From Selaginella moellendorffii (taxonomy: Eukaryota; Plantae; Lycopodiophyta): a stretch of 64,000 nucleotides of DNA. A program made the position numbers and the translations under genes. The notes below the pieces were generated by a model. That model ran no database searches, was not told the DNA's origin, and saw nothing but the letters and a program-made list of their open reading frames with translations. The stretch is taken from NCBI RefSeq assembly GCF_000143415.4, contig NW_003314266.1, positions 2,553,399 to 2,617,398 of the forward strand, written 5' to 3'. Position 1 is the first letter of the stretch, and the number at the start of each line of letters is the position of its first letter. Of the stretch, positions 1 to 64,000 are shown piece by piece.

Positions 1-1199
1 TAAAGCCTTTATCAAATTACTTAATTTTAGATTAACTTTGATGAGTCATAAAAAAATTAATTTTCATATTATCTTTATAAAGGTTATAAGATTACCAACT
101 TTTCTACAACTTCAACTAGCAATCAGCCTTTTTATTGCCATAATCATTTGATGATGACTATCATTTCAAGATACCATAATCCTTGATTTACGATACTATA
201 ATCCAATAGTAATTACAGACATGAAATTGATTCAAACTTTGAAATTTTATATGAAGCAAGAAAATTTTTAATGAGATTGATGGAATCTTTCACCTCCTTA
301 ATATCATTATGAATCTTAGTAATGTAGTGTCCTTTCCTCATGACAACATCATTAAAGCTAAGTTATATATGTGGTGTCCCTAATCAAGATCTTAGAATTT
401 TTATTAGATCTTACCATTATTTGAATAGGGTGCAATATGAATTAAAGGATGAGATAATGACCTTGATGAATGAAGAAAAGTTACACTCCTCTATAGCTTT
501 GATTAGTTTTGTTATTTCTTCTCCTATCAATAATACACTTATTTGAATATGGCAATTCAACAATGTGTTTAATGGATTTTTAAGTCAGGAAATTCCACTC
601 AAGGTTAGTTTATTGGAGATATGTACATCAAAGAATGGAATTTGCATTGGTGGTATTTATTCTACACTTCTTTGAAAGTTGTTGATCCAAGTCATTAGAA
701 AAACTATTTTCAAGTTTTTGTGTCCACAATCGATTTCTTTTATGATTTATTAAATGATAATCTCAATACAAATCCTCTATGAAGTTTTTGTAATATTCTA
801 TAACTTTATGGCAAAATAAGTGGCCATCTCTTTGTAGCAATTAGCTACAATAGAGAAGTTTGGATATCACTACTCAACTTGAATCAAGATATTAAAGAAA
901 TTTTTAAAAGCAATTGTAAAGAAGTATATTATGTGGGAAAAAGGAAAGAGATTTAAGATTGCATAATTTCCTAAATTATATTGGAGTTATCAATTGCACA
1001 CACACCTAAATAGAGCTTCCAGGTGAGGAGATTACAAATAACAATTCAACATACAAGTATAAGTTATCGTTGATAATGAATCTTATTTTCTAAACTTGAG
1101 AGCTAGATATCTAGGATTTGCAAGTGATTAGAGGGTTTAAGCCACAAATAACTTCAAGTCATAGGTTACTCTTGGTGAAAGACTAAATGATCCTATTTA

Positions 1200-3760
1200 C
1201 TATACAAGATTTGGAAATTATCCCTAAGTATTTAATAGTAGACTTTGAGAAGGCTTATGACCGAGAGGATTAGCATCCCATAAGTATGATCAAACAGATA
1301 GCACTATTGTATAAAAGAGCAACCAGCCGAGTCATGATTAATAGGGAGACAGGACCTTCTTTTCAACTAGGCCACTTGGTAAGGTAATGATGCCCCCTGA
1401 CTCTATACTTGTTCTTAATTGTAGCTCCCAAAGACAGAAGTGGTGGCATGAGAATTGGATGGAGCTTTTGTTGATGACATGGCACTCTTCCTATAAGCCA
1501 CTATAGAGAACCTGGATAGAGCAAAGGAATGACTAAAAACTTTTAACTTGGCTGTCAGAGTGGCAATCAACTAGAACAAGTCAGTCAGGATAAACTAGGG
1601 AAACCTTGGGTTCAAATCCTGTGGACAGGCAATTGACTTCCAGTGGCTGAAACCTTGAGAGGATATGAGATACTTGAGGATCCAGGGGTTAAGTAAAACA
1701 TAACATTGTAAGATGGCATCTTGTGGACACTGGTCTAGAAATGGGCTCCTAGGAAGCTTGGCCTCTCAACTAGGACTGTGGTGGCAAAGTCTGTCATCTT
1801 GCCAAACATATGGTACCATATCTCAATCTGGCTGCAATCTGGTATATACTTACGTTTGGCAGGGTGCACTGATGATAGGGAGGATGATGGGCAAGGAATT
1901 CCATCCATGAGTGTTGGGAGGACTCAATTTCATTGACCCCAGTGATATGGCCAAGGCTCTAAGGTACAAGATCATTCTCATGGGACTCCAACCAAGTAGA
2001 CAGCCATTTATCCATGGCACAACATGACTTGCCCATGGGCCAAAGACCCGTGTTGGTTGTTTGCTGAAGGCCCAATATAGGTTGTGAAAGGGGTCCTCTT
2101 ATCCAGGGACTCCACAGGTTATGGAACTCTTTTCCCCTAGGATAGATTAGACTAAGCTGCATTGAGGATTGGCTCAACCAGCCACTTTTTTTCAATGCGC
2201 TCTTTAGGGAAGGGGATCAGACATTAGGCGGGGAGGACCACTACACCATCTGGAGAGAATTTCATGTCGGGGGGTAGCAGCTGGTGGACATAGTAGACAG
2301 GGATATGTTCAAAACAGCAATCCAAAGTTTTGGAATGGGGAAATGATGGAAAGTGGATTAGAACTTGTTACAACTCCTCTAGGCTGTCAACAATGCCAAA
2401 GGAGGAAGAAAATGGCTATGACAATGCGCACAAACTGGAGACTTCATAGCGATCTAATAAGAAGCACAACTAAAAGGTGAGGAATGCAAGTTAGAATCAA
2501 GGGCATTTACTGCACTGATGCTGGCATGGACAGAGGTGGACATTGAGGTATGGTTCATTACCTCCCCAGAGAAAAACGATGGCCATCCCTTTTCGATTGT
2601 GTGGGGAGACATGCTGGTGATGGCTGGAGAGGTGTAGCACATGCCCACAGTCATGAATAATGAAGTAANNNNNNNNNNNNNNNNNNNNNNNNNNNNNNNN
2701 NNNNNNNNNNNNNNNNNNNNNNNNNNNNNNNNNNNNNNNNNNNNNNNNNNNNNNNNNNNNNNNNNNNNAGCAATCAACCAGGATAATAGATGTAGTCGAG
2801 TCAGAGGGAGAAGGATGATGGAGGATCTTGACTGGGACCCAGCTGCTTGGAGGAGAGGCAACAATGGTTTTTCTCATATGATGTTAAGGAGTCTTGTAAC
2901 AGACTCCACATGAGGGTGAAAGGGATGAAATCCCTGGAGAAAGTGGATTGACGAATGCATGGAAGCGGAACATGTCATAGACAACATGGTAACTTTCTGG
3001 AAGCTCCCAATTTAGGAGAAGGTGAAGATCACCTCATGGCTGGTGGCCAATAATAGCCTTCCAGTAGAACACCGTTTTCAGGAGGAAACCAGCCAGTGCT
3101 GCTTGACACGTTATGGGAGTGTGACTTAGTGAAGGAGGTATGGAGATAGATCCTTAAAGTGTTCAAGGACTTACAGCCAATATGGAGGTATGCAGTGGAA
3201 ATGTTCTTCATTGGTTTGAAGAGTCAAGGGGCTCAGCAACAGGATTGGCTTGGTGAAGAGTGCGGTGTCGGGGACAACATGGATGGGGTATCCACATACA
3301 ATGGGATCTGGTGGGAGCGGAGCAGGGGGTTTTAGGCCATGACCGTTGGGCAATATGGAGGGCCACAGGAGTTGAAGAGATCTGGGAAGCACGGAACAGT
3401 CTCTGCTTTGATGGTTAGCAAGCACGAGTGTCGGCTGTAGTAACAAACTGGTGGGCAGCACTGAAGGATAGAAAGACACCAGTAGGGATGAACCACTGGA
3501 GAAGCATATGGCTTGTTTTGGGGTGGACTCTAGGGGGGAGATACACTGGAGGTGGAGACCCCCAGGGGACAAAATGCCCCCTAATTGCTCTAATGATAAT
3601 CCCTTGTCCTGGTTGCATGGAAATGTACAGTTACATTTATCTACCCAGGATCCCAAGTCTGGAATTAAGAGTTGTCATGACTCCTTATCAAGATCAATAT
3701 CTCATTCCTCCACCATCCCCAAAAGAATTGATATTAAACAAGGTTAGGCTTTCCTAAAGT
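1200..3760 (+). mobile_element. Degenerate LINE (L1-like) retrotransposon, ORF2 remnant
   Basis: RT motifs DFEKAYDR (1241-1264), VR**CPLTLYLF (decayed VRQGCPLSP, 1379-1414), FVDD (1467-1478) and IN*NKS; zf-RVT-like KVKITSWLVANNSLP near 3020-3065. Many stops and frameshifts. Boundaries approximate. Confidence 0.8.
2669..2768. other. Assembly gap (100 N)
   Basis: Run of N. Equivalent gaps at 13114-13213, 18286-18385 and 60917-61016. Confidence 0.99.
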
Positions 3761-4059
3761 CTATAAAATATTCTTAAAATATTTCTATAGCCCGCAACAT
3801 TGATAAATTTAGAAATTCAGCATATTTCTAGGACTAATAATAATATTTTTATTCTCTACACGGATATTCGAAATAGAATCTCTGAAAGTGAAAATACAAC
3901 TTTCACCTTCATACCATTTTGGTTCATTCCTACAAGACGAAAACTACTACAGCACTTTAGATTCTCAGTCCAAAAAACGATTTCATAGCTAGACTTATCA
4001 AACAGATCCATTTTCTCCCCCTATGGACCAATACCGAGCCAGCTCGTCACCACCACGAT

Positions 4060-5270
4060 CAAAACTCCCCTCCCCAAGCAAAACAAGACCGTGATTGTCG
4101 CCACGCATGGAACTGACACCCATCCCAGAACAAATCCGAAGGCCCCAAGTTAAATGGCCCTGGAGTGAAGCTCTTGGCGCGGAAAAATATCGGGAGTGTG
4201 TGTGCAATGTAGAGGCCGATAGATACCATAGCTTGAAAGGCAACGCTGCTTCCCAAGTACTGGAGAAATACCAAAAACCACGGTGGTGAGTCAAGCAACG
4301 AGAAATAATAGAGGATGAGTAGCAACTCAAAAGGTATAAAGTTCTTCCATGTTTGGATCTCTTTTTTCCAATCATTTTCAAGGATGGCCTATGCTCTCAA
4401 GGGATGCTTCTGGCACACTCGCGGTGTGTGCGTTTTGCATGGCTCTTCCGGTAAGTATCCCACAGAAAAAAAATGGGCACGGCAGGCAAACTATGCTTCC
4501 GGTTCCAGTGCCGTATTTATCCTTGAAAATGGTGTAAAAGAGTTGGGCTACGGCATAACCTTTGGCGTCGTTGTTTGGATCAAGCAAGAACCCGATGTCG
4601 CTGATCGCCAAAGTGATTCCGAGAATGTAACCATCCAACGATGACGGATATAACAACGGCACTTATAATTCCAAATGCACCGTTTTTGTCTGCTGATCTG
4701 GTCTCCTCGGACTGCATGAGACGATGGTGAGGACAAATACAAACCAGAAAGCCACCATATGAGCAGAGGCATCGTATCCAATAAGTGTGTATTGGCTCAT
4801 CAAAATTCCAAGAAGAAAAATATACGGATAGCTGTGAATACCTTCGTTGTTCACTGTGTTGAAATACTTGAAAACAGCCAATCAAGTTCCACAAAGGTAC
4901 CGAAAAAAGAGAGGATATGAATTGGCAGGCTATTTACTAGCCCGTGAAGAAACAAAAGGTCTGCATGGAATCCTATTACGCGGCATAATAGCCACGACCA
5001 TTTGCACCACCAGTGCTCAGTAGTACCATCACTTGAAGGAGAGTGGCTTGAGAAAGGTCTATGCTTGTCGTCACAGGCCACTGAATTTGAAACACTAAAA
5101 GAGAAGAAAAGAGCGAGAGCTAGAAAGACACACCTGACCAACAATGTAAAGAATGAATGAGAGAGTAAACGAAAGAGCTTACCAGCCAGTGATCCATGCT
5201 TGCAAACGGACCCCAGTTCTCGCCAGCTAGATTGAAGCTCCAGAATTAGAGTCCTAAGAGTACCACCTAT
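4060..5270 (-). pseudogene. BAT1: Amino acid/GABA permease BAT1-like pseudogene with internal inversion
   Basis: Minus strand gives GL*FWSFNLAGENWGPFA..WITGW, YIFLLGILMSQYTLIGYDASAHM, SEETRSADKNG, GYAVAQLFY..GTGSIVCL..FFCG and LGSSVAFQAMVSIGLYIA..PGPFNLG. The plus strand at 4317-4456 carries SSNS/RMAYA.SRD/AFCMALP. Stops, frameshifts and small deletions throughout. Confidence 0.88.
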
Positions 5271-5564
5271 TAGCGGGATGGACTCAGGCAGAGCAAATGA
5301 CTCCAGCGGTGGGATGGGATTCGCGTGCGTCGGTCTGATCGTAGCCCCACGGACCCAGCACGAGAAAGAGACTCTTTTCGGCTCCTTCTAAGATAGTTTT
5401 CTTAGTCCGTCGACAATTTTATATGCAGCTACGAAAGTAGGATCAACAGTAGGTCACTGATTCTCACGTCACCTTGCATGAGCTGTTACAATTTGATTCC
5501 TCGGTGAGAAAGAAAAATCTGCCTGTAGCCTCAATCACATGATACTAATCAGTCCCACCTTCTT

Positions 5565-5593
5565 CACGTGTACGCCTCAAGCTGCGTATAAAT
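5565..5593 (+). promoter_or_regulatory. Lipoxygenase core promoter: G-box and TATA box
   Basis: CACGTG at 5565-5570 and TATAAAT at 5587-5593, about 90 bp upstream of ATG 5678. Confidence 0.55.
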
Positions 5594-5677
5594 CTGCAAC
5601 CCCTTGCAGTCGAGGAAAACATTAGCTTACAACTTGCTTTCCTGCTTTTGTATACTCTTGCATCTTGCTCTTCTAGT

Positions 5678-8648
5678 ATGGCGCTTCTCGGAGGCATAGC
5701 TGGAGCCTTGTTCCAGGATAAAGGCTCGTCTAAGATCGTCTATAAAGGCGCTGTCCTCGTCCGGAAAACTAATGTCCTCGATGTCACCAACGTTGGAGCT
5801 TCGGTGGTGGACAATACCGCAGATCTCCTTGGTCTTGGAGTGACACTGCAATTGATCAGTAAGTATCTGTTTGTCGCTGCCAAGAACATCCTCACCTTTG
5901 AGTATTGTACAGGTGCCAAGACAGGAAAGAAGAGCAATCCCGCAAACCTTGAGAAGTGGTTGTTTTCTGGAGGATTATTTGCTACGGACGATGTCAAGTA
6001 CTCTGTGAAGTTTTCAGTAGATCCGGATTTCGGACTGCCTGGAGCATTTATCATCGCAAATAGTCATCCAAGTGAATTTTACCTTGTCTCTTTGACTGTC
6101 GAGATGCCTGGAGGGGGGAAGATCGTTGAGTTTCCTTGCTATTCCTGGGTTTACAATTCGTCCCTCTACAGAACAGAGCGTCTGTTCTTCAGTAACCAGG
6201 TAGGCTCTGCGTGGTAAAGATCTCTGACTGTTGTATCCTTACGAATTCTTTCAGCTCTACTTGCCAAACGAGACACCGACGGGCCTGACAAATGCTCGGG
6301 AGAGTGACTTGAAAGCCCTGAAAGGCGATGGAACGGGAATTAGACAAAACTGGGATCGGATTTACGACTATGATGCTTATAACGATCTGGGAAATCCACT
6401 CCTCAACCTGCAAAGACCAACTTTGGGCGGATCGACTGATCTTCCTTATCCCCGCAGGTGTCGCACTGGTCGAATTAACATCAACGGAGGTCTGAATAAG
6501 AAGAAAAAAAAAGAATACTGATTAGTGATTTTCCTGTGCAACAGTTGAAACTCTCACCTTGACCCCGTTAAACAAATTCTACATACCAAGCGACGAAAGA
6601 TTTGGCGCCGTGAAGAACAGTGACTTCCTGGCCGACGGTCTCAAGGCACTGAGTCACAGCGTTCTTCCAGCTCTGGAAAGCGTCATCACGTTTGACCAGA
6701 CGTTTGATTCGTTCAAGGAGATAAAGGACCTGTATGACCAAGGATTTGACATATCCGAGCTTGTCACCTCACCAGTAAGGGGGATGCAAACGCCACTCGA
6801 GTTCTTCAACGAGTTCACTGCAGACACCGGCAACACCAGCTACATGAAGTACCCACTTCCGCAAATCTTAAAAGGTAATGCTCTTCAAATGCAAACTCGA
6901 TAAACATGCATCTAACATCAGGCAACTACAGTGAATGAGAAGGGATGGATGACGGACGAAGAATTTGCAAGACAAATGCTGTGTGGAGTGAATCCTATGA
7001 CGATTCAATGTCTGAAGGTAAGTTCATGATACTCACAGCCATTAGCCAACTCTTGAGTTCAGGAATTTCCACCGACGAGCACTCTGGATCCTGAAAAATA
7101 CGGACCATCAAAGTCCGCTATTACCGAGGAACATATCGGCAGTCAGCTAGAAGGCTCAACCGTACAACAGGTTCGTTTTTCTGAAGTACGGGTTCTAAGT
7201 TGACTCCCTAACCACGCAAATGGAAATGCAGGCAGTGAGTGACAAGAAACTGTTTATTCTCAGCTATCACGATGAGTTCATGCCTTACCTTGACGCGATC
7301 AACACCCAGAGATCATCTTACGCTTACGCATCCCGAGTTCTCCTGTTTTTGAAGTCGAATGGAACTCTCCGGCCCGTAGCCATCGAGCTCAGCACACCGT
7401 CTTCTCAGAGAGTCTTCGTCCCACCGGCAGCTGGAAAAACCGATTGGCTCTGGGAGCTCGCGAAAGCACACGCCGCCACGAACGATTCTGGATATCACCA
7501 GCTTGTCAGTCACTGGTAAGCCAAACATTTAGAGAAAGAAAACAAAAAAACAACCCTCTCGTATCTGTTGTGAAGGTTAAGGACACATGCTTGCATCGAG
7601 CCATTCATTATCGCGACTAACAGGCAGCTGAGCAAGCTTCACCCTCTAAACCCGTTCCTGCAGCCTCACTTCAAGTACACCATGTCAATCAACTCGCAAG
7701 CGCGGCAAAGCCTCATCAATGCAGCTGGAATCATCGAGCTAACTTTCACTCCAGGAAAATACTGCATGGAGATGAGCGCCGTGGTTTACAAAGGCTGGAG
7801 ATTCGACGAACAAGGCCTACCAGCAGATCTCATCAAAAGGTAACACAAACAAAACAAAACAAATTCTGGCACTGACACCACTACTCGGTTCCAGAGGGAT
7901 GGCGGTCCCAGATTCCACAGCAAAGCACGGACTCAAGCTTGCAATCGAGGACTATCCATATGCCGCAGATGGTCTTGAAATCTGGGACGCTCTGGAAAAA
8001 TGGACGTCCAGTTATCTCGACGCTTGCTACAACGACGACGAAGCAGTAGCAAACGATACAGAGCTCCAGGCCTGGTGGAACGAAGTAATCAAGAAAGGCC
8101 ATGCAGACAAGAAGGACGAGCCATGGTGGATCAAGCTGAACAGCAAGAAAAACCTGGCTCTAGCGCTCACCACTATAATCTGGGTAGCGTCGGCCCATCA
8201 TGCAGCCGTGAACTTTGGCCAGTATGCATACGCTGGCTACATGCCCAACCACCCCACCGCCACTCACAAGCCAATCCCGGCCGAAAACTCGAACGAACAC
8301 AAGAAGCTGCTGTCAAACCCCGAGGAATTCTTCCTCGAGACGGTCTCGAGGAAGCTGGAAGCGATCCTCGTCATGCTCACGCTCGAGATCCTCTCCTCTC
8401 ACGCGTCGGACGAGGAGTACCTGGGGCAGCGCCATATCTCGAACTGGACGGATAATCCCAAGGCCGTCGCCGCCTTCGAGAATTTCACCGCCGCGATGAA
8501 GAATGTGGAGGGAATCGTGGCGCGCCGCAACGCCGATCCATCACTCAAGAACAGATTGGGGCCCGTGAGCATCCCCTACACGCTGCTCTCCCCGGCATCG
8601 GAGAAAGGGATCACCGGCAAGGGCGTGCCCAACAGCATTTCCATCTGA
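5678..8648 (+). CDS. LOX: Lipoxygenase (no transit peptide, predicted 13S-LOX), multi-exon
   Basis: PLAT-domain N-terminus; [14 protein letters not shown]; YPRRCRTGR; [10 protein letters not shown]; iron ligands [21 protein letters not shown] and C-terminal PNSISI. GT-AG introns of 45-60 nt. Confidence 0.96.
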
Positions 8649-8652
8649 GATA

Positions 8653-8925
8653 TAAACCCTAAGGATATATACAATATATATAATACAAGTATATATATAT
8701 TTATATATATAAAAACGAAGGGCCCAGACCCCCGCAGCCGTCGGATGGGGCAGCCTCGGGAGCGTTCTTGGGAAGGGGAGGCCACCCCAGGCCCGGGCCA
8801 GTAGCCTTGCAGGAATATTGGCTCAATGTTGTGGTTCAATGCATTATATACAATATATACCATACAAGGATATATATAATATCTATATATAAGAACAAAG
8901 GGCCCAAACCCCTGCAGCCATCTGA
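8653..8925. repeat. (TA)-rich microsatellites flanking a GC-rich dispersed repeat
   Basis: TA tracts at ~8665-8712 and ~8843-8890. The unit GGGCCCAGACCCCCGCAGCC...GCTCAATGTTGTGG (8719-8835) is partly repeated at 8900-8925 and 10630-10760. Confidence 0.7.
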
Positions 8926-9029
8926 CATAGGCAAGGCTGGAGTGCACTAGCAATGAAGAGCTATGCTATGTTTGAATTCTGGAGCTGACCGGTGCCATGG
9001 CAGTGGGTGTGGGTGATGCAAAGTATGCA

Positions 9030-9280
9030 AGTGACCTGAAGGTGTGTGCACAGCAAAGGCATCAAGGGAGTTCTTCAAGCTGCCAAAGGAGGAGAAGCTG
9101 AAGTACTTCAAGCTGCTAAAGGAAAAGAAGCTGAAGGACACTGCCAAGGAGTATGGCTTCAAGAGTGATGGCTATGGAAGTAAGATCTCCAATGCCACCA
9201 ATGTTGTCCAGCTATGGAGGGACGTGCATGTCTCCAAAGAGTAACTTGGCTGACTGGCCCATGCAGCCATTGCAATACAG
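9030..9280 (+). pseudogene. 2OG-Fe(II) dioxygenase (DIOX_N) gene fragment
   Basis: REFFKLPKEEKLKY...GYGSKI...WRD, followed by stops and a GTAAGT donor. Confidence 0.65.
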
Positions 9281-9349
9281 GTAAGTCATCTTCCCTGTTC
9301 TCCCATTTCTTCGTCTTTGAAACCCCGTGAGGACTTCCCTGTTCTTACA

Positions 9350-9790
9350 GTTCAATTGCGCATGTCAGCACTGATGGATTGAGCTAGGCAGATGAATCGA
9401 TTCCTGATGTAAGATTTCCCTGTTCTTGACGCAGTGAAAGAGTTGGTGTGGATTTGCAGAGTCATTGTGTATGAGGTGGTATATGGAGATTCTGATTTCT
9501 CAATCTTCCTTGGGCAGCATGCACATGTGGCCAGGAAGGGAAGAGGGCGTGGTTACAACTGTTACACCATGCACTCCTAGGGTTCTCTACCCATGGCTGC
9601 ATGAGCAACACCACAGGCAGGCTGGCGAGGGAGAGTGCCAGTGATGCAATCCTACTTTTGTGGCTTGGGCCCTCTCTGAATTGCACTTCAATTGTGCATG
9701 TTAGCACTGATTGAGCGAGGCAGATGAATTGATTTCTGGTGTAAGATTTCCCTTCTTGATGCAGTGAAAGAGTTGGTGTGGGTTTGCAGA
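9350..9790 (+). repeat. Imperfect ~105-bp direct repeat pair
   Basis: 9351-9460 resembles 9687-9790 (TTCAATTG.GCATGT.AGCACTGAT...GCAGTGAAAGAGTTGGTGTGG.TTTGCAGA). Confidence 0.8.
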
Positions 9791-11539
9791 TTCACTAAAG
9801 AGGTAAATTCTGATTTCTCAGTTTTCCTTGTGTCCCAGTCATAGTCACTAGGGAACTCACTTGTGTCTGCTTGGAGATGAGGCCGAGTCACTTCTTTCAG
9901 ATATGCTTAAGGAAATAACCTTTTCACAGATGTCTCGTAAGAAATTCTTTCTGTTTCTTTCTGTAACCCAAATTATTTTGAAGGCCTAATGGCATGTGCA
10001 CTAACAAAATGGTGCTGGGTGAATTGAAGGTATTAGACTTTTCTTTTGCAAATTTGCTGTAATTACAGTGCCAGATCAAAGTGTGAGGACATGTGTTAAA
10101 ACCAGTCACAGAAGTAAAGTTGCTATGCACACATATTTACGGTGAAATGTTTCCACCCTGTAGCTTCTCTCTGCCACCACCTTGCCTGCGAGATGGACAA
10201 GCAAGTTTGTGAATCCATACTGGCTCTCTAGCTTATGTGCATAACATGGCAATTACCACTCAATCACATCCACCTTTGCAACGTGGCTACAAGTGAGTGA
10301 TCCCTTTCTTTCTTAACAATTCCTTTCTTAAGCTAACTCAATTTCTATTGCCACAGCTTTCACTACCAATCAAGAGGCTTGAATCATTTCAAGCTCCTAG
10401 TGATAGATTGCACGGAATTACCTTTTTACCACTCCTCCTCTGCCTTTGCAGCCATGAACTATGATAGGTTACTTTAGTTTCAAGACTTTTTTTTTGCAAA
10501 GTTCTTTCTTCTAGATTTTGAAAGCTATCGACACTTTAGCAGTTTAATAGTTAATCAAGGAGCAAATATAGCTAAGCTCAGCAAATCTTTTGAAATGGTA
10601 TGAAATTTGCCAACAACCCAGCATTTGCTGGCCCAGAGCCCTGCAGCCGTCCAATCCCAGGCCCAGGGCAGCCTTGGAAGCCATGGTTCTCCAGAAGGGG
10701 AAGCTACCCTAGGCCTAGGCCAAGGCCATGGTTTGCAAGAATATCAGCTCAATGTTGTGGTGGCCAATGGGCGGTAGGCACATGTGGCCATGAAGGGAAG
10801 AGGGCATGCCAATCTCTTTGTCTCCAGGGCGTTTCTCATGGGATCTTCCAGGGCATTCTCTCCAAGCATGCAGTGGGTGTGCAGCAAGCTCACATTCATG
10901 GTGCATGGTGATCCATGCAATATCCACTTATGCATATGACCACTTTGAACACCCATGCCAATCCCTTGAACAAATCCCTGAGCACCATCAATATCTTAGA
11001 TAACAATGGAAGATTGTTGGTTCTGAGGTCCCTAAGTTAGTTTTTTCCTATTTTACTTACATCTTTCTTGAAGCTGTTCCAAATATGTATCTCACAATCT
11101 CGAGAAAAGTAAAAACTCTTTCTTTATTTCTCACGTAACTCTTCCACATTGCATCAGCAGGCTTGAAAGTTGTGCATCATCCTGGTCCATTCAAGTTCTT
11201 GAGGCTTGGAGTTCCAGGTAAAGCAAACTAGGTAGTTCTGCCTTGGTCTTGCTAGGTTGATGGAATTCCAATTCTGTTTGGGAAAACTCCTCCACTCGGC
11301 AAAGGGATTTATTCTTTGTTAGGCTTTCTCTCTTTGGATCCATCCTTCCATGATAAAAATTGTTATGTTATTCTTATTGTGCTTTAGTGTGTTTGGTATT
11401 GTTTAGCAGCAAGATAGCAAACAAGATTGCAACAATCAGGGTCTCTTCTCTTTGCAGCTCTAGCAACTAGAATTACTGATTAATATTTGTGATTTTTTGG
11501 GTGAGAAAAAATAGCATTAATGTGATTTAAATATTTTCA

Positions 11540-12730
11540 AGAACTTTGCCAATTGGGCAATATCAACATTTTTAGATTTTTCTAGGTCTGAATACCAAGA
11601 GATTATCATCAGGATTCATGTAAATTCTTGCTCTAAGAATGTGCTATTGCTAGTGAAGATTTTTGCGTGGTTTATGAAGAATAATTTTGGATCTAAACAC
11701 GCACTTTGACTACTTCAACTTTAAACCAACTTCTTGTAACTGATCCAACACTTTATGAACATCATGAATATGGTTTTTCTCATGTCCCTTCCAAGTGAAT
11801 TAAAACATCATTAATGAAGTCAGCAATCACTTCTAGCATATTGCAAAGAACCTCGTCCATCATCCACTATAAAATTGCTAGAGCATTGTTCAAATAAAAC
11901 AATACTACCAAGAACTCATACAAACCAAATAGTGTATGAAAAACAATCTTAAGAATATCTTTTTCAGCCATCAGTACTTGTTGGTACTCAAAAACAAGAT
12001 TTAACTTGGTGAATCAATAACTTCTCCCTAGATGATCCAAGAGATCAGCAGTATGAGGAAGAGGGTATACATTTGGGATTGTCACTTTGTTTAACGAAAG
12101 ATAATCGATATAAAAATAAATACTCCCATTAGAATTCGTTATAAAATGAGATTTATACGCCTAAATACTCTGCAATTTCCAAATAACTCCTTTTTCCAAC
12201 ATCTCTTTAACGTTTGCATGTAAAATTTTGATCTCTTTGGATAACTGACGATGAATAAGAACCTTGATTAGACAAGTATCTCCAATTGGAATAGGATGAC
12301 ATGCTGCAATCTTGGCCCCAAATAATAAGTCAAATTCAAAGAGATTGGCATACTTCTTCATGAGTCAGTCAACCGCTACAACACAAAGATTGTCGAAGGG
12401 ATCGGAAAAGAAAAGAGAGGAACAAAACAGAAACTTAGAAGGAAGTAAGGGGGAGATAAAAGTGATGGAAGCAGAGGTAGAAACAAAGGGACGAAGAGAT
12501 ACAAAAGTGAGAGGAATGGAAAAAATATTAAAAAGTATAAGACAAGGGGGAGAAACCTCAAAGTCACACTTAATATGATTGTGCCACAATTAATCCATAC
12601 TAAGGATGAAGTCAAAAACTTGATTTAGCACCACCTATAATAAATGCAACTTAAACTCAAGATTGCCTACATGCACAATTAGGTCCGCCTCACCCCATGC
12701 ACATGCTTGTGTATGGCTGTTGCCATAAAG
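11540..12730 (-). mobile_element. Degenerate Ty3/gypsy pol (RT) remnant
   Basis: YIDYLSLNKVTIPNVYPLPHTADLLDHL; LYEFLVV..LNNA; FINDVLIH (decayed YIDD); HKVLDQLQEVGLKLK*SKC; VKEMLEKGVI. Confidence 0.85.
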
Positions 12731-14310
12731 AATGAAAATTAGCTCTTTTGCATGACAAATATATATATGGCAATATATGGCAACATGCTGAGTAATAGAA
12801 GATAAATTCAAGCTTGTATTAACTAATACAGAGAGAATAATAGAAGACTTTTTATTATAAAAACGAGTTTAAAAAGTAAATACTAAATGAACTGGTGCCG
12901 AGTGAACCCCTTGATGATACTCTTGAAAGAAAGATGAAGGGATTATTGACTTATTCACGAAAGGTCTTTTTATTACTCATGTGACTTTTCATTTTTTAGA
13001 TGCATCTTGGCTTCCACTACAGCAACATTAATAGGATGTTGTTGATGCTAGGGTTTCCATCTAGGAAATGGAGGTAGCCAATCTAAAAAACGCTAACAAT
13101 GCTGATAAGTGTGNNNNNNNNNNNNNNNNNNNNNNNNNNNNNNNNNNNNNNNNNNNNNNNNNNNNNNNNNNNNNNNNNNNNNNNNNNNNNNNNNNNNNNN
13201 NNNNNNNNNNNNNGAAATGTTTAGGTTGAAAGCTTGATCTGCTTTGACATATGTGGTTCTGCATAAAGCTAGAGGCTTCAAAAACAAACGCCAAATTACA
13301 TCACCAACTCAAATGGCCTTTGACGAAGACAATACAATTGTTGGAAGGTATAATCACAATTGTCAACATGTCCAAATGCGTATTTGAAGAAGTTTGAGAG
13401 AATACTCTAATCCTCATAAGTGGCTATGTTTAAACCATTGTACCACTATAGTATAATCCTTTAGAGACACATGGGAAACTCACACAAACATTAAATATCA
13501 TCCTAAGAATGATATGTGGCAATCACTATGAAGTGATTAAACCAATAATACACCTCATCCCCAGGATTCCCACAGAAGAACGTGAGGATTGGCAGCAAGA
13601 GTAGAAAGAATTGTACCACGTGCCATGATGTTGCTATCAATTGAGTTTGATTATTCAACTGTAATTGCATAGCATCAAGAAATTACATTAACTATTGCTC
13701 TAAAGTCAAAAGAGGAGGAAGTTATTACTTTGTTATGAAGATGAACAAAAAAGAAAAAGCAAAAAAGAAGAAATTAAGAAAAGTAATAAGAAAAGGGAGA
13801 TTTAGACAATGCAAAAGTTAAATCTAAGCTAAAATCCCAAATTGTAACAGTCCTTATGGACAATCAAAACTCCCCCTAATCACCACAAATGTGAATGCAT
13901 GGAATATGGAAAGAGAATACAAAAAATGTGTATATCAATTAGCCAAAAAACCCTAATTTATATATAGAAGTGAGTGGTCTAGATTTAAATTAATCTAATG
14001 GCTACCAAATCCCACTATATTAATATTAATATACAGCATCGTAACTATATACTTGCACTTCATAGCAAGAGTGACAAAATTTATATAAAATCACTAATTT
14101 TTATATTCACCCAACATTTGCTGGGCAATACCAATATATAATATTTGTAATAGAGATCACTCCAAGTATAAACGTTGATAAGAATATGCGAAATAGATTC
14201 TCTAAAAGTATCTTTGATCGTCCAAAAATTTCTAGAGGGATAAGCTCGAATGTGACAATAAAGAAGCTTCTTTAGGGCTCGCTCCTTTTGAATTATTTCC
14301 CCCTCTCACG

Positions 14311-16323
14311 ATGGCGATGGCAGCGATGGTCTGGGCGCTCGCTCCATTGGTGATTTTGCTCATCCATCCCGCCGTATGCTCGCGCCTGATTCTATCGCCG
14401 CTCACGCTCCACAATGGTCTCGGCAAGACGCCGCCAATGGGGTAAGCGGAGGATTGCCTTTAGACGCAAAGAATGTGATGTATTTGCACAGATGGAATAG
14501 CTGGAACCATTTCGGATGCAACATCGATGAATTGACCGTCAAAGAAACTGGTATGTGTTTTCGTTGCGAATTTTCCAAGCTCACCTCCTACGCATCCAGC
14601 CGAGGCGCTGGTCTCGACTGGCCTGGCTGCATTGGGATACAATTACTTGAATGTTGGTAAGTTATTTTTGTTCCATTTTTTTTCTTTGGTTGTTTGATCA
14701 CAGGCTTGTTTTCTGGTTTCTGGCAGACGATTGCTGGGCCGAGATGAAGCGAGGCTCTGAAGTAAATCTGTTTTGAGTGTACACGGCCGGGCAATGGTCA
14801 GTGAATTGTAACGCAATATTTTGTTTCTCAGGGCGAACTTACTGCTCGAGCAGCAACTTTCCCATCTGGCATCAAGGCCCTGGCGGATTTTGTTCACGAG
14901 AAAGGTCTCAAGTTTGGGATTTATTCCGACGCTGGGTAAGCTACTGAACTGGTCGATGCATTAATTTTCTTTGTTACTTGTTCAAGGTACTTTACGTGTG
15001 AGAAGCAGCCTGGATCTCTTGGATACGAGGAACAAGACGCTGAAACCTTCGCCTCATGGGTAAGCTTGAGCACAAGTTTTTCGTTTTAAGCTTTTGTTTT
15101 CTTTAGGGAATCGATTATCTCAAGTATGATAACTGCTACACAGATGGAAGTAAGCCTGAGTTGAGGTAAGAACTCTTTTGAACTCTTGGTTTCTCTTGTT
15201 CATTTTCTGTATCAGGTATCCAATCATGCAGGAAGCTCTCGCCAAGACGGGTCGTAAGATATTCTTCTCCATCTGCGAATGGTGGAAGTTTTTCTCGTTC
15301 TCTTCCTTCTTTTCGTGTTTTGTTTACGCTTATCTTTTTGCAGGGGCGTCGATGACCCCGCAGAATGGGCGCCTGACGTTGGAAATAGCTGGCGTACTAC
15401 CGGTGACATCACCGATACCTGGAAAAGGTATTCTCTTTCCTTGTTTCTCAGCTCTGATCTTTGCACAGCATGACAACTATTGCCGATTTAAATGATCGCT
15501 GGGCTTCGTTTGCTGGACCCGGCGGCTGGAATGGTGATTTCATTTCCCGCGCTTCCCACTTTTCTTTTCACGAACTCTGCGTAACTTGCAGATCCAGACA
15601 TGCTTGAAGTTGGAAACGGCGGAATGACCATTGACGAATATCGGTCACACTTCAGCATATGGGCATTGATGAAGGTTTCACTTAATTGTTTATTTCCAGC
15701 CACTGAGATTGTTTAGCTCGCAGGCACCATTGATTCTCGGCTGTGATCTCCGAGATATGAGCAATGACACGCTAGAGATCATTACCAACAAGGAGGTTAT
15801 CAGTGTAAATCAAGGTAGTCTGTTTGTTTTGATTCAGATACCTGTTTGTTTTTATAAGAGCCTTGTCTATAGATTCATTGGGAATTCAAGGGAGAAAAGT
15901 TTGTAAGAAAGGACCTGAAGAATGCCACGAGGTAATCTTTGTTTGTCTTGGATTATCACTCCTCAATTCTCGTAGTTTCTGCCAGATCTGGGCCGGTCCA
16001 CTCTCTCTTAAGCGAACAGCGGTAGTGATCTGGAACAGGTGCGAGGGGGATGCCGATATCGAGGTGTCATGGCAAGAGATCTCATTGCACCCATCCACTC
16101 GAGTGACAATACGAGACTTGTGGAAGGTATTTTTCAAGCTTGATGAGTATCACCACTACTTACTGCCTTGCAGCACGAGTACTGGAGTGGTGTTTACAAC
16201 GAAAGCATTGTGGTTAGCGTGGCCCCTCATGGTGCCGAGATGTTTATCCTAAGCCCGGGATGGTCGTCTCTTCCTAAGCAGGTTCTCGCAGCAGTCTTTG
16301 ATACTATGTTCGCTTCACAGTAA
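14311..16323 (+). CDS. AGAL: Alpha-galactosidase (GH27), secreted, ~15 exons
   Basis: Signal peptide; [15 protein letters not shown]; DDCW; GIYSDAG; DYLKYDNC; NSWRTTGDI; [12 protein letters not shown]; APLILGCD. The C-terminal end may be alternatively spliced to ~16430. Confidence 0.95.
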
Positions 16324-16573
16324 TCGAAATGCTAAAGCTACTGGCTAAGATTGAGAGTTGTAATTGCTCATGCTTTCCTTGCAGGAAGGCCGAGCATAGA
16401 TAAGCTCGAAGACAAGTCTGTGTGTGTTAAATCTGTTACAATTTATACTTCGTTGATTATCGAGCTCTCCTTTAAGCTTTTGGTTCCGACTATGGCATGA
16501 CATGATACTGGTTAGAGCAAGAAAATGCTTTGTAAATATTTATTTTGTGACGGCCGAGATTAAAAGTTACTTT

Positions 16574-17088
16574 TTAATCGAATTTGTAGTGCTTGTCCAC
16601 CGTGGCAGCCACGTCCCACGTACAGCTCATTCCTTTTGGGAAGACAACCAAATCCCCGGCGCTAATCTCCACGAATTCGTCGCTAGATCCCTCCGGATAC
16701 ACCTTCACCTTGCCCTCCAGCAGATAACACGTCTCCCTGGCATCGTATGTCCATGGGAATTTGCTGGGCGTGCAGCCCCACCTGGAGTTCCATCCTTCGA
16801 TCAATCACTCACTCTCCATCGATCAAAACAGCAAGAGGAATCGACTTACTTTGGCCAGGTCTTGACGCCCAGCTCTCTCAGTCTCGCATCCGAGGGCTCC
16901 TTCTCGACCTTGATGCCCAATTTCTCCACCACTGCTGGTGCCTGGCGATCCTGCGCCATAGCTCGGAGCCCCTTGGAGCGCAAAGGCCTCGTGGCGGCGG
17001 GTCTACTAGCCAAGCGCTCAAAATCGCCACAACCCTGAAAAGCTCTGGAGCAAGGGAAAGACAAGGCTGCGCTTATAGCTGCTGCCAT
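16574..17088 (-). CDS. RmlC-like cupin_3 (DUF861) protein, plastid-targeted, TRR14-like, 2 exons
   Basis: Transit-like N-terminus; LRELGVKTWPK|WGCTPSKFPWTYDARETCYLLEGKVKV..GDLVVFPKGMSCTWDV..VDKHYKF. Confidence 0.92.
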
Positions 17089-17255
17089 AGCCGTATAGAA
17101 TGACTGAAATACAATGCGATGCGACACGTGTTCTGACACGTAGATGACACATAGGCAAAAAGGTCAGCCACGTGCAGTGCGCATGCTCCACGTAACTACC
17201 ACGTAAGCTTAAGCCAAATGGCATATACCCTGAAGATATTAAAGCTCCCCGAAGC
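17089..17255. promoter_or_regulatory. Compact bidirectional promoter with five ACGT elements
   Basis: 167 bp between divergent ATGs. CACGTG at 17125 and 17169; ACGT at 17138, 17190 and 17201. Confidence 0.65.
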
Positions 17256-17973
17256 ATGGCTCGTTGTCCAAGCCATGTCTCCAGCGCATTGTCTCTCAAT
17301 CCACATTCCAGCAGCGGCACCACTGGTTGTGGCAGTGGGATTTTTCCTCCCAGGAGGAGCTTGCCTGCGTTTTCCAGCAACACTGGATCAATCTCCATCA
17401 AGCAAGCGAGCAAATCAACGAAATGCCGAGAGCTGGCTGTGAGTGGAGCTGGGAGTTCTATTGTCCAGGAAGATGAAGGTGAGCCAATCTCTCTGGGGAC
17501 TGCCAAGCTTCCTGCTAATGTGGACGTGAAGCTCCTCGAGGACTTGATGTTTCAAGTAAGTGAATCTCTACCTTGAAGTTGTAAGAAAGAAAGATAACCT
17601 TCTACTGTTTCAGTGGGGCAACAGCCTCACGCAAAACGCGAACTTCACTCTGGAGCTCCCTCTCAAGGTAGAATCCTTCAAGAGCTTGAATCTACTACAC
17701 CAATAAAAGGAGAAATGGAAATGTTAAATGCAGGTGGACAAAGTGAAAAATGGAGTAAGACTGGCATACATACGAATCAATGAAGGAGTTGTCGAGGATC
17801 TAGTTTACATTGATGTGCTAGTGCTGCCACCAAGTAGTGAATCAACACAGCCTTTCTTCCTGGTGCAAAGGAGTGGCAAACTCAAAAACTCTGTCCCTCC
17901 TGGTGAGCCAGCCATCATGCAGAGCCTACTGCAAGCACTCAAAAAGTCAGTACAAATTGCAACACCGAATTGA
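17256..17973 (+). CDS. Conserved uncharacterised plastid-targeted protein, 3 exons
   Basis: Ser-rich transit peptide; LGTAKLP..LMFQ|WGNSLTQNANFTLELPLK|VDKV..PPGEPAIMQSLLQALKKSV. Resembles a conserved plant family recalled from memory. Confidence 0.8.
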
Positions 17974-18425
17974 GTGAGATGGATGTAAAGATTATTTCAA
18001 AATTGTAAAATTTCTCTCTTGAGAACTTGCTTGCCTACCTGCATGATCAGGCACTCTTAGAAAAGTGCAAAGGCTATGATCTTTACAAGTCTAGCCACTT
18101 CCTCTTGCCCATATCTTCCTGTTCAGTATACTAATAGTAAGGTGTTCAATGGGTAAACATGTGCTCTTACCCAACGAAATAGTTTGCTTCTCGATTCCGT
18201 CTTCAGTCATGTCTGAGCACTTAGAAAGTTAAATGATTTGATCACATCACAAACCTGGGTCGCATTGAACTTCGTGCAAAGGTATNNNNNNNNNNNNNNN
18301 NNNNNNNNNNNNNNNNNNNNNNNNNNNNNNNNNNNNNNNNNNNNNNNNNNNNNNNNNNNNNNNNNNNNNNNNNNNNNNNNNNNNNACCACAAAATGACTC
18401 AAATGATTCCAAGAGCAGTAGGAAG

Positions 18426-18620
18426 TTTATGTCGCATCATGTATTACATTTGTAATAACTCTTTGAAAATGTAAATAAGCTCAAGTAAATTTGAGGTCTT
18501 AACTTTTAATCTTTCCTTCACAACAAAGGAAAGAAAAAGTATTTAAAATCTCAAAATTTATTTGGACTTACTTACACTGTCAAAGAGTTGTTCTAAATAT
18601 TATTTCTTAGCTACATAAAA
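18426..18620. repeat. Imperfect ~195-bp AT-rich hairpin (MITE-like or foldback)
   Basis: 18454-18517 is an imperfect reverse complement of 18527-18592, with a ~9-nt loop. Pairing extends outward. Confidence 0.7.
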
Positions 18621-19309
18621 TGAGTACCATACTGTAACTAAAGGTCTGAAAGGGTTCTACACTGCTCGATGTCAAAATCATTTGAGAAATTCTTGTTCAT
18701 GCCAACAATTAATTAAAAAAGGAGGTCTTGTAAAGAGGTTATAGATATCAGAGTCAGTTGCTTGTGCCTTAAAGAAGTCAATAAGCTTTTCAAGTGTCTT
18801 AAGAACTTTCAGATTCAACTCTGCTAATTTTCCTAGCTGCATTTACGCTCCTCAACCAAGGTTTTTGCACAATGGCTTTGATTCAAGAGTTTAAAATTTT
18901 GTACTATTACCTTGTGCTAGAGGCTTTGTCCATGCATGTTGATTATCATATTTGCCATCTCGGTCATCTTTTAACATTTTTTATGTAAACGTAAGGCACA
19001 GATGAAAATACATGACTGTAGCTTTTGCACTTCCTCCCACCAGGAGTTTTCAGTGTAGAAGACAAAAGAGATATAAGCATAACTCTTTGATTCCGAATAG
19101 ACTGCCTTGTAGAATAACACAAAAAACTCACCCAAATTGTCCACAAGACTTTGTAAGTACTTGAGCTGGAGCTAGAGCTTCTGCTGCTCTTCCAGCCCTC
19201 TGGCTCAGACTGGCCACAGACCTGGAATTCTATGTCAAACTCACTAGAGCTCCATAAAACATAATTTACCATTTACCTCATCTAGCTTTGGCTCCGGGAC
19301 CTTAATAAT

Positions 19310-19745
19310 ATGCTCCAAGACTTGAATACATAAAATAAGCTCTGAGCTCCAAGAATTTCAATTTACATTTGCCTCCAACTTATGCTTCTCCTATTTCAAC
19401 TCCTGTAACTCCTAAATCACATGTGAACTCACTACATCTCCATGAAATGCATGCAATCTAAATTTACCTAATCCAACTTTGGCTGTGGGACTTCAAGGGT
19501 GCACTTCAGCTCCTCAGTGGTGAGCTCTGGCTCCACAAGGGAGAGGTCTAGTTCCTCATTAATGTGCTCTGAGACTTGTATTTATAAAATAAGCTTGAAG
19601 CTCTAAACATGTCAGTTTACATTTACCTCAACTCGCACTTCCACTGCTCCAACTCCTCTAGCTCCTGAATCATATGTGAGCTCGTCACAGCTCCATAAAA
19701 TGCATGCAATCTATACTTCCATCTTAGGCTCCAGGTACCTCCAGA
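19310..19745 (+). repeat. Degenerate ~180-bp direct repeats followed by a C-rich tract
   Basis: 19310-19490 resembles 19565-19745 (AAATAAGCT..TTTACATTT..AAATGCATGCAATCTA). Poly-C runs at 19776-19836. Confidence 0.7.
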
Positions 19746-20019
19746 ACTTGGATTCATATAGAAGCTCCAGGTACTGCCCCCGCCCCCCACCACCCCAACC
19801 CCGCACACTCCCCCGGCCCCCCCCCCCCCCCCCCCTCGTTCCACCGACAGCAGCCAATCAGTCAACTGTTTCACGTTACAAAGATAGGATTTCGAAACGT
19901 TCCTGTGGCTAATGATTTACATTTATGTCCTATACTATTATAGTAGAAAGCAGAAGTTTGTTAGCATGCAGTTCTTTTTCCATGGCTTACACCAGCCTTT
20001 ACCCTTAAAATTACTGACT

Positions 20020-21400
20020 GCAGCAGCTGAGGTCGCTCAGCTGCTGTACCTTGCTAGCTTGCCTGCTGTTTAAGAACTGATGTTGTAAGCATTGATGACA
20101 AGCTCAGCCTTCCTTGTGCTGCCAACCAGTGAGCAACAACCACAAGTGTGAAAGAGAAGATCACAATCAATACCAAAACTAAATATTGCAAGAACCACAA
20201 TGCTGTCACCAACACCTGGAATTTGATTTGAAACACAATCTTTAACTAAGATACCAGTACGACATTCACAGACAATTGGCAAAAGTATGCACCAAGTTAA
20301 GAGAATCTGAAAGAAAACAACTACCAACAAGAAGATCAATGCACCTTAAGTGTAGAAGACAATGTAGAGCAAATGACAGAGGCCAGCCTGAACACCTTGA
20401 AGTGTATAGATGCCACCATCGCCTCTCAGAACTGCAAGCGGAAAACTTGAGAACGAGTTTCTGTACCAGTCAAAAGATTTAGGCCGAGCCCACATTGCCT
20501 TGACACTTCTCCGGCAGCTGGTGAAGATGTCCATAAACTAACATAAGGCTTGATCCCGTGAGGTTGAGGCAAGAGCAAAGACGATCAGCTCTCCTACAAT
20601 CTTGGTCTCCTGTGACGTCTTTTAGATTGCTTCTATACATGACTCTATGACAGGAGTGCCACTATACATGGCTCCCTAGAGCAGCTTTATAACCACATGG
20701 CAGATGTATGGACTCTTGATGTGATATTGTAAGGTTCTGTTTGTTTCACAAACAGAACGCACATTGTCATAAGTAGGAATGAACTCTATGTTGGCCAGCC
20801 TCCTTATTACTCTAACTCTCTTTACATGCTTATTCGCCATAGACTGAAGTTAATTGTTGCAATTTTGTTATAACTTTAGCTATCGCTGTCAAGCAGGATG
20901 CACCTAATTCTCTCAGCTCAAACTTCAAAAGCTTTTTGAAAACAAGGTTCGCTTACTGGGTTACCCCACAGGATGTTCATAAATTTCTAAACTGAATTGT
21001 AGACTGAATTGTTGGAGGAGACATCTGACGAAATAGCAGCACCAGTTCTTTCCAGGAGCAATGCCACTCCAGTAGCTCTCGTCATGGGTAAGAAGAGGCC
21101 ATAGTTGACAAATGTGGTGCGGGAAGCAGGAGCTGCGACTGCATTCGAAAGAGGATGTGACGCTGTCTGGAAATATTGTGCTAGAATCACCTGCTAATGT
21201 ACTCGATCGTGCACCAACAGGAGCCAGCTCCTACCAAAAGACCAGAATCAGTGCCCTGTCCATCTAATGACAGTACTACTCAGGCATGCACAGCTCCTCT
21301 TGATAATGCTTAGTATTGATTTTCATTGTCTTTACTTCAGAGCTTTCTTGCGCTATTTACCTAGACCGATGTGCTTTAACTTATGTTTTACATCCTTTTC
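20020..21400 (-). pseudogene. TIO: FUSED/TIO kinase pseudogene copy 1 (scrambled; kinase piece inverted)
   Basis: Plus strand 20650-20960: PLYMAP..YNHMADVW..ELYVGQPPYYSNSLYMLIRH..NFKSFLK. Minus strand: AHWLAAQGRLSLSSMLTTS. Paralogous to 24240-25560. Confidence 0.75.
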
Positions 21401-21534
21401 AAAAATTTGAAGTAAAATAGTGAAGGAGCTGCAGTAAGGTATGAAACTAATACTACCTTCAAATCTTTTGTTACATACCAAACCAATCGGGGATTAATTG
21501 AACCTACGAGTAAGTCTTGAGGAGCCTTTCTTTA

Positions 21535-22410
21535 AGAGTGCTCATGGAAAATCAGAAGATGGCACTCGTGGAAAATTATAAAAGATAGTGGTTATGGAAA
21601 AGAATAAAAGGATAGCACTCTCGCTCCCAGAAAATCATCGGAGTATAACACTCGTGTTCACAAAAAAGAATTGGGGGACAACAACTACAACAAAAGTAAG
21701 GTGAGTTGTGAGAGATGAATTTTTTTTTTACCTCTTTGGTTTTTCTCTCGAAGTTGCAAGAGAAGAATATTTTTCCAACATTGATAGGGCAAAAGCTAGT
21801 AAGTCTATTTCTTCATTATATATATTATTGATTGATGTTGTCTGTTTCTTAAGATTTTGCGGAGGCTCTTATCACTTGCCCAAAGATTCCAGATGCAAAT
21901 GTAAACTTTTGGGATTCAAGATGAAAACAAAAGGCTCGTCCAGAGTTTTATAAGCCGTTCATTTTCCTCATTGAACCATGCAACCTAATGAGCATATGCC
22001 ATTTGGCTCCCCCAAGATAATGAGTCATCTTGGATCCCAAAAGCTTACGTTCGTGTCTGAAATCTTTGGGCAAGTGCTAAGAGTCCGCACAAAATCTTAA
22101 AAAACAAACCACATCAATTAATAATGAAGAAACAAACTTATTAGATCTTGCCCCGTTAATGCTGAAAGAACATTATTTTCTTGCGACTTTGAAAGAAAAA
22201 CCAAAAAGATTAAAAAAGAATTCACCTTTGACAACTCACCTCACTTCTGCTGTAGTTGCCATCCTTTAATTCTTTTCCACAAACATGAACGTTGTTCTTT
22301 GATGATTTTCCAGAAGCAAGAGTGTTGTCCTCCAATTCTCTTCCACAACCACTGTCTAATAATTTTTCCATAAGTGCCATCCTCCAATTTTCCACTAGCA
22401 CTGTCCTCCG
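21535..22410. repeat. Long inverted repeat (foldback element): ~390-bp arms, ~100-bp spacer, ~24-bp subrepeats in the outer arms
   Basis: 21535-21923 is an imperfect reverse complement of 22025-22410. The motif GGAAAATTGGAGGACAGTGCT-like is tandemly repeated. Confidence 0.88.
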
Positions 22411-23559
22411 ATGATTTTCCAAGAGCACTGTCCTCCAATTTTCCACAAGCATAGCGAGAGAGGGGAGCTTGGACAACCTGGGAAGGAGAAGAGGATCATC
22501 AACAAAGAATTCACACGACTCCTTACCTTGCTCCAGTCCATCCCGCCGTCATCACAACTCCATACTTCCCTCTTCAGGCACCCAGATTTCTGATCAGCAT
22601 CCATTTCTTCTCTCCTAGAAAACCAGCGAGCGTCCATTTCCTTAGAAAGACACTTATCTTTAATATCTTTAAAGGGTAAGCAAACCTGCATTCGAATGCA
22701 AACCTTCAGAATCACAAAGCAACTTCCTAGAGCCTTCCAAGTCCTTTCTTTTGTGCTATTACCTTTGCCCGACGGGAGAGATCGAACAACGTGTTGAGGA
22801 CCTGATGCACCTTAGGGAGTGCAGAGAAACAGGAGACACGCACGGATCAGGTATTCCTTTCTTCATCATGCTGTCGAGAATGTCGCTGAGCAAGCTCACG
22901 ATCTGCAATATCCTCAAAGTCTGACCTTCAGAACCGAACAGCAGTTTGCTCGCTTTGGAACACGAACATGGTCAGTGCACAATCTTCCGAGATCATTCAC
23001 ACCGCCTGTTAGCCTGAAAAATGTAAAAACGACGCACCTCACACGACAAGGGGCCAGCGCCGCCTTGCAAGCCGAGCACAACGACGCCATGGATCCTTGA
23101 AAGGCACTGTGCTATAGGGCTAATCCCAGCCTCCAATTTCGAAACCCCATCCAACGGCGGTCGGTTGCTCCACCGACAGCAGCCGGTTGTCATGGGATAT
23201 TCCGCGTTACTATTATCTATTAACTACAACTCCACCACCAGTGCTCGAGAGCTCGAGCACCTTCGAAAGCTCTCGCAACCGAGCGTATGAAACCGCTGTA
23301 TGGACTCAGAATGCCAATGCTCAGCAATGCTTCGATGATTTCTTCAGCTCGCTCATCTCACCTGTGAAACAATGCTCCCCACCTCAAATGCAAGCCAGGC
23401 TCACTTGAAATACATGATCCCACTTCGGTGTTTCCTGAGAGACCATCGCTGCATGCGGAGCTGAGCTCTTGCACGAGCTTTGTCACTCTGCATCTTCCGC
23501 GTTGTAGGATTGTCAAGTTGTACCATCTGCTTTTGATTGTTCTCAAAGCCTTTGAGCTT

Positions 23560-25620
23560 TTACCCCATAAGTTCTAAGAGAGTTGCTTCCCATCCAAGTT
23601 TGCGAGCTGGGACGAAGAAAAAACGTTACCAGCCATCGGAAGAAGAGGCACATTGCACTCTACCTTCAAGTGAGAAGCTACTTCTCCATGAAAAAGGAAC
23701 TGCGGCAGTGGGGTATACATAGGATCGTCTGCTGCAAATCGAGATTTAAGGAAACACTGCACTGCAGAGAAGACAGACAATTGCCTTCGGGGGACAGAAA
23801 ACATCCTTTCACAGTGTCAATGGCACATGTCCTTCATGCCCAGAAACTCCAAGCATCTCACAAAAGCTGAAACGTATTAGAAAAAACAAGCTGTTCTGCA
23901 ACCGAGACCTCGTGCAGAAGCTGCCAGTACAGAGACATGCTGGCGTTGATAAGTGTGGTGAAACGCCCCGTTGTATCCTTCCCAAACTTGCAGCTGCGTT
24001 AAATGCCGCTTCGAGAGCTGAAATTGCATATAAGACGCCGGGAGGGAGATAATCCCACCACCTGGAGCAGTCATTCGCTGTCTTTGGAGTGCTTCCTAGA
24101 TAGAGATGTTCTTTTCCCATACAAACCTGTCGTCGCCATGGCTAAGAAGGCCCAGAGAGCTTTCCCAACCATGGCAACGAACCTCCTTGCATCCGAGATC
24201 ACGGAGGAACGGTCTGCATTTTTTTCCCAGCATAAGAATCGCTGCCCACAGCAGCTGAGCGAGGTTGCTCAGCTACTGTAGGAACTGACGTTGTAAGCAT
24301 CGATGACAAGCTCAGTCTTCCTTGTGCTGCCAACCCGTGAGCAATAGCCGCAAGTGTGAAAGAAAAGACCACCGTCAATACCAGAACCTTTGTTGCCACC
24401 TCCCTGACTGCTCGCCAAATACTCAGATAGCATGCTGAATATCGCAGCAACCACAGTGCCGTCAGCACCACCTGGAGTTTGATTCGAAGCACGATCTTTT
24501 TAACTGAGATACCAGTGGACAATTGGCTAAAGTATGTACCAGGTTAAAAGAATCTTGAAACAAACAAGTATCAACAAAAAAAAATCAACACACCTAAAGT
24601 GTAGAAGACAACGTAGAGCGAATGACAGAGGCCAGCCTGAACACCTTCAAGTGTATAGATGCCAATTGGACAACTTATTACTGTCGTTCTTAGCTTTCTG
24701 TCCAGCTTCTCAGAATTGACTTGAGGATGAGCTTCTTTACCAGTCAAAAGATTTAGGCCACATGCCTACATGCTTCTCCGGAAGCTGGTCAAGACGTCCA
24801 CAAATGCATATCAATCTGAAACGCTCTTTGTGATACAGCTCCTGCGCCAAATAAGGCACGCACTAACGTAACGATCGTGCACTACACAAGGTGGAGCCAG
24901 CTCCTACCAAAAGACCAGAATCAGTGCCGTGTCCATCTAATGTCAGTACTAGTCAGGCGTGCACAGCTCCTCTCGATAGTGCTGGTAATGCTTCTATCGC
25001 TATAACAATTTTTCATTGTCCTTCTGCAGAAGTTTCCGTGACTTGATAAGAGCTCTCGCGTGCCAATGCTGTTTGTCCAGACCGATGTGCTTTTGCTCAA
25101 AATTTGGTGATGCTAGCACAATATTTCCAGGCAGCATCACATCCTCTTTCGAATGTAGTCGCAGCTCCCCACATTTGTCAATTATGGCCTCTTTTTAGCA
25201 ATATCTTACCCGTGCTGCTATTTCGTCAGATGTCAATAGAAACCTATGAACGTTTTTGTTGGATCCTGCGGTAAGCGAACCTTGTTAAAGAGCCCTTTCA
25301 AAAAACTTTTGAGAGCATCAGGTGGATCCTGCTCTACAGCGATAGCTAAAGTTATAACAACAATTACCTCCTGTAAACAGGAGTAAAAAGGAGGCTGGCC
25401 AACATAGAGTTCATTCCTGTTCATGACAATGCGCGTCAATGTAAAACAAACAGAACTTTACAATATCACACCAAGAGTCTGCTCTAGGGAGCCATGTATA
25501 GTGGAGCTCCTGTCACAGCATCATGGTTTCACGAATGTATAGAAGCAATCTAAAAGACAACCTTCGATCGAGCGAAGAACCATTTGTGTTGCAAGACATG
25601 TCCACAATCGCAGAGCTGAT
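23560..25620 (-). pseudogene. TIO: FUSED/TIO kinase pseudogene copy 2 (collinear, heavily deleted)
   Basis: In order: LCD..MSCNT.VLRSI.G, PLYMAP, ELYVGQPPFYS, KSFLKGLFNKV, TLAAIAHGLAAQGRLSLSSMLTTS, CLEFLGMKD, PLPQFLFH, SQLANL. This matches the order of plant TIO motifs. Confidence 0.78.
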
Positions 25621-26046
25621 TCCAACAATAGACACTCACAGGATTTCACAATCCAGAAGTGGTGCCTTCACCGGCACCGATCTCCCAGTGGATGGTGTAG
25701 TGCCCGAACCTACGAGTAAGTCTTCTTAGAAAAAGTCTCGCACTAATCTTTGTCGCTCTTGCTGTGCTTGAGCATACCGTCTGGGACATCGATCGATCAG
25801 GGGCAAACAAGAAAACAAGAATGCAGCTCATAGAACCTGGCCAGTGCATCTCGTCAAAAAGCCTAGAGCGATACCCAGAGTAGAAATTCTTCTGGTACAT
25901 TTATTTTGTATGGTAAGAATTCTTTTCTCTTTTTCGTTCTTGAAGGCAAGAAAATTCCCCCGTACAACGTGGCTGGGATAGAATTTCTGACAAGACATGA
26001 CAAGACATGTCCAACAGACGCTCGTAGTGCTCCTCGGATGGCATTC

Positions 26047-27195
26047 TCATTCTCCAAAACTGTTAAGGCAACTTATGCTCCACAGCCACACATTTTTTGC
26101 CACAAGACTTTCCTCTGCTTCTTCTTGATCACCTCGCCTTCGCTTCAAGCCCGGCTTCAAAACCATCTTCTCCATCTCCAGATACAATTCCTGCTGTACA
26201 GCAGAATGCTTGACGACCCATGGATGCTTCTCAATTTCATGGATTGGCAGCCTCTTTCTCGGGTCCAAGTGGAGCAGCTGGAGAATGAGATCTTTGGCTT
26301 CCTCGCTCACATCCGTCCAGTCAAGGGAGCTTACAGGCACTTCCTTCCTCCCCACCCAGAATGCAAACTGCCCCGACAATATCTCATACAAGACAATGCC
26401 CATGCCCCACATATCTACCATCTCATCATACTCATCATCAGAATTCACCATCTCTGGGGCACTGTAAGCCTGTGTCCCAGAAAGGTCGCTCATCCTAAAT
26501 TTTACGCCTGGCCCCTCGCTCAACCAACACGTTCCAAAGTCAGCCACCTTTATGCTGTCAAATTTCTCCTTAATCCCTAGGAGGATGTTGGCAGTGTTGA
26601 TATCCCTATGAGCTATTCCCATGTCGTGCATTTCGCCCACAGTCCTGGCCACTTTCTTTATCACCAGTGCTGCCTCGTGCTCACTCAGCCTCCCTTTGTC
26701 CTTCAACACATCTCGCAGCGAGCACTGGCACAACTCCATGACAAGGTGATAGTATTCTTGTTCTTTGAAAACGTCCACTAGTTGAACCACACCACTTTTT
26801 GCTGTGCTCTTGGAGAGTTTCGTGAGTACTCTCATCTCCAACTCCGCTTGGTCTTCAAGATTGTCGGTGACTCGAATTGATTTACAAGCGAACAATTGAC
26901 CGTCGCTCTTGCGTTTGATTTGGTAGACACTTGATTGGCCTCCCTGACCCAGCTCCTTTTCCACCGAGAACAAGTCTCCCATGCTTGCCTGGTTAAACTC
27001 CATCGCCTCCATAGATCGCACCAGTGCCATCTGCTCGTCCATCAATTTCCTGTGCTCCTCCATCGATTCAGTGCTCGGTGTAGCAGCTTCTTCGTCTTGT
27101 GGGGGAGGTATTTTGAGTAGCTCGTAGAGCTCCTTCAGCTTCCAAAGTGCATCAAGTAGCACCTCTTCTTGAGGCTTACCTTCGTCAAGCGCCAT
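26047..27195 (-). CDS. Intronless CAMK/CDPK-related Ser/Thr kinase without EF hands
   Basis: 382-aa ORF: GQGGQSSV, ACKSI, HRDINTANIL, DFG, GTQAYSAPE, DMWGMG, HPW. Confidence 0.85.
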   Translation of the reverse strand: MALDEGKPQEEVLLDALWKLKELYELLKIPPPQDEEAATPSTESMEEHRKLMDEQMALVRSMEAMEFNQASMGDLFSVEKELGQGGQSSVYQIKRKSDGQLFACKSIRVTDNLEDQAELEMRVLTKLSKSTAKSGVVQLVDVFKEQEYYHLVMELCQCSLRDVLKDKGRLSEHEAALVIKKVARTVGEMHDMGIAHRDINTANILLGIKEKFDSIKVADFGTCWLSEGPGVKFRMSDLSGTQAYSAPEMVNSDDEYDEMVDMWGMGIVLYEILSGQFAFWVGRKEVPVSSLDWTDVSEEAKDLILQLLHLDPRKRLPIHEIEKHPWVVKHSAVQQELYLEMEKMVLKPGLKRRRGDQEEAEESLVAKNVWLWSISCLNSFGE

Positions 27196-27429
27196 CCCCT
27201 TGAAAGTCTGTTTAACCCTAGTCTTGATGTAGCAATTGCCTTTTTTATAATTTCCTATACCAAAAAGGCTGTGAAATGTGAAACCGCTTTTTCCACAAAC
27301 AATTTTTACCTTTCTTATTCAAAAGAATCCAATACGTCTGAATAAAAGCATTAAACAAAGTGCCTAGTGACTTGGTGGAAATACTTTTTGTTTCCAAATA
27401 ATCGGCGAGCATCCTATTGCTCACAGCAA

Positions 27430-28150
27430 ACCACGAACACAATGCTGTGAGAATCGCCGGCGCTTCATTCCCTGCGGTGTGGTGCGCTTGGTCTGCGCAG
27501 TGTGAGCCTGGCAACCAGCTCTGTTGAGTTCTTGGCGGCATTCACTGACAAAACCTTCACGAGGAAAGATGGAAAACGTTAATCGACTCATTCTAAGACA
27601 AACCTGTGGAATCACAATGCAATCTCCGCAATCGCCAGCTGCTCACGCAATCTCAGAGTTGTGGCCTGCTCTCGGAATCATGCCCAGATTTTCCAGTTAC
27701 ACCGACAACGGAAAGTTCTCGGAGTGGAGAAAAGGATTTGGCACTGGAACTTTTCTCCATCATGCTGGATCAAGGACGCGAGAATCTTTGTGGCTGTTCT
27801 TGGTGCCTACGCGCGGGAGAAGACGGCAGGGAGCTGGCTGGGTAAATGGTGAAAGTGGTGTCCGTTAGAGAGGCAGTCAGTCGGGACACGAGAAAAAAAA
27901 CAACACACACACGTCCAAAGCTCACATACCGCATTAGTGGGATATTTTGGCTCTCGCGTTAACAGTCTTCGCAGGCTGGACCGCATCGACGACATAGCCG
28001 ATCTTGCAATGAGAATGTTCTTTACCGATTTGGCACTGGCTGTGGACGACATCGAGCAGTTGATTAGAGTCTTCTCCAGGTTTTCGACCTGTGTCCAAAA
28101 TTTAAAACGATATCACTCACAATAGCAGAGAATGGCAAAGTTCCAACCTT
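27430..28150 (-). pseudogene. Partial duplicated fragments of CCT1, including intron sequence
   Basis: 27430-27720 resembles 31125-31445 and 27945-28148 resembles 32455-32720, with deletions. Confidence 0.85.
27715..27830 (+). pseudogene. PPR fragment wedged between the CCT1 fragments
   Basis: DLALELFSIMLDQG / DARIFVAVLGA, frameshifted. Confidence 0.5.
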
Positions 28151-29118
28151 TATGATTTTGAGCGTTTCTTCTCGCTGGCTAGAGAGTCGCGGGCGCGTCC
28201 TCGCCAGTTCTTTGCTTCTCCATGCCTGTATGGTGTCGCCTTCTTGCCACTCGTTGAACCCATCGACAACATTCCAAAACCTGGAACTTGAATTGGACGT
28301 AGCGAGCAGAGATAAACGTAGATACCTCTTTGGCTACATCTTTTACCCGTCGAAGCGAGCTCAAGCTCCCAGTGTGCACGCTTTTCTTCCCTCGCTTGTA
28401 GCCTTTGGTCAGCTTTCCTTCCGTCACCATGCATAACGCCACTCGTCCACTTCCACTCGTGAAAACCGCTCGAACCTCCAATTTCCAATTGGATTTTCCT
28501 CCTGGAGACAAGTTTGAGTGACGGGAGGATGGAAATGCAAAGAACCATGTACCTGGATGGGCTTCAAGAGACCCTCCTCATGTCATCTACCAGTTCCTAC
28601 ATGACTTTGTAACGCATCTTAACGCCTTTGCTGCCCCTCACCGTCGGCTGCGTGCGTTACGTTGACGATTCCTCCACGAACGCAAACTTCCTAGACAAAC
28701 GCGTTATGAGAGGAACTGTAGAAAAGTCTTTAAAAACAAGAGCCTTACTTTGGCACCGACAGCACCTAAAGCAAGAGCTATGGCTTTGCCAACGCACCTG
28801 TAACCAGACTGAAATGCGAATAGTATTTCCTGAGTTGCCTATACTAGACTGAGAAAGCCCCCTGGTACATGAATCTTCAAGTTTAAAGGAGGGATAAAAA
28901 AACGCTCTATGATAAGATATTCTATTACTCGAGGAAACCGCTACTTAGCTTTTCGTGATGAGCTCGACTAAACATGGCGAATTTCTCCGTCTCAGTTTTG
29001 GTGGAAAACTTCCAATATCCTCAACGAACCACTTTGATATCCTGTAGATGACACAGTGAGATCAAGGAAAATGTAGAAACCGAGAGAGTACCTCTAAAGA
29101 TAGAAAAGGATGCGCTGC

Positions 29119-30592
29119 TCAACTGTTCAAGTAAGGGTGTAATGACGGTGGCCTGAAACGTCTGGACAATCCCACTACTCTTCGCTGTGATAGAGTGGTC
29201 GAGGATTGTACTGGAGGCAGGAGCTCGTCTGTAGAAAAGAAAGAGAGTGTTGTGCAACAATCAACGAGCGACATGCCTTACCCGGAGTTGCAGAGGAACA
29301 TTCAGGCTTCTTCACTGTCACATTCCAGGGAGGCGCTGATCAAAGATAAGAAAAAAGAAGAGCTTACCTTTTGCGGTTTCGCCTACTCCAAAAGAAGCAC
29401 TTACATCTTCTCCTTCATTCATTCTCCGCTTTTTAATTCTCTTCGGAGAAGCGTGTCTGCTAGCATTCGTGCCGTTCCCTTGCTCTTCCTTTTCGCCCTT
29501 TCCAATCAAACAGACACTTCCTTAAAGCAAAGAAGTAAAGCGCAAAAACTTACTCTACGTTTGGTGCTGTCTGGCATATCTTCTACCTGGGCTCCAGTCG
29601 CCAGCAAGGACAGAATTTATAAACGAGAAGAAAAATAGATAAAACTTACGTACTTCTTGATGCGTCGCTCGATCTTCTTCGTGAACCATATCCTCTTCCA
29701 TAGTTGGCTGCAGAGAAACTCTAAAAAATTGTGCAAGAAATAGAAAAATCGAGTGGCACCTCTTGCACTTTCGCAAGATCATCTACATCAGCCGGCTGCA
29801 AACGAAGAATCAAAAGTAAACGCATAAAAGGGAAAAAGCGCGAAGAGAGGCACCTGTGGCTGTTTCGTGAGATTTCCTGCACCACTTGGCTACAAGCAAG
29901 AAACCACATAATTGTCACGGTCAAGGAGCAAAAGAATAGAAAAGGCGAAAGAGTAGTACCTCGTACTGTTTCGAGCGGTCTCCTGCATCAGCTGCCTGGA
30001 AACGAGCATTCTAAATGAGAAGGAAACAAAATCAGCGAAGAAAGAATACCTCGCCAGATTCTTGTAGCTCAAAAGCTCTTGAGCGACCTTCTTCGTAAGT
30101 AACATCGAGCAAGCACTGGAACGCAATGGATGGATTTGTGGGCGACGAAGAAACAAAACTGGCCGTCGAGATCTCTGAGGCCACCGCTACATCATTGAGT
30201 GACTCTCTGATGGCCCTCTCAAGCTGCATTGCCTCTGCCCGTTCCTGGAAAAAAAAAAATCTGCGGGTAAATCTCCTCTCTCCAACGCAAAAGGAAAAAC
30301 AAGAGAAAAAGCAAACCCAAACGAAGCAGAGTGTGGGTGAGTACCTTTGGATTTGGCCTCGCCTGGAACAAAGGAATGAGCGCCACAGCTCCAAAATCTC
30401 TCTCGCACAGACTCATACCTTCTTCTTCTTGTGTGCTGCTGCTGCTGCTGCTGCTGCCGAGCTTCTGCTCTCACGCTCCGGCCGCCGCCTTGCGCTGGTT
30501 CTCACGGGCAGCGCCGAGAAATCTTCATCGTCGTCGTCAGAGACGCTCTCGGCGTAGGAAATCCTGGATCGCGCTTGCCGCTGCGGCCTCAT
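29119..30592 (-). CDS. 11-exon gene encoding a ~284-aa disordered nuclear protein, RAD51AP1/NUCKS-like
   Basis: Exons 30592-30419, 30362-30345, 30244-30050, 29995-29960, 29889-29854, 29795-29760, 29707-29654, 29586-29554, 29497-29368, 29314-29282, 29228-29119; all GT-AG and in frame. N-terminus MRPQRQARSRISYAESVSDDDDEDF; UIM-like QLERAIRESL; NLS PKRIKKRR; C-terminus RRVVGLSRRFRPPSLHPYLNS. Confidence 0.75.
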
Positions 30593-30884
30593 CGTGGAAA
30601 TCTCCTAAACCCTAGAATCTCGTTCTCTTAAAGGTGCCATAAACCCTAAACGTGCAAAGTTATGAAAAGAAGTTTGGAAAGGTAATAGAAACATATGGTT
30701 TACTAACCTGATACTAGTTAATTTAGACTAATAACTAATTACAAAACAAATTACAGTGTTCTTGTGATTTATGTTAGGCTAAAGGTAAAATTTATAGCTG
30801 TCCAACTATTAAAATTACAAAACTACTACACTGTTAATGCAAAATTTGGTCCTCCACAACACAAAACCATTGTCGCCTAACTCA

Positions 30885-33430
30885 TCACTCATCGTCTTGG
30901 TTGTCTTCCTTGTAGAGCTTCACCATGTCATCGATTCGCAAGATGGTGATGGCGGCTTCGGTGGCAAACTGGATCGAGGCGGCGGGGTCAGAAGCGAGAA
31001 ACAAACATATAGAGTGGATTTAACCTGTATGATCTTGAGCTTGCTCATTGCCGGCTCCAAAACACCGGCCTCCAGGTTGTTCCTCACAGCTCCTTTCAGC
31101 AGATCCAAACCATAACTGGATAAAAGCACGAACACGATGCTGTAAGAATCGCCGGCGTTCCTCGGATGGCAAGCTTCTTACCCCGCGTAGTGCTGCTTGT
31201 CGGGCTTGGTCTGCGCAGTGTGGTGGTACGCGCGGAGCTTGGCAACCAGCTCTGTTGAGTCCTTGGCGGCATTCACTGACAAAACCTTCACGGGGAAAGA
31301 TAGAAACGTTAATCGCGGCAAGCAAACACGCATTCGAAGACAAACCTTTGGAATCACAAGGAGCGCTTCAGCAAACTCCGCAATCGCCAGCTGCTCACGC
31401 GATCCCAGAGTTGTGGCCAGATTTTCCAGGTACACCGACAATGCAGCCTCGACAGCACCACCTCCAGCAACGACCTACGAGATAGTCAGTACAAACGCAA
31501 AGACGTCCTCAGTTCACATACCGCACTAGATTCCAGTGTACGCTTCACAATACTCAACGCGTCATGCATGGACCGATCCATTTCATCGAGCATATAGTCA
31601 TTCGCACCGCGGAGAATGATTGAGACCTGTCACAAAACAGCAGAAGTTCTAGCACCACGAAAGCAGAAGTATAACAAGGCTCACAGCTTTTGTGCTCTTG
31701 GCTCCTTTAACCATAATCACATCATCGTCGGCCACATGTTCCTCGGCTACTTCTTCAGCATGACCAAGGTAAGAAGGGTCAAATGACTCGCCGCCTTCCA
31801 TATCGGCCAGAGTAACAACCTGATAGAATGGAGATTCGCTTCAGTAAATTCCTTGAAATTATACTCAACCCCACCATTGTAGCACCAGTTGCCTTGGCCA
31901 CATGCCGTAGGTCCTCCTTCCGAACACGGCGTACAGCTATTGCTCCTGCTTCTACAAAATACTGAGATCACAGCTCCTTAGTCTCGTTTCAAAAGAGAAT
32001 CGCTGAGCCATACCTTTAAAGACATATCATCTATTCCTTTCGTAGTGAGAACGACATTAGCACCGGCCTTCAAAATCTTTTGAATCCTTTCTTTTGTAAT
32101 GTCCGATTCCCTGTAGAAGATAGAAAAGTCAGACCAGATAACAAAAAAGAAAAAAAAAAGAAAAAGAAAAGAAAATAGCTATTACCTTTGCCGAATCTTC
32201 TCCAGCTCACGTGGATCGGTGACTAGAACTTGCACACCCATTTGCATTTTGGACTTTTGAAGGTTGACATCTAGACACGCAATTCTTGCCGGGTAAACCC
32301 GTTGTGGCATGCCTTGTGCAGCACGTCCGGTATTGAGAGCATACCCATTTAACAGATAGCTGTCCTTCCCGCTCTTTCCGTGAGCTTTCAAGATGTTAAT
32401 AGACTGGAAAACATATTCGTCAGAATTTGCAGCAATGGGCAATGACAAACCTTAATGGGATATTTCGTCTCGCCCTTCTCGTTAACAGTCTTCACAGCTT
32501 GTACAGCATCGACGACCTGGAAAAGAATTGATTAATCGATCTCGCGATGAAAGTGTTCTTTACCATTTTCGCGAAAAAGTCACTGTCTGTACCAATAATC
32601 TTAGACGACATGCTTGTTTTCGCGCAGTTGATTAGCGACTCCTTCCCAAGTTTTTCGACCTGCGTCCAAAACTTGAAAAGATCTGACTCACAATAGCAAT
32701 GAATGGCAAAGTTCTAACCTTCACGGACAATCTCTCTTCGATATATTTGCACGATTCACGCATAGCAAGCTGCAGGTTCCACTTGTGAAAATCTACACAG
32801 CACAGAACGCAATCGTGACATACCCTGAATCCACTAATGATAGAAGTAGGATGGATTTTGTTCCGAACTAAATCGTTGGCCCTCTGAATTTTAGAAGCTT
32901 TATCACATAGTAGAAAAGAACGAGAGAGCCATTTTTACCTTCAAGAGCTCTGCGGCAATAATAACTACAGACGTTGTACCATCTCCAACTTCTTTGTCTT
33001 GAAGCTCAGCTAGTTCCACCATAACCTGATGATTTAAACTATCAGCATTGCAGCAAATAAAAGTGAAAGAACTAGAACCCACCTTAGCAGCAGGATGCTC
33101 GACTTCTAACATTTTCAAGATGGTCGCGCCATCGTTCGTCGTTGTAACATCGCCAATATCGTCTACAAGCATCTGCGATGGAGATCACAGAACGTTTTTT
33201 CAAGAAAACTAAGAAAGAAGAAGCAGACCTTGTCAAGGCCGGTTGGCCCCAGAGAGCTCTTCACAATATTGGCAACGGCCGCGCAAGCCGTGACTGAAGA
33301 TCGCCAGAAAGAATCAGTACATAAGGCCGAAATCCCACACTAGAGCGCGAAGAATCTCACCATTCTGTGTGCGCACATCGGCGCCGCTCTGCCGCTCGCC
33401 GAAAATGTCGAGCGTCTGCACCTGCGCCAT
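30885..33430 (-). CDS. CCT1: T-complex protein 1 subunit alpha, multi-exon
   Basis: [66 protein letters not shown]. Confidence 0.96.
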
Positions 33431-33576
33431 CGCTCTCGCAGTCACAAGCTCAAAAAAAAACTAGGGCACAAAGGGATATTCTAGGAATCCTGTTTACTAA
33501 GTGATTAAGATTAATTTAATTCAAGAGCAAAGGGATATTCCAAGATTATGGTTTATTGCAAAGTACCGCGTTAAGG

Positions 33577-35262
33577 TTAATTAAATTCGACTATGGCCCG
33601 GCCAAGGATTTGTCCTCTGTCCAAGGCATCAAACGTTTGGTTCACTTCTTCCAGACCACATCGCTGCGTCACCGCGCTGCTTAGATTGATGGCTCCAATC
33701 TCCGCGAGGGTGACGAGCTCTGGAAGATCTTGTCTCGCTCGAGCTCCATAAGAACCGATGATTCTCACCTGTAGAAACGAAACAAATTTGGATGAGAGGA
33801 TCCAAGGCACCGCAAAGATTGAGTTACCTGTCTACGAACAACGTGAACCATGTCGAATTCTGCCGTGGTTCCAAACGAGGCGAGCCCGACCATCACAGCT
33901 CGGCCTCCATCGCGGACGCTCATGGCTGTTTGCTGGAAGGTCTTTGGTTTTCCCAGTGCTTCAATGGCAACGTCGACTCCTCTTCCACCGGTGAGCTCCT
34001 GGACGAACGAAAGACTGTAAGCGACCATCTACAATATACTTGAGAACTTGATTTACCTTGATAGCTTCCACAGGATTTACTTTGGTTGAGTTCACGGTGT
34101 GTGTTGCTCCAAGCTTCTTGGAGTTCTCCAGCTTTTTGTCATCGACATCAACTGCAATAACTTGGCGAGCTCCAAACGCTCGAGCTAACTGCAAGCAGCT
34201 GTTCCAACCGTTGTTAAGAAGATCGTGAACAAAAATAAGTTCTCTTTGTGCAGCAAACCTGGATCCAACACCACCGATGCCAATCACGGATACGGTTTCG
34301 CCAGCACGTAAGTTGGCTGCATTCTTCACGGCTCCATAAGCTGTAAAAACTGCACATCCCATTATCGCTGCGTCCGAGTAAGGCAGAGTAGAAGGTAGGA
34401 CTGCTAATGCGTTGGAGGGAACTACACAATACTCGGCCATGCCTCCCATGCTGTACATATGAATCGGCTTTCCTGCACGAGAAAAAACCAAGAAAATCAG
34501 GAGAGCAAAGAAGCGATTTTTTCAAACCATTGCTCGCAATGAATAATCGAGTCTGTCCATCATAAAGAGCTCCTTTGCCTCTACTATACTTAAAGAAAGT
34601 CTCGCAGAGATCTTCTTGTCCCTGGAGTTATATGTTAGAATACGGGAATTCTAGCTAAAACTCTTCACTTGCCTTGACGCAGTAGAAGCATCCTCCACAA
34701 GGCATGATGAATGCTCCGACAGCTCGTGCACCGATCGGGAGCCTGGATTTCGCAGCTTAAAAATCACTGAATCACTGACACTAAAAGAGTCACCTCTTTT
34801 AAGTTTCGCTAGAATACCTTTGTAGTGTAGCAGCATCCGTGTGTGGACCGTGCTCCATGATCTCTCCAGTCACTTCATGGCCGAGAACTACTGGCAAGGG
34901 GAACGGCTGATCCTTCTTGATGATGTGCAAATCCGAGTGGCAAACTCCACAAGCTGCCCGATCCATGGAAATTTAGATCGATCGATCCAAACAATCCACA
35001 TACCTTTCGTCTTGAGCAGCACCTCTCCAAATTTCGGCCGAGGCATTTGCATATCCTCCAGCGTCATCGGCTTGCCGGGCTCCCACAGCACCGCGGCTCT
35101 CATTGTCGACGCCGTCCCGGCGGCTGTGAACTCTCGGCCATCGAGCGAAGGCGATGGCGCTAGCGTTGGCGCCGCCACTGCCGATCCGGATTCATAGCGG
35201 CAGCCCTGGAAATTTGAGAACCTAAGGAGCAGCGATCTAAACCCTCGGCGCCCTTGGAGCAT
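33577..35262 (-). CDS. GroES-like zinc-binding alcohol dehydrogenase (At5g63620/HER2-like) with organellar presequence
   Basis: ACGVCHSDLH, LGHE, MPCGGCFYC..DLC, GCAVFTAYGA, GIGGVG. One GC-AG intron at 34672-34622. Confidence 0.92.
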
Positions 35263-35590
35263 TGCTTCCTTCCAGTGTGGATCGAAGCTGGCGCTTTCTT
35301 ATCCAAATTGGTCTTTGGATCGAATCCCTTTAACTGAAATAATCTGGAAAACGAATATTCACTGGATGGAATGAAATATTCGTTGTTTTATATTACTTTT
35401 GCCCTACACTAGAAACAGGAGGAGAGTCGTGAACGAATTTACACACGCGGACGTCGTCAATCATGAGGGATTTGTCGCGGGAGCTAGTCATCGATCACAG
35501 GTATTGCGTGATTGCGCGACGCTGGATGATCGATCGCTGTCACAGATTACGAGGTTCTTGCGCCGGATTTCTTGGATCTCTTCTTCGTCG

Positions 35591-37155
35591 ATGGAAGGCA
35601 AGGAGCCCGGATCCAGGGCATGGAGGCCAGCGCTGGGATTGCCGGCGATCTTCCAGCTCGCGCTCGCGATCTTCACCGTGTGCTTCTTGATCCAGCAGCT
35701 GCGGCCGCCGCCGAGCAATGCGAGCTACGATCGAGCGATGGATCGCCGGCGCGAGCGAGGGCAAGATCAAGATCAAGAAGATCAAGAAACGCGGCTGAGC
35801 AATATCCTCTTTGGGATCGGGGCGGCGTCGAGCGTTCTTGAGAGGAGGAAAGATTTCATCAAGGCGTGGTGGAGGCCCGGCCAGACTCGCGGATTCGTCT
35901 TCGTGGATCAGCCGCCGCCGCTAGCCGAGTCTTTCTGGGACAATTCCTCGCTCCCGGAGCTCCGGATCTCGGAGAGCACCGCGCGATTCAGGTACACATT
36001 CCCGAGAGGGCGGCGATCCGCCATCCGGATCTCCAGGATCGTCTCGGAGATGTTTCGGATGGGGCTGCCCGGCGTGAGATGGTTCGTTCTTGGCGACGAT
36101 GACACGGTCTTCTTCGTTGACAATCTCGCCCGCGTGCTCGCGAAGTATGACCACACCAAGTTCTTCTACGTGGGATCCAGCTCCGAGAACCATCTCCAAA
36201 ACGTGAGAGGCTTCTCGTCCTTCATGGCCTATGGAGGAGGGGGATTCGCAATAAGCTACGCGCTGGCCGAGGCGCTCGCAGCGATGCAAGACGATTGCCT
36301 CGAGAGGTACCACTTTCTCTACGGGAGCGATGATCGGATCCAGGCTTGCATGGCCGAGCTGGGCGTGCAGCTCACTCGAGAGCCCGGATTCCACCAGGTA
36401 AAACTCTCTCAATCGTGTTCTCTCTTCCTCGATCGTCTAAAGTTTGTTCTTTTGCTGCTCGTTCTTCCAGCTCGATGTTTTGGGCGATGCTTCTGGGCTT
36501 CTAGCAGCTCATCCCATCGCTCCAGCGCTCTCTCTACACCATCTCAACGTCATCCATCCGCTCTTCCCCAATGCAACGCAGCGGCAGTCCATCAATCGCC
36601 TCTTCTCGGCGGCAAGGATCGACCCGGCGGGGATCTTCCAGCAGTCGATTTGCTACGACAGACACAGGAACTTTTCGATCCAGGTATCGTGGGGCTACCT
36701 CGTACAAGTTAGCCAGGAACTTATCTCTCCCAGGATCCTGGAGCTCCCGCTGAGAACTTTCGTGGGGTGGTATGGCGAGAGAAGTGAGCTGAGCTTCCCG
36801 TTCAAGACGAGGGCCCTGCCGGTGGATCTCTGCCAGAGGCCCGTGAGGTTCTACATGGAATCCGTGAAGAGCAGCAGCAATGGCAGTGGAATCTCTGTGA
36901 GCAATTACGTCAAGAGTGAGGCGCCGGCGGCCGCGGCTTGCTCGAGCTGGCTTGGGATCGAGACGATCTTGGTGGACAAGGAAGCAAGCGATGAATCGTG
37001 GTACAAGGTATGTGTTCTTCATTACTATATCGATCAAAGTTGGCTGATGATCTGGATAAAAAACTTTCTAGGCACTGAGGAGGCAGTGCTGCAAAATTCT
37101 TGAATCGAGAGAGGGAGGAGGAGTTGTTCGTCTAGAGATTCGTCAGTGTAGCTAG
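35591..37155 (+). CDS. DUF604 fringe-related glycosyltransferase, 3 exons
   Basis: N-terminal TM anchor; RWFVLGDDDTVF; YGGGGFAISY; YGSDDRIQAC; REPGFHQ|LD; RRQCC. Confidence 0.92.
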
Positions 37156-37636
37156 TTCAGGATTTGAGACTAAACTGTAAATTACGCTGAGAAAGAATTT
37201 AGTCAAGAGATTTACAAAGGCTTTCAGTCCCCGCAAAAGATTTTGACTGGTGAGAGTGTGCTTTCTCTTTTGGAGCTGTTATGATCAGTTTTTACACCGG
37301 AGTCGTGCTTGGCGATCGAACGCTGGGTATGCTGGAAAGATCGAGAGAAATGTGGTGGATAGCCATTCTTGCAGCATTTGCCCACAAGCGGCATTTTTAT
37401 CTCGTCGGTGCGCTGCTTAGCAAAATGCCAGTAAAGCTTTGAGTATTTGCCTCGCTGGGAAGGGTTCTCTGCCAATCGCCCAAGGGAGAAAGTTGGATTG
37501 ACTCGCGAGGCTATTACTCCCGAGGCTCAAAGCGATTATCAGGTAGTGTTTCCTTGTTTCATGAGGAGGAGATTAAAGTTCCCGCGCTATAAATACCTTG
37601 CCACCTTTTGTGTTGCTTTCGTCACGGGGCTTGGCG

Positions 37637-40600
37637 ATGGCGGAGGCCTCTGGGCTTGGGCCGTGCGAGCTGGGCGGCGACTTCACCTTCGAGCGCAAGC
37701 ACGGTGGCCAGCGATCCTGGACGGACGACGATGGTCTCGGCGGCTCGGCGTTTGGTGATGGCCACCACCGCGATCGAGGCGACGACGATCTTCTCTGGGC
37801 CGCCCTGGAGAAGCTCCCAACTTATCGCCGGCTTCGCACGACTCTCCTGGAAGAACTCGAGGCTGGAGATCAAGATCAAGGTATGTTGCTTTAGATCTTA
37901 CTCTCTCGAGACGATCCAATAGAGCTTAAACTTTTCTCCAGGATCGACCAAGCACGTCATGGACGTGAGCAGCTTGACCCGGATGGAGAGGCAGAGGATC
38001 ATCGAGAGAGCCTTCGCCACCACGGACCAAGACAACGAAACGCTGGTGGCGAGGCTGCGAGAGAGAATCCAGGCGGTGGGAGTGCAAATCCCGCGAGTGG
38101 AGGTCCGCTTCCAGAACCTCCGCGTCTCCGCCGACGCCTACGTCGGATCCAGAGCCCTCCCAACGCTCGTTAACTTCGTGAGGAACATCACCGAGGGCCT
38201 CCTAGCAGCGTCCGGGGTCCTGGCCTCGAAAAAACGCGAGATCCACATCCTGAAAGACGTGAGCGGGGTGGTGAAGCCGGGAAGGACGATGCTGCTGCTG
38301 GGGCCTCCCGGATCCGGCAAGTCGACGCTCCTGCGAGCTCTTGCCGGGAAGCTGGATCAAAGCCTCAAGACCACCGGAGCCGTCACTTACAATGGCCACA
38401 CCTTGGACGAGTTCGAAGCTCGGAGAACTTCCTCGTACATTAGCCAGGAGGACGATCACATCGGCGAGCTTACGGTCCGCGAGACGCTCGACTTTGCTGC
38501 TCGCTGCCAGGGAGTTGGATTCACGATAGATCTACTGATGGAGCTGCTGCGGCGGGAGAAGCGCGAGAACATCCGGCCGGATCCATGCATCGACGCGTTC
38601 ATGAAGCTGGCGGCGGTGGAGGGCGCGCGGCACAGCGTCCGGACGAACTACGTGATGAAAGTCCTGGGCCTGGAGATCTGCGCGGACACGGTGGTGGGGA
38701 GCGACATGCTGCGCGGCGTCTCGGGCGGGCAGAAGAAGCGCGTCACCACCGGGGAGATGATCGTCGGGCCCAAGAAGACGCTCTTCATGGACGAGATCTC
38801 CACGGGGCTGGACAGCTCCACCACCTTTCAGATCGTCAGGTGCGTCCGCAACTTCGCGCACTCGCTCGAGGGGACGGTGCTCATGGCGCTGCTTCAGCCA
38901 CCTCCGGAAACATTCGAGCTCTTCGACGACGTCCTGCTCCTCGCCGAGGGTCACATCGTCTACCTCGGCCCCCGCGAGCACATCCTCGACTTCTTCGCGA
39001 GCTTGGGCTTCCAGCTCCCGCCCCGCAAGGCCATCGCGGACTTCCTCCAGGAGGTGACGTCCCGGAAGGATCAGCAGCAGTACTGGGCGGACGAGACACG
39101 GCCTTACAGCTACGTCCCGGTCGCCACCATCGCCAGGGCATTCAAAGGCTACGAAGTTGGCAAAGACCTCGGACTCCACCTCGGGTCCCCGTTCGAGAAG
39201 GAGTCCGGCCACCCCGCCGCGCTCACGACGACCAAGTATGGAATCCCGCGCTGGGAGATGTTCAAGGCGTGCACCGAGCGCGAGTGGCTTCTCATCAAGC
39301 GCAACCGGTTCCTCTACACTTTCCGGACTGCGCAGGTCGCGTTCATGGCGTTCGTGGCCGGGACCTTGTTCTTGCGGACGAGGATCCATCCGGACAGTGA
39401 GAGCGATGGAAATCTCTACCTCGCCACGCTCTTCTACGCGCTGGTCCACATGATGTTCAATGGTTTCTCGGAGATGGCGATCACGGTTCATCGGCTGCCA
39501 GTGTTCTACAAGCAGCGGGACAACCTCTTCTTTCCCGGCTGGGCGTTTTCGCTCCCAAGCTGGCTGCTCCGGATACCATACTCGGTGATCGAGGGAGTGA
39601 TATGGTCGTGTATTGTCTACTACACGGTCGGATTGGATCCACAGCCGCAGAGGTTCTTCCGGTATATGTTCTTGCTGGTTCTCATGCACCAGATGGCTCT
39701 CGCGATGTTTCGCTTCATCGGTGCCGTGGGGAGGAACATGATCGTCGCCAACACGTTTGGATCATTTGGGATTCTTATTGTTTTCCTCCTCGGGGGCTTC
39801 GTGATCGATAGAACTCACATACCAGGGTGGTGGATCTGGGCTTATTGGCTCTCGCCGCTCTCGTACGCCGAGAACGCGCTGGCCGTGAACGAGTTTGGAG
39901 CTTCGCGGTGGGATAAGTCCGTGCATGGTGACGACGGAAAGCTCTACGTGAAGATCTTGAAGCCGAGGGGCCTCTTTGTGGAGAGTTACTGGTATTGGAT
40001 CGGGATTGCGGTGCTGGTCGGGTATATAGTTTTGCTCCAGCTGCTGGGAACGCTCGCTCTCTCGTATCTCAATCCTCTCCGGAAGCCTCAGGCCGTGGTC
40101 TCGGAGGAAAGTTTGCGAGAGATGGCGGACAATGACGCGGAAGTTCGTGAGAGTCCAGTAGCGATCGAGGTTTTGCCAGTATCGAATGGAGGAGGAGGAG
40201 TGACGAAAGGGATGATCCTGCCGTTCCAGCCGCTGGCACTAACTTTCCAGAAGGTTTGCTACTTCGTGGACGTTCCGGCCGAGATGAGAGCCCAGGGAGT
40301 GACCGAGGACAGGCTCCAGCTTCTCCGGGACGTGAGCGGAGCTTTCAGGCCGGGGGTTCTTACAGCGCTCGTCGGCGTGAGTGGAGCCGGCAAGACGACT
40401 CTCATGGACGTTCTTGCGGGAAGGAAAACCGGGGGATACATCCAGGGCGACGTGAGGGTCTCCGGGTTTCCAAAGCTCCAGAAAACTTTCGCGAGGATCT
40501 CCGGCTACGTGGAACAAACGGACATACATTCCCCACAGGTGACCGTCTACGAATCGCTCGTTTACTCCGCGTGGCTGCGACTCCCGGCCGAGGTGGACGC

Positions 40601-42050
40601 CGCCACCCGCTATTCGTTCGTGGAGAAAGTCATGGAGCTGGTTGAGCTTGGCAACTTGAGAAACGCCCTCCTGGGACTTCCAGGGACGTCGGGGCTGTCC
40701 ACCGAGCAACGCAAGAGGCTGACCATCGCCGTGGAGCTCGTTGCCAACCCCTCGATTATCTTCTTGGACGAGCCAACGTCGGGTCTGGACGCTCGAGCAG
40801 CTGCGATCGTGATGAGAACCGTGAGAAACACGGTGGACACCGGAAGAACAGTGGTTTGCACCATCCACCAGCCGAGCATCGATATCTTCGAGTCGTTCGA
40901 CGAGCTCCTGCTGATGACTCGCGGGGGCCGAGCCATCTACGTCGGCCCGCTGGGACTCCACTCCAAAACCATGATCGACTACTTCCAGTCTATTCCAGGA
41001 GTTCCTCCGCTGCGAGAAGGCTACAATCCAGCGACCTGGATGCTCGAAGTCACGAGCCCCTCGGCGGAGCTCCGGCTAGGCCAAGCCTTCGCGGACATCT
41101 TCCAGAACTCCATGCAGTACCAAAACAACGAGAAGTTGATCGAGTCACTGAGCTCTCCAGCTCCAGGATCCAAGGATCTCGAGTTCCCGACCAAGTACTC
41201 CCTGGACTTTTGGAGCCAGTGCCGGGCTTGCCTGTGGAAGCAGCACTTGACGTACTGGAGGAACCCATACTACAACGTTGTCCGGCTCTTCTTCACGCTC
41301 GTCTGCGCGCTCATCTTCGGCTCAATCTTCTGGGGCGTGGGGAGGCACCGTGAGACGCAGCAGGACGTTTTCAACGCCATGGGAGTCTTGTTCGCGGCGG
41401 TGGTGTTCCTGGGAGTAAACAACGCGTCCAGCGTCCAGCCGGTGGTGTCCGTGGAGAGGACCGTGTTCTACAGGGAGAGGGCAGCGGGGATGTACTCGCC
41501 GCTGCCTTACGCATTCGCGCAGGGGGCGATCGAGCTCCCATACATCTTCGTCCAGACGCTCCTCTACGGCGTGGTCACGTACGGCATGGTCCAGTTTGAG
41601 CTCTTGCTCGTCAAGTTCCTGTGGTATCTCTTCTTCATGTTCGTCACCTTGGCGTACTTCACGTTATACGGGATGATGGCAGTGGGGCTTACACCATCAC
41701 AGCAGCTGGCCTCGGTGGTTTCCTCGGCCTTCTACTCGCTCTGGAACTTGTTCTCTGGGTTCTTCATACCCAAGAGGAGGATCCCCGGGTGGTGGCTGTG
41801 GTTTTACTACTTGAACCCGGTCAGCTGGACGATCTATGGGCTGACGGTGTCGCAGCTCGGGGATGTGGAGGACGAGATTGGAGTTGGAGATGGATTGGAA
41901 ACGATGAGCGTCAAGGAGTTTCTGGAGCGATACTTCGGGTTTGAGGAGGGATTTGTGGGAGTTTGCGCGATGGTGATTTTGGGGTTTATGCTGCTCTTCT
42001 GGCTCGTCTTTGCGTTCTCCATCAAATTCATCAACTTCCAGAGGCGATAG
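37637..42050 (+). CDS. ABCG31: Full-size ABCG/PDR transporter (ABCG31-like), single 61-nt intron
   Basis: WAALEKLPT; intron 37881-37941; [12 protein letters not shown]; VSGGQKKR; [12 protein letters not shown]; GVSGAGKTT; GLSTEQRKR; [12 protein letters not shown]; NFQRR end. The subfamily assignment is from recalled similarity. Confidence 0.93.
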
Positions 42051-42654
42051 ATTTCATATAAGGATGAAGTCTACTTCTCTATTGTTTCAACACAGTTAAG
42101 ATTTCACAACACCCATTTTATAAGAATAGCTAGAAACTCCAAATTTTGCGGGAAGAGGTGAGATACAACCATGATAAAGTCGTGGCAACGCAAAGAAGCA
42201 CAGGAGTCAAGTTTGAGTATTGACGCATAGTCAGCCTCTCGCTTCTAGTACGACGAGACCGCCAGCTCACTAGACTGGACGCATGTTAGTGGGGATGCGC
42301 AGGATTTCATTTTCCAGCTAAAGAAGCCACCACCATGTATCTATCTGTCTTAATATTGCCTCACAGTCTCATAACCTCCTGCTTTCACACACCAAAGTCC
42401 ACCACTTTTACGTTTTTTCTCCCAAGCAAACGTTGCCTTCTTGATCAACAATGAACCTCATGCTCGCTCAAGTATATTCTGTGACTTGCAAGCAAACAAT
42501 CGCCCGTCAGGCTTGCGTTTCTACTCAGCTCCCCTTTCACCCAGTAAAGATCCTTTTAAGATTGCTCCATTTATTCCTATACGGAAATCTGACCTTTTTT
42601 CCTTTCTCCCCTATAAAATCCATTGAAAGAAATAGGTCTAAACATTGTTCCCGG

Positions 42655-43626
42655 ATGGATAGATATGACTATAGCACGCAGTCACCTCTCCTTGGACAAG
42701 GTACTGATGGAGTAGTTCGTCTCGCTCGCAACAGGGTCACTGGAGCCATGGTTGCAGTGAAGAAGCTCTCAAGCAAACATGATGCAGCCGACATGATGTG
42801 GGAGTGCGCAACTCTCCGGGCATGCCAACACAAGAACATCATCCATCTGCACTCTAAGCTCGTGACCGAGCAAGGCCTTTTCATGGTGTTTGAGCTCATG
42901 GACATGGACTTGTGCTCGTACATATGGGACGTGAGAGAGAGAGAAGGGAAAATCCCAGAGGTTGCGGTGAGGTCCATTATGAAGCAGATCCTGGAAGCCC
43001 TCGCCTTTGTTCATTCTAAAGGCCTAATCCATAGAGACGTCAAGAGCTCTAACGTTTTAATCAACCACAACAAGAATCTTAACAACAGCGTTGTGATCAA
43101 GCTCATTGATTTCTCTCGTGTATGCTTTGCGAGTGCGGGCAGTTGCAAGAACATGGGAAATGTATACTACAGAGCTCCAGAGCTTCTCTTGGGTGGTGAG
43201 AAGTATATTTATGGCCGGGAGATTGATATATGGGCGGCCGGATGCATCTTCCTTGAGTTACTAACGGGATTCCCTTTTGGCGATGACGATGGAAACTTCC
43301 CTCCAAACAGTGAACTCGACGTGATGAACAGTATCGTGAAATGGATCGGACCAGTGGACGAGACGACTTGGAAAGGAGTGAACAAGCTTGAAAATTATAA
43401 CACGTACAAATCAAGCTTTCCAAGGAATCCATCAAACTTGCTACAGTCTAGGCTTGGGGACTCACCTGCGTATGACCTGCTTAGGAAGATGTTGTGTTTG
43501 AATCCCAGGGAGAGGATCACTGCTAAAGAGGCATTGGAGTCAGATTATTTTAAAACTAGTGTATGGTCTCGGGTTTCTAAGTTTCTTTACTCTATTTTTT
43601 GTACAAGACTCAACCTCTTTGCATAA
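42655..43626 (+). CDS. Intronless divergent CDK/MAPK-like (CMGC) kinase
   Basis: TATAAAA at 42612; GQGTDGVV, VAVKK, HRDVKSSN, DFS, YRAPELLLG, DIWAAGC, RITAKEAL. Confidence 0.85.
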   Translation: MDRYDYSTQSPLLGQGTDGVVRLARNRVTGAMVAVKKLSSKHDAADMMWECATLRACQHKNIIHLHSKLVTEQGLFMVFELMDMDLCSYIWDVREREGKIPEVAVRSIMKQILEALAFVHSKGLIHRDVKSSNVLINHNKNLNNSVVIKLIDFSRVCFASAGSCKNMGNVYYRAPELLLGGEKYIYGREIDIWAAGCIFLELLTGFPFGDDDGNFPPNSELDVMNSIVKWIGPVDETTWKGVNKLENYNTYKSSFPRNPSNLLQSRLGDSPAYDLLRKMLCLNPRERITAKEALESDYFKTSVWSRVSKFLYSIFCTRLNLFA

Positions 43627-43794
43627 TATGTAACCTTCTCTTGCGCTGGAGAATAAAAAAAGGCTGTACTTTTTAAACATCTTTAGAAGCATACTGCATT
43701 TTCTTTATGCGGCCAATAATACTCTTGCAGCTTCTGAGTGAGGAATAATTATTAACATGCTCACCTTTGGGGCAAGCTTGAAAAGTCAAACTAC

Positions 43795-43905
43795 ACTTCT
43801 ACAGTCTACGCTTGGGGACTCACTTGCGTTTGATCTCATGAGCCAAGGAGAGAATCACTGCTAAAGAGGCATTGGAGTCAGATTACTTTAAGACTGCTAA
43901 AGTTT
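43795..43905 (+). repeat. Partial tandem duplicate of the kinase 3' end
   Basis: Resembles 43437-43560 (CTACAGTCT..GCTTGGGGACTCAC..ATCACTGCTAAAGAGGCATTGGAGTCAGATTA). Confidence 0.8.
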
Positions 43906-44916
43906 CTCTTCCAGAATTTGAGCGAACGTTGATAAAGCATTTTTTTCAAACTGGAGTCTAGAAAGTTATTACCTTTTAAAGAGATGATGTTCAAACTAGC
44001 ACTTAGCTGGAGGGTCTTCATGTTGGAGTTCAATCTGTCTAGCATGCATTCTATTTTTATAGTTTTCGTGCTTGACCTCTTCAATCTACAACTTAAGAAT
44101 ACTGCTCTTAAAAGCTCCCAGTGTCCAAAGCTTGAGTTATGGCCCTAAGGACAACATTTGTAAAACAAGTTTAACACAAGACATTTCTATCTACCACATG
44201 TGATTAGTGTATAATAAAGTTTTTTGGTATATATCTGAATACACTTGATATTTTGAGACATTTAACAATAAAACAAAGCTGTTTAATCCTCAAGAGATTC
44301 TACAGCCATGAAATGGTACTGGCTTGATCTTTATATGAGCTTTTTCAGTGCGAGGGTATATCCTTATAAATTTAAATTGAATTAGAATTTTCCAATTGTA
44401 CCAGCCACTTACAAAGGCACCAGACTTTATTATACACTGCATGTTACCCCTCTTGTGCATAAGAAAGAATATGTTCTTCTTTTCAATAAGCAAAAAATTT
44501 AAATCATGTTAATGTCTATGCAAGGCCTTACATAGCACTAAGGCATGCCTTTTTCAGAAAATATCAAGCTGACCACAACTCATAAAAAACTTGAAGTCCA
44601 TTTATTATGCAATTTTGTAACATTTAAGATCCAACCTGAACTCTTATGTGGCCTCTGACACAATTAAATAGCTTAACAACTTTATTAAATATGTGCTAAC
44701 AATGCAAAGCAACTCAGGTGAGGAATAAAAGAGAGTAACACATTCCCGAGGAATTTAAACACATCCCATTGGTGCCTCAAGATGGGCACTGCAAGATACA
44801 TTTTTACACCAGTAGAACATGCTCCACAACACTTTGTGTGAACACATGAGTGTTATTCCAACAAGATCATAGGGGATACCAGTTATTGCAGCATTGCAAG
44901 TCAATGGACGAGATGA

Positions 44917-45163
44917 TCATTCAGCAATGTCAACACCATCTTCAAAAATCTCATTGCCCTCCATGTCAAAAATCTGAGTAGAGGCACCAGGGCAGCCCCA
45001 TCCACAGCAACCAGATGGTGTTTTCTGACGGCATCTTTCCAGGCCCCCCCCGGACCCCATAGCAGCAGCCAGTAGAACATTGCGAACTATAATTACATGC
45101 CATTGCAGTGGGCAGTAGCATAAGTGCTATCACAAACAGAACAAAGAAAGCCCCAATCTTCAT
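44917..45163 (-). pseudogene. Secreted 8-Cys peptide precursor, frameshifted in a G8 run
   Basis: Signal peptide MKIGAFFVLFVIALMLLPTAMA. Removing one G at 45044-45051 gives CNYSSQCSTGCCYGVRGGLERCRQKTPSGCCGWGC followed by an acidic tail. Confidence 0.65.
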
Positions 45164-45518
45164 AGCTTTGAGAAAACCTTATCCTCACTTGCTACTAGAT
45201 GAGCAGGGGGACATCTTATAGTCCAAGCCACTGAAAAAAGACCACTACGAGCTCGATTTGCTTGATTTCATGATTAAATCTAAATCAAAATATATAAAGG
45301 TTTTCCATAAATCATGCTCAAGTAAACACAAAATATTTCGTATATTCTTGTGTCATCATTGTGCCACGCGGCGGTCTATTTTACGAAATCCGCGTCTTTC
45401 TTGGGTAAAGTCCAATGTCGCGTCCTTTGCTCCGCTAGGGATTCCTTTGGCGTGGAGGGACGGCACCAAATTTCTTCTCCCATCTAGAGTCGCCATTGAG
45501 CTTGGATTCGCTACTGCA

Positions 45519-46802
45519 ATGTCCACGATCACAGTGCCGCCGATGCTTCCCCCCGTCCAGCAAGATTGCCAGGCCTTGCATCACGCTTTCAAAGGTGGGA
45601 TCGATCGCTCGCGATCACCAAGATCACAGATGTAACTCTTCTTCTTTCCGCCAGGATTTGGATGCGATGAGAAGCACGTCATACAAATTCTGGCGCACAG
45701 GAATTACTTGCAGCGGAGAGAGCTGGTAAACGCTTACAGAAGCATGTATGGAGAGGATCTCTTGCGAAGACTGGAGAAAGAGCTCCACGGGAATCTCGAG
45801 GTGAGTTTAGTTTCTCAAGAACTTCGTGTGCGAATATTAAAATCTATGTTCCAGCAAGCAGTGCTGCTGTGGATGATGGAGCCAGCTGAAAGGGACGCGG
45901 TGTTAATCAGAGATGCGATGAAAGGACTGGGTACCAAAGATAAGACGCTGATCGAGATCATCTGCTCGAGAACTCCCTCGCAGCTCTACTACATACGCCA
46001 GGCATATCAAACCAAGTATCATCGCTCCCTGGACAAAGACATTCAATCAGACACAAGTGGTGACTATAGAAAGGTGAGAAGAATACGAAAATCTCTTACC
46101 TCCATCGATCAAACGAGTTTTCACGAGCTTGTTCTTTGTCTTTGATTTTGCAGTTGCTCCTGGCCTTTGCGAGTGGACAGCGGCCAGAGGGGCCTCACGT
46201 AGACATGCATTTAGCTGACGCCGACGCGAGAGAGTTGTATAGAGCTGGAGAAGGAAGGGTTGGCACAGACGAGTCGACTTTCATTCGCGTTTTCTCGACG
46301 AGGAGTGCCGCGCAGCTCCACGCCGCATTCGCAGCCTACAAACACCTGTACAAGCGCGACATTGACAAAGTAAGCATCTATCCAGTGTCCAGAAAGCTGC
46401 CTAGTTCTTAAAGTTGGAAGGAAGGAAAGTGAAAACTTACTTTTGCTGGTAGGCCATAAAGCGAGAAACTTCCGGGGACTTTGAAGATGCTCTCAGGCTG
46501 ATCGTTAAGTCCGCAACAAGGCCTGGACGATACTTCGCCAAGGTTTGTCACATTTTTTTCTTGCTTCCGTTCTTCCTTCGAAACTTACGCGTATTCTCTA
46601 GGTTTTGTATGACTCGATGAAACGTATGGGAACCGACGATTCGACGCTGATTAGAGTGGTCGTCACCAGGGCCGAGCAGGATATGCAGTACATCAAGGCG
46701 GATTTCTACCAAAAGTACAAGAAGCCATTAGAATCAATGATCTCGGGTGACACTTCTGGAAACTACAAACACTTCTTGCTCAGCCTCGTCGGGGGGCACT
46801 GA
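45519..46802 (+). CDS. ANN: Annexin (copy 1)
   Basis: MSTITVPP, FKG|FGCDE, ILAHR, KGLGTKD, GTDESTFI, MGTDDSTLIRVVVTRAE, DTSGNY. Confidence 0.95.
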
Positions 46803-47818
46803 CGGGTCAATAGCCTGTAAATACGGCGCGTGAATTGGATTTTTTTTTCTTCTAGAAAGACTAAAACTTAGGAAGAGTACCTCAAAAAAATCGTAGAAAT
46901 TATCCTCAGAGAGAACACAGCCAAGATTCTCGGTCACCAGACGCTGTAAAATCTGTTTCCGAGAAGCTGGTGCTCGAGAGGCGTGAGACACGCTGATGTA
47001 AGTTTCCAGATTGTGTATAGTACCATCTACAACACAACATTGTTGTTACGTCTTTGTTTACGATGAAAGAACTTAAACTAAGTACCTTGCGACACAATGC
47101 ATTCGTAATCTGGCGGAGCGGCCAGCCAACCCCCATCACTGGTTTTCATATGTCTTCTATCTGATGCGAAGTATCTTAAGAAATTGTGAGCAGAAACAAC
47201 TCTGAAAAGCCTGTGACAAAAACAAAGAAACATGAGCACGATATCCAATTAAAACAAGGAGTGTTTCTTACCTTTCGAGCAAGTGTTTCTTCACAACTGG
47301 TGGCTTGAGAGCTTCATTGACGTAGGAACTAAAAGCAACGGGAAGTCCAAGGGATGTATCCAAATCCCAAACACTGGCTTCATCGGGTGTGGAGGATGAA
47401 AATCTCTTCTAGGAAAATTTTTTCTCGCAAAGAGTCAGAGAAAGCTTGTAATCCAAGAGCTAGCAGACCTGGATGCAAATGACGTGGTAGTCCCAAACAC
47501 AAAATCCATTATCGCGGCTGCTGTTCTTCTGGCACCAAATTGGAAACTGGAAATACAGCAAAAGAAAATGAGAAGAACTGAGATGAAAAGCCTCTACTGC
47601 TGCGAAAATCAGCACCAGCCTGTTTATCAGCGCTGAGGAGGAAGACAACGAAGAGATCCGAGGCATCTGGCAGCGCGATGTTGAGCTCCACCAGAGCCTT
47701 GCAAAGCAAGAACACATTCTCCTCACTGAGAACCACGGATAAGTGAGATGATCGTCGCGATCGGATCCAATCCATACCAGTAGCAAGAAGTGTAGACGAG
47801 CGCCTTCCTCGCATCCAT
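46734..47818 (-). CDS. NTAQ1: Protein N-terminal glutamine amidohydrolase
   Basis: MDARKALVYTSCYC|EENVFLLC (catalytic Cys); WDYHVICIQ (His); VWDLDTSL (Asp); FASDRRHMK..W.AAPPDY; HNLETYI. Probable GC donor at 47619. The stop lies inside the annexin CDS. Confidence 0.9.
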
Positions 47819-48058
47819 AGCTCCTCGCATTCTTCGAAATATTTCTCCCAAGCCCTAAGACCAAGATTCGGGAATATGCATAGCTCACTCCACGTGTCAT
47901 TCACGTCGGAGAACTTGTCCACGTCACTCCAGGGCTTTCTTTCTTTTCTGGCGCCCTGTTCTTCGCTTGTCTTGCACTGCCAGCGAAGGCGCAACTATTC
48001 ATGCTCTCCACCACCGCCATTTTGGTTGCTCCACAGTGACCTAGATCGTCGCAGGGGA
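47819..48058. promoter_or_regulatory. Bidirectional promoter NTAQ1/ceramidase with ACGT cluster
   Basis: 240 bp between divergent ATGs. CACGTG at 47891; CACGTC at 47902 and 47920. Confidence 0.55.
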
Positions 48059-50755
48059 ATGGGCGCGCCAGTCTTCGCCGCCGCGATTTCGATCGCCTTG
48101 CTCGCGGCCAGCGCCAGCGGCGATTTCCTGGTAGGATTGGGGAGCTACGATGTCACAGGGCCGGCGGCGGATGTAAATATGATGGGCTACGCCGATCCCT
48201 CGCAGAATGCCGCTGGAATCCATCTCCGCCTCAGGGCGCGGAGCTTCATCGTGGCGGAATCCGGCGCGGATGGGAGGCGAGTAGCGTTTGTGAACGTGGA
48301 TTCGTGCATGGGATCGCAAGCGATCACGCTCAAAGTTCTTTCCAAGCTCAAGGACAGGTAAATATTTGTTTCTCTTCCACGATCGTGAGTGAGTTCTTCA
48401 CTCTTTCTTTTGTGTGAGAGGAGGTATGGAGACACCTACAGTGAGAAGAATGTGATCATCAGTGGCATTCACACGCACTCTGGCCCTGGCGGCTACTTAC
48501 AATACGTTCTCTACATTGTCACCTCCATCGGGTTCGTCAAGCAATCTTTCAACGCTCTCGTGGATGGGATTTTCAGCAGCATTGTCCAGGCTCACGAGAA
48601 TTTGAGGCCTGGTTCCATCTTACTCAATGAAGGTTAGAGATGGTGATCTCTCGATTCTAAAGTTTACTTCTCTCCAGGTGAGCTTTTGGATGCAAATATT
48701 AATCGTAGTCCCAGCGCGTATCTCAACAATCCCGTGGAAGAAAGGAAACGATACAAGTATAATGTTGACAAGAACATGGTGCTCCTCAAGTTTTTGGACA
48801 GCAAACGAGCTCCGATCGGCGCTTTCAGCTGGTTTCCAGTCCATTGTACGTCGATGAATCGGACCAACGAGCTTATAAGTGGTGACAACAAAGGTGCCGC
48901 TGCGCATTTCATGGAAGCTTGGTTTGACAAACAGCTAGAACAAGAAGGTACTGAGGTTAGATCTTAGTTTTTCCTTTGCTCGTTTCTAGTTCTTTCACCG
49001 TTTCTTAGAACCAGGAAACTTGACTGAATTACAGATCCAACCATTGAAATGCTTGGAAAACCAGGTTGGACGATGAATGCTAGTGTTACCATTCGCAACA
49101 GGCGGAGGCTTGTTGGTGATTCCAGCTCGCCTTTCATCGCTGCGTTCTCTCAGAGCAACGAGGGAGACGTCTCTCCAAACACTCTGGGGGCCTTTTGCGC
49201 TGATAGTACCGTGGCTTGTGAGTTCAACCATAGCACCTGTGATGGACGGAACGAGCAGTGCATTGGTCGTGGTCCTGGGTATGTAAAGTGGTTGTTTGTT
49301 TGTTGGTTTCATGGTTCCCGAAGTTTTCAAGTTTCTCACGCGATGACTTTGCAGATACCCGGACCACTTTGCGAGCACTAAGATCATTGCTCAAAAACAG
49401 CTCCAGAAAGCAATAGAGCTATTCCGAAGCGCGAAAGAACAGGTGGTAGGACGAGTGAATTACAAGCAAACTTTCGTCGATTTCACTCGTCTTAAAGTAA
49501 CTCTCACCGCTGCAAACGGAACGACGTCAACGGTCACGACTTGTCCGGCTGCTGTTGGTTTTAGCTTCGCAGCAGGCACGACTGACGGTCCTGGAGCTTT
49601 CGATTTTACACAAGGCGATACCAAGGTAGTACCTTAAAAACTTTTCCATAGTTTTCACTCTCTCACACTCGAGGCAGGGAAATGCGTTTTGGCGAATAGT
49701 TCGAGCGGCGCTGAAAACGCCAAACAAAGCACAGGTCGATTGTCAGTATCCAAAGCCAATTTTGATCGACACGGGCGAGATGACATTTCCATATGACTGG
49801 GCTGTAAGTCTTCTCTTGATGTCGTTCGTGGTTTTTTACTTCCTGTCTGGTTTTTTCAGCCTTCAGTTCTTCCGATCCAAATCTCGCAGATCGGCCAACT
49901 TATCATCCTCTCGGTGCCTGCAGGTAGCTTGTTTTATTCTGTTTTGCGTGTTCGTGTTCCATTTACGTTTGTCTTCCAGAGTTTAGTACCATGGCAGGAC
50001 GACGATTGAGAGATGCCGTCAAAGAAACTCTCATCGCTAAAGGCCGTGGCCAATTTGGTCCGAAAACTCGCGTCGTCATCGCTGGCCTCTCCAACGATTA
50101 CTCTCAGTACGTGACCACTTTCGAGGAGTATCAAATCCAGCGTTACGAGGTTGGTCTCTTTTCTCTTGTTTCTTTGTTCCTGACTCCATCGATCGATCCT
50201 CAGGGTGCCTCGACGCTGTTTGGTCCTCACACTCTGAGCGGATATCTCCAAGAATTCCGGAAGCTCGCGATCGCTCTAGCCGAGAACAGTAACGTCGACT
50301 CCGGGCCATCTCCGCCGGACCTTCTTGACAAGCAGCTAGAGCTTCTCCCACCCGTGGTGATGGATACGACTCCAGTCGGTGTCGACTTTGGCGATGCCAA
50401 GAACAACGTAAAGAGAGGCGCGAGTTACCGACCTGGGGACGTTGTGGAGGTGGTCTTCTGGACGGGCTGCCCAAGGAACGATTTGCTCACGGAGAAAAGC
50501 TTTAGCTCCGTGGAGATCGAGCAAAGCGATGGCTCCTGGCGATCGCTCTACGATGACAATGACTGGAGCGTGAGATTCCTGTGGAGGAGGCCGTCGTCGC
50601 TGAGCTCCAGGAGCTACGCAACGATTAGATGGGAGATACCCCAGGAAGTAAAGGCAGGGACTTACCGGATCTCGCATTTTGGAGCGAGCAAGAGCTTGTT
50701 TGGAAGCGTGAGGCCTTTCTCTGGAAGCTCCAACTCTTTCCAAGTGAAATTGTAA
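48059..50755 (+). CDS. NCER: Neutral ceramidase
   Basis: Signal peptide; GSYDVTGPAADVNMMGYA; HTHSGPGGY; VHCTSM; NEGDVSPN; AAGTTDGPG; EFSTMAGRRLR; QRYE|GASTLFGP. Confidence 0.95.
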
Positions 50756-50896
50756 GCCGAGAACCCTAAAATTTCGCGAAGAGCCCTAAACTTTGGCAAA
50801 GAACCCTGAAAACAGAGGAGCGCAAAAATAATTTTTAATTGGAGCTTTAGGTCAACCTTGTTATCGGCAATTTTTCCTTTCTTTACTACTCTGGGC

Positions 50897-52238
50897 ATGG
50901 CGGATCGAGCTTGGCCGCCATTGTTCGTCATTGCCGTGGAGATCCTGCTGCTCGCGCTCTTCTGCGGAGCGAGCGCCGGCGATCGGGATCCCAGCTACAG
51001 GTATGCGCCATTGGGATAGGGAAATTTTGCGTGGAAATTCCAGTCGCTCCGCAAGGGCGCTCATTGTCCCCGCCATGCTTTCTTTGACGCAGGGATTGCG
51101 TGGAGTCGTGCCAGAGCAGCGGCTGCATCGGGGATCTGTGCTTCTCATCGTGCAATGCGTCCACATTCTCTGGAAAGAAAGAGGAGGAGCCGATCTATTT
51201 GAGCATCACACGATGGGATTGTCCGAGCGAGTGTCGCTACCAATGCATGACCCGGCGAGAAGATGAAAGAGCTCTGGCCGGAGGGAAGCCTGTCAAGTAT
51301 CACGGAAAGTGGCCGTTTGATCGAATTTATGGTGTCCAGGTACGTAAGTTTGTTGTTCTTTCTTTCCTTTCGTGTTCCATCACTGTGCTGAGCTTCTTCT
51401 CTTTTTTTTTTTTCCACTTCTAGGAACCCGCTGCCGTGTTCTTCTCGCTACTTAATCTCTTCGCTCACGTCTGGGGTCTCGGATCCTTCCTCTCCACTGT
51501 GTACTACGAGCTTCCTCGAGGAAGAAAAGGACCATACTACGAATTCGTGGGACTCTGGACGGTGTATGGGCTGCTTTCGATACATTCCTGGTTTTGGAGC
51601 GTGGTCTTTCATACAAGGTGTGGAACTTGGACTTGTTTCTTTCTTTTGTTCTTTAAGCTCGATGGATTGCTTCCTTTGCTCAGAGACACGCCAGTTCACG
51701 AGAGCTGGGACTACTCCTCAGCCGTGGCCACGCTTGGCTTCTCGCTCATCTTGGCCATCACTAGAACACTGAGCATCAAAACCGAGGCGGCTCGAGTCAT
51801 GGTCTCCGCGCCGTGCATTGGTTTCATAGCGACTCACATTTGCTACCTCAACTTTTACGAATTCGACTACGGTGAGATACTTTGTTGATACTTCCAAGAC
51901 AACTAAGTTTTTCCTTTCATTTGTTTTGCCTAGGCTGGAACATGATCGTGTGCGTGGTGATGGGTCTAAGCCAACTTCTCTTCTGGCTGGTTTGGGCCAT
52001 CGTCTCCAAGCATCCATCGAGATTAAAGGTATGGACTGTGGGACTGGGAACTTTGGGGGCGATGCTGCTCGAGCTATACGATTTTCCGCCGCTGGGAGGC
52101 CAGTTTGATGCTCACTCGCTGTGGCATTTGGGGACGATCCCTCTCACTTTTCTCTGGTGGAGCTTTGTCAAGGACGACGCCGTCGCGAGAACGTCAAGGC
52201 TCGTCAAGAGGAACCAAACCGTGAAGAAAGTAGAGTGA
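50897..52238 (+). CDS. PGAP3: Per1-like / post-GPI attachment to proteins factor 3
   Basis: Signal peptide ..ASAGD; CRYQCM; KYHGKWPF..GVQ|EPA; WSVVFH; DYSSA; DAHSLWH. Confidence 0.93.
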
Positions 52239-52494
52239 AGGAAATGGGCTGTATAGGATTTTTGTAAAATGGAATATGCTTTTCCAAAACCTTGTTTAAC
52301 CCACCGGAATTAGATTCCTTTTGTTGTCCATTATACTTTATAAAGCAAGTTCTTAGATTGAAGATAATCTAACCCTTTAAATGTTAAAAATACTAACATT
52401 ATTTGCGGATCCTGGAGAAAAAATTCGTAAAAGAGATTTTCGTCGCCAACAAACGATGAAACGTTTCTGTTGCTTTCAGTGCTCAAAAACTCCA

Positions 52495-52747
52495 CCAGAT
52501 TACGATCACAAGGTACAAAGACATAACGAGAATGTTGTGCTGTAGATGGTATTGTTCACAATCTGGAAACTTACATCAGCGTGGCTCACGCCTCTCAAGT
52601 ACCAGCTTCTCGGAAGGTGATCTTACAGTGTCTGGTGATCGAGAATCTTGGCTGTGTTCTATTCTACGAACTTTTTGTCCTATGTTTTACTTTCTAGAAG
52701 AAAAAAAATCCCATTCACGCACTATGTATTTACAGGCTATTGACTTG
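52495..52747 (+). pseudogene. Orphan copy of the NTAQ1 3' exons carried by the annexin duplication
   Basis: Reverse-complement match to ~46803-47115 (CACAATCTGGAAACTTACATCAGCGTG..GAGAATCTTGGCTGTGTTCT). Confidence 0.8.
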
Positions 52748-54026
52748 TCAGTGCCCCCCGACGAGGCTGAGCAGGAAGTGTCTGTAGTTTCCAGAAGTGT
52801 CACCCGAGATCATTGATTCTAATGGCTTCTTGTACTTTTGGTAGAAATCCGCCTTGATGTACTGCATATCCTGCTCGGCCCTGGTGACGACCACTCTAAT
52901 CAGCGTCGAGTCGTCGGTTCCCATACGTTTCATCGAGTCATACAAAACCTGGACGCAGAGAATACGCGTAAGTTTCGAAGGAAGAACGGAAGCAAGAAAA
53001 AAATGTGACAAACCTTGGCGAAGTATCGTCCAGGCCTTGTTACGGACTTAACGATCAGCCTGAGAGCATCTTCAAAGTCCCCGGAAGTTTCTCGCCTTAT
53101 GGCCTACCAGCAAAAGTAAGTTTTCGCTTTCCTTCCTTCCAACTTTAAGGACTAGGCAGCTTTCTAGACACTGGATAGATGCTTACTTTGTCAATGTCGC
53201 GCTTGTACAGGTGTTTGTAGGCTGCGAATGCGGCGTGGAGCTGCGCGGCGCTCCTCGTTGAGAAAATGCGAATGAAAGTCGACTCGTCGGTGCCAAGCCT
53301 TCCTTCTCCAGCTCTATACAACTCTCTCGCGTCGGCGTCAGCTAAATGCATGTCTACGTGAGGCCACTCCGGCCGCTGTCCACTCGCGAAGGCCAAGAGC
53401 AGCTGCAAAATCAAAGACAAAGAACAAGCTCGTCAAAACTCGTTTGATCGATCGAGGTAAGAGATTTTCGTATTCTTCTCACCTTTCTATAGTCACCACT
53501 TGTGTCTGATTGAATGTCTTTGTCCAGGGAGCGATGATACTTGGTTTGATATGCCTGGCGTATGTAGTAGAGCTGCGAGGGAGTTCTCGAGCAGATGATC
53601 TCGATCAGCGTCTTATCTTTGGTACCCAGTCCTTTCATCGCATCTCTGAGTAACACCGCGTCCCTTTCAGCTGGCTCCATCATCCACAGCAGCACTGCTT
53701 GCTGGAAGATATATCAAAGATTTTAATCTTCGCACACTAAAACTAAACTCACCTCGAGCTTCCCGTGGAGTTCTTTCTCCAATCTTCGCAAGAGATCCTC
53801 TCCATACATGCTTCTGTAAGCGTTTACCAGCTCTCTCCGCTGCAAGTAATTCCTGTGCGCCAGAATTTGTATGACGTGCTTCTCATTGCATCCAAATCCT
53901 GGCGGAAAGAAGAAGAGTTACATCCGATGATCGCGAGCGATCGATCCCACCTTTGAAAGCGTGATGCAAGGCCTGGCAATCTTGCTGGACGGGGGGAAGC
54001 ATCGGCGGCACTGTGATCGTGGACAT
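52748..54026 (-). CDS. ANN: Annexin (copy 2, inverted duplicate)
   Basis: Near-identical reverse complement of copy 1, introns included. Examples of substitutions: RPEGP>RPEWP, GRVG>GRLG. Confidence 0.94.
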
Positions 54027-54699
54027 TGCGGTAGCGAATCCAGTCGCAATTAGATGGGAGAAGAAATTTAGTGCCGCGCCGAAGGAATCCCTTGGAATTT
54101 ATCCAAGAAGGACGCGCATTTAGTAAAATAGACTGCCGCGTGGACACTACATTAGACAGACGAATATACGAGAGATCTATGTGATCGTTTAGGACCATCT
54201 TCAAAAATCTCATTGAAAAAGGAATATCTTTCGAATATACTCAATTTAAGGCCACAATGCTGCGATAGCTCGCTTGCCCCGCACTGATCCAATCTGACTT
54301 ACTTCTGGAAAGTGAACGTCCACCGGTGGGGCATCAAGCACACGTATTATATGACACAGCGGCACTGTATGTGGCGTCTATGGAACTCCCTAGCCAATCC
54401 TTGTATTTGACACCTTCACACCCACTTGTTATTTATGGATACACTATCAACCATTCGCCACGTGGACGTGAAAATTTACGCATGCAAAGCTACACCCAAA
54501 TCGGGCAAGTCAGTCACTTAAGATCAAAGCTTGGGGTAGTTAGTCCACATGGCAGCTAGCAGTTATGGCTGGCCACGGCTATTGTTTGCTAAGGCATTGG
54601 ACTCTAACTCTCCTTTGTTGAGTGCTTGGGGATCCTATTGATTTGCCTCATCTACATAGTGCATACCCTAATTTTGGTATGGCCGCAAGGATTGGTTTG

Positions 54700-55300
54700 G
54701 TTGGATTTATGTAAAAATTATGTCTATTTAGCAATTGAAGAGTCTTCAAGCATCAAGTTCTTAGGATGAAACTTAGGAAATGCAATGATTTATTTTAGTT
54801 CCAGTATATTTTGGAACAAGAAAGTACAATCCCTATTATATACCTTTGAGGCTGGAGCTTTCAGATCACTTGATCTGGGTAATCTCTAAAGGAAAGTGTG
54901 AGAGGTATTGAAGGATAATATTGTCAAGATAGCAACGACAAAATCCCTGCTTATTTCCATAAAGGATTTTTTTTCTTAAGCTTAATGCAAGTTCCAGTCT
55001 TAATCAAATTTGTACTCACATTATCAATTGGGATAGAAGTTTTCAGCCGTGTTTCAAGAATTTGATCTAGCAACTATTCAAGTTGTTCATACTGTATATG
55101 TGGAGGCATGTGGAGTTCAACCTGCTCCACTTAAAGATCTACATATTTTAGTCTCAATAAATCAACACAATTGGAAGTATACATGGTGGATTAATCCATT
55201 GATAGGCCATTAGCTTTACTTTGAGATATTTTTACTAAAACTTTGTTTCCTACCATAAGTTCAAGAGTGAACCATAATCAAGATCTTCACCTTGACCTTG
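54700..55300 (-). mobile_element. Possible highly degraded gypsy RT remnant
   Basis: RDFVVA/YLDNII near 54915-54950 resembles the YLDDII motif. Little other support. Confidence 0.3.
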
Positions 55301-56849
55301 ATATATCCATTACCTTTTAAGCTTAAATTATGCTCAAAGACACTAATATTCAGCTTAAAAAAGCACTAATATTCAGCTTAAAGATATTATTTTTGTGTTT
55401 GACTTGCAAGTTATTCAGCACCTTTAGGCTTTATATTCATAACAAACCTCAATCAACACAACCAAGATGAGTCATATATGCTAGTCTCTTCTGTAATCAG
55501 ATAGTTAGCTCACACTTTTGAGCGATTTCCATCAACTTTAATGGTTTTATACACCAACAGCATTTTTGCTTAACCAGTTTAATCAACTTTACTAACTTGT
55601 TAAGTCTTACCAGATATATAAGAGACTTTGAAACAAATATCTAAACTCAAGTGAATGTTCTATGGCACTTTGGAGACCCAACATAAGATCTATCTAAAGA
55701 TCAACATTCTGAAATTCATCCAGAAATTACAACACTATATTTAAGTGAAATTTGCATAAAAACAAGAACTGCTTACACAATTTCGTAAGAAACACCCCAA
55801 GTATTTGGATGCAACTCCTTGAAGTGGGACTAACACAATACACCATTAAAGGATTTACAACCAGATCACCTGGAGGACATATCCATCCTTGTCTAACTTA
55901 GTCTTATTTAATGTGCAACTCCAACCATGGATAATATAGTAAAAAAGTCTTTTTAAATCACTAACAAAATAGAGCCTTTGACCTTGAACACCTTTACAGG
56001 ATCTTGATCTTTTGGCTTCTCCAAAGTGTTTGAAGACTTTTGTTGTCTAGCATACTTTTTTACAAACACAAGTAAATATATACCTGATGTGCATTTAAAC
56101 ACTTCTTGGACAGCTTTTAAACAAGCAGCTGATATTAACTTTGATCCATCCTTTGCAAGTATCAAGAAAAGGGTCTAGCATATTGAAGAACCCTAAAAAT
56201 CTGAGAAGATAAACGAGCTATAAACAGAATCCTTCACCCTAGTGCAAAGAGGAAAGGAAATTTTATGTAACATTTCGTTTGTCCAATTTGGGGTGAACCC
56301 TAACTGAGTGCTATGTGGCAAATTAAGTGTGAGGACAAGTTTTTGGTTCACATTGGGAAGAAGGTGTGATCACACAAGGTGTTTTGTAGTGCATTCTTGT
56401 GCCTCAAAGGTACACAGGGTGTTTAAACAGAAAAGTAAGCAGTTGCTTACTCACTATGCCTAAAAAAGTAAGCTTTTGTCTTGATTTATTGCATCACTTT
56501 CTAACAATGTCTTTAGCATTCTCATTAAAAGTCTCTGATGCCACACAAAGCCTTGAATCCAAGCTCTGTTTACATTGCTCAAATTAGCAACCACTCACGA
56601 TGCTCAATGTAGCAAACATCAATCTTCCACACATGGTCCAGGAATGGACAGCCACACACTGCTTGTGAGAGCATATATGGCTGCCCCTCACCTCCACTAT
56701 AAGAAGGACTAGCTCTCTATTCATGGATACATGCACCAAAACAAGGGAAACCAAAGAATGATCAAGGTGCTGTAGTAGGCTAGCATTTTCTTCTTGGCAA
56801 ATGGGTAGTACTAAGTCAAGTGCAGCTGGGGGCGTAGTGGGAGAGAAAT

Positions 56850-57350
56850 GCCTAGGGTACTCGCGGTATGGGACCTTGATGGATGTTAGAGCAGTGTTTG
56901 AATGTCCCAACCTGATTTCATAAACAGCACTTATCCAAAGCTGTGTGGAGAATGGTGAAGAGGAGTTGTTTTCATGAATACAAAAGTCACAATAGAGATG
57001 TTTATTAGATGCACAAATGTTCGTGGTATTTTGAGATCTTCAGTTCTTTGTGGCTAGACTCATGGCTAGTGCTAATTTGGTGGAGACAACCAATATCAAC
57101 TCCTAGAAAGACTCACTTTCGTTCACTCTTGAGCTAGGAAGAGTAGATGTGACATAGATATATACTAACTATGGTAGTATTGGAAATGCTTGAGGGGTTT
57201 TTCTTTTCATCAAATGCCTCAATGGGACATGGTTTCTTAGACCTCTTTAGTGTTATTGGAAATTTGAAGGATTTTGATGAAAATAGAGTGGTGTGAACTT
57301 ATGTGGCTGTCTTGGGTGATGTTAGCTTGGCCATGAGCATGAATTTTGAT
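56850..57350 (+). pseudogene. PLS-type PPR remnant
   Basis: YSRYGTLMDVRAVFE.PNLIS*TALIQSCVENG; LELGR; YGSIGNA; YVAVLG. Confidence 0.6.
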
Positions 57351-57914
57351 TTTGTGGGTGTGACACAAATCTGAAAACGTAGGAGAGAAGAAAATGCTAG
57401 CACACTAATGTCTGTACATTTTTTTTGAGAAAGGATACAGTGCATACTGTTTATAATTTTAGTTATGTGATAGTCTACATTATTAGTCTACATTATTGCT
57501 GGTGCAAAAGTTGAGCAAGATAACTGTGAGATTTTCAATAACTTTGTTTCTGAATGTGAAATTTTTAGTTTGTGTGGGGACACACAAGTTTTAATGGCTA
57601 CATATATAATGGGCTAAAGTGATGCCCTTGGTATCCAGTTTGGAACTGAGTGCTAATGTGGCATGTGAATGTGAGGGTTGGTTCACTTTCAGAGGATGTG
57701 AGCAATGGGTGCTAATGTGAGCACATGGGGTGTTTTATAGTGCATTCTTGTGCCTCAAAGGTTGATCACTTTTTGGTTTCCCTTGTTTTTGTGCATGTGT
57801 TTAAGTCTATTCCCAAACACAACACACCCTAGCTTTTAAATAAAAGCTTATTAAATAAAAGAATAAACCCTAGGTTTATAAAATCAATTTGTTTTATTGA
57901 TGCGGTCTAAAACT

Positions 57915-58075
57915 CCCCGGGCATCGTCCTGCCAGTACATGTCCACAAGAAGATCAAAGTATCTCATTCGTGCCCACTCTTGCAAATGTGCCTGTGGATT
58001 CTCTTTCCCAGTTCCAGAGCTTTGCTGCCTACATCTTCGTAGAAGAGGAGCGTACATGTTTGAATCTGCATAAGA
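57915..58075 (-). pseudogene. PLS-type PPR N-terminal fragment
   Basis: YAPLLRRC../KALELGKRIHRHICKSGHE*DT..LLVDMY. Confidence 0.6.
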
Positions 58076-58599
58076 GAGGGTCTCTAGTCTCCATCGAGAT
58101 TGCTAAACACTCTACTGTATGATCTACTGATGGTAGAAAATCTGTATTATGGATTGATGCTTTGTCTTGCTCTTTCTCCAATCCATATGTCTCCTTGTCT
58201 TCTGGACTCTTTTTAAGCTTGGTATTTCATGTAAATGATAATAGATAATTTCTTTATAGAGGAGAATAAGAAAAGATATATTAAAAAGAAAGAATGTTCC
58301 AATTCTCTCTTGAATAGCTTACAGTCATACACTATACCTAAATCACCACATGTATGCCGCTAGAAAGTAAAATTATAAAGGTCCACTTCTTACTTCTTGT
58401 AGGAACCTTTAGACAAATTAACAGAACAACAATCACAAAGGAGATAGAATGGAGGTGTCCACAAAATTCCCCCTTGGAACAAGCCATACGATTCTAAACA
58501 TGTTTATAATTTATATCCTTTCTTTTGATTTTAGTTTATTTTACACAGAAGGCAAACCTGATTTTGAAAAGCTCTCCTGGATTTAAATTTGATCCCGTG

Positions 58600-59330
58600 A
58601 CTTCAGTTACATTTCGAAGTGCACTGCCTTCGGTCGAGGAGGAGGAGCAAGCAGCTGCTTCCGCCCCGAGTAGCTCTTTATGATTCTTTCGCCGCTGCCC
58701 CCAGTGACGCACCCGACTTGCTTTTCCAAGTCGTGGTCAGGAGTGGTATCATCTGATAACTTTTAAGTTCCAGTAGTCCTCCTCGTCTTCTGGATTGAAT
58801 TCTTGTTGCGCGCCTTCTTTGAGCATTGCTTCGTGGCTTTCAGGTTCCAATGCTTCTTTAGAGAGTCCGGAATCTCGTCTAAGTCTGATGCTTCTGGTTT
58901 AAAAAGGAAAAGTCAGACCTAGAAACTCAAGGAATGATTGCTAGCTCACCCTTAGAATTCGACGACTGCGAGCATTTTCCGAGAAGAGTCTGTGCTGCTC
59001 GTCGCACCCAAAAATCCAAGTTCTCACCGGACACCAGCAGACGCTTAGAAAGCAGCAACAAATCGTTGGGCCGAAAGCGATAGGATCGCAGTTGAACAAA
59101 GGTCAACACATCAGCTTGCATCGCGCTAGGCAGTGGTTCAATCCACAGGCAGCTGCAACCATGACAAAAAATTCACCCACAAATCCAGAAAACACAAAAC
59201 CCTACTTGCGAGCCTGGATGCCGTCCAGAAGCGCAACCTCCCGCGCCAGAAGATCGGGGATCAGCATCCAAAGCTGCGAAGAATGCCCCGAATCGGCTAG
59301 GCGCACGCTGCCATCCAACCGGAGCAATCC
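58600..59330 (-). pseudogene. Degenerate multi-exon gene of unknown function
   Basis: Coding-like stretches (LIPDLLAREVALLDG; RSYRFRPNDLLLLSKRL; acidic EFNPEDEEDYW) with splice-like sites and in-frame stops. No family recognised. Confidence 0.3.
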
Positions 59331-59448
59331 TAGGAGCTCTAAATTCAAAAGAAGGCGCGAAAAAACTAGGTCAAATAGGAAGTGCACCAACGTTTGTGGT
59401 GATAAGTAATGGTTTTCTAGTGTATGGACTTTACAGATGGTAGTCCAA

Positions 59449-60475
59449 TTACTTGTGCAATTTAGAGAGGAGGAAGAGGCAGCCCGAGGAGAAAAGAATG
59501 GAGGCCGAGAGACACACGAGATCCAAGCCTGTGTGGATGACGATCTTCTCAAACATGCCAACCAGAAGGATCATGACGATAACATGTCCCAGTTTCGTCT
59601 TGAGCTCGTCCAGGGATCGAATTTCCAGCCACTTCGGGCGCTCCTGAATGAAAGATATGATTCACAAACTTTCGAAACGAGAGGTTTTAGCAAAGTCACC
59701 TGGAGCCTGAAAAGCCCAAACAAGTTGGAGCCGCAAACAGTAGTTCTGGGGACTCCAGCCGGGAGGTTCTCTTCTGGAATGTCGAGCGTGCTCACAAACA
59801 ACTCGTACAAGCCCATCACAGTCCATGTCTGCAAAGATCAAATTCAGTTGATCACTGTTTGATCTCAATCGAGATTTTAGATCTCCATCGTACCTACAGC
59901 TTCCACCAGCAAAAGTATAACTTCGTTGTCAACTCCTTGCCAGATTGCATTGAAATACTCTATAAACGACCTCAACACGAACAAAGAACACTGTCACAAA
60001 GGAAAACCAAGCAAAAGTTTTGAGCATAGGAACCAAAACTAAGAAGAATTGTCAATGGAAGAGTAAGATATGATTTACCTTGACAAAACACAGCAATGAG
60101 CCTGCTAAAGAACCAATCACTCCGAACAGTGTGAGGAATTTGCAATAAAAAATTGCCTGAAAAAAATTCCAAAAGAGAGATAAACAAAACTACCAATGAA
60201 AACTAGAGTTCCTAAATATCGAAAGAGTTCTTACCCTTTTGATGCGTTCCTCCTGCTTCGATCGTAATGCTTCACAATTTGAGCCGCGGCGGCAGCAGCA
60301 GCTGGATCGATCGATATGAGCCCATTCTCGTGATGACCGATCGCGCCGGCCTCACGGAAATCCGCCGCTGGCTCCAGAGACCGCTGGCAGCCAATCTTTT
60401 GGCTGCCGATCTGTGAAATATCCGCGGCTGCGTGGCCAGCATGGAAACTCTGTGACACCCCAAGGCGCTCGCCAT
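59449..60475 (-). pseudogene. UPF0114/YqhA membrane protein, frameshifted
   Basis: EERIKR|AIFYCKFLTLFGVIGSLAGSLLCFVK; LLVEAVD; MGLYELFVS; GSNLFGLF; ERPKWLEIRSLDELKTKLGHVIVMILLV. Exon 1 is out of frame (241 nt) and there are small deletions. Confidence 0.8.
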
Positions 60476-61179
60476 AGCTGGCTGCTCAATCCGGCCTGAA
60501 ATAAGGTACATGCACAGATGTGTTTTGAATTGATGATTAGGACCTACATCTGCGACAGGCTTGCCGCTCAAACCTTAGAAAGCGAACCAAGGTTGGCAGC
60601 TTGGAAGCAGCGGATGATCACTGAATGCTCATACCCAGAATTTGGATACGCGACACGGCTGTAGCGGCAGATCGACTGGGATTCAGTCAGTTGATATTTC
60701 AGCATAAAAAAAACGTTTTTACAGTTGATCAAGCTTTATTGCAACAAAGGCAAGACTATTAGTAACAAGTCTATATATATTGGCACCACGTGCTTTGACT
60801 CTCTAGAATGTCATTGTAAACCTACAAAAAAAAGAGCAAAAAAACAGGACATTAGCAAGTGATTTAAGCTTGAGCACACATAACTCTTCAATACTGGTTT
60901 AAAGCTAGAATTGTCTNNNNNNNNNNNNNNNNNNNNNNNNNNNNNNNNNNNNNNNNNNNNNNNNNNNNNNNNNNNNNNNNNNNNNNNNNNNNNNNNNNNN
61001 NNNNNNNNNNNNNNNNTAATACATAGCTCCATGTAAGCTCACAATGTGGCCCAAGACTGTGAAGAGCTTTTGTAGATTGCTTGAGATTTGTACTTTAACT
61101 AAAATAAAGAGTAATGAAGAGAAAACATGGGCAATATTTTAGCATTCAGCAATTAACAATGCACAGTTCTATGTAAATT

Positions 61180-61865
61180 CTTGAATTTGGATTTTTTGAG
61201 AGGTTATTTAACTTAGTACTATTTAAAAGTTTAACCCCAAATATCCTAAAACCCTTAACCAATTGGAAAAAAGGTTGCATTTTTTATTCACGAGCTGGAA
61301 ATCAAAATGGCAAGAACTCCAAATTGGCAAATAATGTACTCGTAGACAAACTTTGCTGTAGACTGTTGATCTGTTTGTCACAGAGGGGTGGCCTCAACCC
61401 ATTTTGTGAAATAGTCTGTCGCCACGATGATGTATTGTTGTCCTTTTGAGCTTAGTGGGTTGATCCGGCCGACGAAGTCTTTTCTCTCTATATTTGAATT
61501 TAATTGACCATCTTTCAAATTATTTTCTTTGGTTGTTTACAATCTATCATACTTTCTTGCCAAACTGGATTTGCATGTGGTATGATTTCCTAGCTAACTA
61601 ACACAATTGTACTTAAAACCCCTTAGATATCAAATGTAATTTTTTGAAGTTGTATTTAAAACCCCTTAAATATCAAATGTAATTTTTTGAATTTAGACTT
61701 TCCGGGAAGTCACTTAGCCTACTACTAAGGACATTTAACTTTAAATATCCCAAAACCCTTAACTGATTGAAAAATAATATGCACTTTTATTCATAAGCCC
61801 TTTCTCTCTATATTTAAACTCAATGAATTATCTCTTAAGTAATTCTTTTTGGTTGCTTACATTCC
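61180..61865 (+). repeat. Duplicated AT-rich unit plus a short tandem repeat
   Basis: 61180-61295 resembles 61687-61797 and 61480-61545 resembles 61800-61865. TTAAAACCCCTTA.ATATCAAATGTAATTTTTTGAA occurs twice at ~61613-61691. Confidence 0.7.
61296..61480 (-). mobile_element. Isolated Ty3/gypsy integrase (rve) fragment
   Basis: DFVGRINPLSSKGQQYIIVATDYFTKWVEATPL*..AKFVYEYIICQFGV. Confidence 0.85.
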
Positions 61866-63103
61866 AACTTGAGTGTCTTTCAAACCCTAGCACTAGAAAC
61901 AATTCTTCACTTAAAACTTTTCTTCAATAAGCCAAACTAATACTAGTATTATTAGACTATAAATATAAGATAATAATATTTTTCTTATTACTACCTTTCT
62001 GAGTTTAGGGTTTTGAAGTTATGACATTTTATTTAGGGATCTTTATAGGCCCCAATCCACCTCTATTCATAACAATCTTTTAGGCTCTAGTGAAAAGCTT
62101 GAATATGAATTACCACCCCATAAACCCTGTCTCGCCCTACTTTTAGTCTAAAGCTTTGCCCAAACAGCTATGTTGGGGCAAAAACATAAATTTGTGGGAT
62201 GTGCCTACTTCAGTTCTCACACATTAATGACCTGTAGCTTTGATATAAGGAGAGCAGGATCATAATTCTCTAGGAAAGCTCACAATTACTCAAGGTACAT
62301 CATGAATTCACCTTCCAAATAGAGTGACTTGCCCCATTTCTCACCCAAACAATCCTCTCCATTGAAAAATCCCACACTTGCTCTCAATTTCTCCATTGTG
62401 CGCTTGGATCTTGGCCTCTTGAATGTGCTGCCATTGTCAATTTGATCCAAAGCCCACACCTATATTGAAAGACATAAGTGCAAGTATAAGTAACAATCTA
62501 AGTATTGAATTCACCACAAACAGTGAATTGCAATGCCCACTAGCCATAGCCATTGTTAGAGCTTGGGGCTGCCTCCATGCAAGGCTTATACAACCCACTT
62601 GGTGATCAAGAGGCATATTGCTAGAGACAACACACTTAGCGATTAGTCTAGCCATGTCTTGAGAATTGTGACATTTTTGCTAGTGTGCAGTGATTGAGAG
62701 GCTTGGCTGCCAGAGACAACATACCTAGCAGCCCTGTTCTTAAGAATTGTGACAATTTCTCATAGGCAACAATTAAACCCTAGCACATGATCTATCACAA
62801 TTTCACCAACCAATCACAACTTAAGTTGTGCTTATCTCCCATTAGTCGTTGGATTAGGATTGATTTGATGGCAAAGAGTTTGCAATTAGCAATTATGAGT
62901 GAATAATCTTCTCAAATCCGCTATGGAGGGCAGAAGATATCTCCTTAGCATTTTATATGGCTGTCAGATGCTTTCTTAGCATTTTACATTATAGATATAT
63001 TTTAGCTTATTAAAAAGTAAGATTTATTTATAATTATGACTAAATATATAATAATAAATTAAATCTAACTTATAAATCTTTAAACTTAATAGTATGCAAA
63101 AGA

Positions 63104-63967
63104 TTATGGTGCATTCCATATACATCTTTTTGTAACATTATCACAAAGGATTATGTAACCATCATTGATTACACAAAGTGCCATTATTTTCCATTTATTT
63201 TTCCAATATATGTTAATTGACCACATCACAATATTTTTATTATCATATATTACAAGGTTTCCATCTGTTTGTAATCTTAAAAAACAGCCTTTTCCTTTAT
63301 CATCTGTTTTAGTTTTCCAAATAATAGTTTTTCCTTTAAAAAGTAAAAGCACACAATTCAATTGCATATATAATGAGTATTGTCTATTTGGTGATATAAG
63401 AATTTGTCCAGCATATAAGTTAGAAAATGATGAAAAGTTATCTATACTTCTAATACAAGTTTGTCTCCACGTACAATCAGTTTTAGCTGTATTTATAAAT
63501 ATAAATGCATTTTCTAAATATATAGAATCTTCACTTTCTTCAATCTTATATAAAATACTAAAGCTTTCAAATATGTATTCAGAAATTGGAAAATTTAAAA
63601 TACCATAATCATTTTCTATATATCTAGTGTATATATATTCAAATATTTTTTTTGGATAAGAACCATAATAGGGATTTGAATATTGAGGGAATATACTACA
63701 AAGTGATTCATAATATGGTGGTGTAACAAAAGTACGCAAAGGGGTTAACACAATTTTAATTTCATGATGCACAAAGATAATTGAATTTCCAGGAATATAT
63801 GGAGATAAAGTATTAATTGATTCTATTGCAGCTCTTATAGTTCTTAAAATTAAAACTTTTGTTACTTCTAAAATACGGTGATTTCCTTCTCTGTTGATTG
63901 TTATTGCAAAAAGAATTTGGGGAAGAGATATTAAGACCATAGCTAAAAATAATGTTTTTCTAAACAT
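63104..63967 (-). CDS. Intronless AT-rich secreted protein with a C-terminal bulb-type (GNA) mannose-binding lectin domain
   Basis: 287-aa ORF; signal peptide; NLYAGQILIS..YSLYMQ.NC.L..IWKT; QTDGNLVIY (QxDxNxVxY). Confidence 0.75.
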   Translation of the reverse strand: MFRKTLFLAMVLISLPQILFAITINREGNHRILEVTKVLILRTIRAAIESINTLSPYIPGNSIIFVHHEIKIVLTPLRTFVTPPYYESLCSIFPQYSNPYYGSYPKKIFEYIYTRYIENDYGILNFPISEYIFESFSILYKIEESEDSIYLENAFIFINTAKTDCTWRQTCIRSIDNFSSFSNLYAGQILISPNRQYSLYMQLNCVLLLFKGKTIIWKTKTDDKGKGCFLRLQTDGNLVIYDNKNIVMWSINIYWKNKWKIMALCVINDGYIILCDNVTKRCIWNAP

Positions 63968-64000
63968 TTTTTACCAATATACAAGATATCTTTTAGAAAA

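Follow-up and report, generated by a model that had tools for sequence, protein, structure and literature searches.

Does a seed-free vascular plant possess a counterpart of RAD51AP1, a recombinase cofactor that recent reviews describe as vertebrate-specific (PMC12535699)? The question is raised by a gene on the minus strand of the window, a 64,000-nucleotide stretch of the Selaginella moellendorffii genome, for which a first-pass annotation had proposed homology to RAD51AP1. RAD51AP2 and NUCKS1 are likewise described as vertebrate-specific (PMC1636435, PMC4787752). Our literature searches brought up no description of a plant RAD51AP1 counterpart, and the human peptides, searched as text in the literature, returned nothing.

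The gene runs from an ATG at 30592 to a stop codon at 29119-29121 (minus strand) and comprises 11 coding exons, which join in frame, with AG acceptors and GT donors at all boundaries (chosen by hand), into a product of 284 amino acids. The same frame carries a stop codon five codons before the ATG. Contigs from four RNA runs, each belonging to a different study, were aligned to positions 28700-30800; about 40% of the words sampled from the genomic stretch are present in these four runs. The features of the locus are the following:

30419 to 30592, minus strand: exon 1, coding, 58 amino acids, starting with the ATG at 30592; RNA contigs reach to at least 30622.
30518 to 30592, minus strand: N-terminal block MRPQRQARSRISYAESVSDDDDEDF in exon 1, followed by an Ala run and a Lys run.
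30345 to 30362, minus strand: exon 2, an 18-nt micro-exon (ARPNPK); joint 30243/30344 in four runs.
30050 to 30244, minus strand: exon 3, 65 amino acids, covered by RNA contigs.
30197 to 30244, minus strand: UIM-like helix ERAEAMQLERAIRESL in exon 3.
30104 to 30124, minus strand: conserved AFQCLLD in exon 3.
29960 to 29995, minus strand: exon 4, a 36-nt micro-exon, the first of three tandemly duplicated 12-codon exons; RNA joints.
29854 to 29889, minus strand: exon 5, a 36-nt micro-exon, duplicate unit; RNA contigs.
29760 to 29795, minus strand: exon 6, a 36-nt micro-exon, duplicate unit; RNA contigs.
29654 to 29707, minus strand: exon 7, 18 amino acids, acidic; the joint 29583/29651, cut at +3, is compatible with no donor but GTACGT at 29653.
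29554 to 29586, minus strand: exon 8, 11 amino acids; RNA contigs.
29368 to 29497, minus strand: exon 9, 43 amino acids plus 1 nt, containing the basic patch SPKRIKKRR; RNA contigs.
29282 to 29314, minus strand: exon 10, 33 nt, (V)KKPECSSATP(D); joint 29314/29368 in four runs.
29119 to 29228, minus strand: coding part of exon 11, 35 amino acids and the stop codon at 29119-29121; its 3' UTR portion reaches 29091.
29128 to 29196, minus strand: C-terminal RAD51-interaction-like motif TLSQRRVVGLSRRFRPPSLHPYL, residues 260-282, from the translation and its PF15696 matches.
28797 to 29040, minus strand: 3' UTR exon, following an intron of 50 nt in the UTR; contig pieces 28797-29040, joint 29040/29091 in four runs.

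The RNA contigs skip exactly the predicted introns 2 to 6 (30245-30344, 29996-30049, 29890-29959, 29796-29853 and 29708-29759) and 7 to 10 (29587-29653, 29498-29553, 29315-29367 and 29229-29281), as well as the 3' UTR intron at 29041-29090, and therefore originate from spliced RNA. They fix the start of exon 10 at 29314, and not at the upstream AG at 29335, and the end of exon 7 at 29654, by way of the GTACGT donor. Two other layouts, an exon 10 from 29335 (which adds APPWNVT and gives 291 amino acids) and an exon 7 ending at 29650 combined with an exon 8 starting at 29582, are excluded by these contigs. Removal of intron 1 (30363-30418) shows in only one run, as a loose end of 10 nt, and in the RefSeq model; contigs that retain intron 1 are present in all four runs, and their frame would stop after 59 amino acids. 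Exons 4, 5 and 6 are mutually identical at 22-24 of 36 nt, where chance gives 9.3 on average.

An exhaustive HMMER search with exon 3 identified the 284-residue product, letter for letter, as XP_024525627.1, “uncharacterized protein LOC9660457 isoform X1” of S. moellendorffii; three repeat proteins from the same search (P0002-P0004) were judged spurious. The second haplotype of the gene is LOC9659340. The eleven GT-AG exons and roughly 284 residues of the first-pass annotation are thus borne out, by the RNA contigs for introns 2-10 and by the identical RefSeq protein, and its peptides MRPQRQARSRISYAESVSDDDDEDF, QLERAIRESL, KKPEC and VVGLSRRFRPPSLHP were all recovered on translation. Its description of the gene as hidden was mistaken, because RefSeq carries exactly this model; the gene is already annotated and only its function lacks a name. 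RefSeq also lists an isoform X2 of 267 amino acids with a frameshifted tail that lacks the C-terminal motif, and from reading the sequence this tail appears to arise from a donor 5 nt further on. In contrast to isoform X2, all four RNA runs use the canonical joint that encodes the motif in exon 11.

The genes around LOC9660457 encode a lipoxygenase, a PDR-type ABCG transporter, a DUF604 protein, a neutral ceramidase and protein kinases, and fit a plant genome. An Rfam search of the 64-kb window found nothing.

Word-indexed protein searches, which are length-limited and of limited sensitivity, yielded homologues from Psilotum nudum (P0005, 387 amino acids) and Adiantum capillus-veneris (KAI5076023.1, P0010, 445 amino acids) and three near-identical ones from transcriptomes (P0011-13). 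The Adiantum gene spans 41.7 kb. Its exon 2 has 18 nt (ERENAK) and the same place and phase as exon 2 of Selaginella, and the last intron is in phase 1 in both genes, 10 residues before an invariant Thr in Adiantum and 11 in Selaginella; orthology of the two genes is therefore supported. Pairwise identity among the four lineages (Selaginella, Psilotum, Adiantum and the transcriptome sequences P0011-13) is about 20% over the bulk of the protein, 40% in the N-terminal 25 residues, 59% in AFQCL(L/V)D, 82% in the UIM-like NAKERAEAxQL(E/Q)RAIxESL and 87% in the C-terminal T..RRV(V/I)GLSRRFRPP.LHPYL, the latter being kept from the lycophyte to the ferns. LOC9660457 encodes a largely disordered, nuclear-type protein of 284 amino acids, in which short conserved motifs are strung along a disordered scaffold.

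Members of the family were found in a lycophyte and in ferns, and the word-indexed searches returned no homologue from seed plants, bryophytes, algae or fungi. The missing seed-plant and bryophyte matches are weak evidence, because the last of these searches missed the Selaginella protein itself. Neither the UIM block nor GLSRRFRPP detected a relative when scanned against metagenome contigs.

The resemblance to RAD51AP1 is closest at the C-terminus. In the 2025 cryo-EM structure, RAD51 receives human RAD51AP1 at two points: a hydrophobic pocket takes up Site-M, 332-LRLGLSR-338, and a shallow groove accommodates L345/H346 of Site-C, the RAD51 residues that line the site being D50, F92, R95, I100, T119, Q145 and D184 (PMC12704761). 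The substitutions R316A, L319Q, L328A and H329A weaken RAD51 binding (Kovalenko et al. 2006), L319Q (equal to L336Q) abolishing it (PMC1636435); these residues of the older isoform correspond to R333, L336, L345 and H346 (PMC12704761). The plant motif RVVGLSRRFRPPSLHP contains G-L-S-R and L-H-P in this order, separated by six residues. Its V-(V/I)-G-L-S-R, corresponding to Site-M, is invariant in all lineages, as is the counterpart of Site-C, which is L278-H279-P280 in Selaginella. L269 lies 10 residues before H279, exactly as L336 does before H346, so that the identical GLSR/LHP spacing noted in the first-pass annotation holds, and at the very end of an expressed protein: L-H-P stands 4 residues from the C-terminal end in Selaginella and 7 in the ferns. 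The position of L334 is taken by V/I and that of R333, a human contact residue, by Val; of the five named human anchors, four are retained or have a conservative substitution.

The six-residue linker from GLSR to LHP reads R-F-R-P-P-(S/P) in every plant sequence. The invariant F-R-P-P is flanked by basic residues and fits the definition of the F-x-P-P P-motif, which binds RAD51 and DMC1 in BRCA2, FIGNL1 and Site-N of RAD51AP1 (PMC11229353); it is the only FxPP. Human Site-N itself is the DMC1-binding KKPKWVPP with K300, K303, W304, P306 and P307 (PMC11229353, PMC12704761). Upstream of the plant motif the W-V-P-P of Site-N is absent: Selaginella has KVKKPECSSATP, without an aromatic-x-P-P and unconserved in ferns. 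The KKPEC that had been equated with human KKPKW lacks the W-x-P-P that defines the DMC1 site and is not conserved in ferns. Of the four motifs proposed to follow the RAD51AP1 order, the C-terminal, N-terminal and UIM-like blocks are conserved in the plant family, and KKPEC has to be dropped.

RAD51AP1 is largely intrinsically disordered (PMC12704761). The AlphaFold model of the Selaginella protein is likewise disordered (mean pLDDT 49), except for a helix at residues 63-86 (pLDDT 74-81) and a moderately confident C-terminus. Within this helix, ERAEAxQL(E/Q)RAIxESL fits by eye the UIM core (hydrophobic-x-x-Ala-hydrophobic-x-x-Ser) and is predicted to be helical; from consensus and prediction we suggest that it may be a UIM. 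Pfam UIM_2 matches the Selaginella block at 12.9-13.6 bits (E 0.08-0.13), short of its cut-off of 21, and the Pfam UIM models do not match the fern blocks. Its counterpart in the human protein we take to be LEVALALS, as the counterpart of QLERAIRESL. The plant N-terminal block, R-P-x-R-Q...S-Y...acidic...F, presumably resembles the N-terminal region that RAD51AP1 and NUCKS1 share. Pfam searches with the N-termini of the Selaginella protein and the fern-type homologues gave no recurrent family, and a Shugoshin_C match on the Selaginella N-terminus (E 0.089) was dropped, being absent from all fern N-termini. The SPKRIKKRR of exon 9 is a candidate nuclear-localisation or DNA-binding patch.

The proteins were also compared with 7.7 million clusters in a language-model space, where a score below 0.9 counts as no more than a lead and may owe something to a disordered, charged composition common to both sides. 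The three nearest neighbours of the fern-type P0011 are chordate RAD51AP1 clusters (0.86, 174 of 256 features), and chordate RAD51AP1 clusters are still nearest when residues 331-387 with the C-terminal motif are cut and residues 1-330 are used (0.86, 175 features); the likeness is therefore independent of the motif that was noticed first. For the Selaginella protein the RAD51AP1 clusters stand at ranks 2-3 with a score of 0.77. Searches of PDB chains with single sequences and with profiles, for the C-terminus and for the whole family, retrieved no RAD51AP1 chain, only acidic-tract noise.

These observations bear on whether the plant peptide is analogous rather than homologous to those of RAD51AP1 and RAD51AP2, a short linear motif that a disordered nuclear protein of seed-free vascular plants, unrelated to both, acquired convergently. 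The stretch matched by a curated model is only about 16 residues long, linear motifs of this kind can arise convergently, and the RAD51-binding motifs FxxA and FxPP recur in unrelated proteins (PMC11229353); nor did the homologue searches find intermediate lineages among bryophytes, seed plants, algae or fungi. Against this, the body of P0011 is nearest to RAD51AP1 clusters with the motif removed, and length, disorder and the placing of the motif at the very C-terminal end all parallel RAD51AP1. So does the block order, with an N-terminal basic-Tyr-acidic-Phe block, a UIM-like helix and acidic and basic patches, the human N-terminus and LEVALALS being here what we presume them to be. We regard convergence as unlikely, though it is the alternative that fares best.

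The match to a curated family must be weighed against coincidence. Among the 24,736 Pfam models searched, PF15696 (RAD51_interact, curated cut-off 25 bits) is the only family that matches every plant lineage, and it always does so at the extreme C-terminus, ending 2-5 residues before the stop codon. The C-terminal 48 residues of Psilotum score 25.4 bits (E 1.6e-5, profile positions 10-39; 20.9 bits at full length), the C-terminal pieces of P0011 and Adiantum 19.2 and 18.5 bits (16.3 and 15.8 at full length), and the last exon of Selaginella 15.1 bits (E 0.027, profile positions 24-39 of 39; 14.7 bits for the last 40 residues). PF15696 is the sole Pfam match of the last Selaginella exon, below the cut-off as noted; the full-length Selaginella protein as a query has no match. 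The single-model p of the Selaginella match is about 1e-6, and the window was picked from a scan of about 250,000 windows, so that chance should produce a lone 15-bit match to one model a few times; the argument is therefore carried by the fern homologues and by the similarity of the protein body.

A chance resemblance, with a C-terminal block that serves some other partner, for example in a ubiquitin- or chromatin-linked pathway, and no connection to RAD51, would agree with three of the four lineages falling below the Pfam cut-off (the Psilotum C-terminal piece alone exceeds it), with a UIM-like block as conserved as the C-terminus, with KKPEC having proved a chance match, and with a candidate selected post hoc from a very large scan. 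It would leave unexplained that PF15696 is the one recurrent match and invariably C-terminally anchored, that the best homologue passes the cut-off with a match extending over profile positions 10-39, and that the anchor residues known from the structure recur with exact spacing; we consider it improbable, slightly more so than convergence.

That the protein stands closer to RAD51AP2, or to an AP1/AP2 ancestor before the two divided, than to RAD51AP1 proper, and acts mainly in meiosis, sharing the RAD51-binding module only, is suggested by its tail, L-H-P-Y-L, but is very improbable, since RAD51AP2 has 1159 amino acids and nothing else in common with RAD51AP1 (PMC1636435), the plant proteins have 284-445 amino acids and bodies resembling RAD51AP1 clusters, and the Selaginella transcript occurs in runs of several unrelated studies, which would argue against strictly meiotic expression. 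A Tyr-Leu-Lys is common to RAD51AP2 orthologues and absent from RAD51AP1, and in RAD51AP2 a stop replacing Y1146, two residues after H1144, significantly lowers RAD51 binding, much less than the point mutants do (PMC1636435).

The reading that we favour, and hold to be reasonably probable, is that the LOC9660457 protein is a distant RAD51AP1-family member of seed-free vascular plants that would dock RAD51/DMC1 via its invariant C-terminus. For the RAD51AP1 homology put forward in the first-pass annotation, the conserved C-terminus, the PF15696 matches, the contact residues and the neighbours of the protein body speak in favour; the KKPEC correspondence and the sub-threshold Pfam score of Selaginella on its own speak against. 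A RAD51AP1-type helper thus probably also exists in seed-free vascular plants, because the ferns keep the RAD51-gripping peptide unchanged.

By analogy with the human protein, we hypothesize that the last 20 or so residues would dock on RAD51, and probably DMC1, in the filament, with V-G-L-S-R filling the hydrophobic pocket that receives Site-M (LRLGLSR) and L-H-P the shallow groove that receives Site-C (L345/H346). Contacts to DNA would come from basic patches in other parts of the protein, stabilising the filament and helping D-loop formation, and the UIM-like helix, also conserved, may recognise ubiquitin at sites of damaged chromatin. Splicing, expression, the pattern of conservation and the sequence-level match to the RAD51-interaction motif are observed at this locus; binding of RAD51, DNA and ubiquitin, and any role in repair or meiosis, we infer.

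We speculate further, and tentatively, that the RAD51AP1 family predates the plant-animal split, that lycophytes and ferns kept it and seed plants lost it or altered it past recognition, and that the plant module is a compact composite that packs a VGLSR like Site-M, an FxPP P-motif and an LHP like Site-C into 16 invariant residues. Such an arrangement could contact the NTD-ATPase groove as well as the P-site in RAD51 and DMC1. If LOC9660457 is a true plant member, the origin of this recombinase cofactor moves before the plant-animal split, research on plant recombination and meiosis gains a new, directly testable partner of RAD51/DMC1, and the question arises why seed plants appear to be without a RAD51AP1 member. 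The invariant 16-residue peptide would then amount to a natural experiment on the essential RAD51AP1 contacts, in which GLSR and LHP are kept and the linker has become an FxPP.

Among known systems, the UIM proteins share with the plant family a consensus core and a predicted helix, and differ in that the UIM_2 match is below its cut-off and found in Selaginella only. NUCKS1, a RAD51AP1 paralogue, resembles the plant proteins as a disordered, charged chromatin protein; it shares an N-terminal region with RAD51AP1 and has no C-terminal RAD51-binding domain (PMC4787752), whereas the plant proteins carry a RAD51-binding-like domain there. RAD51AP2 has the C-terminal motif of PF15696 and a tail, L-H-x-Y-L-K, that the plant L-H-P-Y-L resembles (PMC1636435); in contrast, it is a meiosis-specific protein of 1159 amino acids and otherwise dissimilar to RAD51AP1-like proteins. 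The P-motifs of BRCA2 (PhePP, TR2), FIGNL1 and Site-N of RAD51AP1 are matched by the basic-flanked F-R-P-P, but the plant FxPP lies inside GLSR...LHP and is not a separate site, and its reach to the P-site is putative. RAD51AP1 (PIR51) itself is the closest: it is small (335-352 amino acids, the plant proteins 284-445), largely disordered and equipped with a C-terminal peptide, in which human L336, L345, H346 and P347 are kept in plants at identical spacing and L334 is replaced by V/I. The plant proteins differ from it in lacking the W-V-P-P of Site-N, in not conserving R333, in the plant-invariant F-R-P-P of the GLSR-LHP linker, and in belonging to a lycophyte and to ferns, whereas RAD51AP1 is called vertebrate-specific (PMC12535699).

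The RAD51-like motif of LOC9660457, the C-terminal GLSR...LHP peptide resembling the RAD51-binding motif of human RAD51AP1 (Pfam PF15696), is absent from one RefSeq isoform, X2 (P0009, 267 aa), whose tail is frameshifted to GKTSSCLQYNPRPLYHSEE. The same frameshifted isoform is represented by P0008, from the other haplotype. As we read the sequence, this tail would result from a GC donor located 5 nt downstream of the usual donor. In the four RNA runs, each from a different study, the canonical joint is the sole joint at 29229-29281. The splicing features are as follows.

29282-29286 / 29229-29281, minus strand: splice difference of isoform X2 (RefSeq)
30363-30418, minus strand: intron 1, retained in RNA contigs
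29041-29090, minus strand: 3' UTR intron of 50 nt, removed in 4/4 RNA runs
29760-29995, minus strand: exons 4, 5 and 6, 36 nt apiece, phase 0

Each of the four RNA runs contains contigs in which intron 1 is still present, at about half the depth of the adjacent exon contigs; such retention would leave a reading frame of 59 aa. Two runs also show a minor joint at 30234/30390, which is GC..AG when read on the minus strand. The 3' UTR intron begins 28 nt past the stop codon.

Compared among themselves, exons 4-6 are identical pairwise at 22-24 of 36 nt (chance mean 9.3; P < ~1e-3), and from their sequences they look like a 12-codon micro-exon duplicated in tandem together with its short intron. 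No equivalent repeat is found in the fern sequences when these are aligned with the Selaginella protein.

Among protein-language-model neighbours, an unnamed cluster of 171 members, mostly arthropod 'hypothetical proteins' of ~255 aa, lies near the plant proteins. It is the rank 1 neighbour of the Selaginella protein, stands alongside the chordate RAD51AP1 clusters, and may represent a branch of the same family in invertebrates that has so far gone unrecognised.

Two other ORFs in the window deserve mention.

37959-42050, plus strand: PDR-type ABCG transporter, 1363 aa (domains ABC_tran, ABC2_membrane, PDR_assoc)
63104-63967, minus strand: 287-aa ORF, AT-rich (32% GC)

The transporter is a single unbroken ORF, whereas neighbouring genes are rich in short introns, and its GC content is 58-60%, versus ~45% in the rest of the region. 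This is unusual in such surroundings and may point to a retro-copy or a recently acquired gene. The 287-aa ORF has a C-terminal B_lectin (D-mannose-binding lectin) match below threshold (28.5 bits; cut-off 32.4).

The fern Adiantum capillus-veneris has an orthologue of LOC9660457 that is spread over a much longer stretch.

CM043949.1 (L002 4001-45682): Adiantum orthologue, ten exons in 41.7 kb

A single intron of this gene spans ~39 kb, whereas the compact Selaginella gene fits eleven coding exons into 1.5 kb. Despite this difference in size, the two genes have an 18-nt exon 2 in common.
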